A stretch of 63,432 nucleotides of DNA, taken from positions 1 to 63,432 of the IMG/VR virus record IMGVR_UViG_3300025000_000097. The stretch is one strand, 5' to 3'. Numbering within the stretch: the stretch's first letter is position 1; every line of letters begins with the position of its first letter. The notes below the pieces were generated by a model. It did not search any database, was not told the DNA's origin, and worked only from the letters and a program-made list of their open reading frames with translations. Below are positions 1-63,432 of this stretch, in pieces. The DNA comes from a virus. Taxonomy: Duplodnaviria > Caudoviricetes. The translations under genes were made by a program, and so were the position numbers.

Positions 1-104
1 TCTTACAGGTTCCATCCGCATTCTTCATCGGCTTGCCCTGGGGGTCCAGCAGCACCCCGGCTGGCGGCTTATCTCCACCGAGTGCGCCTTCTGGATTGCC
101 TATG
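1..104. repeat. terminal direct repeat, left copy (circular-assembly overlap)
   Basis: 1-104 matches 63329-63432 with one mismatch at position 5; 6-104 is an exact 99-nt overlap. Confidence 0.95.
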
Positions 105-1528
105 TCGCCCAGGCTTGGGCCTTCCTCATCGATCAGCGCCTGATCTGCCTCAATATCATACTCCTCACTGAGCACGCCCCGCCGTACGAGCTCCGTGCAG
201 TAGGCAGTGCGGCTTATGTCCTTACGTGCCCGCCCTTTATCCAGAGCATCGAGGTCAGGCTGATTGCCCATGTTGCTGGTCAGGTCACACTCAAACATGA
301 TGCTACCAGAATCGACGTCAGGAGTGCCCAGCCAGGCCAGGGTGAACTTGATTGCCTGCTCCAAGGCATCGCTCAGGTCCTCGCCCATAGATTCCAGGAT
401 GGCTGCGCTCTGCGATGTATCGATGGCCTTCGCGGTCGCTGTCACATTCCCTGTCTTGGGCATGATCGGCTCCAATGCGCATATCTTCATCTGATTCTCG
501 AGGTCCTCGAGGTCCTGATGGCCTGCTTCGATCGCCTTGCCTGTGTGCTCGACGAAAGTGAGCTTCGACTGCGGGTCGCTGTTGGTCACCATGGTGTTCG
601 GGCCTACAGCCAGCTTGTTGTTGCTGCCGTCAGACTCGAATCCGGCGCCGAAGAGGATCGGTACGCGGGCAACGTGCAGGATGTTCCGCTGATCGCTGCT
701 CGACTGCCAGTGTGCCAGGTTGAGCTCGGCCAGCTTGGCCAGGGGTGGCTCACCGGTCATGAACCCCGTCCGCTTGGTGTAGACCGGGACTAGCGGGATG
801 AAGTCCAGGGTGGTCACCCCGCTCTTCACGATAGCCCAGTCGCCAGCATCGTTTACGCGCCAGGTCTCCCATCTCCCGGGATAGAGTACCTTGACCTGAT
901 CTATATTGGTAGTGCCCCAATCGCCGTTTTGTTCCTCAACGTGCTCCATGATCTGCAACCTGGCCAGACGTTCCTGCCCGTTGATTACCTCTGTCCGCCA
1001 GTTGATGACATTCTCCTGCTTGACATGCACCCAGAACGGACGCACGCCAGCAGCCTTCTCATCGGCCTTGCTCATAACAGGAGGTTCTGCGCCTTCCTCG
1101 GCAGCAGGATCAGCCTGCAAGGCCATGCCTGCATAGTCTACCAGCAGGTAGTCGACCCCGGGCTGAAGAGCACTTTCAAAGAGGTCACGCACGAAGCGTC
1201 GCAGGTCACGCCCTGTCAGATCGATATCTGCAAATAACGCCTCCACCTCGCCGGGTATCTTCTCCAGCTTGATGCCGTTACGGAACAGGCGCCCTACCAT
1301 CTCCTCTATGGTCATGCCATACTTGTTGAAGAGAAAGGTCCGCGCTAGGCGGTTCTTGTAGAGGTCGTCAGTTTCCTTCGGCTCCTGGGGGAGGAACTCC
1401 TTCCCGGCAGCCCGCATCCCATATGTTCCGGCCATCAGTGTTCTCGGAAGCTGTGCTGCTATCATCATCGCGTTGTGTGCAGCATTAGGCGTGCTCACAT
1501 TTGGCTTGTCTTCGGTCTTCTTGCTCAT
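1..1528 (-). CDS. portal protein (DUF4055-like), 5' part; continues across the origin to 63270
   Basis: Absent from the ORF track because it wraps. ATG at 1528 after AGGAG; MSKKTEDKPNVSTPNAAH...AGKEFLPQEPKETDDLYKNRLARTFLFN; lies between TerL and MuF; 528 aa when joined. Confidence 0.85.
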   Translation of the reverse strand, partial: MSKKTEDKPNVSTPNAAHNAMMIAAQLPRTLMAGTYGMRAAGKEFLPQEPKETDDLYKNRLARTFLFNKYGMTIEEMVGRLFRNGIKLEKIPGEVEALFADIDLTGRDLRRFVRDLFESALQPGVDYLLVDYAGMALQADPAAEEGAEPPVMSKADEKAAGVRPFWVHVKQENVINWRTEVINGQERLARLQIMEHVEEQNGDWGTTNIDQVKVLYPGRWETWRVNDAGDWAIVKSGVTTLDFIPLVPVYTKRTGFMTGEPPLAKLAELNLAHWQSSSDQRNILHVARVPILFGAGFESDGSNNKLAVGPNTMVTNSDPQSKLTFVEHTGKAIEAGHQDLEDLENQMKICALEPIMPKTGNVTATAKAIDTSQSAAILESMGEDLSDALEQAIKFTLAWLGTPDVDSGSIMFECDLTSNMGNQPDLDALDKGRARKDISRTAYCTELVRRGVLSEEYDIEADQALIDEEGPSLGDIGNPEGALGGDKPPAGVLLDPQGKPMKNADGTCK

Positions 1529-1543
1529 GAGGTCATCTCCTTG

Positions 1544-1747
1544 TTAGCAGGTATATCCATATGTGGAGCTCAGTAGGTAGTTATCAAGTGGCTGCTCGGG
1601 CTCGGTATCGTAGCAGCCCTCCTTCAGGGCCCTGATGCACATCCCGCAGTGCTGCTGGCTCCAACCGTGTTCTGTGCAGGTGGCATCCATTAGCTGCTGT
1701 GCATCGAGGTTGGCCCCTTCGTGCAGGGCGTGCATCATGGGTATCAT
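1544..1747 (-). CDS. hypothetical protein
   Basis: ATGA overlap with the TerL stop codon. Confidence 0.5.
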   Translation of the reverse strand: MIPMMHALHEGANLDAQQLMDATCTEHGWSQQHCGMCIRALKEGCYDTEPEQPLDNYLLSSTYGYTC

Positions 1748-4275
1748 ATGTTGAGCTCGCTTGAGCCTGATTCTGCAGTCCGCTTGTAGATTCTGTACCG
1801 AGTCTCGTCGCCGCAGTTGTGGACTAATAACCCATTTGACAATGTAAAGGCGTGATAGTTAGGAACATTTAGGCAGTATACATCGGCATTAGTATCCGGC
1901 AACACATGCACCACGTCTAAGTTTCCAACGCAGCTTTGCTCCACAGCTTCTACTACAGGTCTTAGTGAAAAGATACTTGTTAACAGTAAATGGAGCGCTG
2001 CAAATGATACAGACACGATCTTCATTGTCTGTTCCAGCGGCACCGCGTGCTGCCGTTTTACAGGCATTGGAGCAGTATTTAAACTGTGCCCAATTAGTAG
2101 CCTTAACTGTTTTAATGGCGCCACAATGCATGCAAGCCATCTGTTTTTCAGGCATAAGTTGCCCGTTGCGTTTACCTTGCTCACTGTGCCAGGCCAATCC
2201 TTCAGGCGACCCGTGCCATGTGGCAGCAGCCATTCGGGCCGTATCTGAGAGTTTGTTATTTGTTCTGCTACCCGTGTGTAATGAGGCATGCTCACTATTT
2301 GTGCATAAGTTAAGGTTTGAAGACTGGTTATTGCTCTTATTTTCATCATCGTGATGCACTGTAAAACCTTCTGGAATTGGCCCATGATGATACGTATAAA
2401 CCACCCTGTGTAATCGGATACCATCATGCTGAAAGTAAGGCCCGCAAAGGTAGTACTTAATACCAGCGAACTCTTGGATTGTAGCGCTGATTTGAAATGG
2501 CTCCACAATAACCTCCTAATAGAAACGTTATAAATATTATAACATGTTTCATTAGATAAGTAAAGCGCTTCTTTCCATCCATCTTTCGTCATGAAGAGGT
2601 GATCTGGGGTACAGCGCACATGGGATCCGTCTGAAAGAGTAACCGTTACGGTCTCTGCTTGTTGCTTTACTAGTTGACAGTTATCATACGGCGCCCAGAT
2701 ACCACCGGCAGTAAGCACGCAGCCTGTTGTGCCCACCAATTCTAGCAGGGTCTTAACGCCAGCAGCAGTAAGTATGGTGGTATCCCCTGTGAAGCAATGG
2801 TCCTCGCACTTGGTGTCCACATCATCTGGCTTATCGGTATCACGAGGCATCATGGGGACGGTCCTGATCCACCCGCGACACGTGTTGAACACGAACAGCC
2901 CTGGTTCTTCCATCGGAGTGGTCCGATAGATAGGGTTCATGTGCTCATCCTTATCCAGTGCGCTGCTCAGGAGGTTCCTCAGCAGTTCCCACCCGGCACG
3001 CCGTGATCCAGGGCTCTTGTTGGCAGGCAACCAGGTCACGCCTTCCTTCTTCATCTCTGCAGCGATGCTCTTACCATCGAGCACGTCGAATATCGATGAG
3101 TCAGCCGGCCCTGGTTTCGGCTTCGTCTTGATGAACCCACCTTGGAGCATAGCAGTCTCACGCTCAACGATCCCCTTGGCGATATCCTTGGTCAGCATCT
3201 CCAGACCGACGTTGGGCTGATCCTCCTTGCAGCCGTACCATTCATTGATACGGAACAAGGTGCCCTTAGGCCAGGACTTAAACTGCGGACTGACTCGCCC
3301 GGTCATCGGATTCTGTGTGTTGCCGCAGTGGATGAGCGTCCCATCCGATTCTGCCCACCAACCGATGCTGAAGGGCTTGCTGCTGCCATAGTCGAAGGAT
3401 CGATCGATGCGCCAGGAGTGCGGAATGTTGAAGGGCTCGATCTCGTGCACAGCCTGATTGTACCACGCGCCGAGGATCGAGCCTGCCGTGATGTTCCAAT
3501 CCCCCTCTAGCCAGGCTTTCCGCTTATTCTCATCCTTGATCCCCATCAGCTTCGCGATGTACAGTGGATCGTTGTCGACCAGCTTCCTATTCTCTCGCCA
3601 GTCGCCGTGGATGTAGCAGCGACGCATATAAATCTTCTCGCCTGTGAGCGGATGGATGAAGGTCTCGATTACAGGCTTCTTCGCTGGGCCCTGATCGATG
3701 AACCGAGCCTTCACCCAGTGATGACCGATGCCGAAGGGGTTGCACGTGCCACCGTAGAAGCGAGGCATGGGCAGGATTCCAGGGGGCGCTTCATATGAGG
3801 ACCTGTTACAGGACTTCATGCTGTCGTAACAGCCGCTGTCTGCCCAGTTGGTAAGCTCCTCCCAGCCGATGAACGGATACTCATGACCGTGGTAGTTCCA
3901 ATAATCGATCGCGTTGTCCATGTAGCGGAAGAGGAGTGTCTCACCCCCAGGGAACTCCCACTGATGCTCGCTCTTGTTGTACCGTGCGAAAGGGAATATC
4001 TGCTTGAACCACTTCTGGCTCTTTGCAATGACGTCAGACAGCTGCTTGTAGGTCTTGCGAAAGATGATCCCTCTCCAGGCCTCTCCGTAGCCCTCGCCCA
4101 CGTGCTGTGCGAACTTCATCAGGAGAGCATCGGTCTTCCCGGGGCCTCGCGTGCCCGCGTACAGTACCTCTTCATAGGGGCACGTGAGAAATGAGACCTG
4201 GGAGCCTGGTTGGGGCTCCCAGATGATGATCGGGTCTGGTACGTGGATAAGTTGTTTGTCCTGGGGGGCTTCCAC
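1744..4275 (-). CDS. terL: terminase large subunit containing an intein
   Basis: Walker A GTRGPGKT, Walker B IGWEELT, GTCNP motif, nuclease motifs DYGSSKPF and EDH|CGDETRY (split by the intein). Confidence 0.95.
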   Translation of the reverse strand: MEAPQDKQLIHVPDPIIIWEPQPGSQVSFLTCPYEEVLYAGTRGPGKTDALLMKFAQHVGEGYGEAWRGIIFRKTYKQLSDVIAKSQKWFKQIFPFARYNKSEHQWEFPGGETLLFRYMDNAIDYWNYHGHEYPFIGWEELTNWADSGCYDSMKSCNRSSYEAPPGILPMPRFYGGTCNPFGIGHHWVKARFIDQGPAKKPVIETFIHPLTGEKIYMRRCYIHGDWRENRKLVDNDPLYIAKLMGIKDENKRKAWLEGDWNITAGSILGAWYNQAVHEIEPFNIPHSWRIDRSFDYGSSKPFSIGWWAESDGTLIHCGNTQNPMTGRVSPQFKSWPKGTLFRINEWYGCKEDQPNVGLEMLTKDIAKGIVERETAMLQGGFIKTKPKPGPADSSIFDVLDGKSIAAEMKKEGVTWLPANKSPGSRRAGWELLRNLLSSALDKDEHMNPIYRTTPMEEPGLFVFNTCRGWIRTVPMMPRDTDKPDDVDTKCEDHCFTGDTTILTAAGVKTLLELVGTTGCVLTAGGIWAPYDNCQLVKQQAETVTVTLSDGSHVRCTPDHLFMTKDGWKEALYLSNETCYNIYNVSIRRLLWSHFKSALQSKSSLVLSTTFAGLTFSMMVSDYTGWFIRIIMGQFQKVLQCITMMKIRAITSLQTLTYAQIVSMPHYTRVAEQITNSQIRPEWLLPHGTGRLKDWPGTVSKVNATGNLCLKNRWLACIVAPLKQLRLLIGHSLNTAPMPVKRQHAVPLEQTMKIVSVSFAALHLLLTSIFSLRPVVEAVEQSCVGNLDVVHVLPDTNADVYCLNVPNYHAFTLSNGLLVHNCGDETRYRIYKRTAESGSSELNI
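1889..2506 (-). CDS. HNH homing endonuclease with CxxC zinc fingers, nested out of frame in the intein
   Basis: RLHRVVY...GPIPEGFTVHHDDENKSNNQSSNL...EHASLH; CMHC, YCSNAC, CIIC, TCSRSC; GTG start after AGGAGGT. Confidence 0.9.
   Translation of the reverse strand: MEPFQISATIQEFAGIKYYLCGPYFQHDGIRLHRVVYTYHHGPIPEGFTVHHDDENKSNNQSSNLNLCTNSEHASLHTGSRTNNKLSDTARMAAATWHGSPEGLAWHSEQGKRNGQLMPEKQMACMHCGAIKTVKATNWAQFKYCSNACKTAARGAAGTDNEDRVCIICSAPFTVNKYLFTKTCSRSCGAKLRWKLRRGACVAGY
2511..2564 (-). promoter_or_regulatory. sigma70-type promoter and RBS for the nested HNH gene
   Basis: TTTACT-17nt-TATAAT with extended -10 TG; inverted repeat GTTATAA-ATA-TTATAAC over the -10; SD at 2511-2517. Confidence 0.75.
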
Positions 4276-4509
4276 TTACTTCTTGCTCCGCGGCTTGAAC
4301 AGTGAACCGCCAGCTGATTTATAACCCTCACGGAATGTGGTTTTACCTGCTGTGAAGTCGCGTATATTCTTAGATGCCACTCTACCTTGTAGCCTACCTA
4401 AGGACTTTGCCTCATTGCTGGCGGTGGACTTCCCGAAGCGCACCTTAGCAGTTGAGCTCCCACCTTTGCCTGCTGCGAACCATCCCTTGCTGTCGTGATT
4501 CTTGTTCAT
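4276..4509 (-). CDS. small basic hypothetical protein
   Basis: GGAGGAG RBS; coupled between TerS and TerL. Confidence 0.7.
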   Translation of the reverse strand: MNKNHDSKGWFAAGKGGSSTAKVRFGKSTASNEAKSLGRLQGRVASKNIRDFTAGKTTFREGYKSAGGSLFKPRSKK

Positions 4510-5201
4510 GGCTCCTCCTCCAGGTCTACTGTGTCGATAAGATTCTCTTGTGCTGCTCCAGCCTCAGTTATGCCCTCTTCCTCTTCCCACTGCTGGATGC
4601 TCGGCCGGTTCGGAACGCGAAGGACGCCTCCGATCTGTTTGCTCGGGTCGTCTACCTTGTCCCGGAACATAGCCATAGTCTTGCCTAGCAGTTCGAGCGC
4701 CTTCAGCTGATCGTGAGTCTTAACCTCTAACTTCGTGCCTCCACCTTTGATCTTTGTCTCTGTAACAGAGTGAATGCCCGCAGACTCGTGAGGCAGTAGC
4801 TGATTGAGGTCTCTCAATGTTACCTTATTCTTCTCCCACGTCATGATCTCAGCAACGTCGGCAAAGGCGATCGCTGCTATTGCATTGAGTACCTTGTCTG
4901 GGCTCACTTTGCAGCGGTCGGCCCGAGCATCCATGCCAGCCTGGATCGCCTCGAGTATCTCTGGCTTCTGCATAAGCTGGTGGGCTGTGCTTGACGCAGT
5001 GTGCTCGGAATAACCCGCAAAGATTGCTGCTCGCTTCTGGCCACCATGTAGATGCCCCCAACGCAGCATACCGTTAACGAATCCTCGCCGCATAACAACA
5101 GAGCCCAGCTCTTTGTCGAGGGTCTCGCGAGCAGTTCTGGCACGCTTCTCTTTGTTGGTCTCGGGCTGCTCAGGTGCTGAATTTATTGTTTGGTCGCTCA
5201 T
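4506..5201 (-). CDS. terS: terminase small subunit
   Basis: AAIFAGYSEHTASSTAHQLMQKPEI HTH and HDQLKALELLGK motif; upstream of TerL; likely start MSDQ. Confidence 0.9.
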   Translation of the reverse strand: MSDQTINSAPEQPETNKEKRARTARETLDKELGSVVMRRGFVNGMLRWGHLHGGQKRAAIFAGYSEHTASSTAHQLMQKPEILEAIQAGMDARADRCKVSPDKVLNAIAAIAFADVAEIMTWEKNKVTLRDLNQLLPHESAGIHSVTETKIKGGGTKLEVKTHDQLKALELLGKTMAMFRDKVDDPSKQIGGVLRVPNRPSIQQWEEEEGITEAGAAQENLIDTVDLEEEP

Positions 5202-5443
5202 ATGGTTTATTTTAGCATGATCGCACGCCAATGTAAGCGACTATTATTGATAGACTAAAAGTAATTCTTCTTGACCTCTTCCCTGGGGTTCCGCTCCTCT
5301 CTTTCCTTAAGTGCTCAAATGCGCAATGACTATTACCGACTATCGTTGATAAAGGACTGATTTAGTCTTAATAGCTCATATACGTAAGGAAATATTTTTC
5401 ACTACTTCAAAAACTTTTCGGAATTCCAATTCACTCGGGACTT

Positions 5444-5600
5444 GACCCCAGGGTAAAGCGACGCATAAAATACATTGCTTCCTCCACAATATTTAGGATA
5501 AGTCACTGATTTCATTACACTAAATACGCAAAATACGATAATACACACTTTTCTAAAAAAAATGTATTTAATACACTCTATAAAAATTCTTCCTATATAT
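5444..5600. repeat. AT-rich intergenic imperfect direct repeat, copy 1 (copy 2 at about 34261-34408)
   Basis: Shared blocks ACCCCAGG, AATATTTA.GATAAGTCA, TAAATACGCAAAATAC.ATAATA..CACTTT, CCTATATAT. Confidence 0.7.
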
Positions 5601-5704
5601 ACAACCGAGCTTTTAAATATGAACAATTACAAAAATAGGTATTTACAAGTGTAATGTCACACGCTATTATAAATAGACATTAACTATACTTTCGGAGGTA
5701 AATC

Positions 5705-6202
5705 GTGCTTTTTCATCTGTATCTCACAGACCCACAGGTCGCACAGATTAAGTTGCAGGCTGAAGCGACGGGAGTCCAGGACGATCCCCGTCGCTTCATA
5801 TTCTGTTGCATGAGTTACCTGTACCAAGAGGGAGCAGTAGAGCTCCAAACTCCAGTATTGCGTCCTGATCGCTACAACATAATCAATCTTGGGCTCACAG
5901 CAACGTGGGCGTCGCGGCTCCAGATGATGGCAAATATGCATGGCATGTCTCGCACACATGTCATCGTTGCTGCAATCAAACGGCACTCAACCCATATCTG
6001 TGAAGAAGCAAAAGTCGACCCGCTACCATCGATATTGCACGCACCTGGAGTGCCTCCAAAGTGCCACACTAACTTTGACCGGGACTCAATAACGCATACA
6101 CCACGAGCAAGATGCCTCATCCCCCAGAAGCATCTCACGCGTTATTTTGACATGCGGGCTGCATACTACCTCGAGAAAAATAATACAATTACTGCAAAAT
6201 AA
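5705..6202 (+). CDS. putative ribbon-helix-helix DNA-binding protein
   Basis: GGAGG RBS, promoter TTTACA-17-TATTAT upstream; two RHH-like segments (NIINLGLT...LQMMANMHGMSRTHVI). Confidence 0.5.
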   Translation: MLFHLYLTDPQVAQIKLQAEATGVQDDPRRFIFCCMSYLYQEGAVELQTPVLRPDRYNIINLGLTATWASRLQMMANMHGMSRTHVIVAAIKRHSTHICEEAKVDPLPSILHAPGVPPKCHTNFDRDSITHTPRARCLIPQKHLTRYFDMRAAYYLEKNNTITAK

Positions 6203-6205
6203 ACG

Positions 6206-6234
6206 TGTACATTCTCCGAAAAGTACAGTATTAT
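6206..6234 (+). promoter_or_regulatory. TGTACA-family promoter
   Basis: TGTACA-17-TATTAT. Confidence 0.7.
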
Positions 6235-6277
6235 GTAATCATTGATGTAACAACAAAAAGGATTATAGGAGCCGATC

Positions 6278-6472
6278 ATGAGCGCAACAACAGCATACAT
6301 GGAAGCGGGAGGAAAGGTAGCAACCAAGATGGCAAGGCTGCAAGTTCTCCTATCCGAGCACTCCCGCAGGCAGTCAAAGGACCCTAAGAATTGGGGTCTG
6401 GTAGGTGATCTTAACCGCATAAATTCACACCTGGATGATTTACTTGAGGGCTTCGAGGGCTTCAAATCATGA
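6278..6472 (+). CDS. hypothetical phage protein
   Basis: GATTATAGGAG RBS; NWGLVGDL motif common in small phage proteins. Confidence 0.7.
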   Translation: MSATTAYMEAGGKVATKMARLQVLLSEHSRRQSKDPKNWGLVGDLNRINSHLDDLLEGFEGFKS

Positions 6473-6834
6473 CACTGGCAGCCCTTATCGAGATAAGGTT
6501 TCATGCTGTCCGCAAGCAATTAAGCAACCTTTATCCGAAGCTGGCGCGCTCCACGCGGTTCAAGCGCATGGCGTTAACCTTCGCAGAGGATGAGAATAGT
6601 CCCGCTGGACAGGCATGGAAGGATGGCATCATCGAGATAAATCTGGCATACTTCGATGCCTACCCCAAGACCATGATCCGCGAGGTGGTGCCACACGAGG
6701 TGGTACACGTGGCCGCGTACATCCTGCACGGCGAGAAGGGTTGGGGCCACAAGCCCCGGTGGAAAGCATTGATGCGTGCATTAGACCTGCCTGATGGCAG
6801 GATACCCAACTATCAAGATGAGGAGACATTATGA
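6469..6834 (+). CDS. SprT-like zinc metalloprotease
   Basis: AGQA...IEIN...VVPHEVVH...GHKPRWKALM. Confidence 0.85.
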   Translation: MTLAALIEIRFHAVRKQLSNLYPKLARSTRFKRMALTFAEDENSPAGQAWKDGIIEINLAYFDAYPKTMIREVVPHEVVHVAAYILHGEKGWGHKPRWKALMRALDLPDGRIPNYQDEETL

Positions 6835-7178
6835 ACAAATTCGAGCTAAAACTGGTATGGCGGGTGGACCCTAAACCAACAGGGCCATATAAGTCCTTTG
6901 AAAAAAGGCAGTGGCCATCCGCTTCGTATAGCAATGGATCGCCAGCATTTTCTATAGCTTGCGAGGAAGTATACACCCCCAGCGTAGCAAAGGAGGGCAA
7001 ACATGGCGCACTCACAATCCGTGTAGCGGACCATTCTGAGCACAATTGGCGATGGAAAACTATAGCACAGCGCGCAGCAACGTTAGAGGAGGCCAAGAAT
7101 ATAGCGAGCAGATTCTTATTCCGTCACCCAAAGGTGGCCCCCAGGGAGGTGCAGAATGAAGCGAAAGCCCAGAAATAG
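6831..7178 (+). CDS. hypothetical protein
   Basis: GAGGAG RBS; coupled to the SprT-like gene. Confidence 0.7.
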   Translation: MNKFELKLVWRVDPKPTGPYKSFEKRQWPSASYSNGSPAFSIACEEVYTPSVAKEGKHGALTIRVADHSEHNWRWKTIAQRAATLEEAKNIASRFLFRHPKVAPREVQNEAKAQK

Positions 7179-7413
7179 AGACCTAGAACAGATGCAGCGC
7201 ATGCAACAGCGTAGGCTACGGGAGGCCAAGCAGCTGGAGACCGTAAAGGCATTGCTACAGAGCGAGGACGACGATGATTGAGAACCTGTTACGAGCCCAG
7301 CTCGCCGTCAATACGGTGCTCATTGAGATGCTCCTGGGGATTAAACCCCTCACACACCGCGAGCGTAAGAGAATCAGATGGCAGGCTAAACAGAACAAGG
7401 AGGTAGAGCTCTG

Positions 7414-7692
7414 ATGTGCGGCGTGAAGGGTGCAGACAAGAACGGGCCTCGCTGGAAGGTGGTCAAGTACTGCCTCCACTGCGGTGCGCTCCTGGTGCAG
7501 CGGGAGGATGAGCCGAATCACAACTGGATCAAACGACTGACCTGCAACAAGGCTCACGGGGCTCTTGCCAAGCAGGCCAAGATCAGGGCCGAACAGGCTG
7601 GCCGCCTTAAAACGGAAGGAGAGCGCAGTGGACTCGTGACATATATCCCTGGCTCCCCCGAGTTCGAGGCTATTGCTTCGCTCTACCGCTAA
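7414..7692 (+). CDS. putative zinc-finger protein
   Basis: CLHCG...TCNKAH; AGGAGG upstream. Confidence 0.55.
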   Translation: MCGVKGADKNGPRWKVVKYCLHCGALLVQREDEPNHNWIKRLTCNKAHGALAKQAKIRAEQAGRLKTEGERSGLVTYIPGSPEFEAIASLYR

Positions 7693-7978
7693 GGTCCGTT
7701 GGCCAACCGCACCAAGGCCAGGATCGCTAAGACCTCATCAGGATCGCACGTCGTCACCTCAATGCACTCTGCCTCTGTGACGACGTGTAGATCGTTACGG
7801 GCTGCATACTCATAGACTGCATCCCTCAGTGCAAACCACGCACCCCGGTTGCATACCCCGTTCAGCCTGTTCGGTTCCAATATCACCTTGATCTGCGTAT
7901 TTTCAGCGCTCATGTTGTCAGCTCCTCCTCGCCCAGACTTACTGAATAAGTAATTATTGTAATTTCTGAAGGGACTCC

Positions 7979-8404
7979 TCATACCATCAGCTCCTTTACC
8001 AGCGCATCCCAATCCACTCGACCACTGCTATGGTATACCGCCCGAGAGCGGCAATCGTCCTTGGTCCAGGTCACACCCAGGTTCCTGGCAGCATGTCCAC
8101 CCCGGAAAAGGAATGTCTCTGCATCAGCCCGGAGAAGCACCCAGCACCTTCCTCCTGCAGTCGCCCGTCGCATCAGCCAGGCTCTCTGTCCACCGGTGAA
8201 ATGATCCACCTTGACCACAGTGGCATCACGCTTCGGGAGCTCCACACGCTTCAGCTCGATCCACCCGTCAGCGCCACCGATACAGTAATTAACGTCGGGC
8301 GTCCCTTCCTCGCAGCTATTCTCGATACGCACCAGGTCGTGAAAGGGTCGCTTCCCCAGGGCACGCTTGATCTCTGCCCAGAATCCGGATTCACGCTGAC
8401 TCAT
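7979..8404 (-). CDS. VRR-NUC / Holliday junction resolvase-like PD-(D/E)xK nuclease
   Basis: RIEN...GTPDVNYC...WIELK...Q.AWL...GG. Confidence 0.85.
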   Translation of the reverse strand: MSQRESGFWAEIKRALGKRPFHDLVRIENSCEEGTPDVNYCIGGADGWIELKRVELPKRDATVVKVDHFTGGQRAWLMRRATAGGRCWVLLRADAETFLFRGGHAARNLGVTWTKDDCRSRAVYHSSGRVDWDALVKELMV

Positions 8405-8670
8405 CGCAACCCCAGCTCTCGCAGCAGCTCCATGCGATCCTTGCGACCGAGCAGCTTGGTCTTCCCTGGGGTCTGTAGCTCCTGCCGTACCAGCGCGGCC
8501 CCGTACGACTTCAGACGCGCCTGCCAGTAGGGCAAGAATTTCTTGACCAGTGGCCTCATATCTCGTACCCCCGCAATGTGTGGTACCAGGCTAGATCAGT
8601 GTTCATGGCGTACCTCCGAAAAGTGCCTTCTCATATTCCGATGCTCATCCGCCACTTGGGGGCTTGGTCG

Positions 8671-8928
8671 TTAAATCGACTCAAAAACATGCCACACCAG
8701 TGCACCAAGCATTTGAGCGGCGCCAATGAATTTGCGGTTTGCAGGCACGATATAATTGCCGGTGCCGTGGATCTCAATAATTCTCATCTCTTTGTTACTA
8801 GCCGGGGAAACCAACGCCCACAAACAGAGGTCACCGTTTTGCATCTGAGCAGATAGAATTTCCGCTCCTATTGGCATTTCAACCCGCTGCACTTCAGTAA
8901 TTTTGATTGGAAATTTCCAAATGGTCAT
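8671..8928 (-). CDS. conserved phage protein (MTIWKFPI...LVWHVFE type)
   Basis: Internal ATG at 8928 after GGAG; recognisable small phage family. Confidence 0.7.
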   Translation of the reverse strand: MTIWKFPIKITEVQRVEMPIGAEILSAQMQNGDLCLWALVSPASNKEMRIIEIHGTGNYIVPANRKFIGAAQMLGALVWHVFESI

Positions 8929-9226
8929 CTTTGTTACTCCTTTCGCTTGTCGAGAGGTATTGATTTCTTCTTCGCTCGCATCCTCATAGACCATCGCAGG
9001 ATGCACCCGACCAGGAGTAAAACCGTGTGTGCCGTAGAGATTGACCCACTATGCTTCATGGAAGGGGTTAGCCGGGTCAGAGTGCCGGTGTGTTTTAATC
9101 AACACTTCACCCTTTACCTGTGTTGACCCGTACACGCCGGGATAAGCGGTTGCTGCATCAACTGTCTGAGATTCGTCAACGATGATAATTGCCACGATAG
9201 CCCTCCATGATGAAGAATTGAGACGG

Positions 9227-9284
9227 GCATAACCTGCCTATCGACCGGAACAAAGGTCGTCCGGTCATCGGCTAACCATTATCC
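9227..9284 (+). mobile_element. attC-like site 1 (degenerate R')
   Basis: GCATAAC-6-ATCGACC GGA...TCC GGTCAT...ATTATCC; extra C in L''. Confidence 0.45.
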
Positions 9285-9461
9285 GACTCTCTGCTCTTTG
9301 AAAATTTCGAGGTGAGCGGACGCCATGCCAATATTAGATTCTGCGCTAAGAAGGCGCCAATACTGGTCTTGTGTAAATCCCGGTGTTTTCCGCATTGCTG
9401 CAATTTTGGCTTTCAATGCAACAACGTCGGATAACAAATCATTGGACTCAGGTTTCGTCAT
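9279..9461 (-). CDS. hypothetical protein between attC-like sites
   Basis: AGGAAGGAG RBS lies inside attC-like site 2. Confidence 0.6.
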   Translation of the reverse strand: MTKPESNDLLSDVVALKAKIAAMRKTPGFTQDQYWRLLSAESNIGMASAHLEIFKEQRVG

Positions 9462-9507
9462 ACGCTTCGCTCCTTCCTCAACTGGTCAATTCAGCTTAGC
9501 GTTATTT
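9429..9507 (+). mobile_element. attC-like site 2
   Basis: GGATAAC-AAATC-ATTGGACT-CAG...CGCTTCGC...CTG-GTCAAT...GTTATTT. Confidence 0.55.
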
Positions 9508-9735
9508 TTGCCGCGCTTCGTATTCGGCTTCTGAACAAACCTCGGTTCCGCATTCAGCGCAGAAATACTGATGCCCGTGATCTTGAGGGTTCCCGCCTGG
9601 TAACCCATTGAGGATATATTGTGTCCTGTCCCATTCATGGCGGATTTTTGCTTCCGGGTGTTTTTCGCAAAACGAAGGCAACATTTTTCTCTCCGATCTC
9701 TGGCAAAAAATAACCAGAACATTCGACCCGTTCAA
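9502..9735 (-). CDS. hypothetical zinc-ribbon protein between attC-like sites
   Basis: FCEKH...YFCAECG; start uncertain. Confidence 0.55.
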   Translation of the reverse strand: MNGSNVLVIFCQRSERKMLPSFCEKHPEAKIRHEWDRTQYILNGLPGGNPQDHGHQYFCAECGTEVCSEAEYEARQK

Positions 9736-9756
9736 CGGGTCAATTTAGCGTTATCT
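9708..9756 (+). mobile_element. attC-like site 3
   Basis: AAATAAC-CAGAAC-ATTCGACC-CGTTCAACG-GGTCAAT-TTAGC-GTTATCT; canonical R''/L''/L'/R' layout with an extra C. Confidence 0.65.
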
Positions 9757-9770
9757 CTCATAATACCCAT

Positions 9771-10010
9771 TTAATCATTACTATTCATAACCACCACCCC
9801 AGCAGTCACAACAGTCAGCCCATAGTAATCAGTACCCCAACCCGAAAAATCCATGCTAGAAAAATAATTATCCTCATCCTGTTTGCTTAACTCAGCATCT
9901 ATCCGGCATTGCACTGCAATTTTAGCTTGTTCTTCAGACCCGGCCATCACAAAGAAGGACATTTCCCCATGTCCTTTGGGTTGCCAGGCATAAAGTTTCA
10001 TATCACCCAT
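9771..10010 (-). CDS. hypothetical phage protein
   Basis: GGAGG RBS; acidic 79 aa. Confidence 0.7.
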   Translation of the reverse strand: MGDMKLYAWQPKGHGEMSFFVMAGSEEQAKIAVQCRIDAELSKQDEDNYFSSMDFSGWGTDYYGLTVVTAGVVVMNSND

Positions 10011-10774
10011 CGGTGCTTTACCTCCCTTACCATTCTAGCCCATTAACTAAAAGCAACGTTCGATCCCCGTCTTTATAGATAACATTAAAGAACTTTAATT
10101 TTTTATTGATAAAATCTACCATGATTCGTTTATTGGCTTTATGAAGATCAATCCTAAGGCCACATTTCATAGCTGTGATACTACACCCTGCTATAGTTAG
10201 CACTATTCGCATAGTCTCCTCCTTTAGTCTCCCCGGCGCATCCAACAACGCCGGGGAGTTGTCCCATCGATGTTGTTTGAGTTACTTCATATGGCGTCAC
10301 CTCCAGATCATTCCCCTGCCTGTCTCGTCGGCCGTACTATCCCGATGCAAAGCTGCTTCCCTTCCCACCAGACGGCGGCGCTGAACCCACCGGACTCCAT
10401 GATGATGGTCTTGCTGTGAGCGGCTTCCCGCTGATCGATAGCCCGCAGTGCTAGGTCCTTCAACGCTGCGAGGCTGCCCTCTGTCGATTGATGCTCATTG
10501 CTCATGACGGGCACCTCTCCTGATATGCTCACGCAGCGTCGGATAGGTTCGCTCCTTTTTGAATACCTGCGCCCCAGTGATAATAGCTTTCCCGTTCATA
10601 GCTCCACCTCAACATACAGCACCCTTCCGGGCGGTATCCATATCTTCGGATTGCCTCCTACAGCGCCGGCAAAAACGAAGCCATCGCCGACCCAGAAACC
10701 CTCCCTGGCGGCCTCCATATTCGGTATCACAGTAGCTCTATCGACACCTGCATGTTCATACCAACACAATAAGC

Positions 10775-11467
10775 TCATGGCCGACTCCTCTCCCAGACAG
10801 TCTTGAGCTCATCCTTGCAGCTCTCCACGAGCTCAGCAGCCATGTATGCGGCCTCGCTCAGCGTGACGTGGTTGAAGTTGAAGATGTAGCTGGAAGCATC
10901 ACCCGTTACATCGCAGGAGGGCTCGAATCGGGCCCGCAGCCGGACCAAGGCCAGCTCCATCGCCTCATGCGTCAACGTCCCGAGCACGTGTATGAACTTA
11001 TCATACTTCAGCCCAACCTTGATGCGGGGGCAGCAGCTATCTGCTGGCAGCAGACTGAACGACCCGCCGAACATGTCCTCAGCTACGACCTCGATCTTCT
11101 CATAGCCCATGGCATATTGGCCAAGCGTTACAGGGAGGGTCAGCTTTGTCGTGGTTGGAATATAGCCTGTTGGGGGGGAGAATAGCTCCTGCTGTGTAAA
11201 TATGCTTAGCGGACGTGCTAAGCATCTACACTGAAACGGGGGTCGTAACGGTCGCGTGCAGCGATCGCGTTCAACAGCCATATCTTGCGCAAGATCCTCA
11301 CGAAGCTGCTGAAGCCGAACTATGTAATCGGCCGTTATTGGTTGCGTGTACATCACCTTGGGGATGATGTAATCCAACATGTCCAGGTGTTTCTTGTTCC
11401 TTTGTATCAGATCATTCTGCATTGTCATCCTCCTTGCGGTCACCAGCACAGGTATCGCACAGGCCAC
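10775..11467 (-). CDS. hypothetical protein (HEAME zincin-like motif in the C-terminal half)
   Basis: 230-aa ORF with TLTHEAMELAL; start uncertain. Confidence 0.5.
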   Translation of the reverse strand: MACAIPVLVTARRMTMQNDLIQRNKKHLDMLDYIIPKVMYTQPITADYIVRLQQLREDLAQDMAVERDRCTRPLRPPFQCRCLARPLSIFTQQELFSPPTGYIPTTTKLTLPVTLGQYAMGYEKIEVVAEDMFGGSFSLLPADSCCPRIKVGLKYDKFIHVLGTLTHEAMELALVRLRARFEPSCDVTGDASSYIFNFNHVTLSEAAYMAAELVESCKDELKTVWERSRP

Positions 11468-11538
11468 AACCCAGGCCGCATACCCTTAGTTTAGTTATAT
11501 CGCATATAAAACAAGCCATCTTGTTGAGCTCCTTTGCA

Positions 11539-12087
11539 TCAGGCTGCATCCAGCTTCCTGCACCAACGCAGAACCTTTTTCGGATATGGTGCTGTTGCCT
11601 CAGACCATGGAGAACCATTATAAGCTCTCAATGCGAGGACAACGTTCCCCTTGTACTTCTTGAGCATCAACTCGAGCACCATCGAGGCCTGCTCTGTCTG
11701 GCCCGCAATGTCGTGTGGTATGGGCCCCCAATCCCCAGGGGAGACCTGATAAGCGCCTCTGCAACCTCCCCACGTGATGTTTGCCCTGGGGTTGAACTGC
11801 CCCTCCTGACTGCACACACCGGCCAGCAGCCGTGGATGCGGTCGACGTGATATTGCTTCTGCAAACTGAACGGCTTCTTCATGTGATACGTTGAACCGCG
11901 TCATTGCGTGCCGATATATCTGGGCAATGATCTTCGGCCTGGGCTTGGTGATCGTTGTATCCCCCCTGAGCTCCGTCAGCTCCGTCAGCGTGGTCCATGA
12001 CCTGAACTCTGCCGATCCTGCTGTGCATGGGACGAATATGGCGACCAGGACACCCATCAGCAGCCATATGGCTGCATGCCTATTCAC
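11539..12087 (-). CDS. SLT-family lytic transglycosylase with N-terminal signal/anchor
   Basis: SQEGQFNPRA...GAYQV...ALRAYNG...Y. Confidence 0.8.
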   Translation of the reverse strand: MNRHAAIWLLMGVLVAIFVPCTAGSAEFRSWTTLTELTELRGDTTITKPRPKIIAQIYRHAMTRFNVSHEEAVQFAEAISRRPHPRLLAGVCSQEGQFNPRANITWGGCRGAYQVSPGDWGPIPHDIAGQTEQASMVLELMLKKYKGNVVLALRAYNGSPWSEATAPYPKKVLRWCRKLDAA

Positions 12088-12405
12088 GTAAAGGCTCGCG
12101 TATAGTGATCTGTGTTCATATCGGTGTTCCCTCCTCTTCTATCTCTGTCGGTGATACCTGTAACGATACGAGGGCTGCATTGCTGTCCATGAGGACAGTA
12201 TTCTCCTCGACCATCGCATCCAGGCTATCGTGCAGCTGGATCAGCATCTGCATCTGTGTGTCAAGCACCGATCGCAGCCAGGTGATGGACTCCTTCCTGG
12301 CGAAGAATGTCCGCTCGATGCCGGTCACCGATTCCTTGAGCGTTACCACTCCGAAATCGATGGGCTCCAACAGTTTCTGCTGCATCTCCTGCGGTATCGC
12401 ACAGC

Positions 12406-12726
12406 TCAGGACCGGTCCCTCCTGACGAACATCAAGGGCACGCCTTCCAGCTTACCTACGCCGGGAATGTCGTGTACGTAACGGAACGGATGGCCACACT
12501 CGTAACAGGCGCCTTCGCCAGGTATCCCAGCCATATGCACGGTCTCCAGATTGTTTAGACCAAGGGTGCCGGTAAAGTAGCTCTCGCACTCCGGACACTT
12601 CTGCCCGAAGGCAGTCTCCTCTGGCCAGATGAACTGCCCAAGGTAATCGGCTACGGCCTGATGCTGCTTAGGGGTAAGCGTCTCTTCCTTGAACAGGTCT
12701 GCTGGTACTGCTGCGCGTCCGCTCAT
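12406..12726 (-). CDS. zinc-binding hypothetical protein
   Basis: CPEC and GEGACYECGHP. Confidence 0.6.
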   Translation of the reverse strand: MSGRAAVPADLFKEETLTPKQHQAVADYLGQFIWPEETAFGQKCPECESYFTGTLGLNNLETVHMAGIPGEGACYECGHPFRYVHDIPGVGKLEGVPLMFVRRDRS

Positions 12727-12787
12727 GATTTCCCCCCGAAAAGATTGTCCATGAAGGTAGTCCTCCTATAATCCTTATGATATAGCT

Positions 12788-12816
12788 ATATTATCACAGA
12801 AAAGGGTGCTTGTACA
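12788..12816 (-). promoter_or_regulatory. TGTACA-family promoter
   Basis: TGTACA-17-TAATAT. Confidence 0.6.
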
Positions 12817-12852
12817 CCTTTTTATTATAAAAACAGCACTTATTATCATTGC

Positions 12853-13146
12853 TCAGCATGGGTTCCTCCTATTGTATAGCTTTACCCCGAGTGCCTTCAT
12901 ATACCTGATCCAATACGTCTCCGCTGCAATCCAGTCCTCAGCTGAAACCCTGTCCAGGGCGATGATGATAGGCTTGAGCCCCCTTGCCCGTAGATGCTCA
13001 AGCCAAGCCCGTTTCGGAGGGTTGTAGTGTCCTGTCGAGTGTCGAAGGTGCTTCGATAACCGTCGTTCAAGCCGTTCCGTCGTCTTGCCCACCCACCTGA
13101 TCTCACCGCAGATAGGACACAGCATCATGTAGATGGTGACGGTCAT
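12853..13146 (-). CDS. GIY-YIG endonuclease (catalytic domain only)
   Basis: TIYMM...IRWVGKT...RL.KH...AETYWI...LYN. Confidence 0.8.
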   Translation of the reverse strand: MTVTIYMMLCPICGEIRWVGKTTERLERRLSKHLRHSTGHYNPPKRAWLEHLRARGLKPIIIALDRVSAEDWIAAETYWIRYMKALGVKLYNRRNPC

Positions 13147-13151
13147 ACAGG

Positions 13152-13382
13152 CTAGTCAGCTGGGCCGGTAAGCGTCACGACGCCTTTGAGTATGATGATC
13201 TCAAGCTCACCATCTGCCCTTATAACCAGTTGCCCCTGCTCATCCCGTACGAAGCAATGCGCCTCCCCCAGGTCAGTATCGGCTGTTACGCAGTGAGTTA
13301 GCGCCCGGCCATCGATACTGGGGGTGAACAAGCGCGAATCCTCACGATACCCCGGATCATCTTTGTTGACTGAAACTCTCAT
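13152..13382 (-). CDS. hypothetical phage protein
   Basis: DDPGY...CVTADTDLG motif; coupled. Confidence 0.7.
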   Translation of the reverse strand: MRVSVNKDDPGYREDSRLFTPSIDGRALTHCVTADTDLGEAHCFVRDEQGQLVIRADGELEIIILKGVVTLTGPAD

Positions 13383-14251
13383 TGATGTTCCTCTGCTATT
13401 TCTGTCAGTAGTTCACGCTGCTCATTGCGGTATCGTTTACGTGAGTTGAAAAGGTCCTCATCTAGCAACCCTTTTATCTTTGTCTCCACCAACTGCACTA
13501 GTGTCCGCGGTTCGAGAGCATCCAGCTCCCACGATGAGCGCCCATACCGTTTGATGTAGTCAGCAGCGCGTGAGTCGGTTATCTTGGCCGGATTCTCAGG
13601 TGGATTGTATCGTGACACCTGATCCATATTGAGCGCGATCCGATGCACAGTTACAGCTGCTTTACTGAACAGCTGCAGCCGTTCCTCAACATCCCGAGTC
13701 ATATCTATGCCGCTCGGATCATGATCGCCTAAGTACAGCACATGGAGCTCCTTACGTCGAGCCTTGCTGACCAGCCGCTTGCCAACTTCATACATCGCCG
13801 ATGATGAGGAATATCCCTTATTGGCGGTGAAGCCAATATCCCACTTACGGCAGACCGGCTCGAGCACGCCCTCTAATGCCTGCTTCTCCACCATGAGCTC
13901 CACGTGGTTCTCCTGATCTTCCCACAGGTCGATATTATACTGATATGCACAGGCTTGGATTATCTCACCGATGCTGTTCCAGTGCGGGTTTGTTAGGGTC
14001 TCTCTGCCCCGGTCCTTGATCGAGTCCTAATCGATCAGCCCTGCAAGCCTGGCATCCGAGATGATGTTGCCAAGACGCTTGTAGTTGGCCTCCGTGTTAG
14101 CGAGCAGGTCACGTGATACGAACTGATAATACAGCTGACGCAAGCTCAGATCATATCCCTGCCCTGCGTAGTCCTCGCAGATTTCGATGGCGGTATCAAT
14201 TATCCCCTGTGAATCTGGTCCGAACCGCTTTGCGATGAAAAATTCCTTCAT
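13379..14251 (-). pseudogene. Topo VI-A/Spo11-like (mini-A, toprim) protein interrupted by one in-frame TAG at 14027-14029
   Basis: ORFs 14027-14251 and 13379-13903 are in the same frame and joined by an open linker; LRQLYY, VEKQAL, GYSS, YLGDHDPSG, WELDAL. Confidence 0.75.
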
Positions 14252-14359
14252 TCGAGCCTCCTATTTGTATTGTGTAGCTATGCCACGATCGCCGTGGGAT
14301 CGTTCGGGCCATTTAGCCCTGACTACCCTATAGGCTTGGTGGACTAGTGTCCTACACCA

Positions 14360-15030
14360 CTATGCAGTCTGTCTATACTTATCTGTCGCTTTATCTTTGA
14401 TAAGGAGCAATACACCATGATAACCTGCGTATTTTGGATTTTTAAGATAGGAAATGCAATTCTGAAGCATTCTTATTGAGCAGTTACATTTTATCAATAA
14501 TTCCTCAAAAGAAAAAGCAGCACCATTAATATTATATAGCTTACGTATAATAGTTTTAACACTGCTATCTGATATTTTTCCGCGCTCTGTTTCTGCAATC
14601 TTTTTCTAGTCTCAAGCGAAACAGGCCTACCCAGTAAAGCAGCCGATATTTTTGCACGTGTTGTAAATGATGCTTTCTTACTGGTACTGACAACAACCAT
14701 ACGAGCTCTATTTTCAGCAGAGCGTACCAACCCAGAAACGCCCTCCCCACCTGTAGTGGCATTTAAAAGATTAGCACCAAGCCCTCGTAAATAGGCGATC
14801 CAGAAGCATTCTGCCGAAGCCCAGTCCTGATCGCTGGGTATGATTTCCAGTGTAAAGTATTCAGGCGTCTTGACCTTCCTGAACCAGCGTGCAGCTCGAT
14901 GCTGTAACTTTCCATTAATATGCTCGTTGATGCGTTTTCGAACTGCTTTTACAGTCTTTCCTACGTAGCGTACCTCGTGCGTCAACGGATCACATACAGC
15001 ATAAATAGTTGTGGAGAGATTGGTCCTCAT
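14360..15030 (-). CDS. GIY-YIG endonuclease with NUMOD3-like repeats and a frameshifted C-terminal wHTH
   Basis: TIYAVCDP...RYVGKT...AECFWI...NATTGGEG; a -1 shift at the A5 run (14601-14605) gives ETRKKIA...SYLKNPKYAG ending at 14360. Confidence 0.75.
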
Positions 15031-17093
15031 AAATAGCTGCGCCCTTTCTTTTCAAGTTCCTGCCAGTTTACAGGCTCATCATGGAGGTCACCCCAGGATG
15101 GGCCAACCTCAGTATCAACAAGTAGCGGGATGCAGAGCTTTACAGAAGTTTTCATAAGATGTACCATTTCTGCGTGAGCCTCAATAGCTATCTTATCCCG
15201 TCGGCGGCTAGTGTTAACTTCATCATGAACGAGGTTCAATGCTGGCCCTAGAGCCTTATCATCAAACACTCCAGCAGCCCAACACTTAGCCATGGCATTT
15301 TTGAACACATCGGCAGCTGAACCCTGGGCCAAGGCATTGAGGGCCTTGTGCGTCTGCGCACGACGAATACCGCGCTCGCCGTACATGCTGATCGCACGCT
15401 CCCTGCTCATGCAGCCCATCACCTTGGACTGGTCCCAGTCCTTCGATTCCCACAGGTTGAATCTAGCTCGTCGGTTAAGGATCGTCTTGATGTAACCGCG
15501 AGAAGAAGCCACCGCTGATACAGCTTTATTGAGCTCCTTGATAAAAGGCATTTCCTCATCATAGGTGTTCATGAACTCTATGGCCTGTGGAACGCTACAC
15601 CCTAGCATGCTAGCGGCCTTGTCCTTGCCGAAGCCGTACGCCTTGCCGAAGTTGATATTCTTGCAGGTCTTACGATTAAGGCCTGTCATTTCTGAAACCA
15701 TATTATGAAAGTCAGTAGTAGGATCAGTGCGATATAGGTTCTGCGCCTTCTCAGCGCTCGGACCTGTGCCGTAGTGAGTCATCACGCGGTATTCTATTTG
15801 TGAGTAGTCATCTGCACAGAAATCCTCATCCTCATCAGGCAGAAAGAGCGACCTGACAAGATTGCCCAGCTTCCACTCCTTGCCCTCCATCATTATCTTG
15901 GTCTCATCGCGGGTAGGTATATTCTCAAGGTTCGGGTTGGAGGAACTGAAGCGGCCACTGATCGTGCCGTTCTCGTCCGTCTTCAGCTGGTGGAACTGGC
16001 CATGGATGCGACCGTTGACATGCCCATTGAGTATGTAGCCTTCGATGAAGGTTGATCTGAACTTATCCCACTTTCGGACGTTTCCTATCAGCTTGCTGAC
16101 CGGATGCGGACAGGCTTCAAGCCACTCCTTCGTGATTGACGGCTGCCCGTTAGGGTAACTCTTTGAAGGCTTTGTCCTGGGATACGACAACCCCTCCTGC
16201 TCCAGGAACTTGCAGAAGGAGTCTGGTGCATTAACGTTGACTGCGTAGCCTATCATGGTTCGCAGCTTCTTCTCATCTTCGGCCGCCCGCTTGATGAATT
16301 CCTCATTCAATAGTTCTGCTCTGCGTACATCTACTCGGATGCCACGCTTGCGCATGGCTGCAAGCATAGGTATCAGGCTGGCCTCCATACGATACAGGTC
16401 AAGGAGCTCATCCCGAATAAGCGCCTGCCGCTGCTTCTCCCAGATGCGGAATGGCAGCGTAACATCGCTTTCTGCGTAAGGACCCACCAAGGCTACTGGG
16501 CACTTGTACATTCTGCTGGCCTGCGTCTGGCGCGTGGCGTTGCCACCATACGCAGCAGCCAGCCACTTGTACATGCCCTCCTGGACCTTCCCCTCCCCCA
16601 GGTAGTCCTGGGCCAGGTATTCAAGGCCATACTTCCGACGGTGTTCATTCAACAGGGGCTCAGCGATCTGAACATCGATCAGGTCTCCCCTGATGATGAT
16701 GCCCTCATGGTCAAGAGCTTCTATGTCGTAGAGCAGGTTGGCGCCGACCTTTGGTTGGTTGGCTCGGCCCAGCTCCTGCTGCGCCCATCGAAGTACCATG
16801 GTTGGGTCGAGGTTGCCACCGAGCTCATGCCGCATCGGAAAATATTGACGATACCCATCATCGGTTCCAACAGCGAGCCCGACGATATGCGCCTCTCCTC
16901 GCTGGTATCCAGGCCCCTTCTCTATCAGGCCGGGGTCGTATGATTCGACGTCAAAGCTGATGGCCTTGGCGCCTGAAAGATCGGGAAACTCATGCGGAGT
17001 CCGCCAAGGCGTCTTCGGTACGGGTACAACCTCCTCGATGCCGAAGAGGCTATCTTGTTCTCCATATTTGAGGCGCTTACCTGCAGCCCCCAT
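15027..17093 (-). CDS. polA: family A DNA polymerase with 3'-5' exonuclease
   Basis: ExoI FDVES, motif A DYSQIEYR, motif B RKTCKNINFGKAYG, motif C VHDE. Confidence 0.95.
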   Translation of the reverse strand: MGAAGKRLKYGEQDSLFGIEEVVPVPKTPWRTPHEFPDLSGAKAISFDVESYDPGLIEKGPGYQRGEAHIVGLAVGTDDGYRQYFPMRHELGGNLDPTMVLRWAQQELGRANQPKVGANLLYDIEALDHEGIIIRGDLIDVQIAEPLLNEHRRKYGLEYLAQDYLGEGKVQEGMYKWLAAAYGGNATRQTQASRMYKCPVALVGPYAESDVTLPFRIWEKQRQALIRDELLDLYRMEASLIPMLAAMRKRGIRVDVRRAELLNEEFIKRAAEDEKKLRTMIGYAVNVNAPDSFCKFLEQEGLSYPRTKPSKSYPNGQPSITKEWLEACPHPVSKLIGNVRKWDKFRSTFIEGYILNGHVNGRIHGQFHQLKTDENGTISGRFSSSNPNLENIPTRDETKIMMEGKEWKLGNLVRSLFLPDEDEDFCADDYSQIEYRVMTHYGTGPSAEKAQNLYRTDPTTDFHNMVSEMTGLNRKTCKNINFGKAYGFGKDKAASMLGCSVPQAIEFMNTYDEEMPFIKELNKAVSAVASSRGYIKTILNRRARFNLWESKDWDQSKVMGCMSRERAISMYGERGIRRAQTHKALNALAQGSAADVFKNAMAKCWAAGVFDDKALGPALNLVHDEVNTSRRRDKIAIEAHAEMVHLMKTSVKLCIPLLVDTEVGPSWGDLHDEPVNWQELEKKGRSYL

Positions 17094-17259
17094 CAGCTCA
17101 CCACCGTCCCGGGTGCCATGCAGTTATTGCAGAGATGGGCGACCGTCTTACCCTTCGCATTTATCATCTGAACAGCCACAGAGCCATCGATTATCTTAGC
17201 TGTGCACTCTGTACAGCGGACCTTCTTCTTCAGGCGGATCGTTCTCGGCGTTGCTGTGC

Positions 17260-17682
17260 TCATGGTACCTCCGTTGATAGGTGGAACATCTCGAACCGGC
17301 TCCGAAGCAGAGCCAGTGTATCCGGGTAGCTGTTGGCTTCGCTGTAAATCAGGACTTGCCCTGGGGAGTTCATCAGCAGCAGCCCACAGGAATTGCACGG
17401 CAGCCTGGTGACGGCAATATAGTGAATCTCGTTAGGCTGCGTGCAGAAGAGGGCACAATTCTGCTCCGCATGTATCACATTGCAGCTCCCTGTACCACCT
17501 GGTGGGTTGGTGCAGCTACCTTCATCGCAGTGAGGCATGCCCTTGGGGAGACCATTGTAACCGGCGCTAAGTATCCTACCATTCTTATCGGCGAACACGC
17601 AGCCAACCTTACGGCGACAGGTACTTCTAGACGCTACGGCCAAGGCTACGGCCAACAGGTACTCCTGGATGGTCGGCCTCAT
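17260..17682 (-). CDS. dCMP deaminase
   Basis: RSTCRRKVGC, GYNG, HAEQN, PCNSC. Confidence 0.92.
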   Translation of the reverse strand: MRPTIQEYLLAVALAVASRSTCRRKVGCVFADKNGRILSAGYNGLPKGMPHCDEGSCTNPPGGTGSCNVIHAEQNCALFCTQPNEIHYIAVTRLPCNSCGLLLMNSPGQVLIYSEANSYPDTLALLRSRFEMFHLSTEVP

Positions 17683-18386
17683 ATTGAAGCCCCAGGCAGC
17701 ATCGCCGTCCAGTCCCGATAGGGCTTACCGCAGCACATAGAACCTTGATCGCATACGCCGATCGTAAGGCATGCGGGGCCAGTATGCTTGCAGAGCTCTA
17801 CCATGCCTCCATTAGCTGCGATATGGAGCGCTTTGCTCATTACCAGCAACGTCTCAGGAGTGTTGCGTTTACAGAGCCGCTGTGGGAAGACTACAGTGAA
17901 CCACTCTCGCAGGTTGCCCTTCATCAGCAGCGTGTTACGGCACGCCCCAGGCAGGATGTAGCGGGCCCAGTCCCTACCAAGCAGCCGCTCTATATCCTGA
18001 TAAAGACTATCGATCTGAATCATCATGGCAACATAACGGCGGTGAAGCTCATCTTCCTCCGGGTCGTTAGGACTAAATGGTGGCACCAGGTAGTCGAAGC
18101 CATCATGCACCTGATACTGCTGCGAGGCCGATGTGAACGAGGCCAGCCGATGACGGGTGATCTGTGCAAGGAAGACCCTTGTGGCGTTCTCCACTACGAC
18201 AGCGAAGTCGGCATGCTCGAGCACGCTGGTGTGGCCCATCTTCAGCAGCCGACCGAGGAGACCGACGTTCAGCTCCACGCCATCAGGCATCAGCCCTCTG
18301 ACCTGCGTCATCTTCGCCGCCCCTGTCATCAGCCCGAGGTCAGCATCTGTCGGCAGGTGTACCGCCCTGACAATGATCTTATTCAT
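17679..18386 (-). CDS. thyX: flavin-dependent thymidylate synthase
   Basis: GHTSVLEH, QITRHRLASFTSASQQY, ARYILP, NLREW. Confidence 0.92.
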   Translation of the reverse strand: MNKIIVRAVHLPTDADLGLMTGAAKMTQVRGLMPDGVELNVGLLGRLLKMGHTSVLEHADFAVVVENATRVFLAQITRHRLASFTSASQQYQVHDGFDYLVPPFSPNDPEEDELHRRYVAMMIQIDSLYQDIERLLGRDWARYILPGACRNTLLMKGNLREWFTVVFPQRLCKRNTPETLLVMSKALHIAANGGMVELCKHTGPACLTIGVCDQGSMCCGKPYRDWTAMLPGASI

Positions 18387-18966
18387 GGGTCGCCTCGAAA
18401 GGTACCTTCAGCGCCACGGTAATTTCATAGGTTTCATTGTCATAAGAGACTGGTATCTGGCAGCTGACAGCGCCCATGTTATGGAGATGATGCACCAGCT
18501 GTTTCCCAAGGAGCATCCCCTCTTCTACAGTCGCAGCAAGCTCTGTTTCATGATCGCTATGTTTCTTCTGTGGCATCAGCGTCCTGATACAAAGGGCTGC
18601 ATCATTGTGTGAGCATTCAAGTTTCTTAACTATTATCTCGGCCAGGTCATAAACCTGCTCATCGTACGTCCGGGGCATCTGCACAGCCAGTGTATCCTTG
18701 ATAATCTCATCCTCAAGACCTACGTAACCACAGAGGTCGATACGGTGGTCATCATTCCCAGGGGAGTAGAGATTCCTGATGAGCTTCGCCGACTGCATCA
18801 CCTGCAGCACGTTCCTGGCCGTGAGCGGAAAGCCCGTAAGCACCGATGCGATCGTAGCAACCTTGCTGAATGACTCGGTAGCCGGCCCGTAGTTCTTTAC
18901 CCGCTCACCGTGGATGTTCTCCTCGGCCTTCTGTAGTATATCCGTTACAGTCCGAATAGGTTCCAT
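18379..18966 (-). CDS. DUF6378-like protein
   Basis: GERVKNYG...F..VA...KL.R...DHRIDLCGY. Confidence 0.75.
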   Translation of the reverse strand: MEPIRTVTDILQKAEENIHGERVKNYGPATESFSKVATIASVLTGFPLTARNVLQVMQSAKLIRNLYSPGNDDHRIDLCGYVGLEDEIIKDTLAVQMPRTYDEQVYDLAEIIVKKLECSHNDAALCIRTLMPQKKHSDHETELAATVEEGMLLGKQLVHHLHNMGAVSCQIPVSYDNETYEITVALKVPFEATHE

Positions 18967-19128
18967 ACTGTGCTCCTTAACTCAATAATTTAATTAGAAA
19001 TGGGTATGCATAAAAGATTAGGAAATAAAAACATAATGTAATACTGAGACACGCAGCAACTACAAGTGTATATTCTCGTCTATTGGTGATCTTCATGTCG
19101 TACTCCTTAAATCCTTGTTGATACAATT

Positions 19129-19165
19129 GCGGCGGGAAAGTTCTGCTGAACTGTTTTCCCGCCGC
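19129..19165 (-). terminator. hairpin / probable terminator
   Basis: GCGGCGGGAAA...TTTCCCGCCGC directly after the MazG-like gene. Confidence 0.55.
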
Positions 19166-19170
19166 TTATA

Positions 19171-19629
19171 TTAAGGCAGTAAATTCCCGCCTGATTGCAG
19201 CTCAATCTGCATCTCTAGTCTCGCTGCTTTCTTTCGCTCCTCTAATCTGAGTGCCCGTGCGATAATTGCTGCCCCTTGCGGTGGATTCCACCCTGGGGGT
19301 TTTACCACATCAAAGGCTGTGCCGCGCTTTGACTCATCAGCTGCCTGTGCTCGGACCTTCTCCATGTTGGCACGTTGGACGTCGTTCCAGAGTTCATCCC
19401 AGGGTAGGCCCATCATATGAGCAGTCCCCATCGCTACATAGACCAGGTCTATAAGGGCATCAGCAGCCTCGACCAGGTCGCCTCGTTCATGGGCTTCCTC
19501 AAACTCAGTAAGTTCCTCATGCATGAAGCCTTTGCGGAACTCGAAGAGCTCTTCGCTCGGCAAGAGCTGCGGGATCGTTGGACCCCGCAGCCCGAACCGT
19601 AGGTGGAAGGCTTCGATATCCTCCACCAT
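19171..19629 (-). CDS. MazG-like / PRA-PH nucleotide pyrophosphatase
   Basis: EELTEF...DALIDLVYVAMG...VQRANMEK...KPPGW; start at MVEDI. Confidence 0.88.
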   Translation of the reverse strand: MVEDIEAFHLRFGLRGPTIPQLLPSEELFEFRKGFMHEELTEFEEAHERGDLVEAADALIDLVYVAMGTAHMMGLPWDELWNDVQRANMEKVRAQAADESKRGTAFDVVKPPGWNPPQGAAIIARALRLEERKKAARLEMQIELQSGGNLLP

Positions 19630-19633
19630 TTTA

Positions 19634-20878
19634 CTACTCACTGACCGACTCGGCAGCTTCAGTGGTTGCACCGGCAGGATCAGCAGCAGGAGCTGGAACA
19701 ACGACAGGGTTTGCCAGCTCGTAGGCAGCAGCAGCTTCAGCAGTGTGGAAGAAGCGATTCTGGGTCTTGACGACAGCCAGCACACCATGGAGACCGCAAT
19801 ACTTGGGGTTCTTCAGGTAGCAGACATAATCGCTGACACGCTTCTTGTCGCAGCCCAACAGAGCGGACATTTCTTCAATGTTCATACCCTTGTCACCAGC
19901 AGCTACCAGAGCAGCACGCAGCTTCTCTTTGTCGCCAGGCGCACGAGCGGGCTTTGCTTCTTTGACCTTGACTACCTTGGTCTCAGCTGCAGCCCACACC
20001 TGTTCAGCTGCGGTGTCAACGGTAGCATCATCAGCGAACTTCTTGATGCGATCGTCAGGTGCTACGATGGAATTGTAGCCGATGAGCAGCTGCTTGATAT
20101 CCAAGGCTTTGAGCGCTTCTGCTGAAGCATACGTGACGGATTCTGCAGGTGCTGCAGATGCAATGGTCTCTTCTGAACCGGCGGCGAACTTACCTACAAA
20201 CTTACCTTTTGCACTTAAAACGAGTAACATGACTGCCTCCTTGGCTCTTTCTGTGAGCCTGATAAATGTGCTGCTGAGAAAATTCTCGGCAGTTTGCGAT
20301 GCGGAATAATCCATCATCGCCCTCCAATGACGACTCTCCCCTGGGGGCAGAATCATCAGGTCGCGCCAGTAACCTGGTGCAATAGTATCATTCAAAACGA
20401 TGATCGCTGTACCGAGGTCAGTGCTTGGAAATCTGATACCAACATGGTTTGCAAAGTCCCGTACGACCTCACACTCTTCTATTCTAAACCACAGCATCCT
20501 TGCACGGAGCTTCATGTCTTTCGGAATGAAGGTGTGATCGGTATCGACCAGCATCCTCCACGTCTCAGCTGCATAACGTCCGCAGCCATCCAACTCAAGG
20601 ACGTCCTCCCACTTAGTTGGACGCTGCTTAAGATAGCCCGCGCTCATTTCGACGATGTACCCGCCTCGCTTCTTCAGCCTGATAGGGGCTATGATGGCCT
20701 CAACATCCTCTGCAGGTGCTTCGGCCATCGCGGCGGCGTTGGGCCACTCGTCAAGCAGTGCATCCAAGATGGGACGCACCTGCTCGACGCGGGTTTGGTT
20801 CAGCAAGATACAGGCTAACAATACCTGCCAAGGATCGTCAAGGTGATCCTCTTGAAGCAGTCGGAAGTGATCTAGCAT
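19634..20878 (-). CDS. HhH-GPD (MBD4-like) DNA glycosylase fused to a wHTH DNA-binding module
   Basis: DPWQVLLACILLNQT, LDGCGRYAAETW, PKDMKL; C-terminal YLKNPKYCG. Confidence 0.8.
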   Translation of the reverse strand: MLDHFRLLQEDHLDDPWQVLLACILLNQTRVEQVRPILDALLDEWPNAAAMAEAPAEDVEAIIAPIRLKKRGGYIVEMSAGYLKQRPTKWEDVLELDGCGRYAAETWRMLVDTDHTFIPKDMKLRARMLWFRIEECEVVRDFANHVGIRFPSTDLGTAIIVLNDTIAPGYWRDLMILPPGESRHWRAMMDYSASQTAENFLSSTFIRLTERAKEAVMLLVLSAKGKFVGKFAAGSEETIASAAPAESVTYASAEALKALDIKQLLIGYNSIVAPDDRIKKFADDATVDTAAEQVWAAAETKVVKVKEAKPARAPGDKEKLRAALVAAGDKGMNIEEMSALLGCDKKRVSDYVCYLKNPKYCGLHGVLAVVKTQNRFFHTAEAAAAYELANPVVVPAPAADPAGATTEAAESVSE

Positions 20879-21405
20879 GCCCCAGTAGCCTCAGATGCCT
20901 TATTGATTGCTAATGCAATCATGGCAGTCTCATGAGTAAAGCTCTCGGAGTTCTTCTCAACATAGGCCTTACCGACCCGAACTATATCCAACGTTCCATC
21001 CTTACCTGAATATTTTGGGTTCTTGAGGCGAGCAAGGTCATCGTGCAGCACTTTGTATGATGCACCCGTTTTTTCGAGAAGTTCCTCGACGGTGAATGCT
21101 GCCTTAGGGTCTGCAAAAAGACGACGCAGGACACTCTTTGTACCACTATGCACGCGGGGTTTCTTAGCATCGGTAGGTTTGGAAGCAGCTACAGCAGGCG
21201 CCTCTACATATTCAGGCAGCACAGCGAAGAGCCTTTTAGCTGCAGCATTCTTATCGGCAAACTTCTTAACTTCAGGGGTATCGGTACCAGTTACGATGGC
21301 ATTGAAGCAGGCAACTGCAGCTGCAATGGGGAGGTCAAGGGCTCTCAGTTCTTCTACGGTCTCGACGATAGTGGACGTTCCGTTGATGGTGATCTGCTTT
21401 TTCAT
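20872..21405 (-). CDS. putative wHTH DNA-binding protein
   Basis: Start MKKQ after AAGGAG; KKFADK motif and LARLKNPKYSG. Confidence 0.75.
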   Translation of the reverse strand: MKKQITINGTSTIVETVEELRALDLPIAAAVACFNAIVTGTDTPEVKKFADKNAAAKRLFAVLPEYVEAPAVAASKPTDAKKPRVHSGTKSVLRRLFADPKAAFTVEELLEKTGASYKVLHDDLARLKNPKYSGKDGTLDIVRVGKAYVEKNSESFTHETAMIALAINKASEATGAC

Positions 21406-21454
21406 GTGGTGCTCCTTCCTGCAATCCTTAGAATGTGTGCTGCTTGATGTTTTA

Positions 21455-21483
21455 AGTATAACACAGCCTGAGATGCTTGTACA
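21455..21483 (-). promoter_or_regulatory. TGTACA-family promoter
   Basis: TGTACA-17-TATACT followed by AAAACATCAAGCAGCA. Confidence 0.75.
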
Positions 21484-21938
21484 CAAAAAATGCACGTAGT
21501 AAATATTTTTTTTCTCTAATACACGGATGCAACGATATCAAGGCTTTAGTCCTCATCAGGCTCCTCCTCACATCGGCTTTCATCAGGGAAATCGCTACGG
21601 TCATGCTCCCAGGATGAATCATTCGCAAGAAAAAAGGGGGGTTTACGGGTCGCTTTGAAGCTCTCAGCAGCAAAGAGGTCATTACGCATCTTCACGAACT
21701 CTTGACTCTCTCTGCTCATGGCTGCACCCCCGCAAATCTTCCGGTGGATTTGAAGACCGTGCCCGGACCTTGATCCCAGTCCATTCGACCAGCATGACCA
21801 GGGCAATATTGCGCTGGAAACGCACGACCATAATATTCACTGTAATATGCATCGGCAAGATGCGTCCCAGCGGTGCATCCACAGTTGCCGCAAATTTCTT
21901 TCAATCGTTGCTCTGCAAGCCTTTCCATGTTAACCTCC

Positions 21939-22337
21939 TCATTCCACGGTACATTCGATCATCCCCTCTGCCACGCCGTCCAACAAAAAGCTCAGGACCT
22001 CGGCGAGTGGCACCGTAACAGTTGGCCAGCGGTTTATGGTTCCTGCACAGATGCAAAGGGTTGTTCTGCCATTATGCACATCTACGATCATGCGCGGTAC
22101 GAAGCCACCATCGATGTGGTAGCTCTCAAAACCTGTAGGCCCGCCTTTGAATGTCAGGATCGTCCTGCCGTCCTGCCGCTGCTCAAGCAGCATGTGCAAA
22201 TCCTTGCACGGCAGTTGCTCAGTCTTACGGTTGTAATAGCCAGCTGGGGTAGTACCATCCCCCCCAGACCAGGCCCCTTTCTCCTGCGTCCAGAGGCTCT
22301 TGATGCGGGTTTCTTTGATAGCAACTATCGGTCTCAT
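21939..22337 (-). CDS. hypothetical protein
   Basis: AGGAGG RBS; 132 aa. Confidence 0.65.
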   Translation of the reverse strand: MRPIVAIKETRIKSLWTQEKGAWSGGDGTTPAGYYNRKTEQLPCKDLHMLLEQRQDGRTILTFKGGPTGFESYHIDGGFVPRMIVDVHNGRTTLCICAGTINRWPTVTVPLAEVLSFLLDGVAEGMIECTVE

Positions 22338-22453
22338 ACAATCCTCCTTTGCACTGCTGGGACGTCAATCCACTTCGGGGGTGCAGACTTCTTCTATCGT
22401 TGGTGACCATGATGTAATCCTCCCTATTTATGTGTGTTGGGTCGCCAAAATGA

Positions 22454-22477
22454 GCCCCCAGGATCGATCCTGGGGGC
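22454..22477 (-). terminator. 24-bp perfect palindrome, probable terminator
   Basis: GCCCCCAGGATCGATCCTGGGGGC followed by CATTTT after the DUF932 gene. Confidence 0.6.
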
Positions 22478-22488
22478 AAGCCTCTCAC

Positions 22489-23481
22489 CTATCCTACCAG
22501 CTCCATGGCCTCGGCCCAGGCGAGCTGCTTACGTCTTGCACCTGCACCCATCATGGCGTTATTGAAGCGGTAGTCTGCATTCTGTGAAGGGCGGTGATGG
22601 TCAATGAACTCGGTGACGGCGTTGACCAGGCCCCATGCAGTTCCAGCCCGTGAGGACTTATCGCTGCCCATAGCACCGCCGTTGAAGAGGTCATATACAT
22701 GTTTCAGCACCTTGAGGTCCTCGACGGCTTCAAGCAGCTGCTCATCGGTAGCGGTCTCGCCTTCCTCGAGCTCCAAGGCCCGCTCCTTGCCGAATACCTT
22801 GAGGATGAACTCGTTGGCCTCACGGTCAGTCACGGTGCGATCAGCAAGCAGCTTGGCTTTATCAGAGAACATCTCGAAGGAGCCTGTAGACTGATTGAGC
22901 TGCAGCAGGATTGCATCCTTGTCAAACTCGCTGCTATGAGGTATGCGGATCATGGCGCCGAACTTGGTGGCCTCGTTGATGGCTCTCTGCAGCATATTCC
23001 AGCAGGTCAAGGCCAGCGTGGTGAAGAACCCCCAATTTGAGGTAGTGGTATCGTAGGAGGTGCCCATGTAGAAGTACCCTTCGATCCGATCGTCACCCTT
23101 GAGGGTCAAGGCCTCACCAGTCTGAGCGACAGTCCAAATGCGCTTGCCGCCGAAGATCGCTCCTGCAGCCTTCATGCGGAAGCCCGCTGCATCTATGAGG
23201 CTCTTGTTGATATCAAGGAGCTCTATAGGCTGCACAACCTGATAGGCAGCACCGACGGTCGATATGCGCTCCATCGTGTCCGTACGGTAGAGGACCTTCT
23301 TCTCAGGTACACCGCGAAGGAGGCCATCAGGTCCCATCCAGAGGTCGGGTGCTTCTGCGATGGTGAAGTCAAGGCCTTTAAGTACAGCAGCCTCCTCGAC
23401 GGAGGTGCCTTCAGGAAGTAGGTTGAGCGGGTTGAACGGTGCAGTGCCGAGAAGTCGTGAGTTGCGGATAATTGATGCCAT
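22489..23481 (-). CDS. DUF932-family protein
   Basis: LYRTDT...YQVVQP...GGKRIW...TSYD...CWN...GTAWGLVNAVTEFIDH. Confidence 0.88.
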   Translation of the reverse strand: MASIIRNSRLLGTAPFNPLNLLPEGTSVEEAAVLKGLDFTIAEAPDLWMGPDGLLRGVPEKKVLYRTDTMERISTVGAAYQVVQPIELLDINKSLIDAAGFRMKAAGAIFGGKRIWTVAQTGEALTLKGDDRIEGYFYMGTSYDTTTSNWGFFTTLALTCWNMLQRAINEATKFGAMIRIPHSSEFDKDAILLQLNQSTGSFEMFSDKAKLLADRTVTDREANEFILKVFGKERALELEEGETATDEQLLEAVEDLKVLKHVYDLFNGGAMGSDKSSRAGTAWGLVNAVTEFIDHHRPSQNADYRFNNAMMGAGARRKQLAWAEAMELVG

Positions 23482-23537
23482 GATATTGCCTCCTATAATC
23501 ATTGTGGTAAGGGGTCCCGAAAGACCCTGCTTTAGGC

Positions 23538-23933
23538 CTACTTCTTGGTCTTCGACAGCTTGGTCACGCGCTTCTTGGTAAGGTCAAGCTCATGCCAGAG
23601 AGCATCCGATTCCTTGGTCATTTCGGTTCCATCAGAGCAGGTCCAAATTGTAATCTGCTGTGGGAAAGGATAAATCTGTTGAACTATGGCGCCGCTAGAT
23701 ATAAGTTTTGCCCCGTTTCTCACTGCTGGCTTGCGATCTTTCTTTGCCGCTTCCACGCAGCACTTGCAGGGCTGAATCATCGCGCCTGCATCAACAACTT
23801 CCTGCTCAGTCAGCCTAACAGTTTCACCGCCACGCTTTAAGATGGAACAATCCAGGCTATGATGATAGCTTACTGGCTGTTTCTTAAGCATCTTAGTTAA
23901 ACTATTCTCGGTGATGTAAAATGGTTTGTTCAT
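23538..23933 (-). CDS. hypothetical protein
   Basis: ATAGGAG RBS; H...C...PCKCC. Confidence 0.65.
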   Translation of the reverse strand: MNKPFYITENSLTKMLKKQPVSYHHSLDCSILKRGGETVRLTEQEVVDAGAMIQPCKCCVEAAKKDRKPAVRNGAKLISSGAIVQQIYPFPQQITIWTCSDGTEMTKESDALWHELDLTKKRVTKLSKTKK

Positions 23934-23977
23934 GCAAAGCTCCTATAATCCTTAGTTTGTTGCTGCTTGATGTTTTG

Positions 23978-24006
23978 ACTATAACGTGGTCATTCGGAAA
24001 AGTACA
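23978..24006 (-). promoter_or_regulatory. TGTACA-family promoter
   Basis: TGTACT-17-TATAGT followed by AAAACATCAAGCAGCA. Confidence 0.75.
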
Positions 24007-24009
24007 CGT

Positions 24010-24687
24010 TTATTTTTTGATGCCGTCATAATAATAATAGTCGCCCATCTTGGTGATCTTGATGGCGCCCTTGGAGCCAGCATACTTCGCATTGCCAAGG
24101 TAACAGATGTAGTCGGACAGACGCTTCTTATCAATACCGAGGTCGGTGCAAAGGTTCGGGATGTAGAGGCCATCAGTCTCGGGGCTGGCGGCTGCAGCAA
24201 TAAGCATGTGGCGCAGCTTTTCTTTGACGCCTAAGGTCGGAAGGATGGCTTCATTGAATGCCTCTTCGACAGCCAGTTGCTCAATAGGGATGATCGAATC
24301 GGATGGGGTAGGCGTTGCTATAGGCTCGATGGGCTTTTCATCTACAATGGTCTCAGGTATCGTGAGCGTATGAAGCAGCGGGGCGATAGCAGACTCAGGG
24401 GCCATGATAAGCACCTTCCAAGAATAGGCCTTAAAGCTGATAGAAAGCTGCACCTTGCAACCATCCAGTATGAATTGGAAACCGAATGGACTTTTTGTAG
24501 CCTTGATGAACTTCATCTCGTAGGAAGCATCAGCCAGCTTATTGAAGGTATCCTCAAGAACCTTAGAATAATCTGCAAAGTCCTCGTATTCCTTCTCGTC
24601 CTGCCAGCGAGAATACAATGCGCCCATCTGCTTCTCCATGGCCACAAAGACTTCCTTAATTACCGCTACGCGTTGAACCTTGTTCAT
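24010..24687 (-). CDS. hypothetical protein with C-terminal wHTH
   Basis: RWQDEKEYEDF N-terminal domain; LSDYICYLGNAKYAG. Confidence 0.7.
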   Translation of the reverse strand: MNKVQRVAVIKEVFVAMEKQMGALYSRWQDEKEYEDFADYSKVLEDTFNKLADASYEMKFIKATKSPFGFQFILDGCKVQLSISFKAYSWKVLIMAPESAIAPLLHTLTIPETIVDEKPIEPIATPTPSDSIIPIEQLAVEEAFNEAILPTLGVKEKLRHMLIAAAASPETDGLYIPNLCTDLGIDKKRLSDYICYLGNAKYAGSKGAIKITKMGDYYYYDGIKK

Positions 24688-24698
24688 GCTGTCCTCCA

Positions 24699-24773
24699 TA
24701 TAATCCTTGGGTTGTTGCTGCTTGATGTTTTAACTATACCGCAGTCATTTCTGAATGTACACATTTATTTTGC
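24699..24773 (-). repeat. 75-bp promoter/leader cassette; inverted copy at 56566-56640
   Basis: 73/75 identity; contains TGTACA-17-TATAGT. Confidence 0.9.
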
Positions 24774-24789
24774 ATGTGCTGCATTTTTT

Positions 24790-26227
24790 TCAAAACTCGT
24801 AATAGCACCTCGTGGCAGGTTCGATAATATGCAGTGATTGCTTGGCTCGGGTGGCCCCTACGTAAAAGACCCTATGTTCGCAGTCATTGTCCTGCTGATA
24901 ACCCTCGTACGTCTTGGGGCTCATATCGGTCATTAGCAGCACGTTATCCGCCTCCCCACCCTTGACGCCATGGATGGTCGAGATGTTTATTCTGGGTGTC
25001 TTGGTGATGCTCTCACCTCGCCGCAGCATACTTATATAGTACTCACGATCATCGTATGATATACCTGTCAGAGCTTCATGCCAAATCTGGTTGCCCCAGG
25101 GCTTGCCCCGTAGCTGTTTCGGTAGAAAGGTTTCTACCAAGGTGCGCTCCTCTTGCGTAATGGCTTTACCCTTACGATGATCCTCCCACCAACGGATGGC
25201 CTTCTGATGGTTTATGGTTACAGCAGGAGCACCTCTGAACGTATACGGTATTCCCTCATTGCGTACGATCTTAACCAATGACTGCAACAGGTGAATGTTC
25301 CTAGCAAGCAGCAACCAGGTACCAGCGCCCAAGTCAACGTCGTCTGGCTGCCGATGCCACTCAACCAAGCCCGCTTCATCCTTCGCCTGGAATGGCTTAT
25401 CAAACCGCCTACTGATCTGCGAGGTGATCCCTACGGCCAGATCATGAACGCTCCTGGGGATACGCCAGGATTGATCCAGGATGATCCTCTTACCCTTGAG
25501 CCCGAGCACGTGGTCGATATCTGCCCCAGACCATTGGAATATGCCTTGATCGTCATCTGCCCCGATGTAGACCCGTTGCGCGTTGCAGAAGGCTCGCCGC
25601 GCGAACTCCCACTGCAACGTGCTTAGGTCTTGTGCTTCATCTATTATAACGACGTCGACGTCTGCTGTAGCATCAGCAGCCTCGAGCATGTCGGAGAAGT
25701 CGATTAGGTTCTTGACCTTCTTGTATTCTTTGAGGGTAGCTATGAAACGTCTGAACTCATACCAGTCCAGCTCCTCATTGCCCATGATATCCCAGACAGC
25801 CTCTGCTGTCATGCACCGTGATCTTGCCAGCCCATCGAGGAAAGTGTAGCGGTCGCCGAGGAAACGGCTGGAAGGGATGCCCTCTTCGGCATCGAAGCGG
25901 GTGGAGAACTCTACACCAAGCATGTCACCGAGCTCATGATAATTCTTTGACTGGATTACCTCATCACGCCGCACGCCCAGAATGCGAAAAGCCAGCGAGT
26001 GCAGCGTTCTGAAGTGGATGAGGTTTTGCTTTGAGAGTCTAAATTCTGTCATGACCCGCTCCATTGCCTCTTCCACTGCCTTCTTGGTGAATGACACGAA
26101 AGCAACGCGCTCAGGAGCGACACCGCGGGCTATTTCCTGCTTGATGATCGAAATGAGCTTCGTAGTTTTACCTGTACTCAATTCAGCCCGGCGGGCCAAG
26201 TATCAGTGTCTGCTCTTGCTCACTCAT
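24790..26227 (-). CDS. UvrD/Rep-like SF1 helicase interrupted by a 10-nt gap (26176-26185) in Walker A
   Basis: MSEQEQTLILGPPG-[TGAATTGAGT]-TGKTT; FRTLHSL, IIDEAQD, DDDQ, QSWR, STIHGVKGGEAD, FYVGATRAK. Confidence 0.85.
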
Positions 26228-26637
26228 ACTTTAGCCCGCCGGATTCCTGTGTCACTCCATTGCTGCAACATGTGATACCTCGCATGCTCTGATTGATTAG
26301 GGAACACCTTAATATTATCAGGCGCAAAATTAGTGCGATCATTATCTTCATGATGCACTACCTCATCTGGAAGTAATTCTCTTCCTAATAACTGCACCGC
26401 TATTACTCGGTGTGCATGTTGTTGATGTAATTTAGGATAGTGCTTTGCTGTCCCAGTGCCTCTTAACTTTTCTCCGGTATTATGCTGCCCACGTCGAGAC
26501 TGCTCTTCACTTGTTAAGGTCCGCACATTATGACCACTAATAAAACGCATTATTTGACCAGCAACTTGATTGCGATAAGTTCTAGTCTTCTTAGCAATGG
26601 GTGCTGGTTTACCGCAACCACATTCACAAAGTTTCAT
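26224..26637 (-). CDS. free-standing HNH homing endonuclease
   Basis: CECGCG, FISGHN, HRVIA...LGRELLPDEVVHHEDNDRTN..PDN...EHARYH; stop overlaps the helicase ATG. Confidence 0.9.
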   Translation of the reverse strand: MKLCECGCGKPAPIAKKTRTYRNQVAGQIMRFISGHNVRTLTSEEQSRRGQHNTGEKLRGTGTAKHYPKLHQQHAHRVIAVQLLGRELLPDEVVHHEDNDRTNFAPDNIKVFPNQSEHARYHMLQQWSDTGIRRAKV

Positions 26638-26834
26638 AGGCAGTATTTCTCCCATATTCTGATGATGCGCACAATTTGCCCAAGGGAATAACCTCTGTTG
26701 CCCACCCGCTCCATCATGTCAGAAATGAAGTCGAGCTCCCAATCGATCACATCGTTGTCCTTGATGTAGGCATCTATCTCCTTGACTAGCTCCCATGTGC
26801 GTGCATTATTGTGCTTACTTACGGGCATCGCCAT
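26634..26834 (-). CDS. hypothetical protein
   Basis: WELDFISDM...Q.....IWEK motif. Confidence 0.6.
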   Translation of the reverse strand: MAMPVSKHNNARTWELVKEIDAYIKDNDVIDWELDFISDMMERVGNRGYSLGQIVRIIRIWEKYCL

Positions 26835-27045
26835 CGGGTGCCTCCATCTTCCAGTACTGCTTTATCGCCTGCTGCTCGTACTGAAGCAAACAGGCCAGCT
26901 GCAGAATGAGCAGCACGCCGCCGAGCTGATAGACAGCGCGCCAGGTATCGGGCACACCGCCGACGGTAAAGAAGATAAAGAGAAACATGAGCATATATGG
27001 GAGCAGCTTGTATAGGCTGAACTGTATCTTTAACAATGTACTCAT
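26815..27045 (-). CDS. small membrane protein
   Basis: Two hydrophobic segments; coupled to the primase stop. Confidence 0.6.
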   Translation of the reverse strand: MSTLLKIQFSLYKLLPYMLMFLFIFFTVGGVPDTWRAVYQLGGVLLILQLACLLQYEQQAIKQYWKMEAPDGDARK

Positions 27046-28607
27046 TAGAAAGCCTCCGTATTAGTCATAGTTGGTTGAATAAAGTCCTCAGTCTGCCGTG
27101 CGAACTGATCTATTGACCAGCAACCAATGCAGCGTCCTTTAATCATCGGTTTATGATGCTTAGCACCTTTTCGGCGTAGGATAGCCCAGAGGGCCTTCTC
27201 CTTGAACTCTCTGAAGTGCTGCTGATCCAGGTATTTCATTAAATCCTTGCTGCGGAAATACGTTCGGCCCTCATCGGTCCATGGCTTGCCAAGCAGGAGC
27301 TCCTCTTGAGCCTTGGCCTGAACCTTGCCGGTGCAGAACTGCTCGATATGTAGGAAGAGTTGTCCTTCAGGCCCTGCATCGGGTGGGAGCTCTATGATAT
27401 CCTGCTCAGATAGCAGGTCGTTTATCATGTCTACCCACCGAGGCTCCTTTATTGGCAGCACCATCCGGTGGAACTTCTTAAGATACTCCCGTAGAAATTT
27501 CTGCTGGTCACGGATCATGTCAACGGACACATCAAACATCTTGCCTGCAATCTTGAACACCCACTGTGGTTCATCATCGCTGCCTTCTGGTGGTACATAG
27601 CACTTCACAGGACGATCCACGTCGTCCAGGATGCAAGGCCCATTTCCCTTGGCCTCCTTGTCAGGGGCAATACCGAAGGGCCGTTTGAAGCACTCTTTCT
27701 TGTTACAAACACCACAGATAGGTTGATCGTTGCACTTGTAAACGTAAGTTTGTTTCTTGGTCAGGCTCCTGATGATACCTTGCACTTCTGCATATGTACC
27801 GGGACCCATGAAGCGGTTGTTGTAGTCAAATATTTTCTCTTCCCACTCTTCTGGGAACTTACGCTTAGCATATACGCCCATGCTAAACAGGGCACTATTC
27901 TTGTTATCGGTGAAGCCTACATTGGCCAGATGTTGAAGACATGGGGGGGCATCAGCAAACTCATCTGATGCAGCCGTATTAGGCTTAATCTTTACGAGCT
28001 CAGAGCTGCTCACCGCCTTTGACTTCGCAAAGGCTATGAACTCATCAACAGGAACAGCTTTACCCGCACGAAATGCATAGCGGACAGTAAGGAGCGCCTT
28101 CTGATAAGGCATGTTGATCCAATTACCAAAGTCCTTCTCACTCTCTATCTTGTCCTGCTTTGGAAATATCTCGCTATTGACGAACCCCAATGCGAGCTCA
28201 AACTCAAGCAGCTTCTTGCGGACTATATTTGCCCGCGTAGGCTCGGTCATGAATAGGTATAGGTGACAACCACCGGACTTAGTGCGGCAGACAACCAGCG
28301 GCAACCCTAGCTTCTCAACCTTACGCTCCATCCCAACATGATCGAAGGCATCATAAAAGTCAAGGTCCAAAGCACCCCAGGAACACGTACCATCCTCACG
28401 GATAGGCGTTATCCCGATACCAATCTCGCCGGATAGGTGCTTCATCCAGAGCTCTTTGGTAATAGGCTTTGCGAGTGTTGCAGCCTTACCCTTCAGCTTA
28501 CCATTCTCATCAGGAGCTGTCCCTGGGGGGACTCTGTACTCACCATGCACCCTATCCAGTCCGGAAAACAGAGCCATAAATTCTGCTGCTAAAACGTCAA
28601 CCGTCAT
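27045..28607 (-). CDS. AEP-type DNA primase
   Basis: GALDLD, RTKSGGCHLYLF, EIFPKQ, GNWINMPY, PPCL, Cys cluster. Confidence 0.85.
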   Translation of the reverse strand: MTVDVLAAEFMALFSGLDRVHGEYRVPPGTAPDENGKLKGKAATLAKPITKELWMKHLSGEIGIGITPIREDGTCSWGALDLDFYDAFDHVGMERKVEKLGLPLVVCRTKSGGCHLYLFMTEPTRANIVRKKLLEFELALGFVNSEIFPKQDKIESEKDFGNWINMPYQKALLTVRYAFRAGKAVPVDEFIAFAKSKAVSSSELVKIKPNTAASDEFADAPPCLQHLANVGFTDNKNSALFSMGVYAKRKFPEEWEEKIFDYNNRFMGPGTYAEVQGIIRSLTKKQTYVYKCNDQPICGVCNKKECFKRPFGIAPDKEAKGNGPCILDDVDRPVKCYVPPEGSDDEPQWVFKIAGKMFDVSVDMIRDQQKFLREYLKKFHRMVLPIKEPRWVDMINDLLSEQDIIELPPDAGPEGQLFLHIEQFCTGKVQAKAQEELLLGKPWTDEGRTYFRSKDLMKYLDQQHFREFKEKALWAILRRKGAKHHKPMIKGRCIGCWSIDQFARQTEDFIQPTMTNTEAF

Positions 28608-28646
28608 TCAGTCCCCCTCATAGCATCGATCTTTGGCAAAAATATA

Positions 28647-28676
28647 CCCCGCTACCGAGCGAACTCAGTAGCGGGG
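28647..28676 (-). terminator. intrinsic terminator
   Basis: CCCCGCTAC...GTAGCGGGG followed by TATATTTTT. Confidence 0.65.
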
Positions 28677-28686
28677 AGCATGCTAT

Positions 28687-29517
28687 TTAGAAGGGGACGT
28701 CTACATCATCAGCAGGTTTTGCTTTGCCAGACTTCACCATGGCCCTGAACTCTTGCGCTGTGGTGAAGACGTTCTCAACGTTCTGGAAGAGCTCCATCTT
28801 GGCTGCATCCTCAATACCACAGACATGCGTGATCTGCAGTCCGTAGTAATCGAACTGATCCTTTTTCTCTGGGACGGTGGTCAGGCGGTATACGTGCGTG
28901 TAGCTCGCATCAGGCCGCGGTTGGAGTGGATTCCGCTTCATGGCACCCATGTTGCTCATGAAGCGCTTGCTCTTCTTGATCTGCGTGGACGTCATCGACA
29001 GCACTACTGCCATCGGTACAAGCGTGTCAGGGTCTATCACCAGACCATAATGCTCACGAACATCCTGGATGATGTGGTTGTTGGGCAGGCGATCATTGCC
29101 ATCAGCATCACGGGTACACTGACTGAGAAGGTCCATCCCTGCTGCAACGTCATGCTGTGCGATCAGCCCGCCACCCTCATCAAGCGTACCTGCCCACTCG
29201 AGGAACTTCTGAACGAAGTGCACCGGGATAAACAGAACGCCATTCGTACCGTCATACACGCCGTTGCTGACCGTGTTGAAGAAGTTGCCCTCGATAGCGC
29301 CCTCGACGTACTCGGGATTCGCTCTCTTGCACTGCTTGCTCATGGACTGGAGCACCTTGAAGAACGGAATGGCATATGCTGAAGCGCCAGCATCCTCGAA
29401 GCCCTCTCCGGCCAGCCCCTCAAACATCTCAACCATTGCCAATGCGCCCGCTGCTTCGGTTACAGCTACACTTGTTGTCTCATCCTTCGTCTCTGTTCCT
29501 TTTGCTTTCGTCGTCAT
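28687..29517 (-). CDS. putative single-stranded DNA-binding protein
   Basis: IPFFKVLQSMS...STQIKKS; acidic C-terminal DVDVPF tail; replication context. Confidence 0.65.
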   Translation of the reverse strand: MTTKAKGTETKDETTSVAVTEAAGALAMVEMFEGLAGEGFEDAGASAYAIPFFKVLQSMSKQCKRANPEYVEGAIEGNFFNTVSNGVYDGTNGVLFIPVHFVQKFLEWAGTLDEGGGLIAQHDVAAGMDLLSQCTRDADGNDRLPNNHIIQDVREHYGLVIDPDTLVPMAVVLSMTSTQIKKSKRFMSNMGAMKRNPLQPRPDASYTHVYRLTTVPEKKDQFDYYGLQITHVCGIEDAAKMELFQNVENVFTTAQEFRAMVKSGKAKPADDVDVPF

Positions 29518-29580
29518 GTCTTGCTCCTTCTGCTTTAGTGCACCCCTTGGGGTGTTAACGGTCGGGAAGTCCCGCCGAAG

Positions 29581-30711
29581 TTAAACGCGTTTCCAGTCCC
29601 AGTGCTTCGCCAGCTCAACCACCGTCTTCAGCTCTGTGAACACGGCTGGTCTGTATCTGTCCGGATGCTTGAGCAGCCTTCGCAGCAGATCATATGGCTT
29701 TTCCTTGGTGATGCTCGTTGCCGTGAAGTTCTTATATTCATCCGTGCGCTTAAGGATTGCCATGAGCTGCTCAGATACAATGATGATCTTCGCACCATTA
29801 CCGTAGAGCGACCGAGCGCTGTCAGCTTCCCGCTGGCTTGTTACCGGGTAAGCAGTACAGCCGTGCTCACAATACCAGCTGCCGCCGATATACTTGACGG
29901 TCTCAGTCGGTATCTGCCAGACATAGCTATCAATGTGCTCAATATCTGGTGCCTTATCTTCTATCATCTTCTTGATGATTTCAGCATGCCCCGCCTGACC
30001 AGCCCACATCGCTGCTGTCTTGTAATAGATATCGAACTCGTTAATCAGATCGCGGTCACGACCGATCTTGACATGCTTCGGTTCGAAATCGTAACCATAG
30101 GCCGCCTTAGGAAGGGTGGTGATGTGCAGGCCTCTAACGAATATCTGTCCCTTGTACTTAGGATCAAGAAGAATTACACCTTGAGTCGCTATCAGGAACA
30201 CGTGCTGATTATCAGTGTGTAGGTTCCTGTTGCTGTCTACAATGGTAGCGTACTCCTCTGCCGTTATACCATTTATGCTGAAAATCAGATCATGTTCAGG
30301 ACAGGCTTTGAAGCGGTACTTGATAATATTGATATTGAGGACTGCAGTATTGAAGGCCTCACTGATCTTGATAGTTGGGGTCCAAACAGAGGGATTGTTG
30401 TAGATGGTGACGGTCTTCCCTAGACGTAGCAAAACAGCCAAGGCCAACTTGTAGCCCTCCCCAAACTGCCCTATGACGTTCTCATTCTTGGCCTTGCTCG
30501 TCTTCCCCAGGACAAGCGTGGACACATCCAGCGCGCTCTTCCTGTTGCCTATACGAAGCACCAAGGTCTGCGGGTTATAATCGAACAACAGCTCATTCTC
30601 AGGGTCCACTGTCTGCTGATCGAGGGCGTTCTGATATATCTCTCTGATAGCGGCCTGTATGTTCCAGTCTCCTACATACTCAGGTGATATGGTCAGCTCT
30701 AAATTTGGCAT
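29581..30711 (-). CDS. GHKL-family ATPase
   Basis: AIREIYQNALD, LGKTSK, IGQFGEGYKLAL. Confidence 0.85.
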   Translation of the reverse strand: MPNLELTISPEYVGDWNIQAAIREIYQNALDQQTVDPENELLFDYNPQTLVLRIGNRKSALDVSTLVLGKTSKAKNENVIGQFGEGYKLALAVLLRLGKTVTIYNNPSVWTPTIKISEAFNTAVLNINIIKYRFKACPEHDLIFSINGITAEEYATIVDSNRNLHTDNQHVFLIATQGVILLDPKYKGQIFVRGLHITTLPKAAYGYDFEPKHVKIGRDRDLINEFDIYYKTAAMWAGQAGHAEIIKKMIEDKAPDIEHIDSYVWQIPTETVKYIGGSWYCEHGCTAYPVTSQREADSARSLYGNGAKIIIVSEQLMAILKRTDEYKNFTATSITKEKPYDLLRRLLKHPDRYRPAVFTELKTVVELAKHWDWKRV

Positions 30712-30823
30712 GTTACTCTCCTATAATCATTGATTTTATGCAGGCGGCGCGTGAGCATCTTATTGCCATGAGCATCGATGCCGCCCCCGCTACTCCGATA
30801 GCGTAACACTGCCTAAATTGGAT

Positions 30824-31612
30824 TTATTTCTTCTTAGATGCAGTAGCTTTCGGTGGCTCTACCAAGGCCTTCTTGAAGTCCATAATGCTGAACAAGTCCT
30901 GGGGGAACTCCACTCCCTTCTCACGCCGCTCCTTGACCATTGCTTTGAGTGTAGCGGCATTGATCGAGAGCTTCTCCTCGCCGGCAGTTTCGCAGAATAC
31001 CTTGGAGAAGGCAATGATCGCCTCACCCTTGGTCATGCCTACGGCATCCGCTGGTATGATCTTGTTCTCCTTGGCGACCATGAATAACTCTGTTGCTATG
31101 TCGGTTGTCAGCGGGAACTGTTCCTTTCGGCGGTCAAGGCTGAATTTAATCTCATCGTTCACTATGTCCCCGAGGCCATGTTCATCCATCCACGGAAGCA
31201 GCAAGGTCCACATATTGACCTTCAATGCAGCCCGAATATCTTCCTTAATGGTTACCGTGTAACCATTTGACAGCTTGAACTGTGATAGACCCACGCCGCC
31301 GACAGCAGCCATCGCAGCAGGCAGATCAATCTCACTCAGCTTGCGATATTCAGAGAGGCGCTCAACAAGAGCTCCGATTAGATTAGCGATGCTGAACCCC
31401 TTGAGCGATTCCAGCGGCTGAACCTTCTCTCTTTTGGCCCAGTCACGTAGTCCCTGTATCGCATCACCAGTAGGTCCCTTGGTTATGCCCTCGCCGAGCA
31501 GCTCGAGCTGTTTCTGAGCGAGCTGTGTCACCCGTGCGAGCTCATCGATTGCAGGCTCCTCATCAATACCTGCATTTGCTATCTGATCCATGAAGCTGTT
31601 CTTCTCCGTCAT
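30824..31612 (-). CDS. conserved phage replication-module protein
   Basis: DLPAAM...FKL.NG..VTIKE...GLGDIV...TLKAMVKE. Confidence 0.7.
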   Translation of the reverse strand: MTEKNSFMDQIANAGIDEEPAIDELARVTQLAQKQLELLGEGITKGPTGDAIQGLRDWAKREKVQPLESLKGFSIANLIGALVERLSEYRKLSEIDLPAAMAAVGGVGLSQFKLSNGYTVTIKEDIRAALKVNMWTLLLPWMDEHGLGDIVNDEIKFSLDRRKEQFPLTTDIATELFMVAKENKIIPADAVGMTKGEAIIAFSKVFCETAGEEKLSINAATLKAMVKERREKGVEFPQDLFSIMDFKKALVEPPKATASKKK

Positions 31613-31623
31613 ACAATCCTCCC

Positions 31624-32016
31624 TTAAGCAGTAAATGTGCCCGACGTCAGTGGTGTAGTGCCGAGCTTCTTGTTGATATCCACCTCAACCTTTATGTAAT
31701 CACGTGCATCGCGGTCATGCTTGAGCAGCTTGAAGCGCCCTCTGTTGTTAGCCGAGGCGATCGCAACGGCCATGGCTATAGCTGAAGGGTCACCAGCAGG
31801 GATCAAATAGTCATCATCACAGAAATCCCGCAAACCTTCCTTCAGTGCAAAGATCGTAGGTGCTGGGCTCAATGCGACCTGACCTTGCGGCAGCAGTATG
31901 ATGATTTCACCGTATTTGGCCGCCTTATTGAAGTTGAACACAGTGACCAATTTCTGCTGTGCGTGGTCAAATTTTGTCGGTTCCTGTACTACGAATACTC
32001 TTGATTTTTCACTCAT
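31624..32016 (-). CDS. conserved phage protein
   Basis: VFVVQEP...AKYGE...DDYLIPAGDP. Confidence 0.7.
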   Translation of the reverse strand: MSEKSRVFVVQEPTKFDHAQQKLVTVFNFNKAAKYGEIIILLPQGQVALSPAPTIFALKEGLRDFCDDDYLIPAGDPSAIAMAVAIASANNRGRFKLLKHDRDARDYIKVEVDINKKLGTTPLTSGTFTA

Positions 32017-32044
32017 GATTGCAGCTCCTATTAACAATGATCTG

Positions 32045-32073
32045 ACTATATATAGCTTTTTCTTCTTTGTACA
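32045..32073 (-). promoter_or_regulatory. TGTACA-family promoter
   Basis: TGTACA-17-TATAGT. Confidence 0.65.
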
Positions 32074-32102
32074 TAGTTATTTTACTTGCGAGCAATTATT
32101 TT

Positions 32103-33848
32103 CTAAATCCAATTGATTAGCTTATCGCCGGTAATCATGTCTGCGAGTTCTTTCTTATCTCTGAGGGCCTGAACAACCTTCTCATCGAGTGTATCGGGCG
32201 CGATCCAATCGATTACCCCCAGGTTGTTCTTCTGCCCTGGACTGTGCGGACGATCCTCGCTCTGTAATCTATCCTCAAGGGAGAAGCTGTTGCTGTAGTA
32301 GTGCTCAGTTGCAGCTGAACACAGATTCTGTCCTCGGCTGACCCCTTTGGCTGCTGGATTAGCCACCAGAAACCGTGGTAACTCAGCCTCACGGAACAAA
32401 TCTATCGTGATCTGTCGCTGCTCGGACTTCTGCCCACCGTGAGCTTCACCCACGGCATCAGGGCCATATTTTTCCCGAAGCGCCTTAGCGATCGCTCGGA
32501 GCTCAGACTTGAATCGTGCCCAGATAAGCACCTTTCCAAAAGTCTGCTCGATATCCTCCAGGAGGGATTCTATCCTGGGGTTCACCTTATCGATCGGAAT
32601 ACCATCTAAATCTGCAAAGTTATCGGCGATGCGCTCCAGATTGTTATCCTCGAACAATCCGAGCTGAATGCTCTCATCAGGGACGTAGAAGCCCCCGATT
32701 ATCTGTTGGAGGCGCAGCATCTTCACGAGGGCATTAGATGCAGTCACGAACTTACCGTTGACCTCTACCAGGCTGCGGCGCTTCAGCTCATTATACATCT
32801 GCTGCTGCTTGGTCGATAATGGCACGTAGCGCTTCTGGTATACCTTCTCAGGGAGGTCAAGACAATCAACCTTCAGGACACGATCAGAGTGCGGATCGAT
32901 CAATGCTTTGAGCTCATCAAGTTTCTGGTAGCCAGCGATGACGGTGTACACATCCCCAGGCTGCAACACTATAAGCTCAGTGCCGCCATGCTTGCCTTCT
33001 ATACTCCAATTGAGGTCATATAGTGTCCGCATCTTTTTCTGCACCAAAATGAAGTCTATATTCCGGCCATCTTCCATCGGCTGTTGTCCTGCCGTTATCA
33101 CCCCATTCTCCTCAGACAGTATTGGAGGACCCCATGAATATGAGCCGAGCTTTCCAGCGATGCCATCAAGCTTACCACATATGAACCGCTTCATCTGGCC
33201 TTGGGTCTCAAGTATAGCATAACGATTGCGGAAAGCGTACCAGCTCGACGTGCGGAGGATATGCGGGTCCAAGAAGGTGAACTGTGGGAATATGTCTAGC
33301 GGTGACTGCGTAACCGGAGTACCATTCAGTAAACGTCGTATCGGGGCTAATCCAGCTAGTTTAAGCACGGCTTCAGTCTGACTGGCATTGAAGGTCTTTA
33401 TTATCGAGCCCTCATCAATAGTGAGCATGCTGCGATAAGACTGTAGGAATTGTTTTGCGAAGGCGAACCCCTTAGGCGTACGGATAGCTTCGATATTCAT
33501 AGACAGCACACGTAGACCATGACTCGTGGTCTTCATCAGGCGTTCAAGCTCTTTCTTCTGCATGGCCTTGGGTGTAGACTCATAAGCAAAGGCCTCGCAG
33601 CCGGTATATTCTGGCATGTGTGTAGGTATCTCATTCTTCACCCAATTCAGATGCACGCCATTAGGTGCAATGACTAATGCCCCTGTTATGTTGCCACGTG
33701 AATGCTGATATGCCATGGTGTCTATAGTGATCTTAGATTTGCCTGTCCGTTGCTCCCATAGATGGGCGTGAGCTTCTCTGTCACGATACAGCAAGAACCG
33801 CTCATGCTGATGATCGAAAGGGTCTGTTTTGTACTTGTAATCGATCAT
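32103..33848 (-). CDS. SNF2-family helicase
   Basis: PFDHQ, EQRTGKS, IDEG, LNGTP, LRLQQI, QSEDRPH. Confidence 0.9.
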   Translation of the reverse strand: MIDYKYKTDPFDHQHERFLLYRDREAHAHLWEQRTGKSKITIDTMAYQHSRGNITGALVIAPNGVHLNWVKNEIPTHMPEYTGCEAFAYESTPKAMQKKELERLMKTTSHGLRVLSMNIEAIRTPKGFAFAKQFLQSYRSMLTIDEGSIIKTFNASQTEAVLKLAGLAPIRRLLNGTPVTQSPLDIFPQFTFLDPHILRTSSWYAFRNRYAILETQGQMKRFICGKLDGIAGKLGSYSWGPPILSEENGVITAGQQPMEDGRNIDFILVQKKMRTLYDLNWSIEGKHGGTELIVLQPGDVYTVIAGYQKLDELKALIDPHSDRVLKVDCLDLPEKVYQKRYVPLSTKQQQMYNELKRRSLVEVNGKFVTASNALVKMLRLQQIIGGFYVPDESIQLGLFEDNNLERIADNFADLDGIPIDKVNPRIESLLEDIEQTFGKVLIWARFKSELRAIAKALREKYGPDAVGEAHGGQKSEQRQITIDLFREAELPRFLVANPAAKGVSRGQNLCSAATEHYYSNSFSLEDRLQSEDRPHSPGQKNNLGVIDWIAPDTLDEKVVQALRDKKELADMITGDKLINWI

Positions 33849-34260
33849 CGCCGCAGCCCTTTCAAAACTGCCCCGCATTGGTTGCATATATAAACGCTTT
33901 GGAAGCTGCGTATCCTTTCCGTCCGTAAGTACCATGCAATCCTATCAGGTTCTCTCCTGGGGGAGAGAGCTCTGCACCCACAGGACAGCTGTTGCACGTT
34001 GATGCCGATCTTATACTCTAGCCACAGATACCAGAGGATATAGATTAAAAGACAGCAGACAAAAATACCTAGGCCTTGTTCAAGGGTAATCATAATGCAG
34101 CTCCTATTAAATTAGTATGCAGTCCTTAATCCTTTTATCGTTGTTATGATAGCATAAAAGAAGGCCTATTGTATACGACCATTTTATTATTATCGTTTAA
34201 TATTTTATCATATACATGCACATAAAAAATAAAAATAAAAAACATCGAAGAAAAAGAAAG

Positions 34261-34408
34261 CACCCCAGGCTAACAACAAATACGTTGAGGGTAATAGAAT
34301 ATTTATGATAAGTCATTGTAATTTTTATCATAAATACGCAAAATACAATAATATGCACTTTTAAAAAAATGGAGAAAAGAAAAAAGTATAAAAATATTCC
34401 CTATATAT
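34261..34408. repeat. AT-rich intergenic imperfect direct repeat, copy 2
   Basis: See 5444-5600. Confidence 0.7.
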
Positions 34409-34418
34409 GTACGAACCA

Positions 34419-36107
34419 TCAATACGTGCTTACATCCTTGGTATCGTCAGCAGTGATCGTAATTGTCTTGCTGAAATATGTTACCACTGGATTAGTGCCT
34501 CGCTTACACTCGATGGTTATCATTGCACCTTTGTCAACCAGTGTACCTGCGAGGCCATCTGCCGGATCGATGATGCTGCCAGTAGTGGCTACTGAGCAGA
34601 CAACAGATTGATTGCTTAAGATTGAACCATTGGCTGTTTGCGTGCCGGTTGGGGTCAGGGTGAGCGTATCCCCTTCAGCCCATACAGCCCCAAGCTCTTT
34701 GATCGAACCATATAGCCGCTGGTTGTCAGGGTTGGTGGGGGCTGGGATAGTCACCACAGGACCAATATAATCTGGGATGTAGAAGGAGTCGATCATATCA
34801 CCACGAGTAACTGGGGGATCAGAGCCAGCAACCACAGTAGCCATGGGGTCAACCCCTGCTGTGAGGTCTGAAATCTTGACTGCAAGACTGCCTTCCACTG
34901 TGTGGTCTGCAAGTAGTGCATCAAGAACCCCAGTAGCTACTGCTGTGGTATCCACCGTTGCTGTAGCATTAGCCTCAACCTTACCACCAACAAACACCAA
35001 CTGGTCTGTCTTGAGCTTGATTGCTGCTGTGCTGGTGTTATCAGGAGCTATGTAGTTGGCAGCTAGCAGAGGGGTGGTTGGAATAGCATCCACACTAGCC
35101 TGGGTAGCTGAGGTCTTTGCCGCATCATAGGCTCCAGTCAAGGTCATTGCTGCACCTGCCGCAAGGGTTGACCTAGAGCTTATTGTAGCATCTAGGTTGG
35201 TAAGCTTGGTGCTGTTGGTATCCATTTCAGTTCTGATTTGCAATACTGTGGGTGGTGCAGTAGCCAATGAGTATCCTGTTTTATCTGCAACAGTCGCAGG
35301 AACTGTGAACCCAAATGCTGACAGAGTTCTGGTTGCTGCTCCCCATACTGCGGTGGCTATATCAGCAACCAATGAGCCAAAGGTAGTCAATGAACGGGTA
35401 GCGTTTGCCCACACCGCTGTAGCTGTTTCCGCAGCCGTTGGTGGTGCTGTGGCAAGACTGAACCCGGTCTTGTCAGCTACTATTACTCCGGCTGTGACTG
35501 AAGCAACAGAACCCATATTGGAGCCCACTGCTGCTGGCTGTGCTGGGAGGTTGTCAGTCTTGAGCTTGATTGCGCTAATCTCTGTATCAAGATATCCAGC
35601 CACCACTCCAAGAGTAGTCTCTTTGGCAACTGTGCTATCTACCGCCAGCCCATGACCTGCAGCAAGCGTATAGTTGGACTTGTCATTGTTGGTGGTGACT
35701 GTTACTCCTGCTGTGACTGAGGCTACCGCTCCACCGGCATATGTTGATCTGGTTGACACAGCAGCATCGAGATTTGCAAGCTTGGTACTGTTGGTGTCTA
35801 ACTCCGTCCTTACTTCCACAGCTGTCAGAGGATCAACTACAGGGAATGTTTGTACCGTTGCATTGCAAGCTGCTGTGTTGGTGAACGTGAACGCCACCTG
35901 AGTGTAGTTGGTCTCAGCCTGGGCTGGTGCATATGACCAGTAACCATTGCCCTCATGAACACAGGCTCCAGCGCCAACCGAACCAGCTGCTTGAGTCCCG
36001 GCATCACCCGTTACATAAACCGTGGTATCCCCGGTGACAACAGGAGTGCCGTCAGTTTTTGAGAGTAACTGGCATCCGATAAATTGACCCGCTATATTAC
36101 GCCTCAT
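34419..36107 (-). CDS. Ala/Thr-rich repetitive putative virion/fibre protein
   Basis: Start MRRNIAG; internal repeats RTE.DTNSTKL.NLDA and ADKTG.SLATAPPT. Confidence 0.7.
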   Translation of the reverse strand: MRRNIAGQFIGCQLLSKTDGTPVVTGDTTVYVTGDAGTQAAGSVGAGACVHEGNGYWSYAPAQAETNYTQVAFTFTNTAACNATVQTFPVVDPLTAVEVRTELDTNSTKLANLDAAVSTRSTYAGGAVASVTAGVTVTTNNDKSNYTLAAGHGLAVDSTVAKETTLGVVAGYLDTEISAIKLKTDNLPAQPAAVGSNMGSVASVTAGVIVADKTGFSLATAPPTAAETATAVWANATRSLTTFGSLVADIATAVWGAATRTLSAFGFTVPATVADKTGYSLATAPPTVLQIRTEMDTNSTKLTNLDATISSRSTLAAGAAMTLTGAYDAAKTSATQASVDAIPTTPLLAANYIAPDNTSTAAIKLKTDQLVFVGGKVEANATATVDTTAVATGVLDALLADHTVEGSLAVKISDLTAGVDPMATVVAGSDPPVTRGDMIDSFYIPDYIGPVVTIPAPTNPDNQRLYGSIKELGAVWAEGDTLTLTPTGTQTANGSILSNQSVVCSVATTGSIIDPADGLAGTLVDKGAMITIECKRGTNPVVTYFSKTITITADDTKDVSTY

Positions 36108-36949
36108 AGGAATGCTCCTGGCTGAATTATTTGGTTTGATTGCAATGCCCAGAATGGCTTGAATGTTGGTGTTCCCCCATCCTCCACCCACACCCACTTG
36201 ATCTCTGGCTCGTATATCTGCCAGGGGTTTGCGGATAAGCTGGCTATTTCGGAGGCGGAGAGGGCTCTTGAGTGCACCAATACTACCTGGAGATTTATGT
36301 TTGAACTGTATACACCTGTTGAAAAAAACCGGGCATCCCCACCAAGACCAATCTGGGCTGTTGTATCAATATACCGTGTTGCTGTAGCCGTAACTTTATA
36401 ATCGTTTGCATCCCCAGAAGGTTTGGCGGAGGAGTAGAGTTTTACACCTACACCATCAAATACATACCCGACTGTGCATACAGCATCATAGGGGAATCCC
36501 CCAACAATATAGGGTGTTACTGCGGCCCCATTTGATGATATCCAAGCACATTGTATAGATGGCCCCTCGCCTGTCCTCAATGATACAGGTGCTGTAGTAT
36601 ACCTAACTGAGTATAATCCTTCATACGCCGCTGCACCAACCTCTGGCCTGCTTGCACGAGCTATTACTGTCTGTGGGCCTGTAAGTTGAGATGGTGTGGT
36701 CCCTTGCCCGGTTATCGCGTGTCCACCAGCAGCATCAACGCATTGCAGCCCGTTACTATTAAAAAATGCTGCTGTTTTTAGTGTGGCATTGGCATGACCA
36801 ACAGAGTCAAAGGCCGTAGCACCTGCACCCTCATTAAACGCCCAAGCACCCGCCAACCCCTCAACACCCCAATGTCCATCAGAGCGCAGGGGAGTGCCAA
36901 GCGGTGGCTTGCTGGTCCAATCTACCTTTTTACGGGTCCAGTAGCCCAT
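36104..36949 (-). CDS. LamG/concanavalin A-like domain protein
   Basis: GAWAFNEGAGATAFD...RALSASEI...NPW. Confidence 0.75.
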   Translation of the reverse strand: MGYWTRKKVDWTSKPPLGTPLRSDGHWGVEGLAGAWAFNEGAGATAFDSVGHANATLKTAAFFNSNGLQCVDAAGGHAITGQGTTPSQLTGPQTVIARASRPEVGAAAYEGLYSVRYTTAPVSLRTGEGPSIQCAWISSNGAAVTPYIVGGFPYDAVCTVGYVFDGVGVKLYSSAKPSGDANDYKVTATATRYIDTTAQIGLGGDARFFSTGVYSSNINLQVVLVHSRALSASEIASLSANPWQIYEPEIKWVWVEDGGTPTFKPFWALQSNQIIQPGAFL

Positions 36950-37344
36950 CAGATAGAAATCCCGTCTTTTTTAACATACACGTTCGGGGTATACGCTCCG
37001 GCAGTCACGCCGTACTTCCGCACCTCAACCCGGAATTTAGAGCATCCAGAGACCTTATGAGGGCGGTACTGTGTTGTGGAAGCCACAAACGGCACAGAGC
37101 CAGCAGTCGTTGCAACTGTGTTGGCAACTTCGGAGCTATCGTCCAGCGTGGTGATGATCCGGTATGAGATATCAGCACCGGTCGCGCCAAAAGCTACACC
37201 TATCTGCAATTCCGCAGATTCGCCGGGGTTGAGCGTGTCCCATTGAGTGAAATGGTTTGTGGCTGTATAGTTGGCGTCCACGTTGGTTGTTTCGCTGAGT
37301 TCGGTATTTAATCCGGTTAGCGTTGCTTTTGCGCTCCATGTCAT
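36949..37344 (-). CDS. hypothetical (putative structural) protein
   Basis: Coupled within the operon. Confidence 0.65.
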   Translation of the reverse strand: MTWSAKATLTGLNTELSETTNVDANYTATNHFTQWDTLNPGESAELQIGVAFGATGADISYRIITTLDDSSEVANTVATTAGSVPFVASTTQYRPHKVSGCSKFRVEVRKYGVTAGAYTPNVYVKKDGISI

Positions 37345-37345
37345 A

Positions 37346-37654
37346 TCAGCCCCCTATCACCGTCTGGATCGGATCAAATATCTGATTGACCGCTGATTCA
37401 AAGTCTGTGCTTGTCGGAAATCTTGCTACTCGCAATGTCTCTAACTCCTGTAATTTGCCGAGATACGAAAATACCTGCTCATTGAGTTGGCGGGTAATCT
37501 CCTGTTGGAAATCAGGTTCAGAGATGTTGTAGCTGGCGGAGATGCCTGTTGAGGCAATCACGGCTTCCCCGGCGTAGATGTTGAGAGTGGCCGAGACTGA
37601 GCAGACATTGTAGCCCTGGTAGCTGTATGATCTGTTCTCTATTTTTGGTGTCAT
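37346..37654 (-). CDS. hypothetical protein
   Basis: AAGGAG RBS. Confidence 0.65.
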   Translation of the reverse strand: MTPKIENRSYSYQGYNVCSVSATLNIYAGEAVIASTGISASYNISEPDFQQEITRQLNEQVFSYLGKLQELETLRVARFPTSTDFESAVNQIFDPIQTVIGG

Positions 37655-37667
37655 CTTGGTTGCTCCT

Positions 37668-38000
37668 TTACTGAACGTCTACTGTAACTGTCACGGTGAT
37701 CTTCATCCCCGCTGGTGCTCCCGGCATACCTGGCATGGTTACTGTGTTACTTGGTGCAGATTCTCCAGTCATATTGGCAGCGGTCACATAGAACGAATGG
37801 GCGGACGGTGTTACTGATGGCAGCGTTACTGTAGTTGCTGGGGATATTACCGTGGCTACCTTTACGCCGTCTTGATAGACACGATACTCTGTTACTTGTT
37901 CTGATGCAGCATTGGCGTCCCACTGAAGTTTGACCGTGGTGGCGGATGCCGTTGTAGCCAGTGCCAGTGTTAAGATTATTGCCAGTATGATGTTTTTCAT
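37668..38000 (-). CDS. secreted fibronectin type III domain protein
   Basis: Signal peptide; VKLQWD...YRVY...FYVTA...ESAPSN. Confidence 0.8.
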   Translation of the reverse strand: MKNIILAIILTLALATTASATTVKLQWDANAASEQVTEYRVYQDGVKVATVISPATTVTLPSVTPSAHSFYVTAANMTGESAPSNTVTMPGMPGAPAGMKITVTVTVDVQ

Positions 38001-38047
38001 GATGAACTCCTTTAATTATAATACCACGAGTCTCACGGAAAGTAAAC

Positions 38048-38338
38048 CTATTTAAGCTGTTCAACTGCGGCCGCAATGGCCGTATCGATCATTTTTTCAG
38101 AGAAGTCCTTTGTCATCTGCAGGCCCTGTTTCTTCAGTTCATCCAGCACAAGATCATACGCGTCGTCATGTTTTACAGAGTTACTTGCAACACTACCCGC
38201 ATATTTTGCAATCGTTATTCTAACGGCAGCAAGCGCAGCCGCTTCCACAACAGGCGCACTTGCACGAAGAAACTCTTTTATCACGGGCCAAAGAAATGTA
38301 CCCATTCGTGACATCATTAATTTCATTTTTTCCCACAT
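38048..38338 (-). CDS. hypothetical protein (possible lysis accessory)
   Basis: AAGGAG RBS; K...A...IDTAIAAAV pattern. Confidence 0.55.
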   Translation of the reverse strand: MWEKMKLMMSRMGTFLWPVIKEFLRASAPVVEAAALAAVRITIAKYAGSVASNSVKHDDAYDLVLDELKKQGLQMTKDFSEKMIDTAIAAAVEQLK

Positions 38339-38455
38339 GAGAGTATCTCCTTTATTCGTTTGAAGAAGTTGATGACTGGGTATTCCCAATCAATGTTCCA
38401 CGTCTTCTGGAAAGTGATCTTCTGGTCTTTGCCCAAGACCCTTTCCAGTTCCTCT

Positions 38456-38728
38456 TTACTCAGCTTTGGCGACACTTGATGCCTCTTTAACTGCGGCGGT
38501 GTTCTTGTCGATCTTGCCGCCAATACCAAGAGCAACGCAACCGCCTGTCACTGACCCTATGCTTTCCTCAAGCGACATATGCGGTACGCCAGGAACTATG
38601 TCCGGCCATATGAAGTTGATAATGCCAATGATACCAAGCAGTATCAGACCAAACCCGCCGATCTTGGTTTTGTACCCGTCGAACTTCCCGCCTACCCACC
38701 GCAACCCTTTTCCAATAATCCAATCCAT
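38456..38728 (-). CDS. putative holin (2 TM)
   Basis: GYKTKIGG followed by TM segments; near the endolysin. Confidence 0.55.
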   Translation of the reverse strand: MDWIIGKGLRWVGGKFDGYKTKIGGFGLILLGIIGIINFIWPDIVPGVPHMSLEESIGSVTGGCVALGIGGKIDKNTAAVKEASSVAKAE

Positions 38729-39046
38729 TGCAAACCCCCTTCTACCTTAGTTTTACCCACTTTTTCTACGGCCATCTTCTGACACAGATATAACTTATAC
38801 CACAAATGCATCTGTAATTGGTGCCTACACCTGAATGATCTGGTCTGTAGTCTTTGCAGCTATGCCTACTCGTTCAGCCTCCTCAATAAGCGCAGAATAC
38901 CATCAAGCGCTTTCTGTTCATTCTCAAGATAAGGACAATTTTCATGGCCTACGACAGTTACATGATACTTGGTACGAAGCACTGCTATTGCTAGTGCAAG
39001 ATCACTTCGGATATCCTCTTTCTTGAGCGTGACCATAGCACCCTCC

Positions 39047-39439
39047 TTATATGACTAACTCGATATGAGGTCTGTCCTTGAATGAATGTTCGAGGGTGTT
39101 GAAGTCCCCATCCCAATCCGCACCTATTCTGATCTTGATGCCCATCATTGCTGCAACGCCTAGGTATACGCCGGCAAGCAATGAGAATGCCTCTTCATCT
39201 TTCCAGTTGATCGGATACGGAGAAACGTCGATTGCTTCACTCGGGAACTTGTTGTGCTTACCCTTGGGCCATTCAATTGTGCTGTTGCCATCAGCTACGG
39301 CCTTGTCCTGATCCTTCTTGTTTCTGTGACCACAAATTACAGAGTGGTCAAAGTATTTTATGACCTCATTTGCAAGTCGTTGAAGATCAGGATGGCACGT
39401 TGCAAGATTTGATGTTGATACCTTTCCGAATATGCTCAT
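39047..39439 (-). CDS. endolysin, M15 L-Ala-D-Glu peptidase
   Basis: CHPDL, GHRN..Q, KHN...AID, DRPHIEL. Confidence 0.9.
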   Translation of the reverse strand: MSIFGKVSTSNLATCHPDLQRLANEVIKYFDHSVICGHRNKKDQDKAVADGNSTIEWPKGKHNKFPSEAIDVSPYPINWKDEEAFSLLAGVYLGVAAMMGIKIRIGADWDGDFNTLEHSFKDRPHIELVI

Positions 39440-39777
39440 TTCAAAGAACCTCCATGTTTCACAAATTCAACAATGATATACTTAGCTAGAAGTAATAACC
39501 CACTAAGAGTAGCCCCCACCAAACCCAAAACAATTGCAGTGTATGCTAGCGTATGAGTTCTATTGATGTTCTTTGCGACACTCTGTAACGTTCGTGATTC
39601 TTCTTCTTGGAATGGGCAATCATGACCACCCGCAATTTTAGCAATCTTGTATATCAGCAGAACATCACCTTTTGTGAGTGAATACTCTCTACGCTCCATT
39701 CCTGCATGGTCGCTACTGTCAGGAAGGTCATCAATGATTTCCCTCAGCTTTTCTACATCAGTGTCATGGTTTGGCAT
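39436..39777 (-). CDS. membrane protein (holin-like)
   Basis: C-terminal TM; coupled to the endolysin. Confidence 0.55.
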   Translation of the reverse strand: MPNHDTDVEKLREIIDDLPDSSDHAGMERREYSLTKGDVLLIYKIAKIAGGHDCPFQEEESRTLQSVAKNINRTHTLAYTAIVLGLVGATLSGLLLLAKYIIVEFVKHGGSLK

Positions 39778-39800
39778 TGATTACCTCCGGTTGTAAGATA

Positions 39801-40151
39801 TTAATACTGGAATACTTTGAAATTCAAACCTATACCTCTGCTAGCATTTCTCCACACAGAACGTGTTTCAATAAGTGTGATAGCTCCATACACCCAAGGA
39901 GCCCATTTGTCATTGAGAACATAATGGCTTGCAACTACTGCTAAGAATATCGATCCAAAATATAAGTCGACAATCTCCTGGGAGGGCTGCTTTCCCATAA
40001 TAGGGTTCTTTTCATAATGGCCCATCTCTCTCAGGTCTTTAGTCTGCGCCCAATCAGCGGCAAGTGTTGTCAGTGCAGCGGTGTACGTGATCTGTTTCAA
40101 AGAACAACCGTTCAGCATGACCAGAATAACAATCAAATAAAGATATCTCAT
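39801..40151 (-). CDS. putative lipoprotein/membrane protein
   Basis: LNGC lipobox; DWAQT...EKNPIMG. Confidence 0.6.
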   Translation of the reverse strand: MRYLYLIVILVMLNGCSLKQITYTAALTTLAADWAQTKDLREMGHYEKNPIMGKQPSQEIVDLYFGSIFLAVVASHYVLNDKWAPWVYGAITLIETRSVWRNASRGIGLNFKVFQY

Positions 40152-40281
40152 TTAGCATCCTCACACTTATCTGCATTAAAGGCATACTTACAGTTTTCTT
40201 TCTTTTTCGGACACCAAGGATATAACCTTGGTTCAAGGACCACATGCTCACATATATAGAATGGATACCACGGAGTTTTCT

Positions 40282-40818
40282 TCATTCAGGTATTACCCAT
40301 ACAGCCGCCTGAGCCGCACCAGCAAGACACATTGCTTCCGTGAGTTCAACCAGTGTTGCTTCTGTTGGAGTATTGTCAGCAAGTACCCATGTCAATGTCG
40401 GTTGTCCTGTGGCCTGCATTCCGATGATTGCACGAGCCATTCTGGTTTGGCTGATTTCATCACCATCAAATTCCTTACCTGTTGAGGTGGTTACTTTGAT
40501 TACATCGACAAGTTCCTGTCTGGCTTTCTTCTTATCTTCTCTGGTTGGTTCAGGGTCGGGAAGTATGTCAATACAGGGCAAATCCGTAATGTCAGCCCAC
40601 AAGTGCCGCTTTAAACGATCTGTAGGAATGTCAGCATCGGTTATCTCACGATGGCTGATATATTTGCCAGGGTTTGCGGCAGACCACCGGGCAACCTCGT
40701 TATCGGCAAAGGTGTTCAATTCTTCAAGTGTTATATCCTCTCTTTCAGTAAATTCATGAGGGAATACAACAGTCATAATTGCTACACCAGTTGGTGTTTT
40801 AATACACAGTTTCATCAT
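40282..40818 (-). CDS. tail fibre assembly-like protein (DUF4376)
   Basis: FDGDEISQTRMARAI...WVLADN. Confidence 0.75.
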   Translation of the reverse strand: MMKLCIKTPTGVAIMTVVFPHEFTEREDITLEELNTFADNEVARWSAANPGKYISHREITDADIPTDRLKRHLWADITDLPCIDILPDPEPTREDKKKARQELVDVIKVTTSTGKEFDGDEISQTRMARAIIGMQATGQPTLTWVLADNTPTEATLVELTEAMCLAGAAQAAVWVIPE

Positions 40819-40819
40819 G

Positions 40820-41992
40820 TTATTGGTCTCCAAAACAAGATATTCGATAACTTCCCGGGTCAGCTTGTGCTCCAGCTAAGTTTATAGCTCCGATAGTAAA
40901 TGCACCCGCAGTTGCAGCCCCTACCAGAATTGGAAATGTTGCGGCGGCACCACCTCCAGTCATTGCTGTTATCACGTAATTAGCAGATGAAAAATCGGTA
41001 GCAATTGTGACTGTTACTTGACCAGTTCCGTCATCAGTCAGTGATGTAATGTTGTGGCTTGATATAATGTTGCCAGTAGCACCACATTGAACCCACGCTT
41101 TAGCAACCCCAGGATGCCATTTGACAGCAAGTGGTGTTGTTATTGCTCCGTTATTCGTGGCTGTTTCCATATCACTTTGACTAGCTACAGGAAGAATTTG
41201 CCCGGTTGTTGCCAACGTACCAGAAGCAGGTACAGTCACAGAAGAACCGGCAGACGTTGCTAATATGATACTACCCGCCCCAGACTTCTTAACTCTCCCT
41301 GCATACAGAAACAAAAAGGCTGTTCCAGTACAGTACAGATAACCACTTTCCCCTTCATACAAAGCCAGTGTAGCCGAACCGTTGATTGTTTCCGCACCAT
41401 TAGGATCAATCGTAACCACGCCAGTTCCACTATTGCTGTAGAAGCAATGCCAGCCTGCCCCCAACGTAGCAGCAGCGGTTAGGGTTTGGCTAAATGTATC
41501 AGAGGTCACATCAATGAAAGTTCTATTATCTGCGGCTGCGAGAATTGTATTTGTAGTCCTTGCAGAATAAACGCCAGGTAATTTGGGGAACTGATACGCA
41601 AGATGCTGTTGGGCTCGCAACGGACTCATCATCACCAAGTCAGAAGTACCTGCCTCGGCCTCAGCCTGTGTAGCAACTGGGTAATGCGCCCAATTGGTTG
41701 TATCAGAAGCAGGATCAGTTGTACCTGCGCCTGTTCCTTTTCTGCGATACGTTAAGCGAGTAGTAGGACTCCACACAAGCACACCATCCGTGTACGTTGT
41801 TCCGGATACCCACTTTGCCGCCATTGCCGCACCGACGAAGCCTGATGCCGTATTTATATCGGTAACGATAGCATTCAGTTCTGCTGTCCAAGTAGGGTGA
41901 TCTATCATCCACTGTTCCATCTTGGCAGGGAATGTTCCCGGCGATGAGCGTAACGCCGGGATTAATACTGTTTCAATCAATGATATGGTCAT
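40820..41992 (-). CDS. tail fibre protein
   Basis: ATQAEAEAGT, TIDPNGAETING, AKAWV...SHNITSLTD.GTG. Confidence 0.75.
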   Translation of the reverse strand: MTISLIETVLIPALRSSPGTFPAKMEQWMIDHPTWTAELNAIVTDINTASGFVGAAMAAKWVSGTTYTDGVLVWSPTTRLTYRRKGTGAGTTDPASDTTNWAHYPVATQAEAEAGTSDLVMMSPLRAQQHLAYQFPKLPGVYSARTTNTILAAADNRTFIDVTSDTFSQTLTAAATLGAGWHCFYSNSGTGVVTIDPNGAETINGSATLALYEGESGYLYCTGTAFLFLYAGRVKKSGAGSIILATSAGSSVTVPASGTLATTGQILPVASQSDMETATNNGAITTPLAVKWHPGVAKAWVQCGATGNIISSHNITSLTDDGTGQVTVTIATDFSSANYVITAMTGGGAAATFPILVGAATAGAFTIGAINLAGAQADPGSYRISCFGDQ

Positions 41993-43596
41993 GTCAACCC
42001 CTCAATCGTTATGTTACAAAGTGAATCATCTGGGTAAGGTATCGCTATTCCAAATCGTGTATAAAATCCATAGGCTGTCATGCAGGCGAACTCAGGGTCC
42101 GCTATGTAGATCAGTGGTCGTGCGCGGTATGTAGATCGCATATCGTGAACATCATCTACCTGCGTATTTGGTATCATGGTCTCGCATTCGATAGTCTTGC
42201 TGTATACGCGCTCCAGCACCGAATAATTCCCAAAGTCGTCCTGCTCCTTCTTGCTGTAGTCCTTTATACCTGCCGACATGCCTTCTGAGCTTGGGCCGAG
42301 GTCAATAACACTCCCTATGCCCATGGTGCCTATCTTTGCATAAGCTCCTGGATGCCGAAGGCTGATGGATAGCAAGGCATTCGGGTAGCTTGGGAGGTTT
42401 AATCTTACAACAACATCGATGTAATCGATGGGCTCAAAAAAGTACAGATATGAGCTAGTGATAAAGGCGTTATCAACTACGCTCACTGTCTCCGAATACA
42501 CAACACCTGCAACAGGGTCAACCAAGGCGATATCCAGGATTGAGCCCTCAATATCTAGCAGCGCCTGGGAGTCCATCTCCCCAGGACGTATGGTCACGGT
42601 GATATTTTCCGCTTGAGTGGTCTGAGAACTCGTGCCTGTATCAAACATTTTCCAGCGGTTATCGTAGCCTGTATCAAGCCACCATGTTGTAGCTGTTACC
42701 GGGTCATGGTTCAAGTTACCTGCTTGTAATGATTCGTAAACTTTATGGTTGTAAATCTTCAAGTCACCCAAAGCATATGTTGTAACACCATCCCACGTTA
42801 CATACTCAGTTTCAGGGACATTGCTCAATAACATTCCAGAACCCACTACATCGGCGGCTCTTGTTACTGCTGCTGTGGTTGTTGGGATGTAGGATGTTGC
42901 TTCTGAGCCTAATTCAAGTTGTGCTCCCCAAACGTAAATACCGGAAACCCCATCACCTGTGTAATTTGCGTAAGTGTCAGCATTACTGATCCTATACTCC
43001 ATATAAGCTGTGGCTGTAGTCAGTGCAGTGCCTACTCCGATAATTCGCCACCACCCATCACCTTGATATTCTGTTGTAATAACGCCGCTAAGGGTTTGTG
43101 TAACAGCACCATCTGTTAATCTCACATTTCCATTTACAGGATCGCCACCAGCAGCATTCAGCCTGATAAAAATGTAATTACGGGTGCCTGCTTTGGCATA
43201 CACAGAAAATGCAACTACATCATCTGCATTTAATACAAGGGCGTTCCCTGCCGGAACTAACAAACGATGGGCAATTAAAGCAGTATTTTCACAAATAAAA
43301 TCTGCGGTATTGTTACCATCAGGGGCAGTCGTTGCATTGGCGATGGAGCCTGCACCAAATGCCTGTAAACCAGAAGGAGTCCAGTATGTAGCATTGCTGA
43401 AATTCTCACTTGATTTTGCTAGATTTGTAGCCGCATCCTCAACCAGCAACCCATTAAACACACCGCCAGCATAATCATAACGAGGTTCATCAATGGCCGC
43501 AGTTTGCAACACACGATCAGAATCAGTATAGGTTGCTATGGATGCTCTGGTGAAATCTATTGCTGTATTTATAACGATAGGATCGATGGCTTTCAT
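41989..43596 (-). CDS. tail-tip protein with inserted carbohydrate-binding-like domain, paralog 2
   Basis: FTRAS...GLLVE..ATNL; WGAQLE...TSYIPTT; NRWKMFD. Confidence 0.75.
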   Translation of the reverse strand: MKAIDPIVINTAIDFTRASIATYTDSDRVLQTAAIDEPRYDYAGGVFNGLLVEDAATNLAKSSENFSNATYWTPSGLQAFGAGSIANATTAPDGNNTADFICENTALIAHRLLVPAGNALVLNADDVVAFSVYAKAGTRNYIFIRLNAAGGDPVNGNVRLTDGAVTQTLSGVITTEYQGDGWWRIIGVGTALTTATAYMEYRISNADTYANYTGDGVSGIYVWGAQLELGSEATSYIPTTTAAVTRAADVVGSGMLLSNVPETEYVTWDGVTTYALGDLKIYNHKVYESLQAGNLNHDPVTATTWWLDTGYDNRWKMFDTGTSSQTTQAENITVTIRPGEMDSQALLDIEGSILDIALVDPVAGVVYSETVSVVDNAFITSSYLYFFEPIDYIDVVVRLNLPSYPNALLSISLRHPGAYAKIGTMGIGSVIDLGPSSEGMSAGIKDYSKKEQDDFGNYSVLERVYSKTIECETMIPNTQVDDVHDMRSTYRARPLIYIADPEFACMTAYGFYTRFGIAIPYPDDSLCNITIEGLT

Positions 43597-45134
43597 GATA
43601 ACCCCTCAACTTCTAGAGTGCAGCGCGCATCGTTAGGTAAGGGTAGCGAAAGCCTGAAGTTGCGATAAAACCCATAAAGGATCATGGCGCTGAACTTATC
43701 ATCGGCACCGATCCACACATCAAGGCTTGCGCGATGCCGAGCCAGGAGACGATACAGGCTGTCCATTTTGCTGCTAGACAGCTGGAGTTCACAGTTCATC
43801 CTTTTCGAGAAAGCACGTTCCAGGACAGAGAAATCCCCCAATGCACCGACATCCTTCTTGGAGAAATCCTTGATATCGATGGTAGGGTTCTGCAGCGTCA
43901 TTCCTAGATCGCGCTGCGCTCCGACTATCATGGTGCCGATCAAAGCCATTCCTGCCTTCACCAGAACAAGCGACAAGGTGGCATTCGGATACTGACCTAT
44001 CCCTGCAAGTATCACATTCTTCTGCAAGATAATCGGAGCGAACAGGTAGCTGTCGCTCGGTGCTGTATAGGTCTTGTTTGCAACATCGATGTGCTCCCTG
44101 AACACCAGGCCTTCTATAGGATCATGTAGGGTAGCATAGATGTGATCCACGTCCAAATCTAATAGCCCCAGGCTGTCGAACCTGCCTGCCTTTATAGCGA
44201 CGCTTATCTTGGTGGCCTGGGAGGTCTGGGAGCCAACCACCTCGTCGAACATCTTCCACGTGTTGTCGTAGCCTTCATCGAGCCACTTAGGGGCTGCTCC
44301 TGTTGAATTGCTTTCAGGGGCATAGTTAGTGTTGTTCACCAAGCAGGAATAAATCTTGTGGAGCCTTATACACTTGTTACCAATCACGTATGCAGTTATC
44401 CCACTCCATGCTGTATATTCAGTTTCAGGCACGTTGCTCAACATCGTTGTGCCATTTACATCTGCCGCTCTTGTTACTGCTGCTGTAGTTGTTGGAATGT
44501 AGGAGGTTATTGCCCCCGCTTCCCACTGGGTGTCACTGACTAAAATACTGTTACCGACAACAGAAGTCACGGCATTGGCCGCAACAGGGTACGCCGATAT
44601 ATTATAAGCTGGAACGGTTGCGGCAGCCAATATTGAACATTTGTACCAACCATTGCCAATTAGTTCAATTTTGCCGGTGACGCCTGCTTGTTGTGTGCCT
44701 AACGTCCCTGTGGCCAAATTAAACCACACAGAGGTCCCTGCCATTAATCTAAGCCAACTATTTACCCCGGCTTTTGCATGGATTGAATAACCATAGACCC
44801 CAGTAACGCCAGACGCTCTATAAAGGACTCCTGTTCCGGTTGCGGTTATAGTCCACCCGGAATTAGCAACACCATCAGGACCAACTACATCTTGGACAGC
44901 AGTTAAATTGGCTTTAGCCCATGCGGCGTTGTTGAAGTCATTGCTGTAGGAAAACAGATTTGTGGCCTCACCCTCAATCAGCAAACCATTGAATACCCCA
45001 CCAGAGAAGTCATATGCGGGTTCATCAATGGCAGCAGTTTTCAGCACACCATCGTAATCAACGTATGTCTTTGTGGATGCACGAGTGAAGGCACCCAAGT
45101 TATCGGTAATTGTATTTTTGCGGATCAGCTTCAT
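43593..45134 (-). CDS. tail-tip protein with inserted carbohydrate-binding-like domain, paralog 1
   Basis: Same architecture as 41989-43596; follows the tape measure gene. Confidence 0.75.
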   Translation of the reverse strand: MKLIRKNTITDNLGAFTRASTKTYVDYDGVLKTAAIDEPAYDFSGGVFNGLLIEGEATNLFSYSNDFNNAAWAKANLTAVQDVVGPDGVANSGWTITATGTGVLYRASGVTGVYGYSIHAKAGVNSWLRLMAGTSVWFNLATGTLGTQQAGVTGKIELIGNGWYKCSILAAATVPAYNISAYPVAANAVTSVVGNSILVSDTQWEAGAITSYIPTTTAAVTRAADVNGTTMLSNVPETEYTAWSGITAYVIGNKCIRLHKIYSCLVNNTNYAPESNSTGAAPKWLDEGYDNTWKMFDEVVGSQTSQATKISVAIKAGRFDSLGLLDLDVDHIYATLHDPIEGLVFREHIDVANKTYTAPSDSYLFAPIILQKNVILAGIGQYPNATLSLVLVKAGMALIGTMIVGAQRDLGMTLQNPTIDIKDFSKKDVGALGDFSVLERAFSKRMNCELQLSSSKMDSLYRLLARHRASLDVWIGADDKFSAMILYGFYRNFRLSLPLPNDARCTLEVEGLS

Positions 45135-48100
45135 GCAACCCTCACATCGGGTGTACCATTAGCATCCCAATCCTCAGCTATATCAGTTGAAGCTTTGGTG
45201 TTCTTGTTGATCTGGATGAGTAGCGCTTTGAGTTCAGCACGCATCCCGGCCATTTCCACAAGGAGGGCATTGTAATTGTCCGCCATGCCACTTATTCTTA
45301 CTGGAATGTAACCCCCAGGCATTGGGATTGCTGCTTCTAGACCAGCTTCACCAAAGATTGCAGGCCGATTGGTGATTCCACCACTTGCAAATTTCGGCAG
45401 GGTACTTGTGACTGTGGATGGATTCATTGCAACACCAGCAGTTGACATAAAGCCCTGCATCGCTGCTGCTACGGATAGCACAGAATTATTGATGCTGTAA
45501 AGAGCCGTGATTTGTGTTACTGCAGCAGACATTTGGCTGTCAAGCCCGGCTATTTGAGCAGCGGATGCCTGATTGATAGCCGTGATCTGGCTATTGGCTG
45601 ACAGCGTTATGCTCTCCTGTTGCTTCGTAGACTCAGCTTTCAGTGCCTCCATTTCTTTTTCATGGTTAGTTATCATAGTTTCGAGCTGGTCTTTAGCGTA
45701 TTGGAGAGCGCGCTCAGCAGCGGATGCCTGTCCATCTGCGATCTTCCCCAGCGCCTCAACCCTGTTCGCATTGGTCAGCCGGTCACGATCAAAGTCTACC
45801 TTGGTTGCATAGTTAGAGGTATTGATACCCGAGAAAGTCTGCACGGCCCTCGACAGATCATCCTGGTTGCTGATATTTCCTGTCTTTATGGCTCTGTCCG
45901 CGAGCCCCTGAGCCTCAGCCATGGAGTATGGTCGCATTTCTTCAAGGGTGCTTTTCAAGGAATCAGCAAACGATCTCAGCTTGCTTGCAGAATCAGCCAA
46001 GCCATCGATGGATTTTTGAGCACTCTCAATGGCCTTGTTTTGTGTTTCCTGTAGGGCTTTTATCTTGAGGTCATAGTCGGCCTGAACCTTTGCTTTGGAC
46101 TTTTCAGACCTCTCAGAGAGGCCCTCGAGGTCACGTGCCGTTTGCTCTGTGATCCGTTTCTTCTCAGCATCAATGGATATTGACAACTCCCAAGCGGCAT
46201 TCTCAAGGGCCATTGTGTTCTTGAGGCGGGTGATATACTCAGCCCCCATCGCATTCTTCTCTGCATCAGCGACTGCACGTTGCAGCTCCAGCTGGTTGCT
46301 CATACGTTGTGCGGCAATAGTTTGACCCATCGCTGACAGGTTTCGTACCTGCAAATCTTCCATAGCTTGAGAGATTTCTAACAGTTTTTCCGTGGCCTTA
46401 TCCGCTGAATCCATCATAATGCCAAATGCTTCCGATGCATTTATCAATGAGGCGAAGGTTGCTGCTCCTGATTCGGTAGTTAAGTCAAGCCCAGAGACCA
46501 ATGCCTTGAACTCTGTTCTTGTTTTTGGTATCGTCGTGCCCTCCATCTCTGCGAATGCATAGTTGACGGTTCTTGTTGCAGCTGCTAATTTTGCGGCCTC
46601 TTGCTCAGATTCGGTGAAGATGGAGGTGAAATAGGTATCCATTTTTTCTTTGAAGGCCTCAACACCGCCCATTGAGGTCTCCAGGGTGTAGGCCAGATCA
46701 TTGATTGCACCTGTAGTTGGGATGAGAGTTGCACCAACAAGAGTTAACGCCTCATTGACATTGAGCATAGAATTGGAGAGTCTTGAGTATGTAGCGAACA
46801 GCTCCTCGCCGCCCAGCTGGAAATCTTTGAGCCCTGGGATGGTGTTGGCCAGTGCATTAGCGGCAGCTGTCACCTGTATTTCCCAAGCCTTTTGATAATC
46901 TTCGGGCTTAACGCCAGCGGTTGCAACCCTACCAAGCTTGGTATTTGCTCCGGCGAAACCAGACTCCACATCGACAGCACTCATGCCGAACAGCTTGGAA
47001 GCAGTCAGCATATCGGTTTTGATGCCAGAGAAGAAGGTGGTCATGCCTTCTTGGAATGCAGCATCAACAGGGGTATTCTGGTAACTGGTCTTGCTGTCTG
47101 TGAACCAGCCGCCATCCTTGTGCTTTTTCAGGTATCCGCCAGTCTGAAATTCACCGTTAACCAGCTGCGCAGTAATACCGGCACCTTGGGTATATGTCTT
47201 GCTTCCGAAAGCCATTTCTCCTATTTTTGAAGCAATCAACTCATTGAGATGGGCTGCCGCTGCAGTTCCTGACAGGTCGGAAAGAGCTGTACTGATCTTA
47301 AAATTATCCATAGCGCGATTATCAAACTGGGTAAGATTGTCAATTGCTGCGGGCCCTGATTGATTGGTACCCGTAAATCTCCCTGGGGCGATCTGCATCA
47401 ACATCGTCATGATGTTGGATTTGAACATTTCACCGATACTCAATAAACTTTCAGCGGCTTTGTTCATGGCGATTGCGGCACCATCCATGCTCCCGGCGAT
47501 ACGATCCATATCCTCACTGGTCTGTGAGTTATGCAGGGACTGGTATGGAGCAGTAATCCCTTGGCCTGCGCCCGAACCTGTAGCTCCACCACCGGCTACA
47601 CTAAATGCTCCTGGGGGTGCGGATACTGATCCGGTACTACCGAATGATGTGCTAGCTATTTTAGCAATCTGTGCGGCACCCGTAACAGCGGCTAGAGCGG
47701 CCATTGCAAGGCCAGCATAACCCCCAGGATTGGCGAAGGCGGAAATAATACCAGCGGCAGTGGACATTACAGCAGAAGCAATGTTCATGGCTTTGGCGGA
47801 TTCAAATCCTTTACGGCTTGCCTGGTCCTGTGCATCAGCTAGCGTTGCGAATAGCTGTGCGCCCATCCCTGCGTAATCCGCGATGGTGCTCAACTTGGAT
47901 TTCGTGGCCTTTACTTCCAAGGTGACGCCGTCTTGGGTTTTCTGTTTATCGAGAGCATCAAGTTTCAGCAGCAAAGCTTGACGCTTATCAGCACTCTCAA
48001 CAGCATTATCATACTCCTTATCAAGGAGCTCTTTTTTGAAATCATAATTATCCTGAATCATCTGCCGTTCACGTGCGAACGGGTCTTGGATCAAGGAGGT

Positions 48101-49618
48101 GTTGATCGCCTGAGTTTCATTCTTGAGGTCTTGAATCTCCTGTAGAACTTGCAGACGCTCCTTTTCAGAAGCGATACTGTCTTCGATATATGTTTGGGTT
48201 TGCTGCCAGATTTGTTCTGACGCAATACCAAAGGCTTTTTCAGCCTCTAATTTATCATCCTGCTGCTGCTTTTCGGTATAGGCCAGAGACTCAAGGTGGG
48301 CCTGGGACTGGTTGTAGATTTTATCTACTTCATGCTGATATGCTTTTTCAGCGGCAAGGGCTGCTGCTTTTTGGGCCTTTAGGCGCAGTGCAGCACCCGC
48401 TGCAGCGGCATCTTTTTCCACCTGTACTTTCTGGGCGGCAGCGGCTGCCAGCTTGGCTCTTTCAACCTCAGCTTGTTTCCCGGCATCAGCAGGAGCCCCT
48501 GCACTTTTCTGCCCTAAATCCTCTAGGGCTTTCATACCAGCTTTGTATCGTTCTTCAAGCATCTTGTTTAAGGCGGCGGCATCATCGGCCATATTTTTTA
48601 AGCCGTCGCCCATCTGTCCAAGTGTCATGAATCTAACGGTCAATTCAAGGGTCTTGTAGAAGATGTAGTTAAAGGTTGTAAGCGCCCCACCAACCTTATC
48701 AATCAGCATCGAAAAGCGCTGTAATTCAGCCATGGTAGAAATTACGGCCTCACGAAATACATCACCCCATGCAGATACAGTAGACTTATTCTTACCCAGA
48801 ACATCATCTGCACCTTTCAGTGCAACAGTCATCTGTTCTATCAATACGGTTAACGCCGGGGCGAATGCCTCTCCGAGCTTCAATTTGAACTCTTCCGTGT
48901 AGCGGCTCATTGAAAGCATCATCTTCCCAGCTGTACTCATAGAGGCTTCATAAGCCCCTGCAATATTCTTGCCATATTCTAATACAGCATTCATATTGGC
49001 TTGCGTCTTTTCTGCAGCAGTAAGTTGCTCGGTAGTCTTGCCCAACGATTCTGCATATTTTTTCTGTGCATCACCTAGCTGAACATTGATGCCCATGGTC
49101 TTAAGGATTTCAGCTTCACCAGAACGAATACCTTGGATCATTCTTCCAAAGGCTTCCGAACTATTTATGTTACCGATAACTGCTGCATCTTGAGCAACGC
49201 GGGCGAGCTTGCTTGCTTGAGCGAGGTCCATCTGGGCACCAGCCATCTTGATCAGGCTGTTCATTGATTCTTGCGTGGTAATACCCATCTTTTTTATTTG
49301 TTGCGTAAAGCCATCCATCTGAGCAGCAGAGTACCCAGCATTGTTGCCGACTGCGTGCATCACTACGCGGAGCGTTTCAACGCGGGCTGCCAGTAGAGTA
49401 GCATCCTTGATGTACTGATAGAGCTGCCAGGAGGCAAGAGCGGCCGTAGCTAATTGAATGTACTTGGCTACATTAGAGAATGAGGAGGAGAGTTTGTTGG
49501 CGGCACCTTCCGCTTTGGTACCTTCAGCGGTAAGCTGTTTAAGACGATCGCTGGCGACTACTACGCCATCGGAGCGGACCTCAAGACCAAGGGTGGCTAT
49601 ATCAACAGTTCCTGACAT
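45131..49618 (-). CDS. tail tape measure protein
   Basis: 1495 aa, Ala-rich and helical; DIATLGLEV start; FASGGI...GEAGLEA. Confidence 0.92.
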   Translation of the reverse strand: MSGTVDIATLGLEVRSDGVVVASDRLKQLTAEGTKAEGAANKLSSSFSNVAKYIQLATAALASWQLYQYIKDATLLAARVETLRVVMHAVGNNAGYSAAQMDGFTQQIKKMGITTQESMNSLIKMAGAQMDLAQASKLARVAQDAAVIGNINSSEAFGRMIQGIRSGEAEILKTMGINVQLGDAQKKYAESLGKTTEQLTAAEKTQANMNAVLEYGKNIAGAYEASMSTAGKMMLSMSRYTEEFKLKLGEAFAPALTVLIEQMTVALKGADDVLGKNKSTVSAWGDVFREAVISTMAELQRFSMLIDKVGGALTTFNYIFYKTLELTVRFMTLGQMGDGLKNMADDAAALNKMLEERYKAGMKALEDLGQKSAGAPADAGKQAEVERAKLAAAAAQKVQVEKDAAAAGAALRLKAQKAAALAAEKAYQHEVDKIYNQSQAHLESLAYTEKQQQDDKLEAEKAFGIASEQIWQQTQTYIEDSIASEKERLQVLQEIQDLKNETQAINTSLIQDPFARERQMIQDNYDFKKELLDKEYDNAVESADKRQALLLKLDALDKQKTQDGVTLEVKATKSKLSTIADYAGMGAQLFATLADAQDQASRKGFESAKAMNIASAVMSTAAGIISAFANPGGYAGLAMAALAAVTGAAQIAKIASTSFGSTGSVSAPPGAFSVAGGGATGSGAGQGITAPYQSLHNSQTSEDMDRIAGSMDGAAIAMNKAAESLLSIGEMFKSNIMTMLMQIAPGRFTGTNQSGPAAIDNLTQFDNRAMDNFKISTALSDLSGTAAAAHLNELIASKIGEMAFGSKTYTQGAGITAQLVNGEFQTGGYLKKHKDGGWFTDSKTSYQNTPVDAAFQEGMTTFFSGIKTDMLTASKLFGMSAVDVESGFAGANTKLGRVATAGVKPEDYQKAWEIQVTAAANALANTIPGLKDFQLGGEELFATYSRLSNSMLNVNEALTLVGATLIPTTGAINDLAYTLETSMGGVEAFKEKMDTYFTSIFTESEQEAAKLAAATRTVNYAFAEMEGTTIPKTRTEFKALVSGLDLTTESGAATFASLINASEAFGIMMDSADKATEKLLEISQAMEDLQVRNLSAMGQTIAAQRMSNQLELQRAVADAEKNAMGAEYITRLKNTMALENAAWELSISIDAEKKRITEQTARDLEGLSERSEKSKAKVQADYDLKIKALQETQNKAIESAQKSIDGLADSASKLRSFADSLKSTLEEMRPYSMAEAQGLADRAIKTGNISNQDDLSRAVQTFSGINTSNYATKVDFDRDRLTNANRVEALGKIADGQASAAERALQYAKDQLETMITNHEKEMEALKAESTKQQESITLSANSQITAINQASAAQIAGLDSQMSAAVTQITALYSINNSVLSVAAAMQGFMSTAGVAMNPSTVTSTLPKFASGGITNRPAIFGEAGLEAAIPMPGGYIPVRISGMADNYNALLVEMAGMRAELKALLIQINKNTKASTDIAEDWDANGTPDVRVA

Positions 49619-49621
49619 GTA

Positions 49622-49993
49622 CTACTCCTTGGACTCGGGTGTGATTGAAATGCGCCATGCTAGGTCTATCTGGGCTATACAGTCAAGCTCCCATTGCCTG
49701 GGTTTGATACCTGTAAGATTACTCCATGATTCTAAATCAGGCCAAGTGATGGGGTTGACTGATATAGCCCCTGTGGTGCGTCTGTTGGTTAGTTGTTCGT
49801 ACCAGTCCCAGACATGACTAGCACACTCTGGGAGCTCAGGTAGCCCCTCCAATTCAGGAGGGGTGAACCCTTTGCGTTCCAAATCTTCATACTGCTGCCG
49901 ATAAGTTCTTGTCGAACCTTTCGGTCGTTTTTCAAGGTTGAAGTGACTCTCAGCGTATGCTGCTACTTCGCTGACGAGCCATTGATAAAATTT
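49622..49993 (-). CDS. tail assembly chaperone, -1 frameshift extension (gpGT-like)
   Basis: -1 frame is open from the slippery site to 49622; PELPEC..HVWDWY...ITW..L. Confidence 0.8.
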   Translation of the reverse strand, partial: KFYQWLVSEVAAYAESHFNLEKRPKGSTRTYRQQYEDLERKGFTPPELEGLPELPECASHVWDWYEQLTNRRTTGAISVNPITWPDLESWSNLTGIKPRQWELDCIAQIDLAWRISITPESKE

Positions 49994-50385
49994 TGACGCT
50001 CCATGATGCCTGTAGAGACTTGCTCAAAAATCCAGCCATACTTTGGCAGCGTGTAAGCGCGCTCAGGATCAGTAATTACTTCTCCTCTGTAAACGAGGCC
50101 CTTGATGGCCTTGGTGCACTTGATGACTTTCTGCCGATCAAGTTCCTCTCGCATTTCAGCTGGCATATACTTACCACGATTGCGACGGCTGTACTCCGTG
50201 AGCTTATTCTCAGCCTTTCTGGTTTCAGCCTTGAATACATCAGAATCCTGGCCATATACTTCCACTGTGAACCCTGGGATATCATCCCCTGTCCCTGGGG
50301 CGACCATCTGAATAACAGCTGTGTCGGTCTGATCGAGTGTTTCCAAGTCAAACGGTTTGATTTCGGTTGCAGTTGTTGGTTCCAT
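49963..50385 (-). CDS. tail assembly chaperone (gpG-like)
   Basis: Between tail tube and tape measure; G.DS..F, WIFEQV, NF. Confidence 0.85.
   Translation of the reverse strand: MEPTTATEIKPFDLETLDQTDTAVIQMVAPGTGDDIPGFTVEVYGQDSDVFKAETRKAENKLTEYSRRNRGKYMPAEMREELDRQKVIKCTKAIKGLVYRGEVITDPERAYTLPKYGWIFEQVSTGIMERQNFINGSSAK
49987..49993 (-). other. programmed -1 frameshift heptamer A AAT TTT
   Basis: In-frame X XXY YYZ at ...RQNF near the end of the TAC gene. Confidence 0.8.
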
Positions 50386-50498
50386 GGTGTTTCTCCTTTT
50401 CCTTTGGTTTCGTCATGTGGTGCATAAAATCGGCGGTAAGGGTGCTGGGACCATCCCAAACACCCAAGCCGAAGGAGGTAGACGGCTTCCGCCAACTG

Positions 50499-51683
50499 TT
50501 ACGGTGTACGCGTGATTTTCAGGGTTGTATCAGTGGCAGTGTAGGTTGCTGTGAAGCTCAGGGTTTCTGTTCTGGCCATCTCGGTATCGTCGCGATCATC
50601 CCCTGTATACTTGACTGTGCCAAGATCGAAGGTATATGCCTTGGTCGCCGCCACCGAACCGAGAATTAGCTGCAGAGATGATGCAACACCCTTGAGAAAT
50701 TTCTTTCGCAGGGACTGGTTGATGTAGTAAACATTCAGCGTCCCGGTGATATTGATTCCGCCTACAGACACAGACTGTGCAGATGCTGAACCGCAGGCGA
50801 AGTTGGCGGCGAGCGGGTTTTCAACTTTCAAATCCCACCCAGTAACATGAGCGATGGTCACGCCGCCCTCCTGGATAGACCCTGTGAAGGAGTCAAACGG
50901 GGCAGTGGTAGCAGCAGCAACTACGCTTGTTGCATTTGAAGCCTTGTTGACGGTGATGCCGGCCGTAGCTACCTTGGTGACGGCGCCTGTCATGGTGGTG
51001 AAGCTCATCACGGTATCGGTCAGAGTGGTCACTGTCCACACAGTGTCATTGTTACCGGCATCGGTGTTACCCTTCATGCTCACCTTGAGCAGCGGTACGC
51101 CGGCAGTCACGAGCGGGAAGTTATCGACGGTATTAAAACCGGCTGTTGCTCTGGTGATGGTCTTGGCCGTTGCATCGATGGCAATGTTTACGCCTGTGGT
51201 CTGCGCTGCCTCGGTATCCATGAAGATGCCCGAGAACTCGCCCTCAGCAATACCGTTGACCTTCTGGCTGATACTGAATGAGCCAAATTGCAGACCAGTG
51301 TTGGATTCGGTGATGCCAAGCTCGGTGGCTGTCTCTTCACAGGAGTAGGTCTTCGCTGCATTACCGATCTTGAGAACATTGGCACCCCAGGTTGCTGATC
51401 CAGCAGCGGTGGTGTCACCCATTACGGCGGCCATTATGTCATCATAAGAACCATAGCTGTACTCAACAGGAATACTGAAGGTTCCGGACTTGTTACCGTA
51501 GGAGAGTGAAGAAGTCTGGCGATCTGCACGCCGTTCCTTAGAGGCAAAGGTATCTCGCTTGAGGTTCAGCTTGACACCAACTTTGCTTCTCAAGGTCTGA
51601 TAAGCGCCTGCCGCAGCAACCCCAGGGGTTGCTTCAGGGAAGTAGGTGTAAAGCGATTTGCTTCCGTCTGTAGTAGTTAACAT
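50499..51683 (-). CDS. major tail tube protein
   Basis: EATPG...SKERRADRQ...ITGTLNVYY. Confidence 0.85.
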   Translation of the reverse strand: MLTTTDGSKSLYTYFPEATPGVAAAGAYQTLRSKVGVKLNLKRDTFASKERRADRQTSSLSYGNKSGTFSIPVEYSYGSYDDIMAAVMGDTTAAGSATWGANVLKIGNAAKTYSCEETATELGITESNTGLQFGSFSISQKVNGIAEGEFSGIFMDTEAAQTTGVNIAIDATAKTITRATAGFNTVDNFPLVTAGVPLLKVSMKGNTDAGNNDTVWTVTTLTDTVMSFTTMTGAVTKVATAGITVNKASNATSVVAAATTAPFDSFTGSIQEGGVTIAHVTGWDLKVENPLAANFACGSASAQSVSVGGINITGTLNVYYINQSLRKKFLKGVASSLQLILGSVAATKAYTFDLGTVKYTGDDRDDTEMARTETLSFTATYTATDTTLKITRTP

Positions 51684-51702
51684 GATTTGCTCCTTCTATT
51701 AT

Positions 51703-52095
51703 TTAGTTAGCAACTTGCGTGTAAAAGGCGATGCTCAAAATATTATGCGTGAGATATACTTTTCTGACAGTAACAGTTACGCCATTATATACTAACGTAG
51801 TACCCCGTTTAAAATGGTTGCGCAAAGTACCGGCCAAGGTATTCAACGAATTTATACCCTCGCCTTCTGGAATATTACAGAGCATTAATTGATATATTCC
51901 AGTTTCCCAATTACGCCCTGTCTCACCAAGTTCAGCCTGCACACCTTCTCCCCACAACATCGTAGGGACGAGGTACGGAACACCAGCAACAGGGGTATAA
52001 GAGAAGTTCTCCCAGGCGACAACGATTCCTGGTTCCAGTGCATGTAATCGGGCAGCTAATGCTCCACGGATATCAGTGTACTGTGTTGTGCTCAT
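51703..52095 (-). CDS. tail terminator (DUF4128-like)
   Basis: VAWEN..YTP...GIYQ...HFKRGT. Confidence 0.75.
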   Translation of the reverse strand: MSTTQYTDIRGALAARLHALEPGIVVAWENFSYTPVAGVPYLVPTMLWGEGVQAELGETGRNWETGIYQLMLCNIPEGEGINSLNTLAGTLRNHFKRGTTLVYNGVTVTVRKVYLTHNILSIAFYTQVAN

Positions 52096-52511
52096 ATACC
52101 CTTCTTACCATTGGTTTTGATCCAGGCTAGCATCTCTTCCATTGTTACGCGAACCATGCCGTTTGGCGCTTGGGTACTCCCTGGGGTTCCATCTTCCTTC
52201 CCATACTCCAGCACACCGATATATGGTACGTTGTTGGTAAAGAAAAGAGACCCTTGACATTCCCAACTCAGTGTGCCATTAGCAGTGGCAGCGAGTGTTG
52301 CTGATCCACTCTTGTCCTCAGCTTCAATCGCAAAAGTAATTGGGGTTCCAGGTTGAACGCCCCAATTTGCGCGCGCTCGTCCGGTATCTACCGGGGTCCT
52401 GAGCACGATCCGACTAAAGGCTTCGAAGCTGATCTTTCTGATTACTGTCTTTACATCTGCATTAAACTTCTTTGCGAATTTAGAAATATCAGCCGAAAAA
52501 GAGTTGCTCAT
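52092..52511 (-). CDS. HK97 gp10-like neck/tail-completion protein
   Basis: TPVDTGRARANW, NNVPYI..LEYG, QAPNGMV. Confidence 0.85.
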   Translation of the reverse strand: MSNSFSADISKFAKKFNADVKTVIRKISFEAFSRIVLRTPVDTGRARANWGVQPGTPITFAIEAEDKSGSATLAATANGTLSWECQGSLFFTNNVPYIGVLEYGKEDGTPGSTQAPNGMVRVTMEEMLAWIKTNGKKGI

Positions 52512-52873
52512 TTTCGTATCTGTGCTGTATAGACTATTGTGATGCCACCGGGGCTTGTTGGTTTGCAGTCAATAACATGCCAGACAGTGCTCGCCATGAT
52601 TACTTTGAAATCGGGGGTAATAGGCGGAATTGTTATATCAACTGCGATCAGGAGTTTTTTATCGCCGCGCTTTATATTGGTCCCATCAACATCGCGCTGT
52701 GCATACTCCTCTTCGATGGCGTAACCAGTATAGTCCACCGTAGCCCCAGGGGTGATCGTGCTTGTTACAGGGTCAATGGATGCAATAACCGGAGGACGAA
52801 GTAGTATCTGCTGCCCGTATTTTTTTATGAGTGGGGCTGCGGTATTATCACGCAGCGATTCATAAAAACCCAT
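52508..52873 (-). CDS. head-closure protein
   Basis: FYESL...LIKKYG...DGTNIKRGD; position. Confidence 0.75.
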   Translation of the reverse strand: MGFYESLRDNTAAPLIKKYGQQILLRPPVIASIDPVTSTITPGATVDYTGYAIEEEYAQRDVDGTNIKRGDKKLLIAVDITIPPITPDFKVIMASTVWHVIDCKPTSPGGITIVYTAQIRK

Positions 52874-53388
52874 TAGCTTCGCACCAGTTGACAAACATTT
52901 GCTGGCTCCAGTAAAGGGGCGAGGAGCTGTTCTACGATCTGATAAGTTTTTGCAGCCGGAGCACGATCGGAAAAGGTCTGGGTTACCGGACCAACCTGAA
53001 CGCTTTGAACCAAACCACCACGATCTAAATCTTCAGCCAAGTCACCGCTTAATGCACGCAATGCTAATTCACATTGCGCATCTTTTAACCGTTGCGGAAT
53101 AAGAGTCGAGGGGATAAGGTCAAAGGTGCTTTGCCCTAAGTTAGCATTTTTTCTTGGCCATTGTAGGCACTGTACCAATGGACTTACTTGGGCACCCTTC
53201 CAGCGTGGGTAATACTTACCATCCAGATAGGCTACCGCCCTACGGAGCGCTTGCTCACGAAGGGTGTCAGAGGCAGCCAAGCCCCAAGCCGTGTTTCCAC
53301 GATTGAGATGATACGTAGCTGCAGATTCAAGACTCACGTATGAATCTGCAGCTGTAATTATCGTACCTGTTTCAATTACGAGGGGCAT
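52873..53388 (-). CDS. DnaT-like head-tail adaptor
   Basis: ADSYVS...ALRRA..YLD...QCLQWPR...AQCELAL. Confidence 0.8.
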   Translation of the reverse strand: MPLVIETGTIITAADSYVSLESAATYHLNRGNTAWGLAASDTLREQALRRAVAYLDGKYYPRWKGAQVSPLVQCLQWPRKNANLGQSTFDLIPSTLIPQRLKDAQCELALRALSGDLAEDLDRGGLVQSVQVGPVTQTFSDRAPAAKTYQIVEQLLAPLLEPANVCQLVRS

Positions 53389-53400
53389 GAGCTGGTCCTT

Positions 53401-54144
53401 TTATACAAAGGCTACATTGCGCGGGGTGGCGAATACGCCAGAGATTCTGCCGGCGGCATCCTTCACCCAGGGGTAAATGTCTTTGGTGGTTGCGGTAGCA
53501 GAGGTATATTCTACCGGCTTAACAGCATTCCATCCAGCAGCATCAATCGCAGGGACTGTGTTGCTCTCTGTGATGATGTAGGCAGCAACAGCTTTATTAT
53601 CCGACCCGGTAAATGATGCGATGACAACAGTGGTTCCTGTTACGGCGCCCACTGTAAATGCCGTGACAGCCGGCGTTTCAGAGGTCGCTCCTGTTGATAC
53701 TGCAGAAGCAATCGCAGTATCATAAGCATCAGAAGCAGCTGCCAATGCAATGACAGCAGCATCGTAGATATCATCCACCGCATCGTAAGCAGCTTGAGCA
53801 GCGGTCTCAATTACTTGAGCAGCCACTACTTTAGCTGAAGCATCCGTCAGTGTAGCTTGGGCATTAACCCTGTTAAGTGTCGCAGTAGCAAGGGCAACGC
53901 TTGCGGCATCAAACAGCCCTCTCTTTACGATCGCATCCAGACGGGCAGCTACAGCTGCTTCCAGCTCGCCCTTGACTTTTACACGGCCAGAATACAGCAA
54001 GGGTGCAGCCTGTGCTTCTGTCATAATGGCATCGAGGGCATTATTAGCCGCAACAGTAAACGGATAACCGTAATGCATTTCGGTATCACCTGCTGCAGAG
54101 CGTGAGACTTCATCCTTTATCAGTTCAACAGTTAGATTTGCCAT
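53401..54144 (-). CDS. putative capsid decoration/structural protein
   Basis: Ala-rich helix plus Ig-like C-terminus (YPWVKDAAG). Confidence 0.55.
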   Translation of the reverse strand: MANLTVELIKDEVSRSAAGDTEMHYGYPFTVAANNALDAIMTEAQAAPLLYSGRVKVKGELEAAVAARLDAIVKRGLFDAASVALATATLNRVNAQATLTDASAKVVAAQVIETAAQAAYDAVDDIYDAAVIALAAASDAYDTAIASAVSTGATSETPAVTAFTVGAVTGTTVVIASFTGSDNKAVAAYIITESNTVPAIDAAGWNAVKPVEYTSATATTKDIYPWVKDAAGRISGVFATPRNVAFV

Positions 54145-54176
54145 TTGTCAATTCCTCATGTATTGCTACGGAGAAG

Positions 54177-54485
54177 TTACTTACCTTTTTTAGCAGGAGC
54201 AGGAGCGTCAGCAGGAGCGTCAGCAGGAGCGTCAGCAGGCGCGTCAGCAGGAGCAGCAGCAGGAGCGTCAGCTTCGTCTTCTATGATCTGAACCCGGCCA
54301 GCTTCTTCCATGAGAAGGGCATCTTCATCAGAGAGAATGGCTGTCAGACACAGAATTGGATTCCCTTTCTTATCTTCTTCATTGGTTTCCGTAGCAATGA
54401 ATGGGATACCGTAATGCAATTCTGGCAGGCCTACCGCACATTGCGGTGCAAACAGGCTATTAAGCAGTACTCGCTTCATAATCAT
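54177..54485 (-). CDS. small protein with ADAP repeats
   Basis: Downstream of the MCP; 12-nt tandem repeats. Confidence 0.6.
   Translation of the reverse strand: MIMKRVLLNSLFAPQCAVGLPELHYGIPFIATETNEEDKKGNPILCLTAILSDEDALLMEEAGRVQIIEDEADAPAAAPADAPADAPADAPADAPAPAKKGK
54192..54272. repeat. 12-nt tandem repeat GCAGGAGCGTCA
   Basis: About 5-6 imperfect copies encoding ADAP. Confidence 0.85.
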
Positions 54486-54578
54486 ATCCTTTCTTTTATA
54501 ACAAGGAGCTGTCCTGGGGGATACTCTCTCTCCTTACCTGTCGCCTAAGGAGGGGGAGTATCTTTGTTCAGTCGGTGC

Positions 54579-55511
54579 TTAGTTGTTGATGGAGGTAAGG
54601 CGTGCAACGCCTTTGCGATTGAAACTGGCGAAGTTGGCATACTGCTTGACACGCCAGATTTTGCCGTCGACGGCTTCCTGCGCACCGATAGGCTCGACCT
54701 GGATACCAGCGGGGACGTTGATGGGGTGGATACCAGCAACACCGACCTTGTTGGTGCCATCGTCAAAGACGCCGCCATATACGGAGGTCAGTGCGCCGCC
54801 AGCCAGTGCAGCACCGTTGGCAGTTTCAACTACGGAGAGATACTCGTTCTTGAAGAACGGAACGCCTTCATAACCGATTACGGTACGGCCACCAGGGAGG
54901 GTGATAACCTCGTTGATGGAAGCGCCACCAAGGGCACGGAGCAGAACCTTGTAGGAACGGATGGTACGTGCAGGGGCCTGGAGCCAGTCAACCTGGCCAT
55001 CCTTGGCCTTTATCAGGTCCATCAGCTCATCCAGGAGGGCGAATGACAGGGCCTGACCAGCGGACGCGGTCGTATACTGCCCGGAGTCCACCAGGGAGTG
55101 CAAGGAGTTCATGGCAGGGGTAGCACCAGTGCCAGTAGCCATGCCGGTCTGAAAGAGACGACCGATTGACTTCGCTTTCGAGCTGATCTCGATAGCGGTC
55201 TGGTCGACGCCAGCAGAAGATGATTCAGCAACCACCAGGCCGTCAAGCTCCGCATCACCAATCAGCTTGGTTGCGGAGAAGGTTACCTGCGTGAATGTTG
55301 CAGCACCCTTATGGGTGATGGTATCGCCGACGGAGTAAAGACCCGCATCGCCGAGTGCATTCTCACGGTTAACGATGAGACCCTGACCTTCATAACCGGT
55401 GAAGGGGAGGATATCGAAGATAGGGTTGATGGAGATGATATCCTCAGCAACGCCCTGAACGATCTGGTTGTTGATGAGTTTCTTTGCTTCTGCGAGTGTC
55501 TGAGTTGCCAT
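54579..55511 (-). CDS. major capsid protein
   Basis: TLAEAKKL...ILPF...NRE...VARLTSI; follows the scaffold gene. Confidence 0.9.
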   Translation of the reverse strand: MATQTLAEAKKLINNQIVQGVAEDIISINPIFDILPFTGYEGQGLIVNRENALGDAGLYSVGDTITHKGAATFTQVTFSATKLIGDAELDGLVVAESSSAGVDQTAIEISSKAKSIGRLFQTGMATGTGATPAMNSLHSLVDSGQYTTASAGQALSFALLDELMDLIKAKDGQVDWLQAPARTIRSYKVLLRALGGASINEVITLPGGRTVIGYEGVPFFKNEYLSVVETANGAALAGGALTSVYGGVFDDGTNKVGVAGIHPINVPAGIQVEPIGAQEAVDGKIWRVKQYANFASFNRKGVARLTSINN

Positions 55512-55545
55512 GACTTGTTTCCTCCTGGGGGAAATTGGTTGCGAC

Positions 55546-56316
55546 TTACCCGCCCAGTTCTTTCAATCCGTTTGCGATCTTCTGGGTGGAAGTCAGGTTC
55601 TTGGTATCGGTATTTAAATTGCCATGTTGATTGTTCTGTCGTGTTTCATTACCGGCTGCGTTTGTCCCGCGGAGGATACGATCCTTGAGCGGGTACCTAT
55701 CGACGACAACCTGAATTGCTTCTTCGAAATCAGCAAGCTCGCCAGGTTTCTCCTTGGAGTAAATCTTCTCTTCGCCGATATAGGCAACCATGCGGCCATC
55801 TTCGATCTTGAAGTTCTTCCCGAACGTTGCTTCAGCAATGTCTGGGGGAAGGATGATCTTCGCATCCTTGCCGTTAATGAACGGGCTGGACGAGAACCGG
55901 TTGGACACTTCCAGCTTGTAGATGTGACCGTCCTTTGCTGCGATCTGCTCAGCATGGGCTTTGGTCATATTGGCGATCTTCTCCTCATAACCAGCGGAGA
56001 CCTGCTGCTTCACCTTATCTACCTCGCCTGCATCGATCAGCTTCTTGGAGTCAAGGTTGCTGAATGTCTCGAGTGCTTTGGCGGCTGCTACTGGGTCCAT
56101 GTTGTTGTAGGCGGCGAGCTTGGTGGTTGCTGCTTCAGCTGTTTCGCGGTGCGTCTTATTCTCAGCATTCAGCGCGGTGATCTTGCTGAACATATGAGGT
56201 ACGTCAACTGCGATATCTGCTCCTGCATCATCCACGTAAATCGGTTTGCCGTCTTTCATACAGATCACTTCTACTTCTTGACCATCTACCAGGACCTTCA
56301 TGGTTTTTACTCTCAT
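55546..56316 (-). CDS. capsid scaffolding protein (DUF6651-like)
   Basis: DGKPIYVDD.G...LNAENK.HR...KLIDAGEVDKV...PGELADFEEA. Confidence 0.85.
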   Translation of the reverse strand: MRVKTMKVLVDGQEVEVICMKDGKPIYVDDAGADIAVDVPHMFSKITALNAENKTHRETAEAATTKLAAYNNMDPVAAAKALETFSNLDSKKLIDAGEVDKVKQQVSAGYEEKIANMTKAHAEQIAAKDGHIYKLEVSNRFSSSPFINGKDAKIILPPDIAEATFGKNFKIEDGRMVAYIGEEKIYSKEKPGELADFEEAIQVVVDRYPLKDRILRGTNAAGNETRQNNQHGNLNTDTKNLTSTQKIANGLKELGG

Positions 56317-56444
56317 GGTGCATTCCTCCTGCGGTTTCCTCCGCATGTGATCCCGTTTCCACGGGTGCTACTGGTTCGACAGCATCCGCCGTCTGTGAGC
56401 TAACTCGCAACTAGTGTGTATTGAGTCGAACTCAATTAATATTG

Positions 56445-56473
56445 ATTATATCGCAGGATGGCGCTCGTGTACA
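56445..56473 (-). promoter_or_regulatory. TGTACA-family promoter of the head-tail operon
   Basis: TGTACA-17-TATAAT; palindrome ATTGAGT-CGA-ACTCAAT at 56420-56436 just downstream. Confidence 0.75.
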
Positions 56474-56565
56474 CATTTATTTTTGAGAATCTCAAAATAA
56501 ATCAAGCACTTAGACTCAGAGTTTTCTGCATAATAATTTGTTGATCTAAAAATAATAGCTGATGC

Positions 56566-56640
56566 GCAAAATAAATGTGTACATTCAGAAATGACTGCGG
56601 TATAGTTGAAACATCAAGCAGCAACAACTCAAGGATTATA
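56566..56640 (+). repeat. 75-bp promoter/leader cassette (inverted copy of 24699-24773)
   Basis: TGTACA(56578)-17-TATAGT(56601). Confidence 0.9.
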
Positions 56641-56649
56641 GGGGGTAGT

Positions 56650-56847
56650 ATGGGGTTCACTAACTATGAGCTAACGAAAAAGGAAGGGTATAATGCTGCG
56701 AAGAAAGGCTATGATAAGGACGCTTGCTGCTACTGTGATGCAAATCAAAAGCGTGCATGGCTGAAAGGATGGAATGCGTATCATGAAGAAATTGGCACTG
56801 AGGGCGATCTTTCTCTCACGCAGGCACAAAACAAGATGTGGAGTTAA
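56650..56847 (+). CDS. Rmf-like small protein
   Basis: EGYNAAKKG....CCY....KRAWLKGW pattern; has its own promoter and terminator. Confidence 0.6.
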   Translation: MGFTNYELTKKEGYNAAKKGYDKDACCYCDANQKRAWLKGWNAYHEEIGTEGDLSLTQAQNKMWS

Positions 56848-56871
56848 TCCTCGAACCATCCCCACGTTGTC

Positions 56872-56907
56872 AAAAAGGCCTACCAGAGCGATCCGATAGG
56901 CCTTTCC
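56872..56907. terminator. probable bidirectional terminator
   Basis: AAAAAGGCCTA...TAGGCCTTT between convergent genes. Confidence 0.65.
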
Positions 56908-56951
56908 TTGTAACTAGTCAGCCCGTCCTATCCGGACGTCTCCTAGGCGTT

Positions 56952-57149
56952 CTACTGCGTATTCTCTTCATACTGGATTCCGTGGTCCCCAGGGAAAGGC
57001 TCAGTATGTAAGTGGGCCCCAGAAATGATTTCTGTAGGGATACCTTCTGGGAAGGCTTTACATACTAGAATCTGTGTCCGCTCGTCGTCGCCCTGTGCCC
57101 CCACGAAGTGGATGCATTTTCTTGTGTAGCACGGTGGTTCTATCATCAT
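56952..57149 (-). CDS. small Cys/His protein often seen after MuF toxin genes
   Basis: C....CIHF...CKAFPEGIP...H..PFPGDHGI; GAGGAGG RBS. Confidence 0.65.
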
Positions 57150-57585
57150 CAGCTGTATCCTCCTCAAATAGATTCCCGTAGTAGTCCTCTTGCTGCTCAG
57201 CGGCTTTCTTGGCATCGAAGGATTCTGCCCTAGGGAACAACGTCAACTTGACCCCATAACACCCAGTCGCGAAGGCACTCAGTAGGGCACTCCATACTTT
57301 ATGACAGGCGTTGTTATATGGTCCGGGTTTCAATGCGCCTTTAAAGTTGGTGTAATCAATGTCGCGTAATACCTTTGCCATGGCCCCCTGTAGCTCCCCA
57401 CGCGTCAGCTTGGCCCGGAAGGCATAGTCATTATTAGGCGTGGCCGTGATGCGACGCCTAGCAAGAGGCAGAGCTTCGAGAAAGGCAACTAGATGATCCC
57501 TGCTCCTGGTTCTTATCCACAAATATTTCGGTGTTTTCCAGTCTTGTACTACGCTTAATGCTCCGTGCTTTGTAAATACCCACAT
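57058..57585 (-). CDS. hypothetical phage protein
   Basis: MWVFT..G..SVV...DY.FR...IDYTNFK; ATAGGAGG RBS. Confidence 0.7.
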
Positions 57586-57604
57586 GTTTTGCCTCCTATA
57601 ATCC

Positions 57605-57937
57605 TTAGTCTACGATTGCCCCGCTTCTGATAGCAGCCGTGATGAGCATCTCATCTGTGAGATAGCCTTCACTTTCCTTATGATCCAACCACCGTTGCCA
57701 CTCATCCCATTCCTCATCGTTCTTGGTCAGGGTTCTAAGGGTACAACCACCGACGGTCCACGCGCCGCCTCCGTTGTCCGCCAACTCGCCTTCCAACACA
57801 TGGAATGGTTGCCCCTCAGGTGTATCCCACCAAAGGGCTACGAAGCAGGCTCCATCCGCGTGCCTGAAAACTGTATCCGCAATACAGGTCGCTCCATGTT
57901 TGAAGGTAACCAATACAGGTCTCTCTATGCTAAACAT
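57605..57937 (-). CDS. acidic hypothetical protein, candidate immunity protein
   Basis: First gene after MuF; has its own promoter. Confidence 0.6.
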   Translation of the reverse strand: MFSIERPVLVTFKHGATCIADTVFRHADGACFVALWWDTPEGQPFHVLEGELADNGGGAWTVGGCTLRTLTKNDEEWDEWQRWLDHKESEGYLTDEMLITAAIRSGAIVD

Positions 57938-57975
57938 AATGCACTCCTTTCCTAATATACCCTCCTATAATTGTA

Positions 57976-58004
57976 ATCATACTACGATCAGAGCTGCTTG
58001 TACA
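57976..58004 (-). promoter_or_regulatory. TGTACA-family promoter
   Basis: TGTACA-17-TATGAT directly after the MuF stop. Confidence 0.65.
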
Positions 58005-58007
58005 CGA

Positions 58008-61000
58008 TTATTTTACGATGACATCGGTTAGAGCGCGACCATCAGGCCACTCTGTTATCTTATGCTTTCTGAATATAGCCAGGACTTTATCATATTGCTC
58101 TCGCGGTACTTTGATCTGTTCTACATCTTCAAATATAGATAACCCGCCTTTGAAGATAGTCTCGTTGCTACTATGTTGTTGTGCCATATTCTTCCAGCCT
58201 TTGATATTGGAGGCTGCTCTGTTTGTGAGCACGAAGCCATCCTCACCCAATGCAGCATCTGGCGTCCCACCCCGGCCTACAGGATTCGTTGCCTTGGTCT
58301 GGCCATAAGTGTCACCGCTGTAGCTGATCGCATCCAGCCGGCGCAGGTGGTTATCTGCACGCCAGGTTATACCAGCTTCACTTTTTGAAGAGGACAAAGT
58401 CTTGACCCGTGTGTACACGTAATCAGCGCCTCCATACTTGAAGTCGGTAGAAGCGGAGGAAGTCCCCCAAGGAATGCCACGCCGTACGCGGTCTGTTGAA
58501 GCAGCCAGCTTGCCCCCTGAATCAAGGATGCGATCGAATCCGCCGACATAATCGCCTGACCAGAATGAATGATGCAGACGGTACTCCTTCGTGAAGGCAT
58601 CCCAAGCAGGCCCTTGCAGGTCTGGGCGGTGAAGCAAGATGTTACCCTGATTGAAGTGCTCCAGCGTACCATCGGGCTTGTAATCTGGGAGTGTGGTGAT
58701 ATCCTTTATACCGAGCTTCGTATTGAGGTACTCCTTCCACCGCGTTATGCGTACAGTAACATCTGACTCATTACCAATGGAAGCTGCTCGTACGCTGTAG
58801 TCGCTATTATTAAGGTGGTAGGCGATCTTCTGGAGGTACATCTCTTCCTTCTGGATGAGGGCTGGAATTTCGACATTGAGCCCGATCTTGTCTAGCGCAG
58901 AAATGGCCTTATTGATGGCCTCCTTGGATGCGCCGTCAGTTATGATCTGTACTCTACCCTGTAATGAGTACGCAATGCTGTCATCACCTTTCGGCCAGTA
59001 GCGTACCTTTACGCCATTAATCTCTGCTTCGTAAAAATAATTCTCCCCGCCAACAGAGAGCGACTCTTGAATATTGCTGCGGATAATGTTGCCCTTGTCT
59101 ATCGTTGCTTTCTCAAAGGTACCTGCTTTCTTGAAGAATTTAATTTCTGATGACTCCGGTAACTTCGGTGCCGGGATAGTTATTGATGGTACCTCGAAGG
59201 CCTTGAATTGTTTGGTTGGCACGAAGTCCTTAGCGGGCGCACCTTCCCCTGCCTTGATTATCTTGCCGAGCAGTCCATTCCAGTCTCGGTGATACAGGTC
59301 CCATTCGCTCCCTACAAGGTTAGTGCCTGCGAGTGAAGCCTTATCCCAGAAATCGGATAGTTTAGCCACAGCTGCTTTTGCCCTATCAATATCCTTGGCC
59401 CGGAGTGACTCGCCGTTTTTAGCCTGCGCCCCAACACCCTTTAATGTATCGATGATGCTGTTGGATACGCCATCTATATCGGTTTTAGTTATACCTTTTA
59501 TAGCATACTCAAGTGTTGGGCCCGGCTGTAATCCGCCTGCGCGCGCTACGTAGCCATCCATGATCTTAGCACCTTCAGCCCGCACCTTGAACGTTCCGAC
59601 GATACCATCATTGCCGTTAGAGAAACGCTCCTGATGGAATAATATCTGCTGATCCTCCAGCTGCTTGTAATCCACACGAACAGCCACACCATTTCCGCGG
59701 GCGGCACGGATCGCCCAGAATTGATCCTGGGACACCACCGCCTTGCCCATCATTTCTACCGTCTTCTCAACCAAGTCTGGAAACTGCTGGGCTATGTACC
59801 GTTGACGAGCGATGAGTGTATCAACGAGCTCTCTACGCTGTGAAACAGACCATAAGTCACCGTATCCGTGGACAGTGGCTGCTATGTCGGACTCCTTGAT
59901 ATTGAGCACGCGGCGTATCGCAGCCTCGAGGTCCGCTTGCTTCATACCGGCGAACACGGTTGCAGACTGTGAATTGATGCTGGCATCTCGAAGTGACTTG
60001 AGCTCCTCTACCACATTGCCTAGGGTTTTAGTGCCACCTTGCGCACGGTAGAAAAGTGCACCTCCGGGATCGACCCTTACAGCAGTCACTCCATTCAGCA
60101 CCTTCATATTATTGTAAGTCTGACCCACGACGTCCCAGTTGGCGAGCCAGGCATCAACGCCGAATCCATCGTACACCCCAGCCAGCTTGCCGCTCTGTAG
60201 CGCCCCAGGGTTTACCTCCAGCCCATCTATCCAGCGACTGGCCACACCCCACTTGCCATTGCCCAGATCGATCAGCTGCATATCAGTTGCATTGACTCCT
60301 GCCATCTTGTATAGATGCGTGGCCATTACCTCGTTCTGTGCAATATCGTTGCTGGCAGACAGCTTGATGTAGAACTGCTCGCCTGTAACCTTGTTGACGT
60401 AGGTGCCACCCTCGTTGGAGCCTAGCTTGCCGCCTACCTTTTTAAAGTCATCCAGGCTAAGCGTTGTAGGCGCAGGGGGCGGCACAGAAGGACCCGCCAC
60501 AGCGGTGCCGGTCTTACTGCTCATCGTTGCATCGACCTTGTTCATGAGGTCATCATACTCGTGCTTAGGCACATCCCCCAGTATCTTCTTCTCAGCGGGA
60601 GTTAGGTCAAGGCCTTTGACGAGCTTCCCTTTGATCTGGGGTTTGTATGCCTTCCACTTCTTCTGTAAGGCATCATCGAATGCTGCGACCTTAGCGGCAT
60701 TGATCGCGGCCTCCTCAGCAAGTGCCTTCTCGATAGCGAGCGCACTTTCCTCAGCCAGCTTATCAAGGGCTTCCTTCGCAGCCTTCGCCTCAGCATTTAT
60801 CAAGGCTTTCTCTTCACCTGACAGTTTGCCCAACAGCTCAACCATATCATCACTGAGCACCTTTCCGTTGACGTAACCGTCGATGTATGCCAGCTTCGCC
60901 TCATCCAGCGCCTTCTTGGCAGCCTCGAACTCTTGCAACGCCTTGGCTGATATAGCTGTCATCTCATCGGAAGATAGTCCCTTACCTGCCTTGCTTATAA

Positions 61001-63269
61001 TGGCAATGTCGGCCTCGGAAAGTGTCTTGCTGTTCATCACATTAAGCAGCGCATCTTTAAGAGACTCCTTATCTGTAGCAGTGAACACGTTGGCCTTGGC
61101 CTTGGCCTCATCTACTGCCTGCATGAAGGTGGCATGCTCTGCTTCGGTGATCTCACCGAGAATCTTCATCTCAGCCTGCGATAACGGTATCCCCTTGACG
61201 AGCTTCCCTTTTATCTGCGGCTTGTACGCCTTCCACTTCTTTGCGAAGGCAGCAGCTTCAGCCCCGATATCAGCCACAGCATTCTTAGCTACAGTCTCAG
61301 CGATGATCGTCTCTGCTGTCTTGGCTATAACGCGGAGACCGAAGCGATCTATGAGCAGTTCTTCCAGCTGTTTTGGAAACTGACCCATAACGTAGTTGGG
61401 ACTCAGATAGTGTGACGTCGCCTCCGCAAACAGTTCACTTGCATTAGTAGCGCCATACTTGCTGACATGCTTCAATAATGATCCCTCAGCTTTTAGCTTA
61501 TCGAATACAATATTGAGTGCCTGTTTTTGAACATCCATTGGCGCCAAGTGAAGGCCGAGTTCATGGCGGAGTAGGCCCGTCATGTTCTTGTAGATAGTCC
61601 AGGCTCCGAGTTGGGGGCCGCTTGATACCTTGCCTTGATCTGTGCCGAGCACCATCATCTTCTTGTTGGCCTGGTACCAGCCAGCAGTTACCCCTGGTTT
61701 GCCGCCTGCATCATTCAGTATCTTTACATCAACGAGGCGCAGCGTTTCCAACTGGTTGCTCTTCATTAACTGCGCAACTTTAGGAAATTCTGCATGGATA
61801 CGTTCAAGATCAGAGGTTAATGTTTTACCGACAATCATCATTCGATTCTCATTACCGGCAAATGACTTCGCTTCAAAAGAGAGATTGTTGACACCCAGGT
61901 CGCTAAGGATAGTCTCCAGCGTCTTGATAGAAGTAGCTTCATCGGCTAACCCTACGAATTTTCCGATCTCTCCTGGGGCGTTCACCAGCGTGCCTGCTGC
62001 GAGACCGAGTTCCTGTTCCTGAGCAGTGAGCGCCGCAACACGGGCTGCTTGTGCACGACTGCTGGCTGCTGCCTGTAACCCCTGCCTCGTTGCATCATCA
62101 GCAGTTAGGACCGGGGATTGTATGTGGGAGAAGTCCATCGGGCCGCTAACAGGGATGGTCTTGCCAAGGTGTCCGCCTCCTGATCCGGGCATTCCATCAG
62201 GAAAGAGCTTGCCTACGGTCGCAGCCTCCTTTGCGGCCAGCTGATCCAGGCTCAGCACGTTTCCGAACTTATCTGCAAACTTATCCACTGTCAGCTTACC
62301 ATCACGGAACAGCGTAGCCCTGGTCTTACCAAGTATCTCATTCTGAGAGGCATCATCCTGCGTGCGCAACCAGTCGCTGAAGCTAATATCCGCATCAACA
62401 GGCCCACCTATCGAGGCCCGCTTGCTTGCAGGTATCTCATTGAGGTCTATGCCGAGCTGGCGCCAGGTCTTCAGCAAAGGCAGGGCAAAGGAACGGCAAC
62501 GGAAGTGTCTTGGCGGGATGGGACCTTCACCGACAGGCCACTTAGTACCGCTTAGCGATGCACACGTGATGGTAGTCCTTGTATCCAGGGTAGCAACAAA
62601 CGTCCATCCTTGCATCAGGTCCTCATTCTGCTTGTACACGCTCTGCTGGGTGGTGTTGGATACGTGGTTCACAGCAGTCCGTACCACGGCCTCGGCATTG
62701 CGGCGCCCTATCTCAAGGATGCCATCTGCATAACCGGCAGCTTTAGTTCCTGTCAGCCTCGTCACCATCTGTTCTATCGTCTCACCGAGGCCATCGCCTG
62801 TTCTGACTGCTTGCGTGATTGCATGCTGTTTGTCCAGTGCGATCTTATCGAACCACTCCCCCAGGATCGCTCCCTGGAAGGGCTGGGCCGTTACCAACGT
62901 GGCTAGCTTGTCAGGGGAAGGGGTAACTATATCTATTTTATCGAGGAGTGTCTTGGATAGTACAGATGAAGTAAAAGTGGCCTCATGCGCGCCAAATGCT
63001 GTCAGCTTGTCCGTTGCTGTTTTCTTGAGTACAGCATAACTTTCAGCCGTCAGCTTATGGGTTTCCTTGAGCATCGCTTCCAGCCGTGCTTTGGTAAAGG
63101 AGCCCACAGCAGCTTTCTGTATAAGCCCCACCAGCTCCTTATCCATGCCGTTAAGCAGGCCTATGATATCGGATACCGTAGCATTCGTGTATCGTCCCAG
63201 GTTTACCTGATGCTTGATGAATGCATCGAGCAGTGACGCCGGGACAGTGATCTTTTCTGCTGCAGCCAT
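58008..63269 (-). CDS. MuF (SPP1 gp7-like) minor head protein with zincin-like, kinase-like and ART-like C-terminal domains
   Basis: N-terminal VRTAVNH...ATLDTRTT..C...PPRHFRCRS; RHELGLH...SKYG...ELFAE; GSNEGG...YIK...NEV...DAWLANWDV...VDPGG; LHH...GGADYVYTR...NETIFK. Confidence 0.85.
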   Translation of the reverse strand: MAAAEKITVPASLLDAFIKHQVNLGRYTNATVSDIIGLLNGMDKELVGLIQKAAVGSFTKARLEAMLKETHKLTAESYAVLKKTATDKLTAFGAHEATFTSSVLSKTLLDKIDIVTPSPDKLATLVTAQPFQGAILGEWFDKIALDKQHAITQAVRTGDGLGETIEQMVTRLTGTKAAGYADGILEIGRRNAEAVVRTAVNHVSNTTQQSVYKQNEDLMQGWTFVATLDTRTTITCASLSGTKWPVGEGPIPPRHFRCRSFALPLLKTWRQLGIDLNEIPASKRASIGGPVDADISFSDWLRTQDDASQNEILGKTRATLFRDGKLTVDKFADKFGNVLSLDQLAAKEAATVGKLFPDGMPGSGGGHLGKTIPVSGPMDFSHIQSPVLTADDATRQGLQAAASSRAQAARVAALTAQEQELGLAAGTLVNAPGEIGKFVGLADEATSIKTLETILSDLGVNNLSFEAKSFAGNENRMMIVGKTLTSDLERIHAEFPKVAQLMKSNQLETLRLVDVKILNDAGGKPGVTAGWYQANKKMMVLGTDQGKVSSGPQLGAWTIYKNMTGLLRHELGLHLAPMDVQKQALNIVFDKLKAEGSLLKHVSKYGATNASELFAEATSHYLSPNYVMGQFPKQLEELLIDRFGLRVIAKTAETIIAETVAKNAVADIGAEAAAFAKKWKAYKPQIKGKLVKGIPLSQAEMKILGEITEAEHATFMQAVDEAKAKANVFTATDKESLKDALLNVMNSKTLSEADIAIISKAGKGLSSDEMTAISAKALQEFEAAKKALDEAKLAYIDGYVNGKVLSDDMVELLGKLSGEEKALINAEAKAAKEALDKLAEESALAIEKALAEEAAINAAKVAAFDDALQKKWKAYKPQIKGKLVKGLDLTPAEKKILGDVPKHEYDDLMNKVDATMSSKTGTAVAGPSVPPPAPTTLSLDDFKKVGGKLGSNEGGTYVNKVTGEQFYIKLSASNDIAQNEVMATHLYKMAGVNATDMQLIDLGNGKWGVASRWIDGLEVNPGALQSGKLAGVYDGFGVDAWLANWDVVGQTYNNMKVLNGVTAVRVDPGGALFYRAQGGTKTLGNVVEELKSLRDASINSQSATVFAGMKQADLEAAIRRVLNIKESDIAATVHGYGDLWSVSQRRELVDTLIARQRYIAQQFPDLVEKTVEMMGKAVVSQDQFWAIRAARGNGVAVRVDYKQLEDQQILFHQERFSNGNDGIVGTFKVRAEGAKIMDGYVARAGGLQPGPTLEYAIKGITKTDIDGVSNSIIDTLKGVGAQAKNGESLRAKDIDRAKAAVAKLSDFWDKASLAGTNLVGSEWDLYHRDWNGLLGKIIKAGEGAPAKDFVPTKQFKAFEVPSITIPAPKLPESSEIKFFKKAGTFEKATIDKGNIIRSNIQESLSVGGENYFYEAEINGVKVRYWPKGDDSIAYSLQGRVQIITDGASKEAINKAISALDKIGLNVEIPALIQKEEMYLQKIAYHLNNSDYSVRAASIGNESDVTVRITRWKEYLNTKLGIKDITTLPDYKPDGTLEHFNQGNILLHRPDLQGPAWDAFTKEYRLHHSFWSGDYVGGFDRILDSGGKLAASTDRVRRGIPWGTSSASTDFKYGGADYVYTRVKTLSSSKSEAGITWRADNHLRRLDAISYSGDTYGQTKATNPVGRGGTPDAALGEDGFVLTNRAASNIKGWKNMAQQHSSNETIFKGGLSIFEDVEQIKVPREQYDKVLAIFRKHKITEWPDGRALTDVIVK

Positions 63270-63432
63270 CTAGTGCCCCCAGTATTACTCGGTTTGTGCT
63301 GCAGGTTTCTTAACCTTGGCAGGGTCCATCTTCCAGGTTCCATCCGCATTCTTCATCGGCTTGCCCTGGGGGTCCAGCAGCACCCCGGCTGGCGGCTTAT
63401 CTCCACCGAGTGCGCCTTCTGGATTGCCTATG
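63270..63432 (-). CDS. portal protein, 3' end
   Basis: In frame with 1-1528 across the overlap; TAG at 63270-63272 directly abuts the MuF ATG. Confidence 0.8.
63329..63432. repeat. terminal direct repeat, right copy (circular-assembly overlap)
   Basis: Copy of 1-104. Confidence 0.95.

Follow-up and report, generated by a model that had tools for sequence, protein, structure and literature searches.

We found an HNH endonuclease gene that lies out of frame inside the intein of a phage TerL gene and is kept there by selection. The window analysed here is the complete virus record IMGVR_UViG_3300025000_000097 (Duplodnaviria; Caudoviricetes; 63,432 nucleotides). In the explanation that we favour, and which we regard as probable when taken as a whole, the loop of the intein is dual-coding, the homing nuclease is translated separately, and a promoter together with a hairpin controls its production. 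A class-1 intein would thus interrupt the TerL of an uncultured groundwater phage at the motif EDH/CxDExRY (the slash marks the insertion point), with about 200 codons of its loop being dual-coding DNA. The TerL frame would supply a stop-free, probably unfolded linker, and the precursor would be made and spliced. The -1 frame would provide an intact, I-HmuI-like HNH/zinc-ribbon nuclease, translated alone from GTG 2506 behind AGGAGGT, which would cut intein-less TerL alleles, whereupon repair would copy the whole cassette. Its production is probably organised as in the T4 homing endonucleases: the internal promoter at 2564-2536 would yield a short transcript with a free ribosome-binding site (RBS), while on read-through TerL mRNA the hairpin at 2566-2500 would pair the start region with upstream sequence.

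Table 1. Features of the TerL intein locus, in positions of the window.
Feature	Position	Strand	Remarks
TerL precursor gene	1744..4275	minus	843 aa; single open frame spanning the intein
N-extein	2797..4275	minus	TerL residues 1-493; C-terminal ...DTKCEDH
Class-1 intein (assigned by sequence)	1816..2796	minus	327 aa, TerL residues 494-820; C1, TPDH, penultimate His, terminal Asn
N-terminal splicing lobe	2512..2796	minus	Intein residues about 1-95; pLDDT 89-98; blocks A and B conserved in alignment
Intein-frame linker	1930..2511	minus	Residues about 96-289; stop-free, unconserved as protein, predicted unfolded; DNA shared with HNH gene
C-terminal splicing lobe	1816..1929	minus	Residues about 290-327, ...GLLVHN; pLDDT 94-98
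C-extein	1744..1815	minus	CGDETRYRIYKRTAESGSSELNI + stop
HNH endonuclease gene	1889..2506	minus	205 aa; GTG start, TAA stop 1891..1889; offset +2 (= -1) to TerL
Shine-Dalgarno AGGAGGT	2511..2517	minus	5 nt ahead of GTG 2506
Sigma-70-like promoter, TTTACT (2564..2559)-17-TATAAT (2541..2536)	2536..2564	minus	Motif match only; extended -10 TG
Predicted RNA hairpin	2500..2566	minus	-35 region pairs with GUG start; inner arms touch SD edge; -10 in 5' arm

The loop between the splicing lobes of an intein normally holds an in-frame endonuclease. The initial annotation had described the TerL intein as one with intact splicing blocks, an in-frame interior devoid of nuclease motifs and a complete HNH reading frame in the same DNA, and all of its sequence statements hold. 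Profile searches placed Intein_splicing in the TerL frame (E=3e-9; 37.2 bits against a cutoff of 35.8, the match being split by the insert) and HNH_3 in the -1 frame. The host gene itself matches Terminase_6N (E=1.2e-4), and the TerL of Pseudomonas phage PAE1 is 50% identical to it as far as the EDH of the insertion site, a conserved motif in the C-terminal region of the protein. By sequence the intein belongs to class 1, with an N-terminal Cys in block A (CFTGD), the TxxH of block B (TPDH), and the penultimate His, terminal Asn and +1 Cys of LLVHN/C. An alignment of 49 inteins shows C1 and N327 to be invariant and T63, H66, V306, Y307 and G322 nearly so. Both the profile score and the AlphaFold2 lobes indicate a HINT fold, and the model matches the Ssp DnaB, NrdJ-1 and gp41-1 mini-inteins with a probability of 1.0. 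The intein-frame middle is modelled at a pLDDT of about 45, ranging over some 40-58 with two blocks at 68-71. We infer that the TerL precursor is spliced. Two other kinds of interrupted gene were considered and rejected: for a group I or II intron carrying an endonuclease ORF, Rfam returned only a 16-bit chance match to an sRNA in 1500-3100 and the TerL frame is open, and a fractured gene or split intein would place the host gene in two ORFs, which here is a single one.

What does the other frame encode? The nested ORF matches HNH_3 with E=7e-16 (58 bits against a curated cutoff of 24.8) and combines an N-terminal I-HmuI-like HNH_3 domain with two Cys4 zinc ribbons; AlphaFold2 models it at a pLDDT of 93.7. 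Its best solved relative is I-HmuI, the intron-encoded HNH nicking endonuclease of Bacillus phage SPO1 (PDB 1u3e; sequence E=0.0013), the fold of which it matches with a probability of 0.90 over 164 columns. Unlike I-HmuI, with which it shares 20% identity and a low global TM-score (0.28), it has the two zinc ribbons as its C-terminal DNA-binding part. Among 70 aligned HNH sequences the catalytic positions H51, H52, N60 and H73 are invariant and H77 is nearly invariant, and the window copy retains 13 of 13 invariant and 20 of 20 nearly invariant residues. This nuclease is most likely the homing enzyme of the TerL intein. Could the ORF instead be a recently silenced relic, leaving an intein that survives only by splicing and is no longer mobilised? 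Activity cannot be read from sequence, decay of this sort is expected by the 2025 Gosselin/Gogarten preprint, and two nested relatives (L057 and L072), in which the profile match extends past the stop of the HNH frame, suggest a truncated C-terminus. Silencing of the window copy is nevertheless improbable, given its complete set of conserved residues, its intact start, Shine-Dalgarno (SD) sequence and promoter-like site, and a third-position excess in the HNH frame across the family.

We assembled 89 full-length HNH homologues, comprising the window, 8 phage records and the best-scoring 80 of 528 IMG/VR relatives, which are not a random sample and include some near-duplicates. Nested copies make up 60 of these: in 59 the reading frame of a long host ORF follows that of the HNH by one base, and in 1 the alternative register is used. 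The other 29 stand free. Four isolated phages are among the 59, and nested copies occur in Acinetobacter phage Highwayman, Tetrasphaera phage TJE1 and Rhodobacteraceae phage LS06-2018-MD07. For the window and 55 IMG/VR loci (n=56), the host ORFs match Intein_splicing in 51 cases, Terminase_6N in 26 and Terminase_3 in 21. The 52 distinct IMG/VR inteins all have C or S at +1; 51 of them carry C1 and a terminal Asn, and 1 ends in Gln.

The claim that both frames stay open for more than 600 nucleotides proved to exceed chance in either direction. With the HNH protein and codon usage fixed, synonymous permutations leave the intein frame without stops in 2.6% of cases and codon-order shuffles do so in 0.13%; with the intein-frame protein fixed, 0.075% of permutations give an HNH frame as open as the observed one. 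Stops in the third frame number 26 in the window and average 17-21 in the homologues. Host-frame stops are absent from all 59 nested copies, whereas the 29 free-standing copies have 6.45 on average (range 1-14, none with 0). Substitutions at HNH codon positions 1, 2 and 3 amount to 0.27, 0.185 and 0.546 in nested copies (7 pairs of at least 70% amino-acid identity) and to 0.273, 0.209 and 0.518 in free-standing ones (4 pairs), a third-position excess typical of purifying selection on the HNH frame across the family. The intein-frame middle shows no such excess at its own third codon position. Both frames are thus under selection, the HNH frame for protein sequence and the intein frame only for openness, as the proposed role of the latter as a stop-free linker had implied.

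A sequencing or assembly artefact, in which two compensating indels mask a canonical in-frame HNH intein, had been named in the initial annotation as the finding that would overturn it. The window is a single metagenome-derived record, and the Logan contigs, which span 1500-3100 and show 0 differences from it and 0 gaps, come from 4 runs (2 samples, 1 study) that may be the source of the window DNA and hence are not independent. The contigs of the two samples nevertheless agree with the window without gaps; the same relative frame recurs in 59 loci from independent records, the 4 isolated phages included; and the HNH frame is closed by a stop 4 codons ahead of its start and by a TAA of its own some 24 codons short of the intein end, the first 13 or so codons of the C-terminal splicing lobe overlapping the end of the HNH gene. 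We regard the chance of such an artefact as negligible.

A programmed -1 ribosomal frameshift, which would fuse the HNH to the N-extein and the N-terminal splicing lobe, might be read from the fact that the HNH frame is -1 in 59 of 60 nested loci. This bias, however, is accounted for by stop density: the -1 frame prevails because it is there that the HNH gene needs the fewest changes to become stop-free. In the window, the TAG at 2518..2516, 4 codons ahead of the GTG, leaves no room for a slippery site, and the majority of nested loci likewise have their nearest preceding stop no more than 15 codons from the start. The N-terminus MEPFQIS aligns with those of annotated free-standing proteins (MDPIYIS, MDPIIIS), and SD motifs are enriched before nested starts. 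Frameshifting is thus very unlikely, and the endonuclease stands as a separate out-of-frame gene with its own SD sequence, start and stop.

Does this gene also bring its own start signals? GTG, AGGAGGT and TTTACT-17-TATAAT are present, as the initial annotation had stated. Of 54 distinct nested starts, 30 have an SD-like motif ahead of them, as compared to 12.7% of control triplets; 22 have none, and for the remaining 2 no start codon was found. The promoter-like site, whose -10 ends 29 nt ahead of the GTG, agrees with 10 of 12 consensus positions and is the best of 6 matches in 1500-4600 (shuffles, 2.5 +/- 1.4). Of 52 nested loci, 21 have a comparable site in the 110 nt ahead of the start (background, 0.054 per 110 nt) and 31 have none; all such sites are matches to a consensus, in DNA rich in AT. 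Going by these motifs and their enrichment across the family, the HNH gene is likely to use start signals of its own. No RNA data carrying the window DNA were present among the public sequencing runs.

An inverted repeat over the -10 had been taken as a possible site of auto-repression. The repeat is real but imperfect, with a 2-nt bulge; a repeat search missed it and an RNA fold recovered it. Positions 2575..2495 fold with -16.7 kcal/mol (z = -2.54, matched by 1 of 200 shuffles), and in the interval from -90 to +12 the hairpin has a z of -2.28, with 76% of the SD-to-start positions paired upstream. Over 52 loci this interval has a mean z of -1.01, compared to -0.07 in 151 control windows (Mann-Whitney p=1.3e-6), and the SD and start pair with upstream sequence at 0.54 versus 0.34 in controls (p=2e-5), both p values overstating independence, as the hairpin loci are kin to each other. 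An I-TevI-like operator resembling the homing site was not found in the promoter region: alignment with each of the two homing-site flanks revealed no similarity, 365-487 of 500 shuffles scoring equally high. Auto-repression therefore finds no support, and the folding models make the repeat read better as an RNA hairpin that would hide the RBS, as in I-TevI, than as a repressor site. Since the hairpin lies within the translated TerL frame, elongating ribosomes would melt it.

How did the nuclease come to reside in this loop? The initial annotation proposed that a free-standing HNH gene had invaded a mini-intein, which is not supported as a local event. In the HNH tree, the window falls among further nested copies (SH-aLRT 89), and the neighbours of its splicing lobes are overlapping as well, so that intein and HNH were probably acquired as a composite unit. 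Elsewhere in the family the nested or free-standing state did change, the HNH tree calling for a minimum of 2 changes and for as many as 6 or more.

The distribution of HNH and intein is patchy, as for a mobile element. Of the 80 IMG/VR relatives closest to the window TerL (47-56% identity), 79 have an uninterrupted motif EDH/xxDExRY, no intein and no HNH homologue within 2.5 kb; one intein-less relative (L156) reads EDHCGDETRY. Likewise, 172 phage records match the window TerL by blastn and only 24 of them contain the HNH. Alignment queries recovered relatives that single proteins missed: a single-protein HNH query of IMG/VR gave only 4 weak loci and an alignment query the best 80 of 528; a single TerL N-extein query of IMG/VR gave none, while an alignment did find relatives; and in GTDB a single protein found no relative, an alignment of 6 sequences 51 loci. 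The host of this Yuavirus-like phage is probably proteobacterial. In phi CD119, Brochothrix BL3 and the Vibrio 1.238/1.245 phages, matches also fall under TerL or Hint annotations.

HNH proteins have reportedly been described as terminase-associated packaging factors (Kala et al. 2014), and the nested gene might be such a cofactor rather than a homing enzyme. The Brucella phage paper (PMC4422536) raises this idea, and the homologues of the window HNH, nested or free, do lie inside or beside terminase or portal genes; free-standing ones adjoin terminase genes in PAE1, SN1, BP10 and PhiSTP1. Such patchiness as described above, however, would not be expected of an essential packaging cofactor, and the best solved relative is a homing nickase. 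We therefore consider a packaging role quite improbable and prefer a homing function.

Because gene callers output just the long TerL ORF, a whole family of active-looking nucleases is missing from the protein databases: in Highwayman, phiCDHM19, TJE1 and LS06-2018-MD07, TerL is the sole annotation over the HNH match. Its members are numerous natural repeats of one experiment, an intein accommodating a linker of about 200 residues on which selection acts solely against stops, and they provide a clean example of overlapping genes: protein sequence is maintained in one frame, while the other need only stay open. The family also supports the view that inteins gain endonucleases from free-standing genes, and its cultured members would allow the possible control by promoter and hairpin within a coding sequence to be tested. 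A more far-reaching reading joins these observations: an old, widespread and co-evolving HNH_3/zinc-ribbon dual-coding cassette in TerL of two Pfam families, under organism titles that name at least 4 bacterial phyla, with a conserved regulatory module inside the intein codons (an internal promoter, positioned in some members such that its mRNA would be leaderless, and an RBS-hiding hairpin on the TerL read-through mRNA), repeated exchange of nucleases with free-standing genes beside terminase, and a -1 frame that stems from stop density and not from a single origin. This reading, which we did not find in the published accounts compared here, is tentative and in our view rather doubtful.

The design as such is already published, as the initial annotation had suspected: a Brucella phage case appeared in 2015 and the class was described in the 2025 Gosselin/Gogarten preprint. 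The inteins of the preprint, some of them in TerL, carry their homing endonuclease out of frame, and its authors propose an origin from free-standing endonucleases. The window has the same layout, with a same-strand nuclease ORF in another frame ('frame 3' in the preprint) between the splicing blocks, an open host frame and an unstructured in-frame middle. A further point of similarity is that only an N-terminal nuclease core of about 67 residues matches a solved His-Me nuclease. The nucleases may differ in family: those of the preprint are endonuclease VII-like, and that of the window scores as Pfam HNH_3, with no Endonuclease_7 match at E<=1. The window phage is Yuavirus-like, and no SEA-PHAGES actinophage was among the 60 listed of 455 tblastn matches to the copy of actinophage TJE1. 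The terms 'promoter' and 'start codon' do not occur in the preprint text.

The Brucella phage Tb/Pr TerL (NC_019446; Virol J 2015, PMC4422536) is annotated 'intein present' and has a nested HNH coding sequence. It is an independent instance, with the HNH in the +1 frame, a PF01844 domain whose motif is close to the C-terminus, and an intein that interrupts the N-terminal half of TerL, as opposed to the C-terminal region in the window; only 37 columns of its HNH align with our family profile (probability 71%). The fractured genes of Dassa et al. 2009 (PMC2677866) likewise have a free-standing endonuclease gene between intein halves; there the host gene is in two ORFs joined by trans splicing, while the window frame is open and its intein contiguous. 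The ShiLan-type HNH in a phage DNA methylase (Arsenault et al. 2025, PMC11855218) is also out of frame, with a GTG start and a stop-free host ORF; it lacks a splicing domain and a detectable RBS, whereas the window has a complete intein and a strong SD sequence. The closest parallel for the control proposed here is found in I-TevI, I-TevII, I-TevIII and segB of T4 and mobE of Aeh1, which, according to Edgell, Gibb and Belfort 2010 (PMC2988022), have their own promoter just upstream and an RBS-hiding hairpin on longer transcripts. These genes are likewise embedded in a host transcription unit, although they reside in introns or intergenic DNA, whereas the window HNH, with its predicted arrangement of the same kind, lies inside translated intein codons.

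The window TerL (terminase large subunit) is 50% identical to its counterpart in PAE1, a Pseudomonas phage (Yuavirus); the alignment ends exactly at ...EDH, after which PAE1 reads IADCIRY whereas the window carries 327 extra residues before resuming with CGDETRY. GC content is 0.40-0.48 in this insert versus ~0.57 in its flanks. Profile searches of both frames returned an intein in the TerL frame and an HNH nuclease in the +2 frame, as the initial annotation had proposed; its other statements on the sequence, including the Shine-Dalgarno (SD) motif, the promoter-like site and the (imperfect) inverted repeat, are also correct. Two CxxC...C...C groups, conserved across 70 homologues, lie C-terminal to the HNH_3 match. 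The 63,432-base IMG/VR virus record is 92% complete (CheckV), and all public runs containing this DNA are labelled groundwater metagenome. An AT-rich gap at 5232-5700 (GC 0.26-0.40), probably a divergent promoter region, separates the minus-strand packaging genes from plus-strand ORFs that begin at ~5705.

Features of the TerL locus in the window
Feature	Position	Strand	Remarks
Portal-like gene	2..1528	minus	downstream of TerL ORF
Cys-rich ORF, 67 aa	1544-1747	minus	between TerL and portal-like gene; ATG overlaps TerL stop codon
TerL + intein, one ORF, 843 aa	1744..4275	minus	matches Terminase_6N and Intein_splicing
Intein	1816..2796	minus	C1, TPDH, penultimate His, terminal Asn, +1 Cys
HNH ORF, 205 aa	1889..2506	minus	+2 (= -1) offset to TerL; Pfam HNH_3, E=7e-16
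ORF, 241 aa	4506-5231	minus	just upstream of TerL; last of the minus-strand packaging genes

Could two overlapping open frames reflect chance or error? At the window locus, permuting synonymous codons of the HNH gene leaves the TerL frame without stops in 2.6% of cases, and shuffling its codon order does so in 0.13%; when the intein frame is permuted synonymously, the HNH frame stays equally open in 0.075%. For the window alone this is moderate evidence against chance or error; it is because relatives keep the same layout that dual coding is more than either. Searching 50,697 phage records by tblastn, we matched the window HNH to 24. Four phages (Tetrasphaera TJE1, Acinetobacter Highwayman, Clostridium phiCDHM19 and Rhodobacteraceae LS06-2018-MD07) have the match embedded in a coding sequence annotated as TerL, again offset by +2; their TerL frame is open and their intein ends take the form C...HN followed by C, or SN followed by C or S. 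Together with the window and the best 80 of 528 IMG/VR relatives retrieved by an alignment query, the phage records gave 89 full-length loci, near-duplicates such as L014/L015, L046/L047 and L086-L088 included, after L009 and L010 (<140 bits) were dropped. Of these, 59 are nested within a long ORF in the window's relative frame, one is nested in the other frame (L085) and 29 are free-standing. Profile matches across the 56 host ORFs are to Intein_splicing (51), Terminase_6N (26) and Terminase_3 (21); C1 and the terminal Asn are kept in 51/52 distinct IMG/VR inteins, the remaining one ending in Gln. GTDB genomes hold a full-length copy in 17 of 51 loci (nine nested in the usual frame, one in the other, seven free), the nested ones on contigs of Allohahella, Prevotellaceae, Sodaliphilus, Acidobacteria, Burkholderiales, Piscinibacter and Dehalococcoidales. 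On the Allohahella sp. A8 chromosome two identical-scoring nested copies (L176, L177), each within a host ORF just 565 aa long, lie ~52 kb apart and may represent two prophages or a duplicated region. In two IMG/VR loci (L057, L072) the nested-HNH profile match extends beyond an in-frame stop, an apparent C-terminal truncation that may reflect decay.

The host-type frame contains no stop in any of the 59 nested copies, versus 1-14 in the 29 free-standing ones (mean 6.45, never 0). A frameshift artefact, the alternative raised by the initial annotation, is excluded; Logan contigs from two samples, possibly the window's own source, also match 1500-3100 without a gap.

Which of the two frames is selected? 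Substitutions at the three HNH codon positions are distributed 0.27/0.185/0.546 in nested pairs (7 pairs, >=70% amino-acid identity) and 0.273/0.209/0.518 in free-standing pairs (4 pairs), and the third-position pattern persists among less similar sequences (26 and 27 pairs; 1,658 and 373 pairs). Because substitutions concentrate there, the HNH protein is under purifying selection; the same position is the second of host codons, where the bulk of nested-copy substitutions therefore falls. The host frame is selected solely for openness. AlphaFold2 models agree, predicting a folded HNH protein (mean pLDDT 93.7; closest solved relative I-HmuI) and an intein whose residues 1-90 and 290-327 (pLDDT 89-98) match mini-intein structures around a middle of 40-58, so the earlier idea of a mere stop-free linker holds. 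Stop density also explains the near-universal -1 frame, since 6.45 stops on average must be removed there as against 17-21 in the other frame. The other frame (HNH +1 relative to host) is seen in L085:3206-4081 (IMG/VR) and L181 (GTDB, a Candidatus Microsaccharimonas MAG), and arose either independently or through an indel that shifted the usual arrangement; L085 has 0 stops there, versus the mean of 17-21 in relatives, and a host-frame linker rich in G, K, R, Q and E.

How is the nested nuclease started? Synthesis as a frameshift fusion with the upstream TerL/intein frame is unlikely, because in the window the HNH frame is closed by a TAG four codons ahead of the GTG and the nuclease N-terminus lines up with those of annotated free-standing proteins. 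Of 54 distinct nested starts, 30 have an SD-like motif upstream (a 5-mer in 22, a 4-mer in 8), against a control rate of 12.7% (5,868 triplets); 22 starts lack one and two loci have no identifiable start. In 21/52 loci the 110 nt ahead of the start contain a sigma-70-like site (background 0.054 per 110 nt in host ORFs, 0.08 inside HNH ORFs), including a perfect TTGACA-17-TATAAT in phiCDHM19. The -10 lies 19-39 nt from the start in 13 of the 21, 54 or 72 nt in two and 6-9 nt in six, a spacing predicted to yield leaderless mRNA. In nested loci L036, L050, L052, L069 and L076 (and L085), where a -10-like hexamer stops 6-9 nt short of the ATG/GTG, a recurrent motif, GATAnnnnGATAtAAT, encodes the conserved R-Y-x-D-I that closes the N-terminal splicing lobe and may double as a promoter.

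The 102 nt around nested starts are more structured than controls (mean z -1.01, n=52, versus -0.07, n=151; p=1.3e-6), and SD and start pair with bases upstream more frequently (0.54 versus 0.34; p=2e-5), both p-values being generous as the loci are related. In the window the predicted hairpin pairs the -35 region with the GUG and extends to the SD edge; its 5' arm would be missing from a transcript begun at the internal promoter. Against hairpin control, ribosomes translating TerL would open the structure. Auto-repression, also suggested initially, found no backing when sought as an I-TevI-like operator: the window promoter region shows no similarity to the homing site.

Did the nuclease invade a mini-intein in this phage, as first suggested? 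On a quick LG+G4 tree of 89 rows the window HNH groups with nested L016, L025 and L014/L015 (SH-aLRT 89), and its splicing lobes are nearest to those of L032, L017, L014 and L016. Because these neighbours overlap, the cassette of intein and HNH probably arrived as a unit rather than being assembled here. On this tree the nested/free label needs at least six changes, two of them forced by starred branches, whereas shuffled labels need 24. Among the 80 closest IMG/VR TerL relatives (47-56% identity), 79 have an uninterrupted EDH-xxDExRY junction and lack an HNH homologue within 2.5 kb, and L156 has exactly the empty site, EDHCGDETRY. Such patchiness favours a selfish element over an essential packaging cofactor. 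The one intein-bearing allele, L106:2501-4777, carries a similar intein six residues upstream of the window site (DDVD, then C...VTN, then TDAEDHCGDECRY, +1 Thr) with an HNH nested in the -1 frame. Free-standing homologues follow TerL in PAE1 (L006, 2265-2882), Sphaerotilus phage SN1 (L005, 3001-3618), BP10 and PhiSTP1; the first two, 47-48% identical, start 55 nt past the TerL stop and ~120 nt from the site equivalent to the window's intein position. A nuclease adjoining its probable target recalls intronless homing.

The window feature is thus real, selected and well formed, and its design is already known, as the initial annotation had allowed. The literature searched yielded no account of this HNH_3/zinc-ribbon family in its own right, of its promoters or of its hairpins; what may be new are the start signals across the family and the account of the frame by stop density. 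A 2025 preprint (Gosselin, Arsenault, Gogarten) describes inteins of actinophages, many of them located in TerL, whose 'endonuclease VII-like' nuclease lies 'in frame 3' and whose in-frame middle is unstructured, and proposes an origin from free-standing genes. An out-of-frame intein-encoded HNH within TerL appears in a 2015 Brucella phage paper (PMC4422536), whose phage record places it in the +1 frame, with Pfam PF01844 and a different insertion site, an independent case from the window's -1 frame and HNH_3; hidden HNH genes without an intein are described for ShiLan (PMC11855218). The predicted window start region resembles the promoter and hairpin scheme described for T4 I-TevI, I-TevII, I-TevIII and segB and Aeh1 mobE (PMC2988022).

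What the first reader, a model, noticed from the sequence alone, without database searches (positions are those of the whole stretch)
26173..26637. 10-nt coding gap in the helicase Walker A motif beside an HNH gene: candidate ribosomal-bypass/homing cassette
Seen: the helicase starts at ATG 26227, overlapping the HNH stop (ATGA). It reads MSEQEQTLILGPPG, then TGAATTGAGT (stop plus 7 nt), then ACA GGT AAA ACT ACG. Removing exactly 10 nt restores the canonical GPPGTGKTT, and all downstream motifs are intact. A 13-bp stem (26231-26243 with 26187-26199, two G-U pairs) ends in the last codon before the stop. Known: T4 gene 60 is translated by a 50-nt bypass that travels with the adjacent HNH gene mobA and protects its target, and a 10-nt bypass has been described in Streptomyces phage Hau3 terminase. 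Inference: this is a new bypass (or micro-intron or +1 frameshift) that makes the site immune to the neighbouring endonuclease. Caveats: take-off GGC and landing AGT are unmatched, and a +1 shift would give G-ELST-GKT, which also fits GxxxxGKT.
Basis: partly seen in the sequence, partly recalled or inferred. Interest (0 to 1): 0.9.

Follow-up and report, generated by a model that had tools for sequence, protein, structure and literature searches.

The report
Stop-started gap in helicase beside HNH
A phage helicase gene is broken by a 10-base insert inside its ATP-binding motif, next to a mobile nuclease gene, and dozens of related phages carry a similar 6-base insert, which suggests that ribosomes skip these bases.

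Summary
On the minus strand the helicase starts at ATG 26227 (ATGA overlap with the HNH stop) and reads MSEQEQTLILGPPG, then TGA. After exactly 10 nt it resumes as TGKTT in the +1 frame. A strong hairpin ends inside the last codon before the stop (z -6.15). Independent contigs from two samples reproduce the junction.

In IMG/VR, 46 helicase loci carry a 6-nt insert at the same motif (GPP-stop-CYN-GxGKTT). The first inserted codon is always a stop and the next is always CCN or CUN. A covarying hairpin with a Shine-Dalgarno-like AAGGAG just upstream precedes the site; intact relatives lack it. Homologues of the window's HNH occur upstream in 15 of 32 insert-bearing loci and 0 of 136 intact loci. 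Helicases downstream of the stop are under purifying selection.

Best reading (about 0.55): a mobile HNH cassette whose short insert breaks the nuclease's presumed target and is skipped by ribosomes. That would be a 10-nt bypass here and a 6-nt stop-hop in the relatives.

Rivals are a +1 frameshift and a dead gene. No translation or cleavage data exist. The window's 10-nt form is so far unique and does not match the 6-nt family's RNA model.

The parts
26224..26655 (-). HNH_3 homing-endonuclease gene (143 aa). Its TGA overlaps the helicase ATG (ATGA).
   Evidence: ORF. Pfam PF13392, 32.8 bits against a cut-off of 24.8. 50-52% identical to the HNH genes upstream of the helicase in L046 and L094. 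GC is 0.39-0.45 against 0.50-0.57 in the flanks.
26186..26227 (-). Helicase segment 1: ATG plus 13 codons, MSEQEQTLILGPPG (beta-1 strand and first half of Walker A). The last codon, GGC 26188-26186, is the proposed take-off codon.
   Evidence: Sequence. The N-terminus matches intact relatives, for example MQEQTLILGPPGTGKTTKLL in P0003.
26176..26185 (-). 10-nt coding gap that begins with the in-frame stop TGA (26185-26183).
   Evidence: Absent in L002 and in all intact homologues. Present in contigs of two samples.
24790..26175 (-). Helicase segment 2 in the +1 frame, from ACA (TGKTT...) to the stop: a UvrD-like SF1 helicase body.
   Evidence: Open frame. Pfam UvrD-helicase E 1.8e-23 and UvrD_C E 1.5e-12. 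All 67 invariant columns of the 28-sequence alignment A1 are kept.
26187..26243 (-). RNA hairpin. The outer arms are 26243-26231 and 26199-26187; the inner arms are about 26231-26221 and 26208-26198. The start codon lies in the 5' arm, and the 3' arm ends in the take-off codon.
   Evidence: Inverted repeats I2 and I3. Fold of -38.9 kcal/mol, z -6.15. Analogous hairpins occur in 36 insert-bearing relatives.
26245..26248 (-). Weak Shine-Dalgarno-like AGGA one base 5' of the hairpin, with a GGAG at 26258-26255. It is a possible counterpart of the conserved AAGGAG of the 6-nt family.
   Evidence: Read. A functional role is inferred only.
27045..28607 (-). Context: an AEP-type primase gene. In HNH-less relatives it abuts the helicase directly.
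   Evidence: Pfam PF22548, E 6.7e-16. The L002 primase stop overlaps the helicase start.

Best explanation
The HNH gene, the hairpin and the 10-nt stop-started insert form one mobile cassette placed at the 5' end of a phage UvrD-like helicase gene.

Inferred: the HNH cuts the highly conserved DNA that encodes the Walker A motif in phages lacking the cassette. The insert splits that target and so protects the carrier.

Inferred: the helicase is still made because a fraction of ribosomes do not terminate at UGA. With peptidyl-tRNA-Gly on GGC (26188-26186) and the stop in the A site, the mRNA slides 10 nt. Refolding of the strong 5' hairpin behind the ribosome would help this. Decoding resumes at ACA (26175), which restores GPPGTGKTT.

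Shown: the anatomy, its presence in two samples, and a large family of relatives with the same logic. These relatives have a 6-nt insert in the arrangement CCN-stop-CYN-GGN. They also have a covarying hairpin with AAGGAG just 5' of it, and a homologous HNH that is present only where there is an insert. For that family the simplest reading is a +6 stop-hop of peptidyl-tRNA-Pro from CCN to CCN or CUN.
For: (1) Removing the 10 nt restores a motif of invariant length: 100 of 119 homologues and 157 of 160 loci have it uninterrupted.

(2) An IMG/VR scan found 48 contigs with GPP-TRR-NNN-GxGK. All 48 have a true stop and none has TGG, and 46 are this helicase. In the scan for any 6-nt insert, 47 of the 62 non-stop matches were examined and none is a helicase.

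(3) The codon after the stop is CYN in 36 of 36 unique loci, and all three stop codons occur at the site.

(4) The 60 nt ending at the take-off codon fold to a mean of -24.5 kcal/mol in 37 insert-bearing sequences, against -7.8 in 152 intact ones (p 1e-20; z -4.2 against +0.25). On alignment A5, 96.3% of cells pair, 7 of 12 pairs show double changes, and 0 of 500 shuffles reach this. Model R1 hits 34 of 36 unique insert-bearing loci and 0 of 100 intact loci.

(5) The HNH homologue is present in 15 of 32 insert-bearing loci and 0 of 136 intact loci. L046 and L050 are 94-97% identical in their flanks and differ by the cassette.

(6) Median dN/dS is 0.20. For the closest insert-bearing pair, dS is 0.168 and omega is 0.042.

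(7) There is no change of genetic code. The insert's stop codon also ends the helicase in 11 of 29 loci, and in the window TGA ends the HNH gene 42 nt upstream.

(8) Precedent: a 10-nt bypass after a Gly codon in the Hau3 terminase was shown by mass spectrometry in E. coli, with a proposed 5' stem-loop plus Shine-Dalgarno signal (PMC10732093, passages). Gene 60 has a stop after the take-off codon and a homing-endonuclease link (PMC5009743, passages).

(9) The window's hairpin has z -6.15 and ends in the take-off codon.
Against: There is no protein, RNA or cleavage evidence of any kind.

The window's landing triplet AGU pairs with a Gly anticodon at only two of three positions. The nearest matched GGU would delete two motif residues.

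The window does not match the 6-nt family's covariance model at E up to 1. No second 10-nt case was found: the exact-insert scan gave 0 hits, the general 10-nt scan gave 4 hits with none a helicase, and a third pattern gave 21 hits with none a helicase.

The nascent peptide is only 14 residues, which favours drop-off.

All 46 family inserts are in frame, so for them readthrough is not excluded by frame alone.

The hairpin, AAGGAG and insert may travel together by descent, so their association does not by itself show that the hairpin drives bypassing. [quoted passage not shown]

Homing can place the cassette in already diverged helicases, so only the close pairs date selection to after the insertion.

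The co-occurrence test is not corrected for phylogeny.
Confidence: 0.55

Rival explanations
1. Programmed +1 frameshift at GGC-UGA. The ribosome skips one base at the stop and reads GAA UUG AGU, giving GPPG-ELS-TGKTT. This is a helicase with three extra residues that still fits GxxxxGK[ST].
For: The downstream frame is +1 and is open across the gap from 26199. A stop in the A site and a strong 5' structure are also known stimulators of +1 shifts. The product fits the loose Walker A pattern.
Against: GGC cannot re-pair in +1 (GCU), and no Shine-Dalgarno sequence lies 3 nt upstream as in prfB (read; the prfB rule is recalled). Any 10-nt insert at this spot gives G-xxx-T-GK by arithmetic, so the fit is not evidence. 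No homologue shows any length change in the motif: 100 of 100 intact calls and 157 of 157 intact loci. In the 6-nt family no sense-codon version of the insert exists, which argues that extra residues in this loop are not tolerated. A frameshift cannot explain the in-frame relatives.
Confidence: 0.17
2. The helicase is dead or dying. The 10 nt would be a recent inactivating scar, perhaps from repair after HNH cutting. The phage would do without this helicase or make only a TTG-initiated protein lacking the first strand.
For: Under standard decoding the gene is broken. The 10-nt form is a singleton. There are no close relatives to date selection after the insertion: the best DNA relatives are 50-52% identical. 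Gene callers report the TTG form (P0001).
Against: All 67 invariant family columns are intact. The 14 upstream codons still encode the family's N-terminus in frame with a coupled start. The insert begins with an in-frame stop, which has a chance of about 3 in 64. A hairpin with z -6.15 ends exactly at that codon. The same three hallmarks mark a family whose helicases are under purifying selection. TTG 26199 has no Shine-Dalgarno sequence and would drop the core beta-1 strand (read).
Confidence: 0.15
3. Readthrough rather than hopping in the 6-nt relatives, with an unrelated mechanism in the window. A near-cognate tRNA would read the stop, and the loop would tolerate two extra residues.
For: All 46 family inserts are in frame. 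The base after the stop is always C, a context I recall as weak for termination.
Against: If the two extra residues were tolerated, sense-codon variants one mutation away (such as TGG or CAR) should exist and would be favoured, but none was found. The second inserted codon is held to CYN although Pro and Leu are unlike residues. Readthrough stimulators are usually 3' of the stop, not 5' (recalled). Readthrough cannot serve the window's frame-breaking insert.
Confidence: 0.08
4. Artefact or RNA-level removal: an assembly error, or a micro-intron or editing event that removes the 10 nt from the mRNA.
For: This is a metagenome assembly with no raw reads and no RNA run available.
Against: A second assembler's contigs from two samples agree base for base. 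Ten bases is far below any known self-splicing intron (recalled). The 6-nt relatives come from dozens of unrelated samples.
Confidence: 0.04

Closest known systems
Phage T4 gene 60 bypass with the adjacent mobA homing-endonuclease gene
   Same: A non-coding insert lies in a conserved replication gene. A stop codon directly follows the take-off Gly codon. A homing-endonuclease gene lies immediately 5'. The insert is thought to protect against that nuclease. [quoted passage not shown]
   Different: The gap is 10 nt (6 nt in the relatives) and not 50 nt. There is no room for an A-site stem-loop or a gap-internal Shine-Dalgarno sequence. The landing codon is unmatched in the window. The nascent peptide is 14 residues and not 46. 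The host gene is a helicase P-loop and not a topoisomerase. The hairpin abuts or overlaps the take-off codon, whereas in T4 it lies 9 nt 5'. The 5' hairpin is strongly conserved here, whereas the gene 60 5' stem-loop is reported as not conserved between clades. No sequence homology to the gene 60 cassette was tested.
Streptomyces phage Hau3 terminase, two 10-nt inserts
   Same: It has a frame-breaking 10-nt insert with a slow-to-decode codon at its 5' end, directly after a Gly codon (junction GWG|N). The flanks match uninterrupted relatives. The proposed 5' signals are a stem-loop plus a flanking Shine-Dalgarno sequence. Bypassing was shown by mass spectrometry in E. coli after changing UUA to UAA (PMC10732093 passages).
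   Different: The Hau3 trigger is the rare sense codon UUA, read as a host-state sensor. No homing endonuclease is described in the passages I read. The gene and host differ. The identity of the Hau3 landing codon is in supplementary figures that I could not open.
Synthetic 'stop-hops' in E. coli (matched codons flanking a stop; 9 nt give one residue)
   Same: The 6-nt relatives have exactly this layout: CCN, stop, then CCN or CUN. The 2016 review states that no natural occurrence was known (PMC5009743 passage).
   Different: The synthetic cases are low-level events without stimulators. Here a conserved hairpin and AAGGAG accompany the site. Two thirds of the landing codons (23 of 36) are CUN, which needs a G-U pair at the middle position. 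The window itself is not in frame.
prfB-type +1 programmed frameshift
   Same: An in-frame UGA follows the shift codon, and the downstream frame is +1.
   Different: There is no slippery codon and no Shine-Dalgarno sequence 3 nt upstream. The product would carry three extra residues in a loop of invariant length.

Membership tests
T4 gene 60-type bypass cassette | A non-coding insert whose removal restores a conserved protein | tested here: met
   Removing 10 nt restores GPPGTGKTT, as in L002 and in the intact homologues.
T4 gene 60-type bypass cassette | A stop codon immediately 3' of the take-off codon | tested here: met
   GGC is followed by TGA at 26185-26183.
T4 gene 60-type bypass cassette | [quoted passage not shown] | tested here: not met
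   Take-off is GGC and the triplet before the resume codon is AGU. The relatives have CCN to CCN or CUN.
T4 gene 60-type bypass cassette | A homing-endonuclease gene directly 5' that travels with the insert | tested here: met
   The HNH_3 gene overlaps the helicase start. The HNH is found only in insert-bearing loci, 15 of 32 against 0 of 136. A cassette swap is seen between L046 and L050.
T4 gene 60-type bypass cassette | A stem-loop within the gap and a nascent-peptide signal about 14-30 residues back | tested here: not met
   The gap is 10 nt and the nascent chain is 14 residues, so there is no room for either.
T4 gene 60-type bypass cassette | The insert protects the DNA from the neighbouring nuclease | not testable with these tools
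   This needs a cleavage assay.
Hau3-type short (10-nt) bypass | A frame-breaking 10-nt insert with a slow-to-decode codon at its 5' end, and flanks contiguous in relatives | tested here: met
   Here the slow codon is UGA and not UUA.
Hau3-type short (10-nt) bypass | A 5' stem-loop with a flanking Shine-Dalgarno sequence | tested here: inconclusive
   The stem-loop is strong (z -6.15). The flanking motif in the window is only AGGA. The 6-nt relatives have a conserved AAGGAG.
Hau3-type short (10-nt) bypass | A junction peptide showing that the gap is skipped | not testable with these tools
   This needs expression and mass spectrometry.
6-nt stop-hop family found here (model R1) | A match to the covariance model of AAGGAG, hairpin and CCN-stop-CYN | tested here: not met
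   There is no hit in the window at E up to 1, while 34 of 36 unique family loci hit at E up to 0.001.
6-nt stop-hop family found here (model R1) | A stop-started insert in the GPPGxGK codons, a hairpin ending at the take-off codon, and a homologous HNH upstream | tested here: met
   (the HNH is 50-52% identical). The window differs in insert length (10 against 6 nt), in position (after GGC and not after CCN) and in loop size.
prfB-like +1 frameshift site | A P-site codon able to re-pair in +1, and a Shine-Dalgarno sequence about 3 nt upstream | tested here: not met
   GGC to GCU does not re-pair, and no Shine-Dalgarno sequence is adjacent. The rule itself is recalled.
HNH_3 endonuclease (PF13392) | A score above the Pfam gathering cut-off | tested here: met
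   32.8 bits against 24.8, residues 80-122. The His-His, Asn and His positions line up with the L046 HNH by eye.
UvrD/Rep-like SF1 helicase (PF00580, PF13361) | Scores above the cut-offs for both domains | tested here: met
   84 bits against 23, and 48.1 bits against 25.6.

The most novel reading that the evidence does not exclude
Phage SF1 helicases host a widespread, previously undescribed class of very short programmed bypass elements. One form is a natural 6-nt stop-hop, and the window holds a 10-nt frame-changing form with an unmatched landing codon. [quoted passage not shown] HNH homing endonucleases spread the elements and use the insert as self-immunity inside an otherwise unchangeable P-loop sequence.
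Probability: 0.45. Interest if true: 0.9.

Novelty: new variant of a known kind. Interest (0 to 1): 0.85.

Why it matters
Efficient translational bypassing that organisms actually use is known from very few systems: T4 gene 60 and its homologues, yeast mitochondrial byps, and probably Hau3. The 2016 review states that no natural in-frame stop-hop was known.

Here one site, the P-loop codons of a phage helicase, offers dozens of natural variants. They differ in stop codon, landing codon, loop size and peptide length, and there is one 10-nt frame-changing variant. Such a series is what is needed to test how a 5' hairpin and an internal Shine-Dalgarno sequence move an mRNA through a paused ribosome.

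It would also show a second, independent case of a homing endonuclease travelling with a recoding signal. That would suggest a general way for selfish nucleases to colonise sequences that cannot vary at the protein level.

In practice, gene callers truncate these helicases.

Tried and rejected
Close DNA relatives. A blastn search of the phage collection gave no match. tblastn gave at best 34% identity. The exact 10-nt insert pattern gave 0 hits in IMG/VR.

Other 10-nt cases. The general pattern gave 4 hits and a second pattern gave 21 hits. All were chance matches in other frames.

HNH relatives in other contexts (L003-L027) lie beside unrelated genes and told me nothing about this site.

Hosts. 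The GTDB scan gave 13 stretches. Four are real, all on short MAG contigs assigned to four different phyla with near-identical N-termini, so no host can be named.

RNAalifold on the plain MAFFT alignment A2 recovered only part of the stem, because loops of different length put rows out of register. I therefore used a gap-free subset (A3) and a model-based alignment (A5). The latter leans towards the model's structure.

RNA evidence. No RNA holder was listed.

The 17 homologue gene calls that start after Walker A, and the two that start MSTGKTT, may be further cases. Some may be contig-end truncations.

Other readings considered and dropped:
- A discontinuous ribosome-binding site (AAGGAG brought next to a start by the hairpin): no start codon follows the hairpin.
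- Termination followed by reinitiation: same reason.
- A stop-codon reassignment: argues against it.
- Precise deletion through flanking repeats: there are no such repeats.
- The 13-nt direct repeat D1 follows from the near-palindromic GC core, and I give it no meaning.

The supplementary files of PMC10732093 (Hau3 landing codon and structures) could not be seen.

Searches behind 'not in print': over the held library only.
Full report
THE OBSERVATION. The genes lie on the minus strand. An HNH_3 endonuclease ORF (26655..26224; Pfam 32.8 bits against a cut-off of 24.8) ends in a TGA that overlaps the ATG at 26227. From that ATG fourteen codons read MSEQEQTLILGPPG. The next codon is TGA (26185-26183). 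Ten bases after the GGC, the +1 frame continues as TGKTTKLIS and stays open to 24790, a UvrD-like SF1 helicase (PF00580 E 1.8e-23, PF13361 E 1.5e-12). The window is a whole IMG/VR virus record of 63,432 bp. Logan contigs of two groundwater samples from one study cover the junction with no difference, at depth 15 and 7. These are contigs and not reads, and one sample may be the source of the record. An 87-nt fold gives -38.9 kcal/mol, z -6.15, and 0 of 200 shuffles fold as well. The start codon sits in the 5' arm, and the 3' arm ends in the middle of the GGC codon.

WHAT INTACT RELATIVES LOOK LIKE. The closest relative with DNA (L002, 50% identity) reads MIDNPTIILGPPGTGKTT. Its helicase directly follows an AEP primase gene, with no HNH and no small ORFs between. 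Of the 119 other best homologues, 100 carry G-x-P-G-x-G-K-[ST] without any change of length. Another 17 gene calls begin after the motif and two begin MSTGKTT. I could not obtain DNA for these 19. Of 161 helicase loci fetched through an alignment query (80 viral and 80 metagenomic loci plus L002), 157 are intact, one lacks the flank, and three are interrupted.

A FAMILY OF 6-NT INSERTS AT THE SAME MOTIF. The three interrupted loci (L046, L094, L173) read GPP, a stop, Leu or Pro, then GxGKTT. This is a 6-nt in-frame insert after the second Pro codon. A pattern scan of IMG/VR found 48 contigs of this kind. All 48 have a true stop (TAA, TAG or TGA; none has TGG), and 46 are clearly this helicase. 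Of the 48, 35 have a complete downstream ORF of 460-543 aa, two have longer ones, nine run off the locus, and two (L213, L225) are probably unrelated. A control scan that allowed any six bases at the site gave 110 stretches, that is the 48 above plus 62 others. I examined 47 of those 62, and none is a helicase. So in this family the only 6-nt inserts that exist begin with a stop. In 36 unique loci the next codon is always CCN or CUN, the base after the stop is always C, and the take-off codon is CCG, CCA or CCT. The insert's stop codon is also the helicase's own terminator in 11 of 29 loci, so no code change is involved.

LINK TO THE HNH. Homologues of the window's HNH (50-52% identical) sit directly upstream of the helicase, ending 37-74 nt before the GPP codons. 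Among unique loci with at least 600 nt of upstream flank, the HNH is present in 15 of 32 insert-bearing loci and 0 of 136 intact loci (Fisher 6e-13, not corrected for relatedness). So every HNH carrier has an insert, while about half of the inserts have no HNH. This is what repeated loss of a homing gene from an immunised site would give. L046 and L050 are 94-97% identical on both sides. They differ by a block that runs from just after the primase stop to the Walker A codons. In L046 that block holds the HNH, an N-terminal extension of the helicase and the 6-nt insert, and substitutions are denser than average just beyond it. In the window the HNH region has lower GC (0.39-0.45) than its flanks (0.50-0.57).

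A CONSERVED RNA HAIRPIN. [quoted passage not shown] Its 3' arm is the codons for the beta-1 strand and Gly-Pro, and its 5' arm lies in an N-terminal extension or upstream leader. The 60 nt ending at the second Pro codon fold to a mean of -24.5 kcal/mol in 37 unique insert-bearing sequences (window included), against -7.8 in 152 intact ones (Mann-Whitney p 1e-20). The z-scores against shuffled upstream parts are -4.2 and +0.25. On a gap-free subset, 96.9% of cells pair and 5 of 12 pairs have double changes. On a model-based alignment of 34 sequences, 96.3% of 402 cells pair and 7 of 12 pairs have double changes. In that alignment 0 of 500 shuffles reach the observed values, and slid controls pair at 35-58%. 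That alignment is fitted to the model. The model hits 34 of 36 unique insert-bearing loci at E up to 0.001 and none of 100 intact loci at E up to 1. It does not hit the window. A Shine-Dalgarno-like AAGGAG is conserved 3-4 nt 5' of the stem, even where it lies inside the reading frame. The window has only AGGA there.

THE BROKEN GENES ARE KEPT WORKING. Among 25 insert-bearing helicases, 100 of 300 pairs had usable dS. Their median dN/dS is 0.20 (range 0.04-0.45). The closest pair, which shares the same insert and leader, has dS 0.168 and omega 0.042. Because homing can drop the cassette into already diverged genes, only such close pairs speak to selection after the insertion. The codons upstream of the stop still spell a beta-strand followed by GPP, as in intact relatives. 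For the window itself no close relative exists. However, all 67 invariant family columns are intact, and the first 14 codons match a relative's N-terminus.

HOW IT MOST LIKELY WORKS. For the 6-nt family the simplest reading is a stop-hop. Peptidyl-tRNA-Pro waits on CCN with a stop in the A site. It then unpairs, the mRNA moves six bases, the tRNA re-pairs with CCN or with CUN (a G-U pair at the middle position), and Gly is decoded next, which restores GPPGxGK. Several observations fit re-pairing and are not explained by readthrough. The landing codon is restricted to CYN although Pro and Leu are unlike residues. No sense-codon version of the insert exists. There is also a weak tie between the third bases of take-off and landing codons: U with U in 4 of 7 against 1 of 29, p 0.003, uncorrected. 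From memory, not from a call: release after a C-terminal proline is slow, and Pro-Pro-Gly is a classic stalling motif. Both would lengthen the pause.

[quoted passage not shown] They also resemble the idea that pairing of mRNA leaving the ribosome drives forward bypassing in gene 60 (bioRxiv 2024.12.09.627546). This role is inferred. At take-off most of the 3' arm is still inside the ribosome, and the hairpin could serve another purpose, such as control of initiation.

The window is a variant of this theme. It has the same HNH family, the same motif, a stop as the first inserted codon and a hairpin ending in the take-off codon. It differs in having a 10-nt insert after the fourth codon (GGC), a change of frame, and a landing triplet (AGU) that matches a Gly anticodon at two of three positions. 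A 10-nt bypass after a Gly codon has experimental precedent in Hau3 (mass spectrometry in E. coli with UAA in place of UUA).

RIVALS. A +1 shift at GGC-UGA would give GPPG-ELS-TGKTT. It is possible, but it lacks a slippery codon and adds three residues to a loop whose length never varies. The apparent fit to GxxxxGK follows from arithmetic for any 10-nt insert at that spot. A dead gene cannot be excluded for the window, because its 10-nt form is a singleton. However, the stop-first insert, the precisely placed hairpin and the intact motifs argue against a random scar. An artefact is unlikely. Nothing supports removal at the RNA level.

COMPARISON AND NOVELTY. The logic is that of the T4 gene 60 and mobA cassette, and the scale is that of the Hau3 10-nt inserts. 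It is not a member of either. It has no matched landing codon, no gap structure and no long nascent-peptide signal, and it sits in a different gene beside a different nuclease family. The 2016 review says that no natural in-frame stop-hop was known. Three full-text searches found no paper describing a helicase Walker A insert with an HNH neighbour. These searches cover only the held library. I rate the finding a new variant of a known kind.

LIMITS. Everything about translation and nuclease immunity is inference from sequence. The association tests are not corrected for phylogeny.

Noticed in passing
window 26304-26320: In the second sample, Logan's contigs break inside the HNH gene. One contig covers about 24744-26320 at depth 7.3 and the next starts at 26304 at depth 6.0, while the first sample has one 31.8-kb contig. 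This may reflect strain variation around the HNH.
   Followed up: no
proteins P0087, P0089 and 17 others: Nineteen of 119 helicase homologues are called without the Walker A start. Two begin MSTGKTT, which echoes the window's ...LSTGKTT. Several lie on contigs of 10-67 kb, so they are probably not contig-end truncations. They may be further interrupted genes, including 10-nt cases.
   Followed up: partly
L323, L324, L332, L334 (GTDB contigs): Four short contigs binned into MAGs of four different phyla (Bryobacteraceae, Anaerolineaceae, Elusimicrobia, Gemmataceae) carry nearly the same helicase leader, ...REFRIFGPP-stop-P/L-GTGKTTNLTRQIRRA. This is probably one phage lineage mis-binned.
   Followed up: partly
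L201 and L210: In two insert-bearing loci the frame after the stop runs for 824 and 962 aa, instead of about 490. The helicase may be fused to a downstream domain.
   Followed up: no
L228 compared with L218: These two have near-identical helicase leaders. L218 has the HNH upstream and L228 gave no HNH hit, although its upstream frame ends with a similar tail. This may be an HNH remnant caught in the act of being lost.
   Followed up: no
window 26634-27045: Two small ORFs (66 aa, and 76 aa that looks hydrophobic) lie between the primase and the HNH. They are absent from L002 and have no Pfam match.
   Followed up: partly
window 26182-26194 and 26230-26242: A 13-nt direct repeat (85% identical) overlaps the two hairpin arms. 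It follows from the near-palindromic GC-rich core.
   Followed up: partly
L213: A GPP-TGA-TCT-GVGKT site precedes a 492-aa frame that does not look like this helicase family. It could be a similar insert in another P-loop protein, or chance.
   Followed up: no
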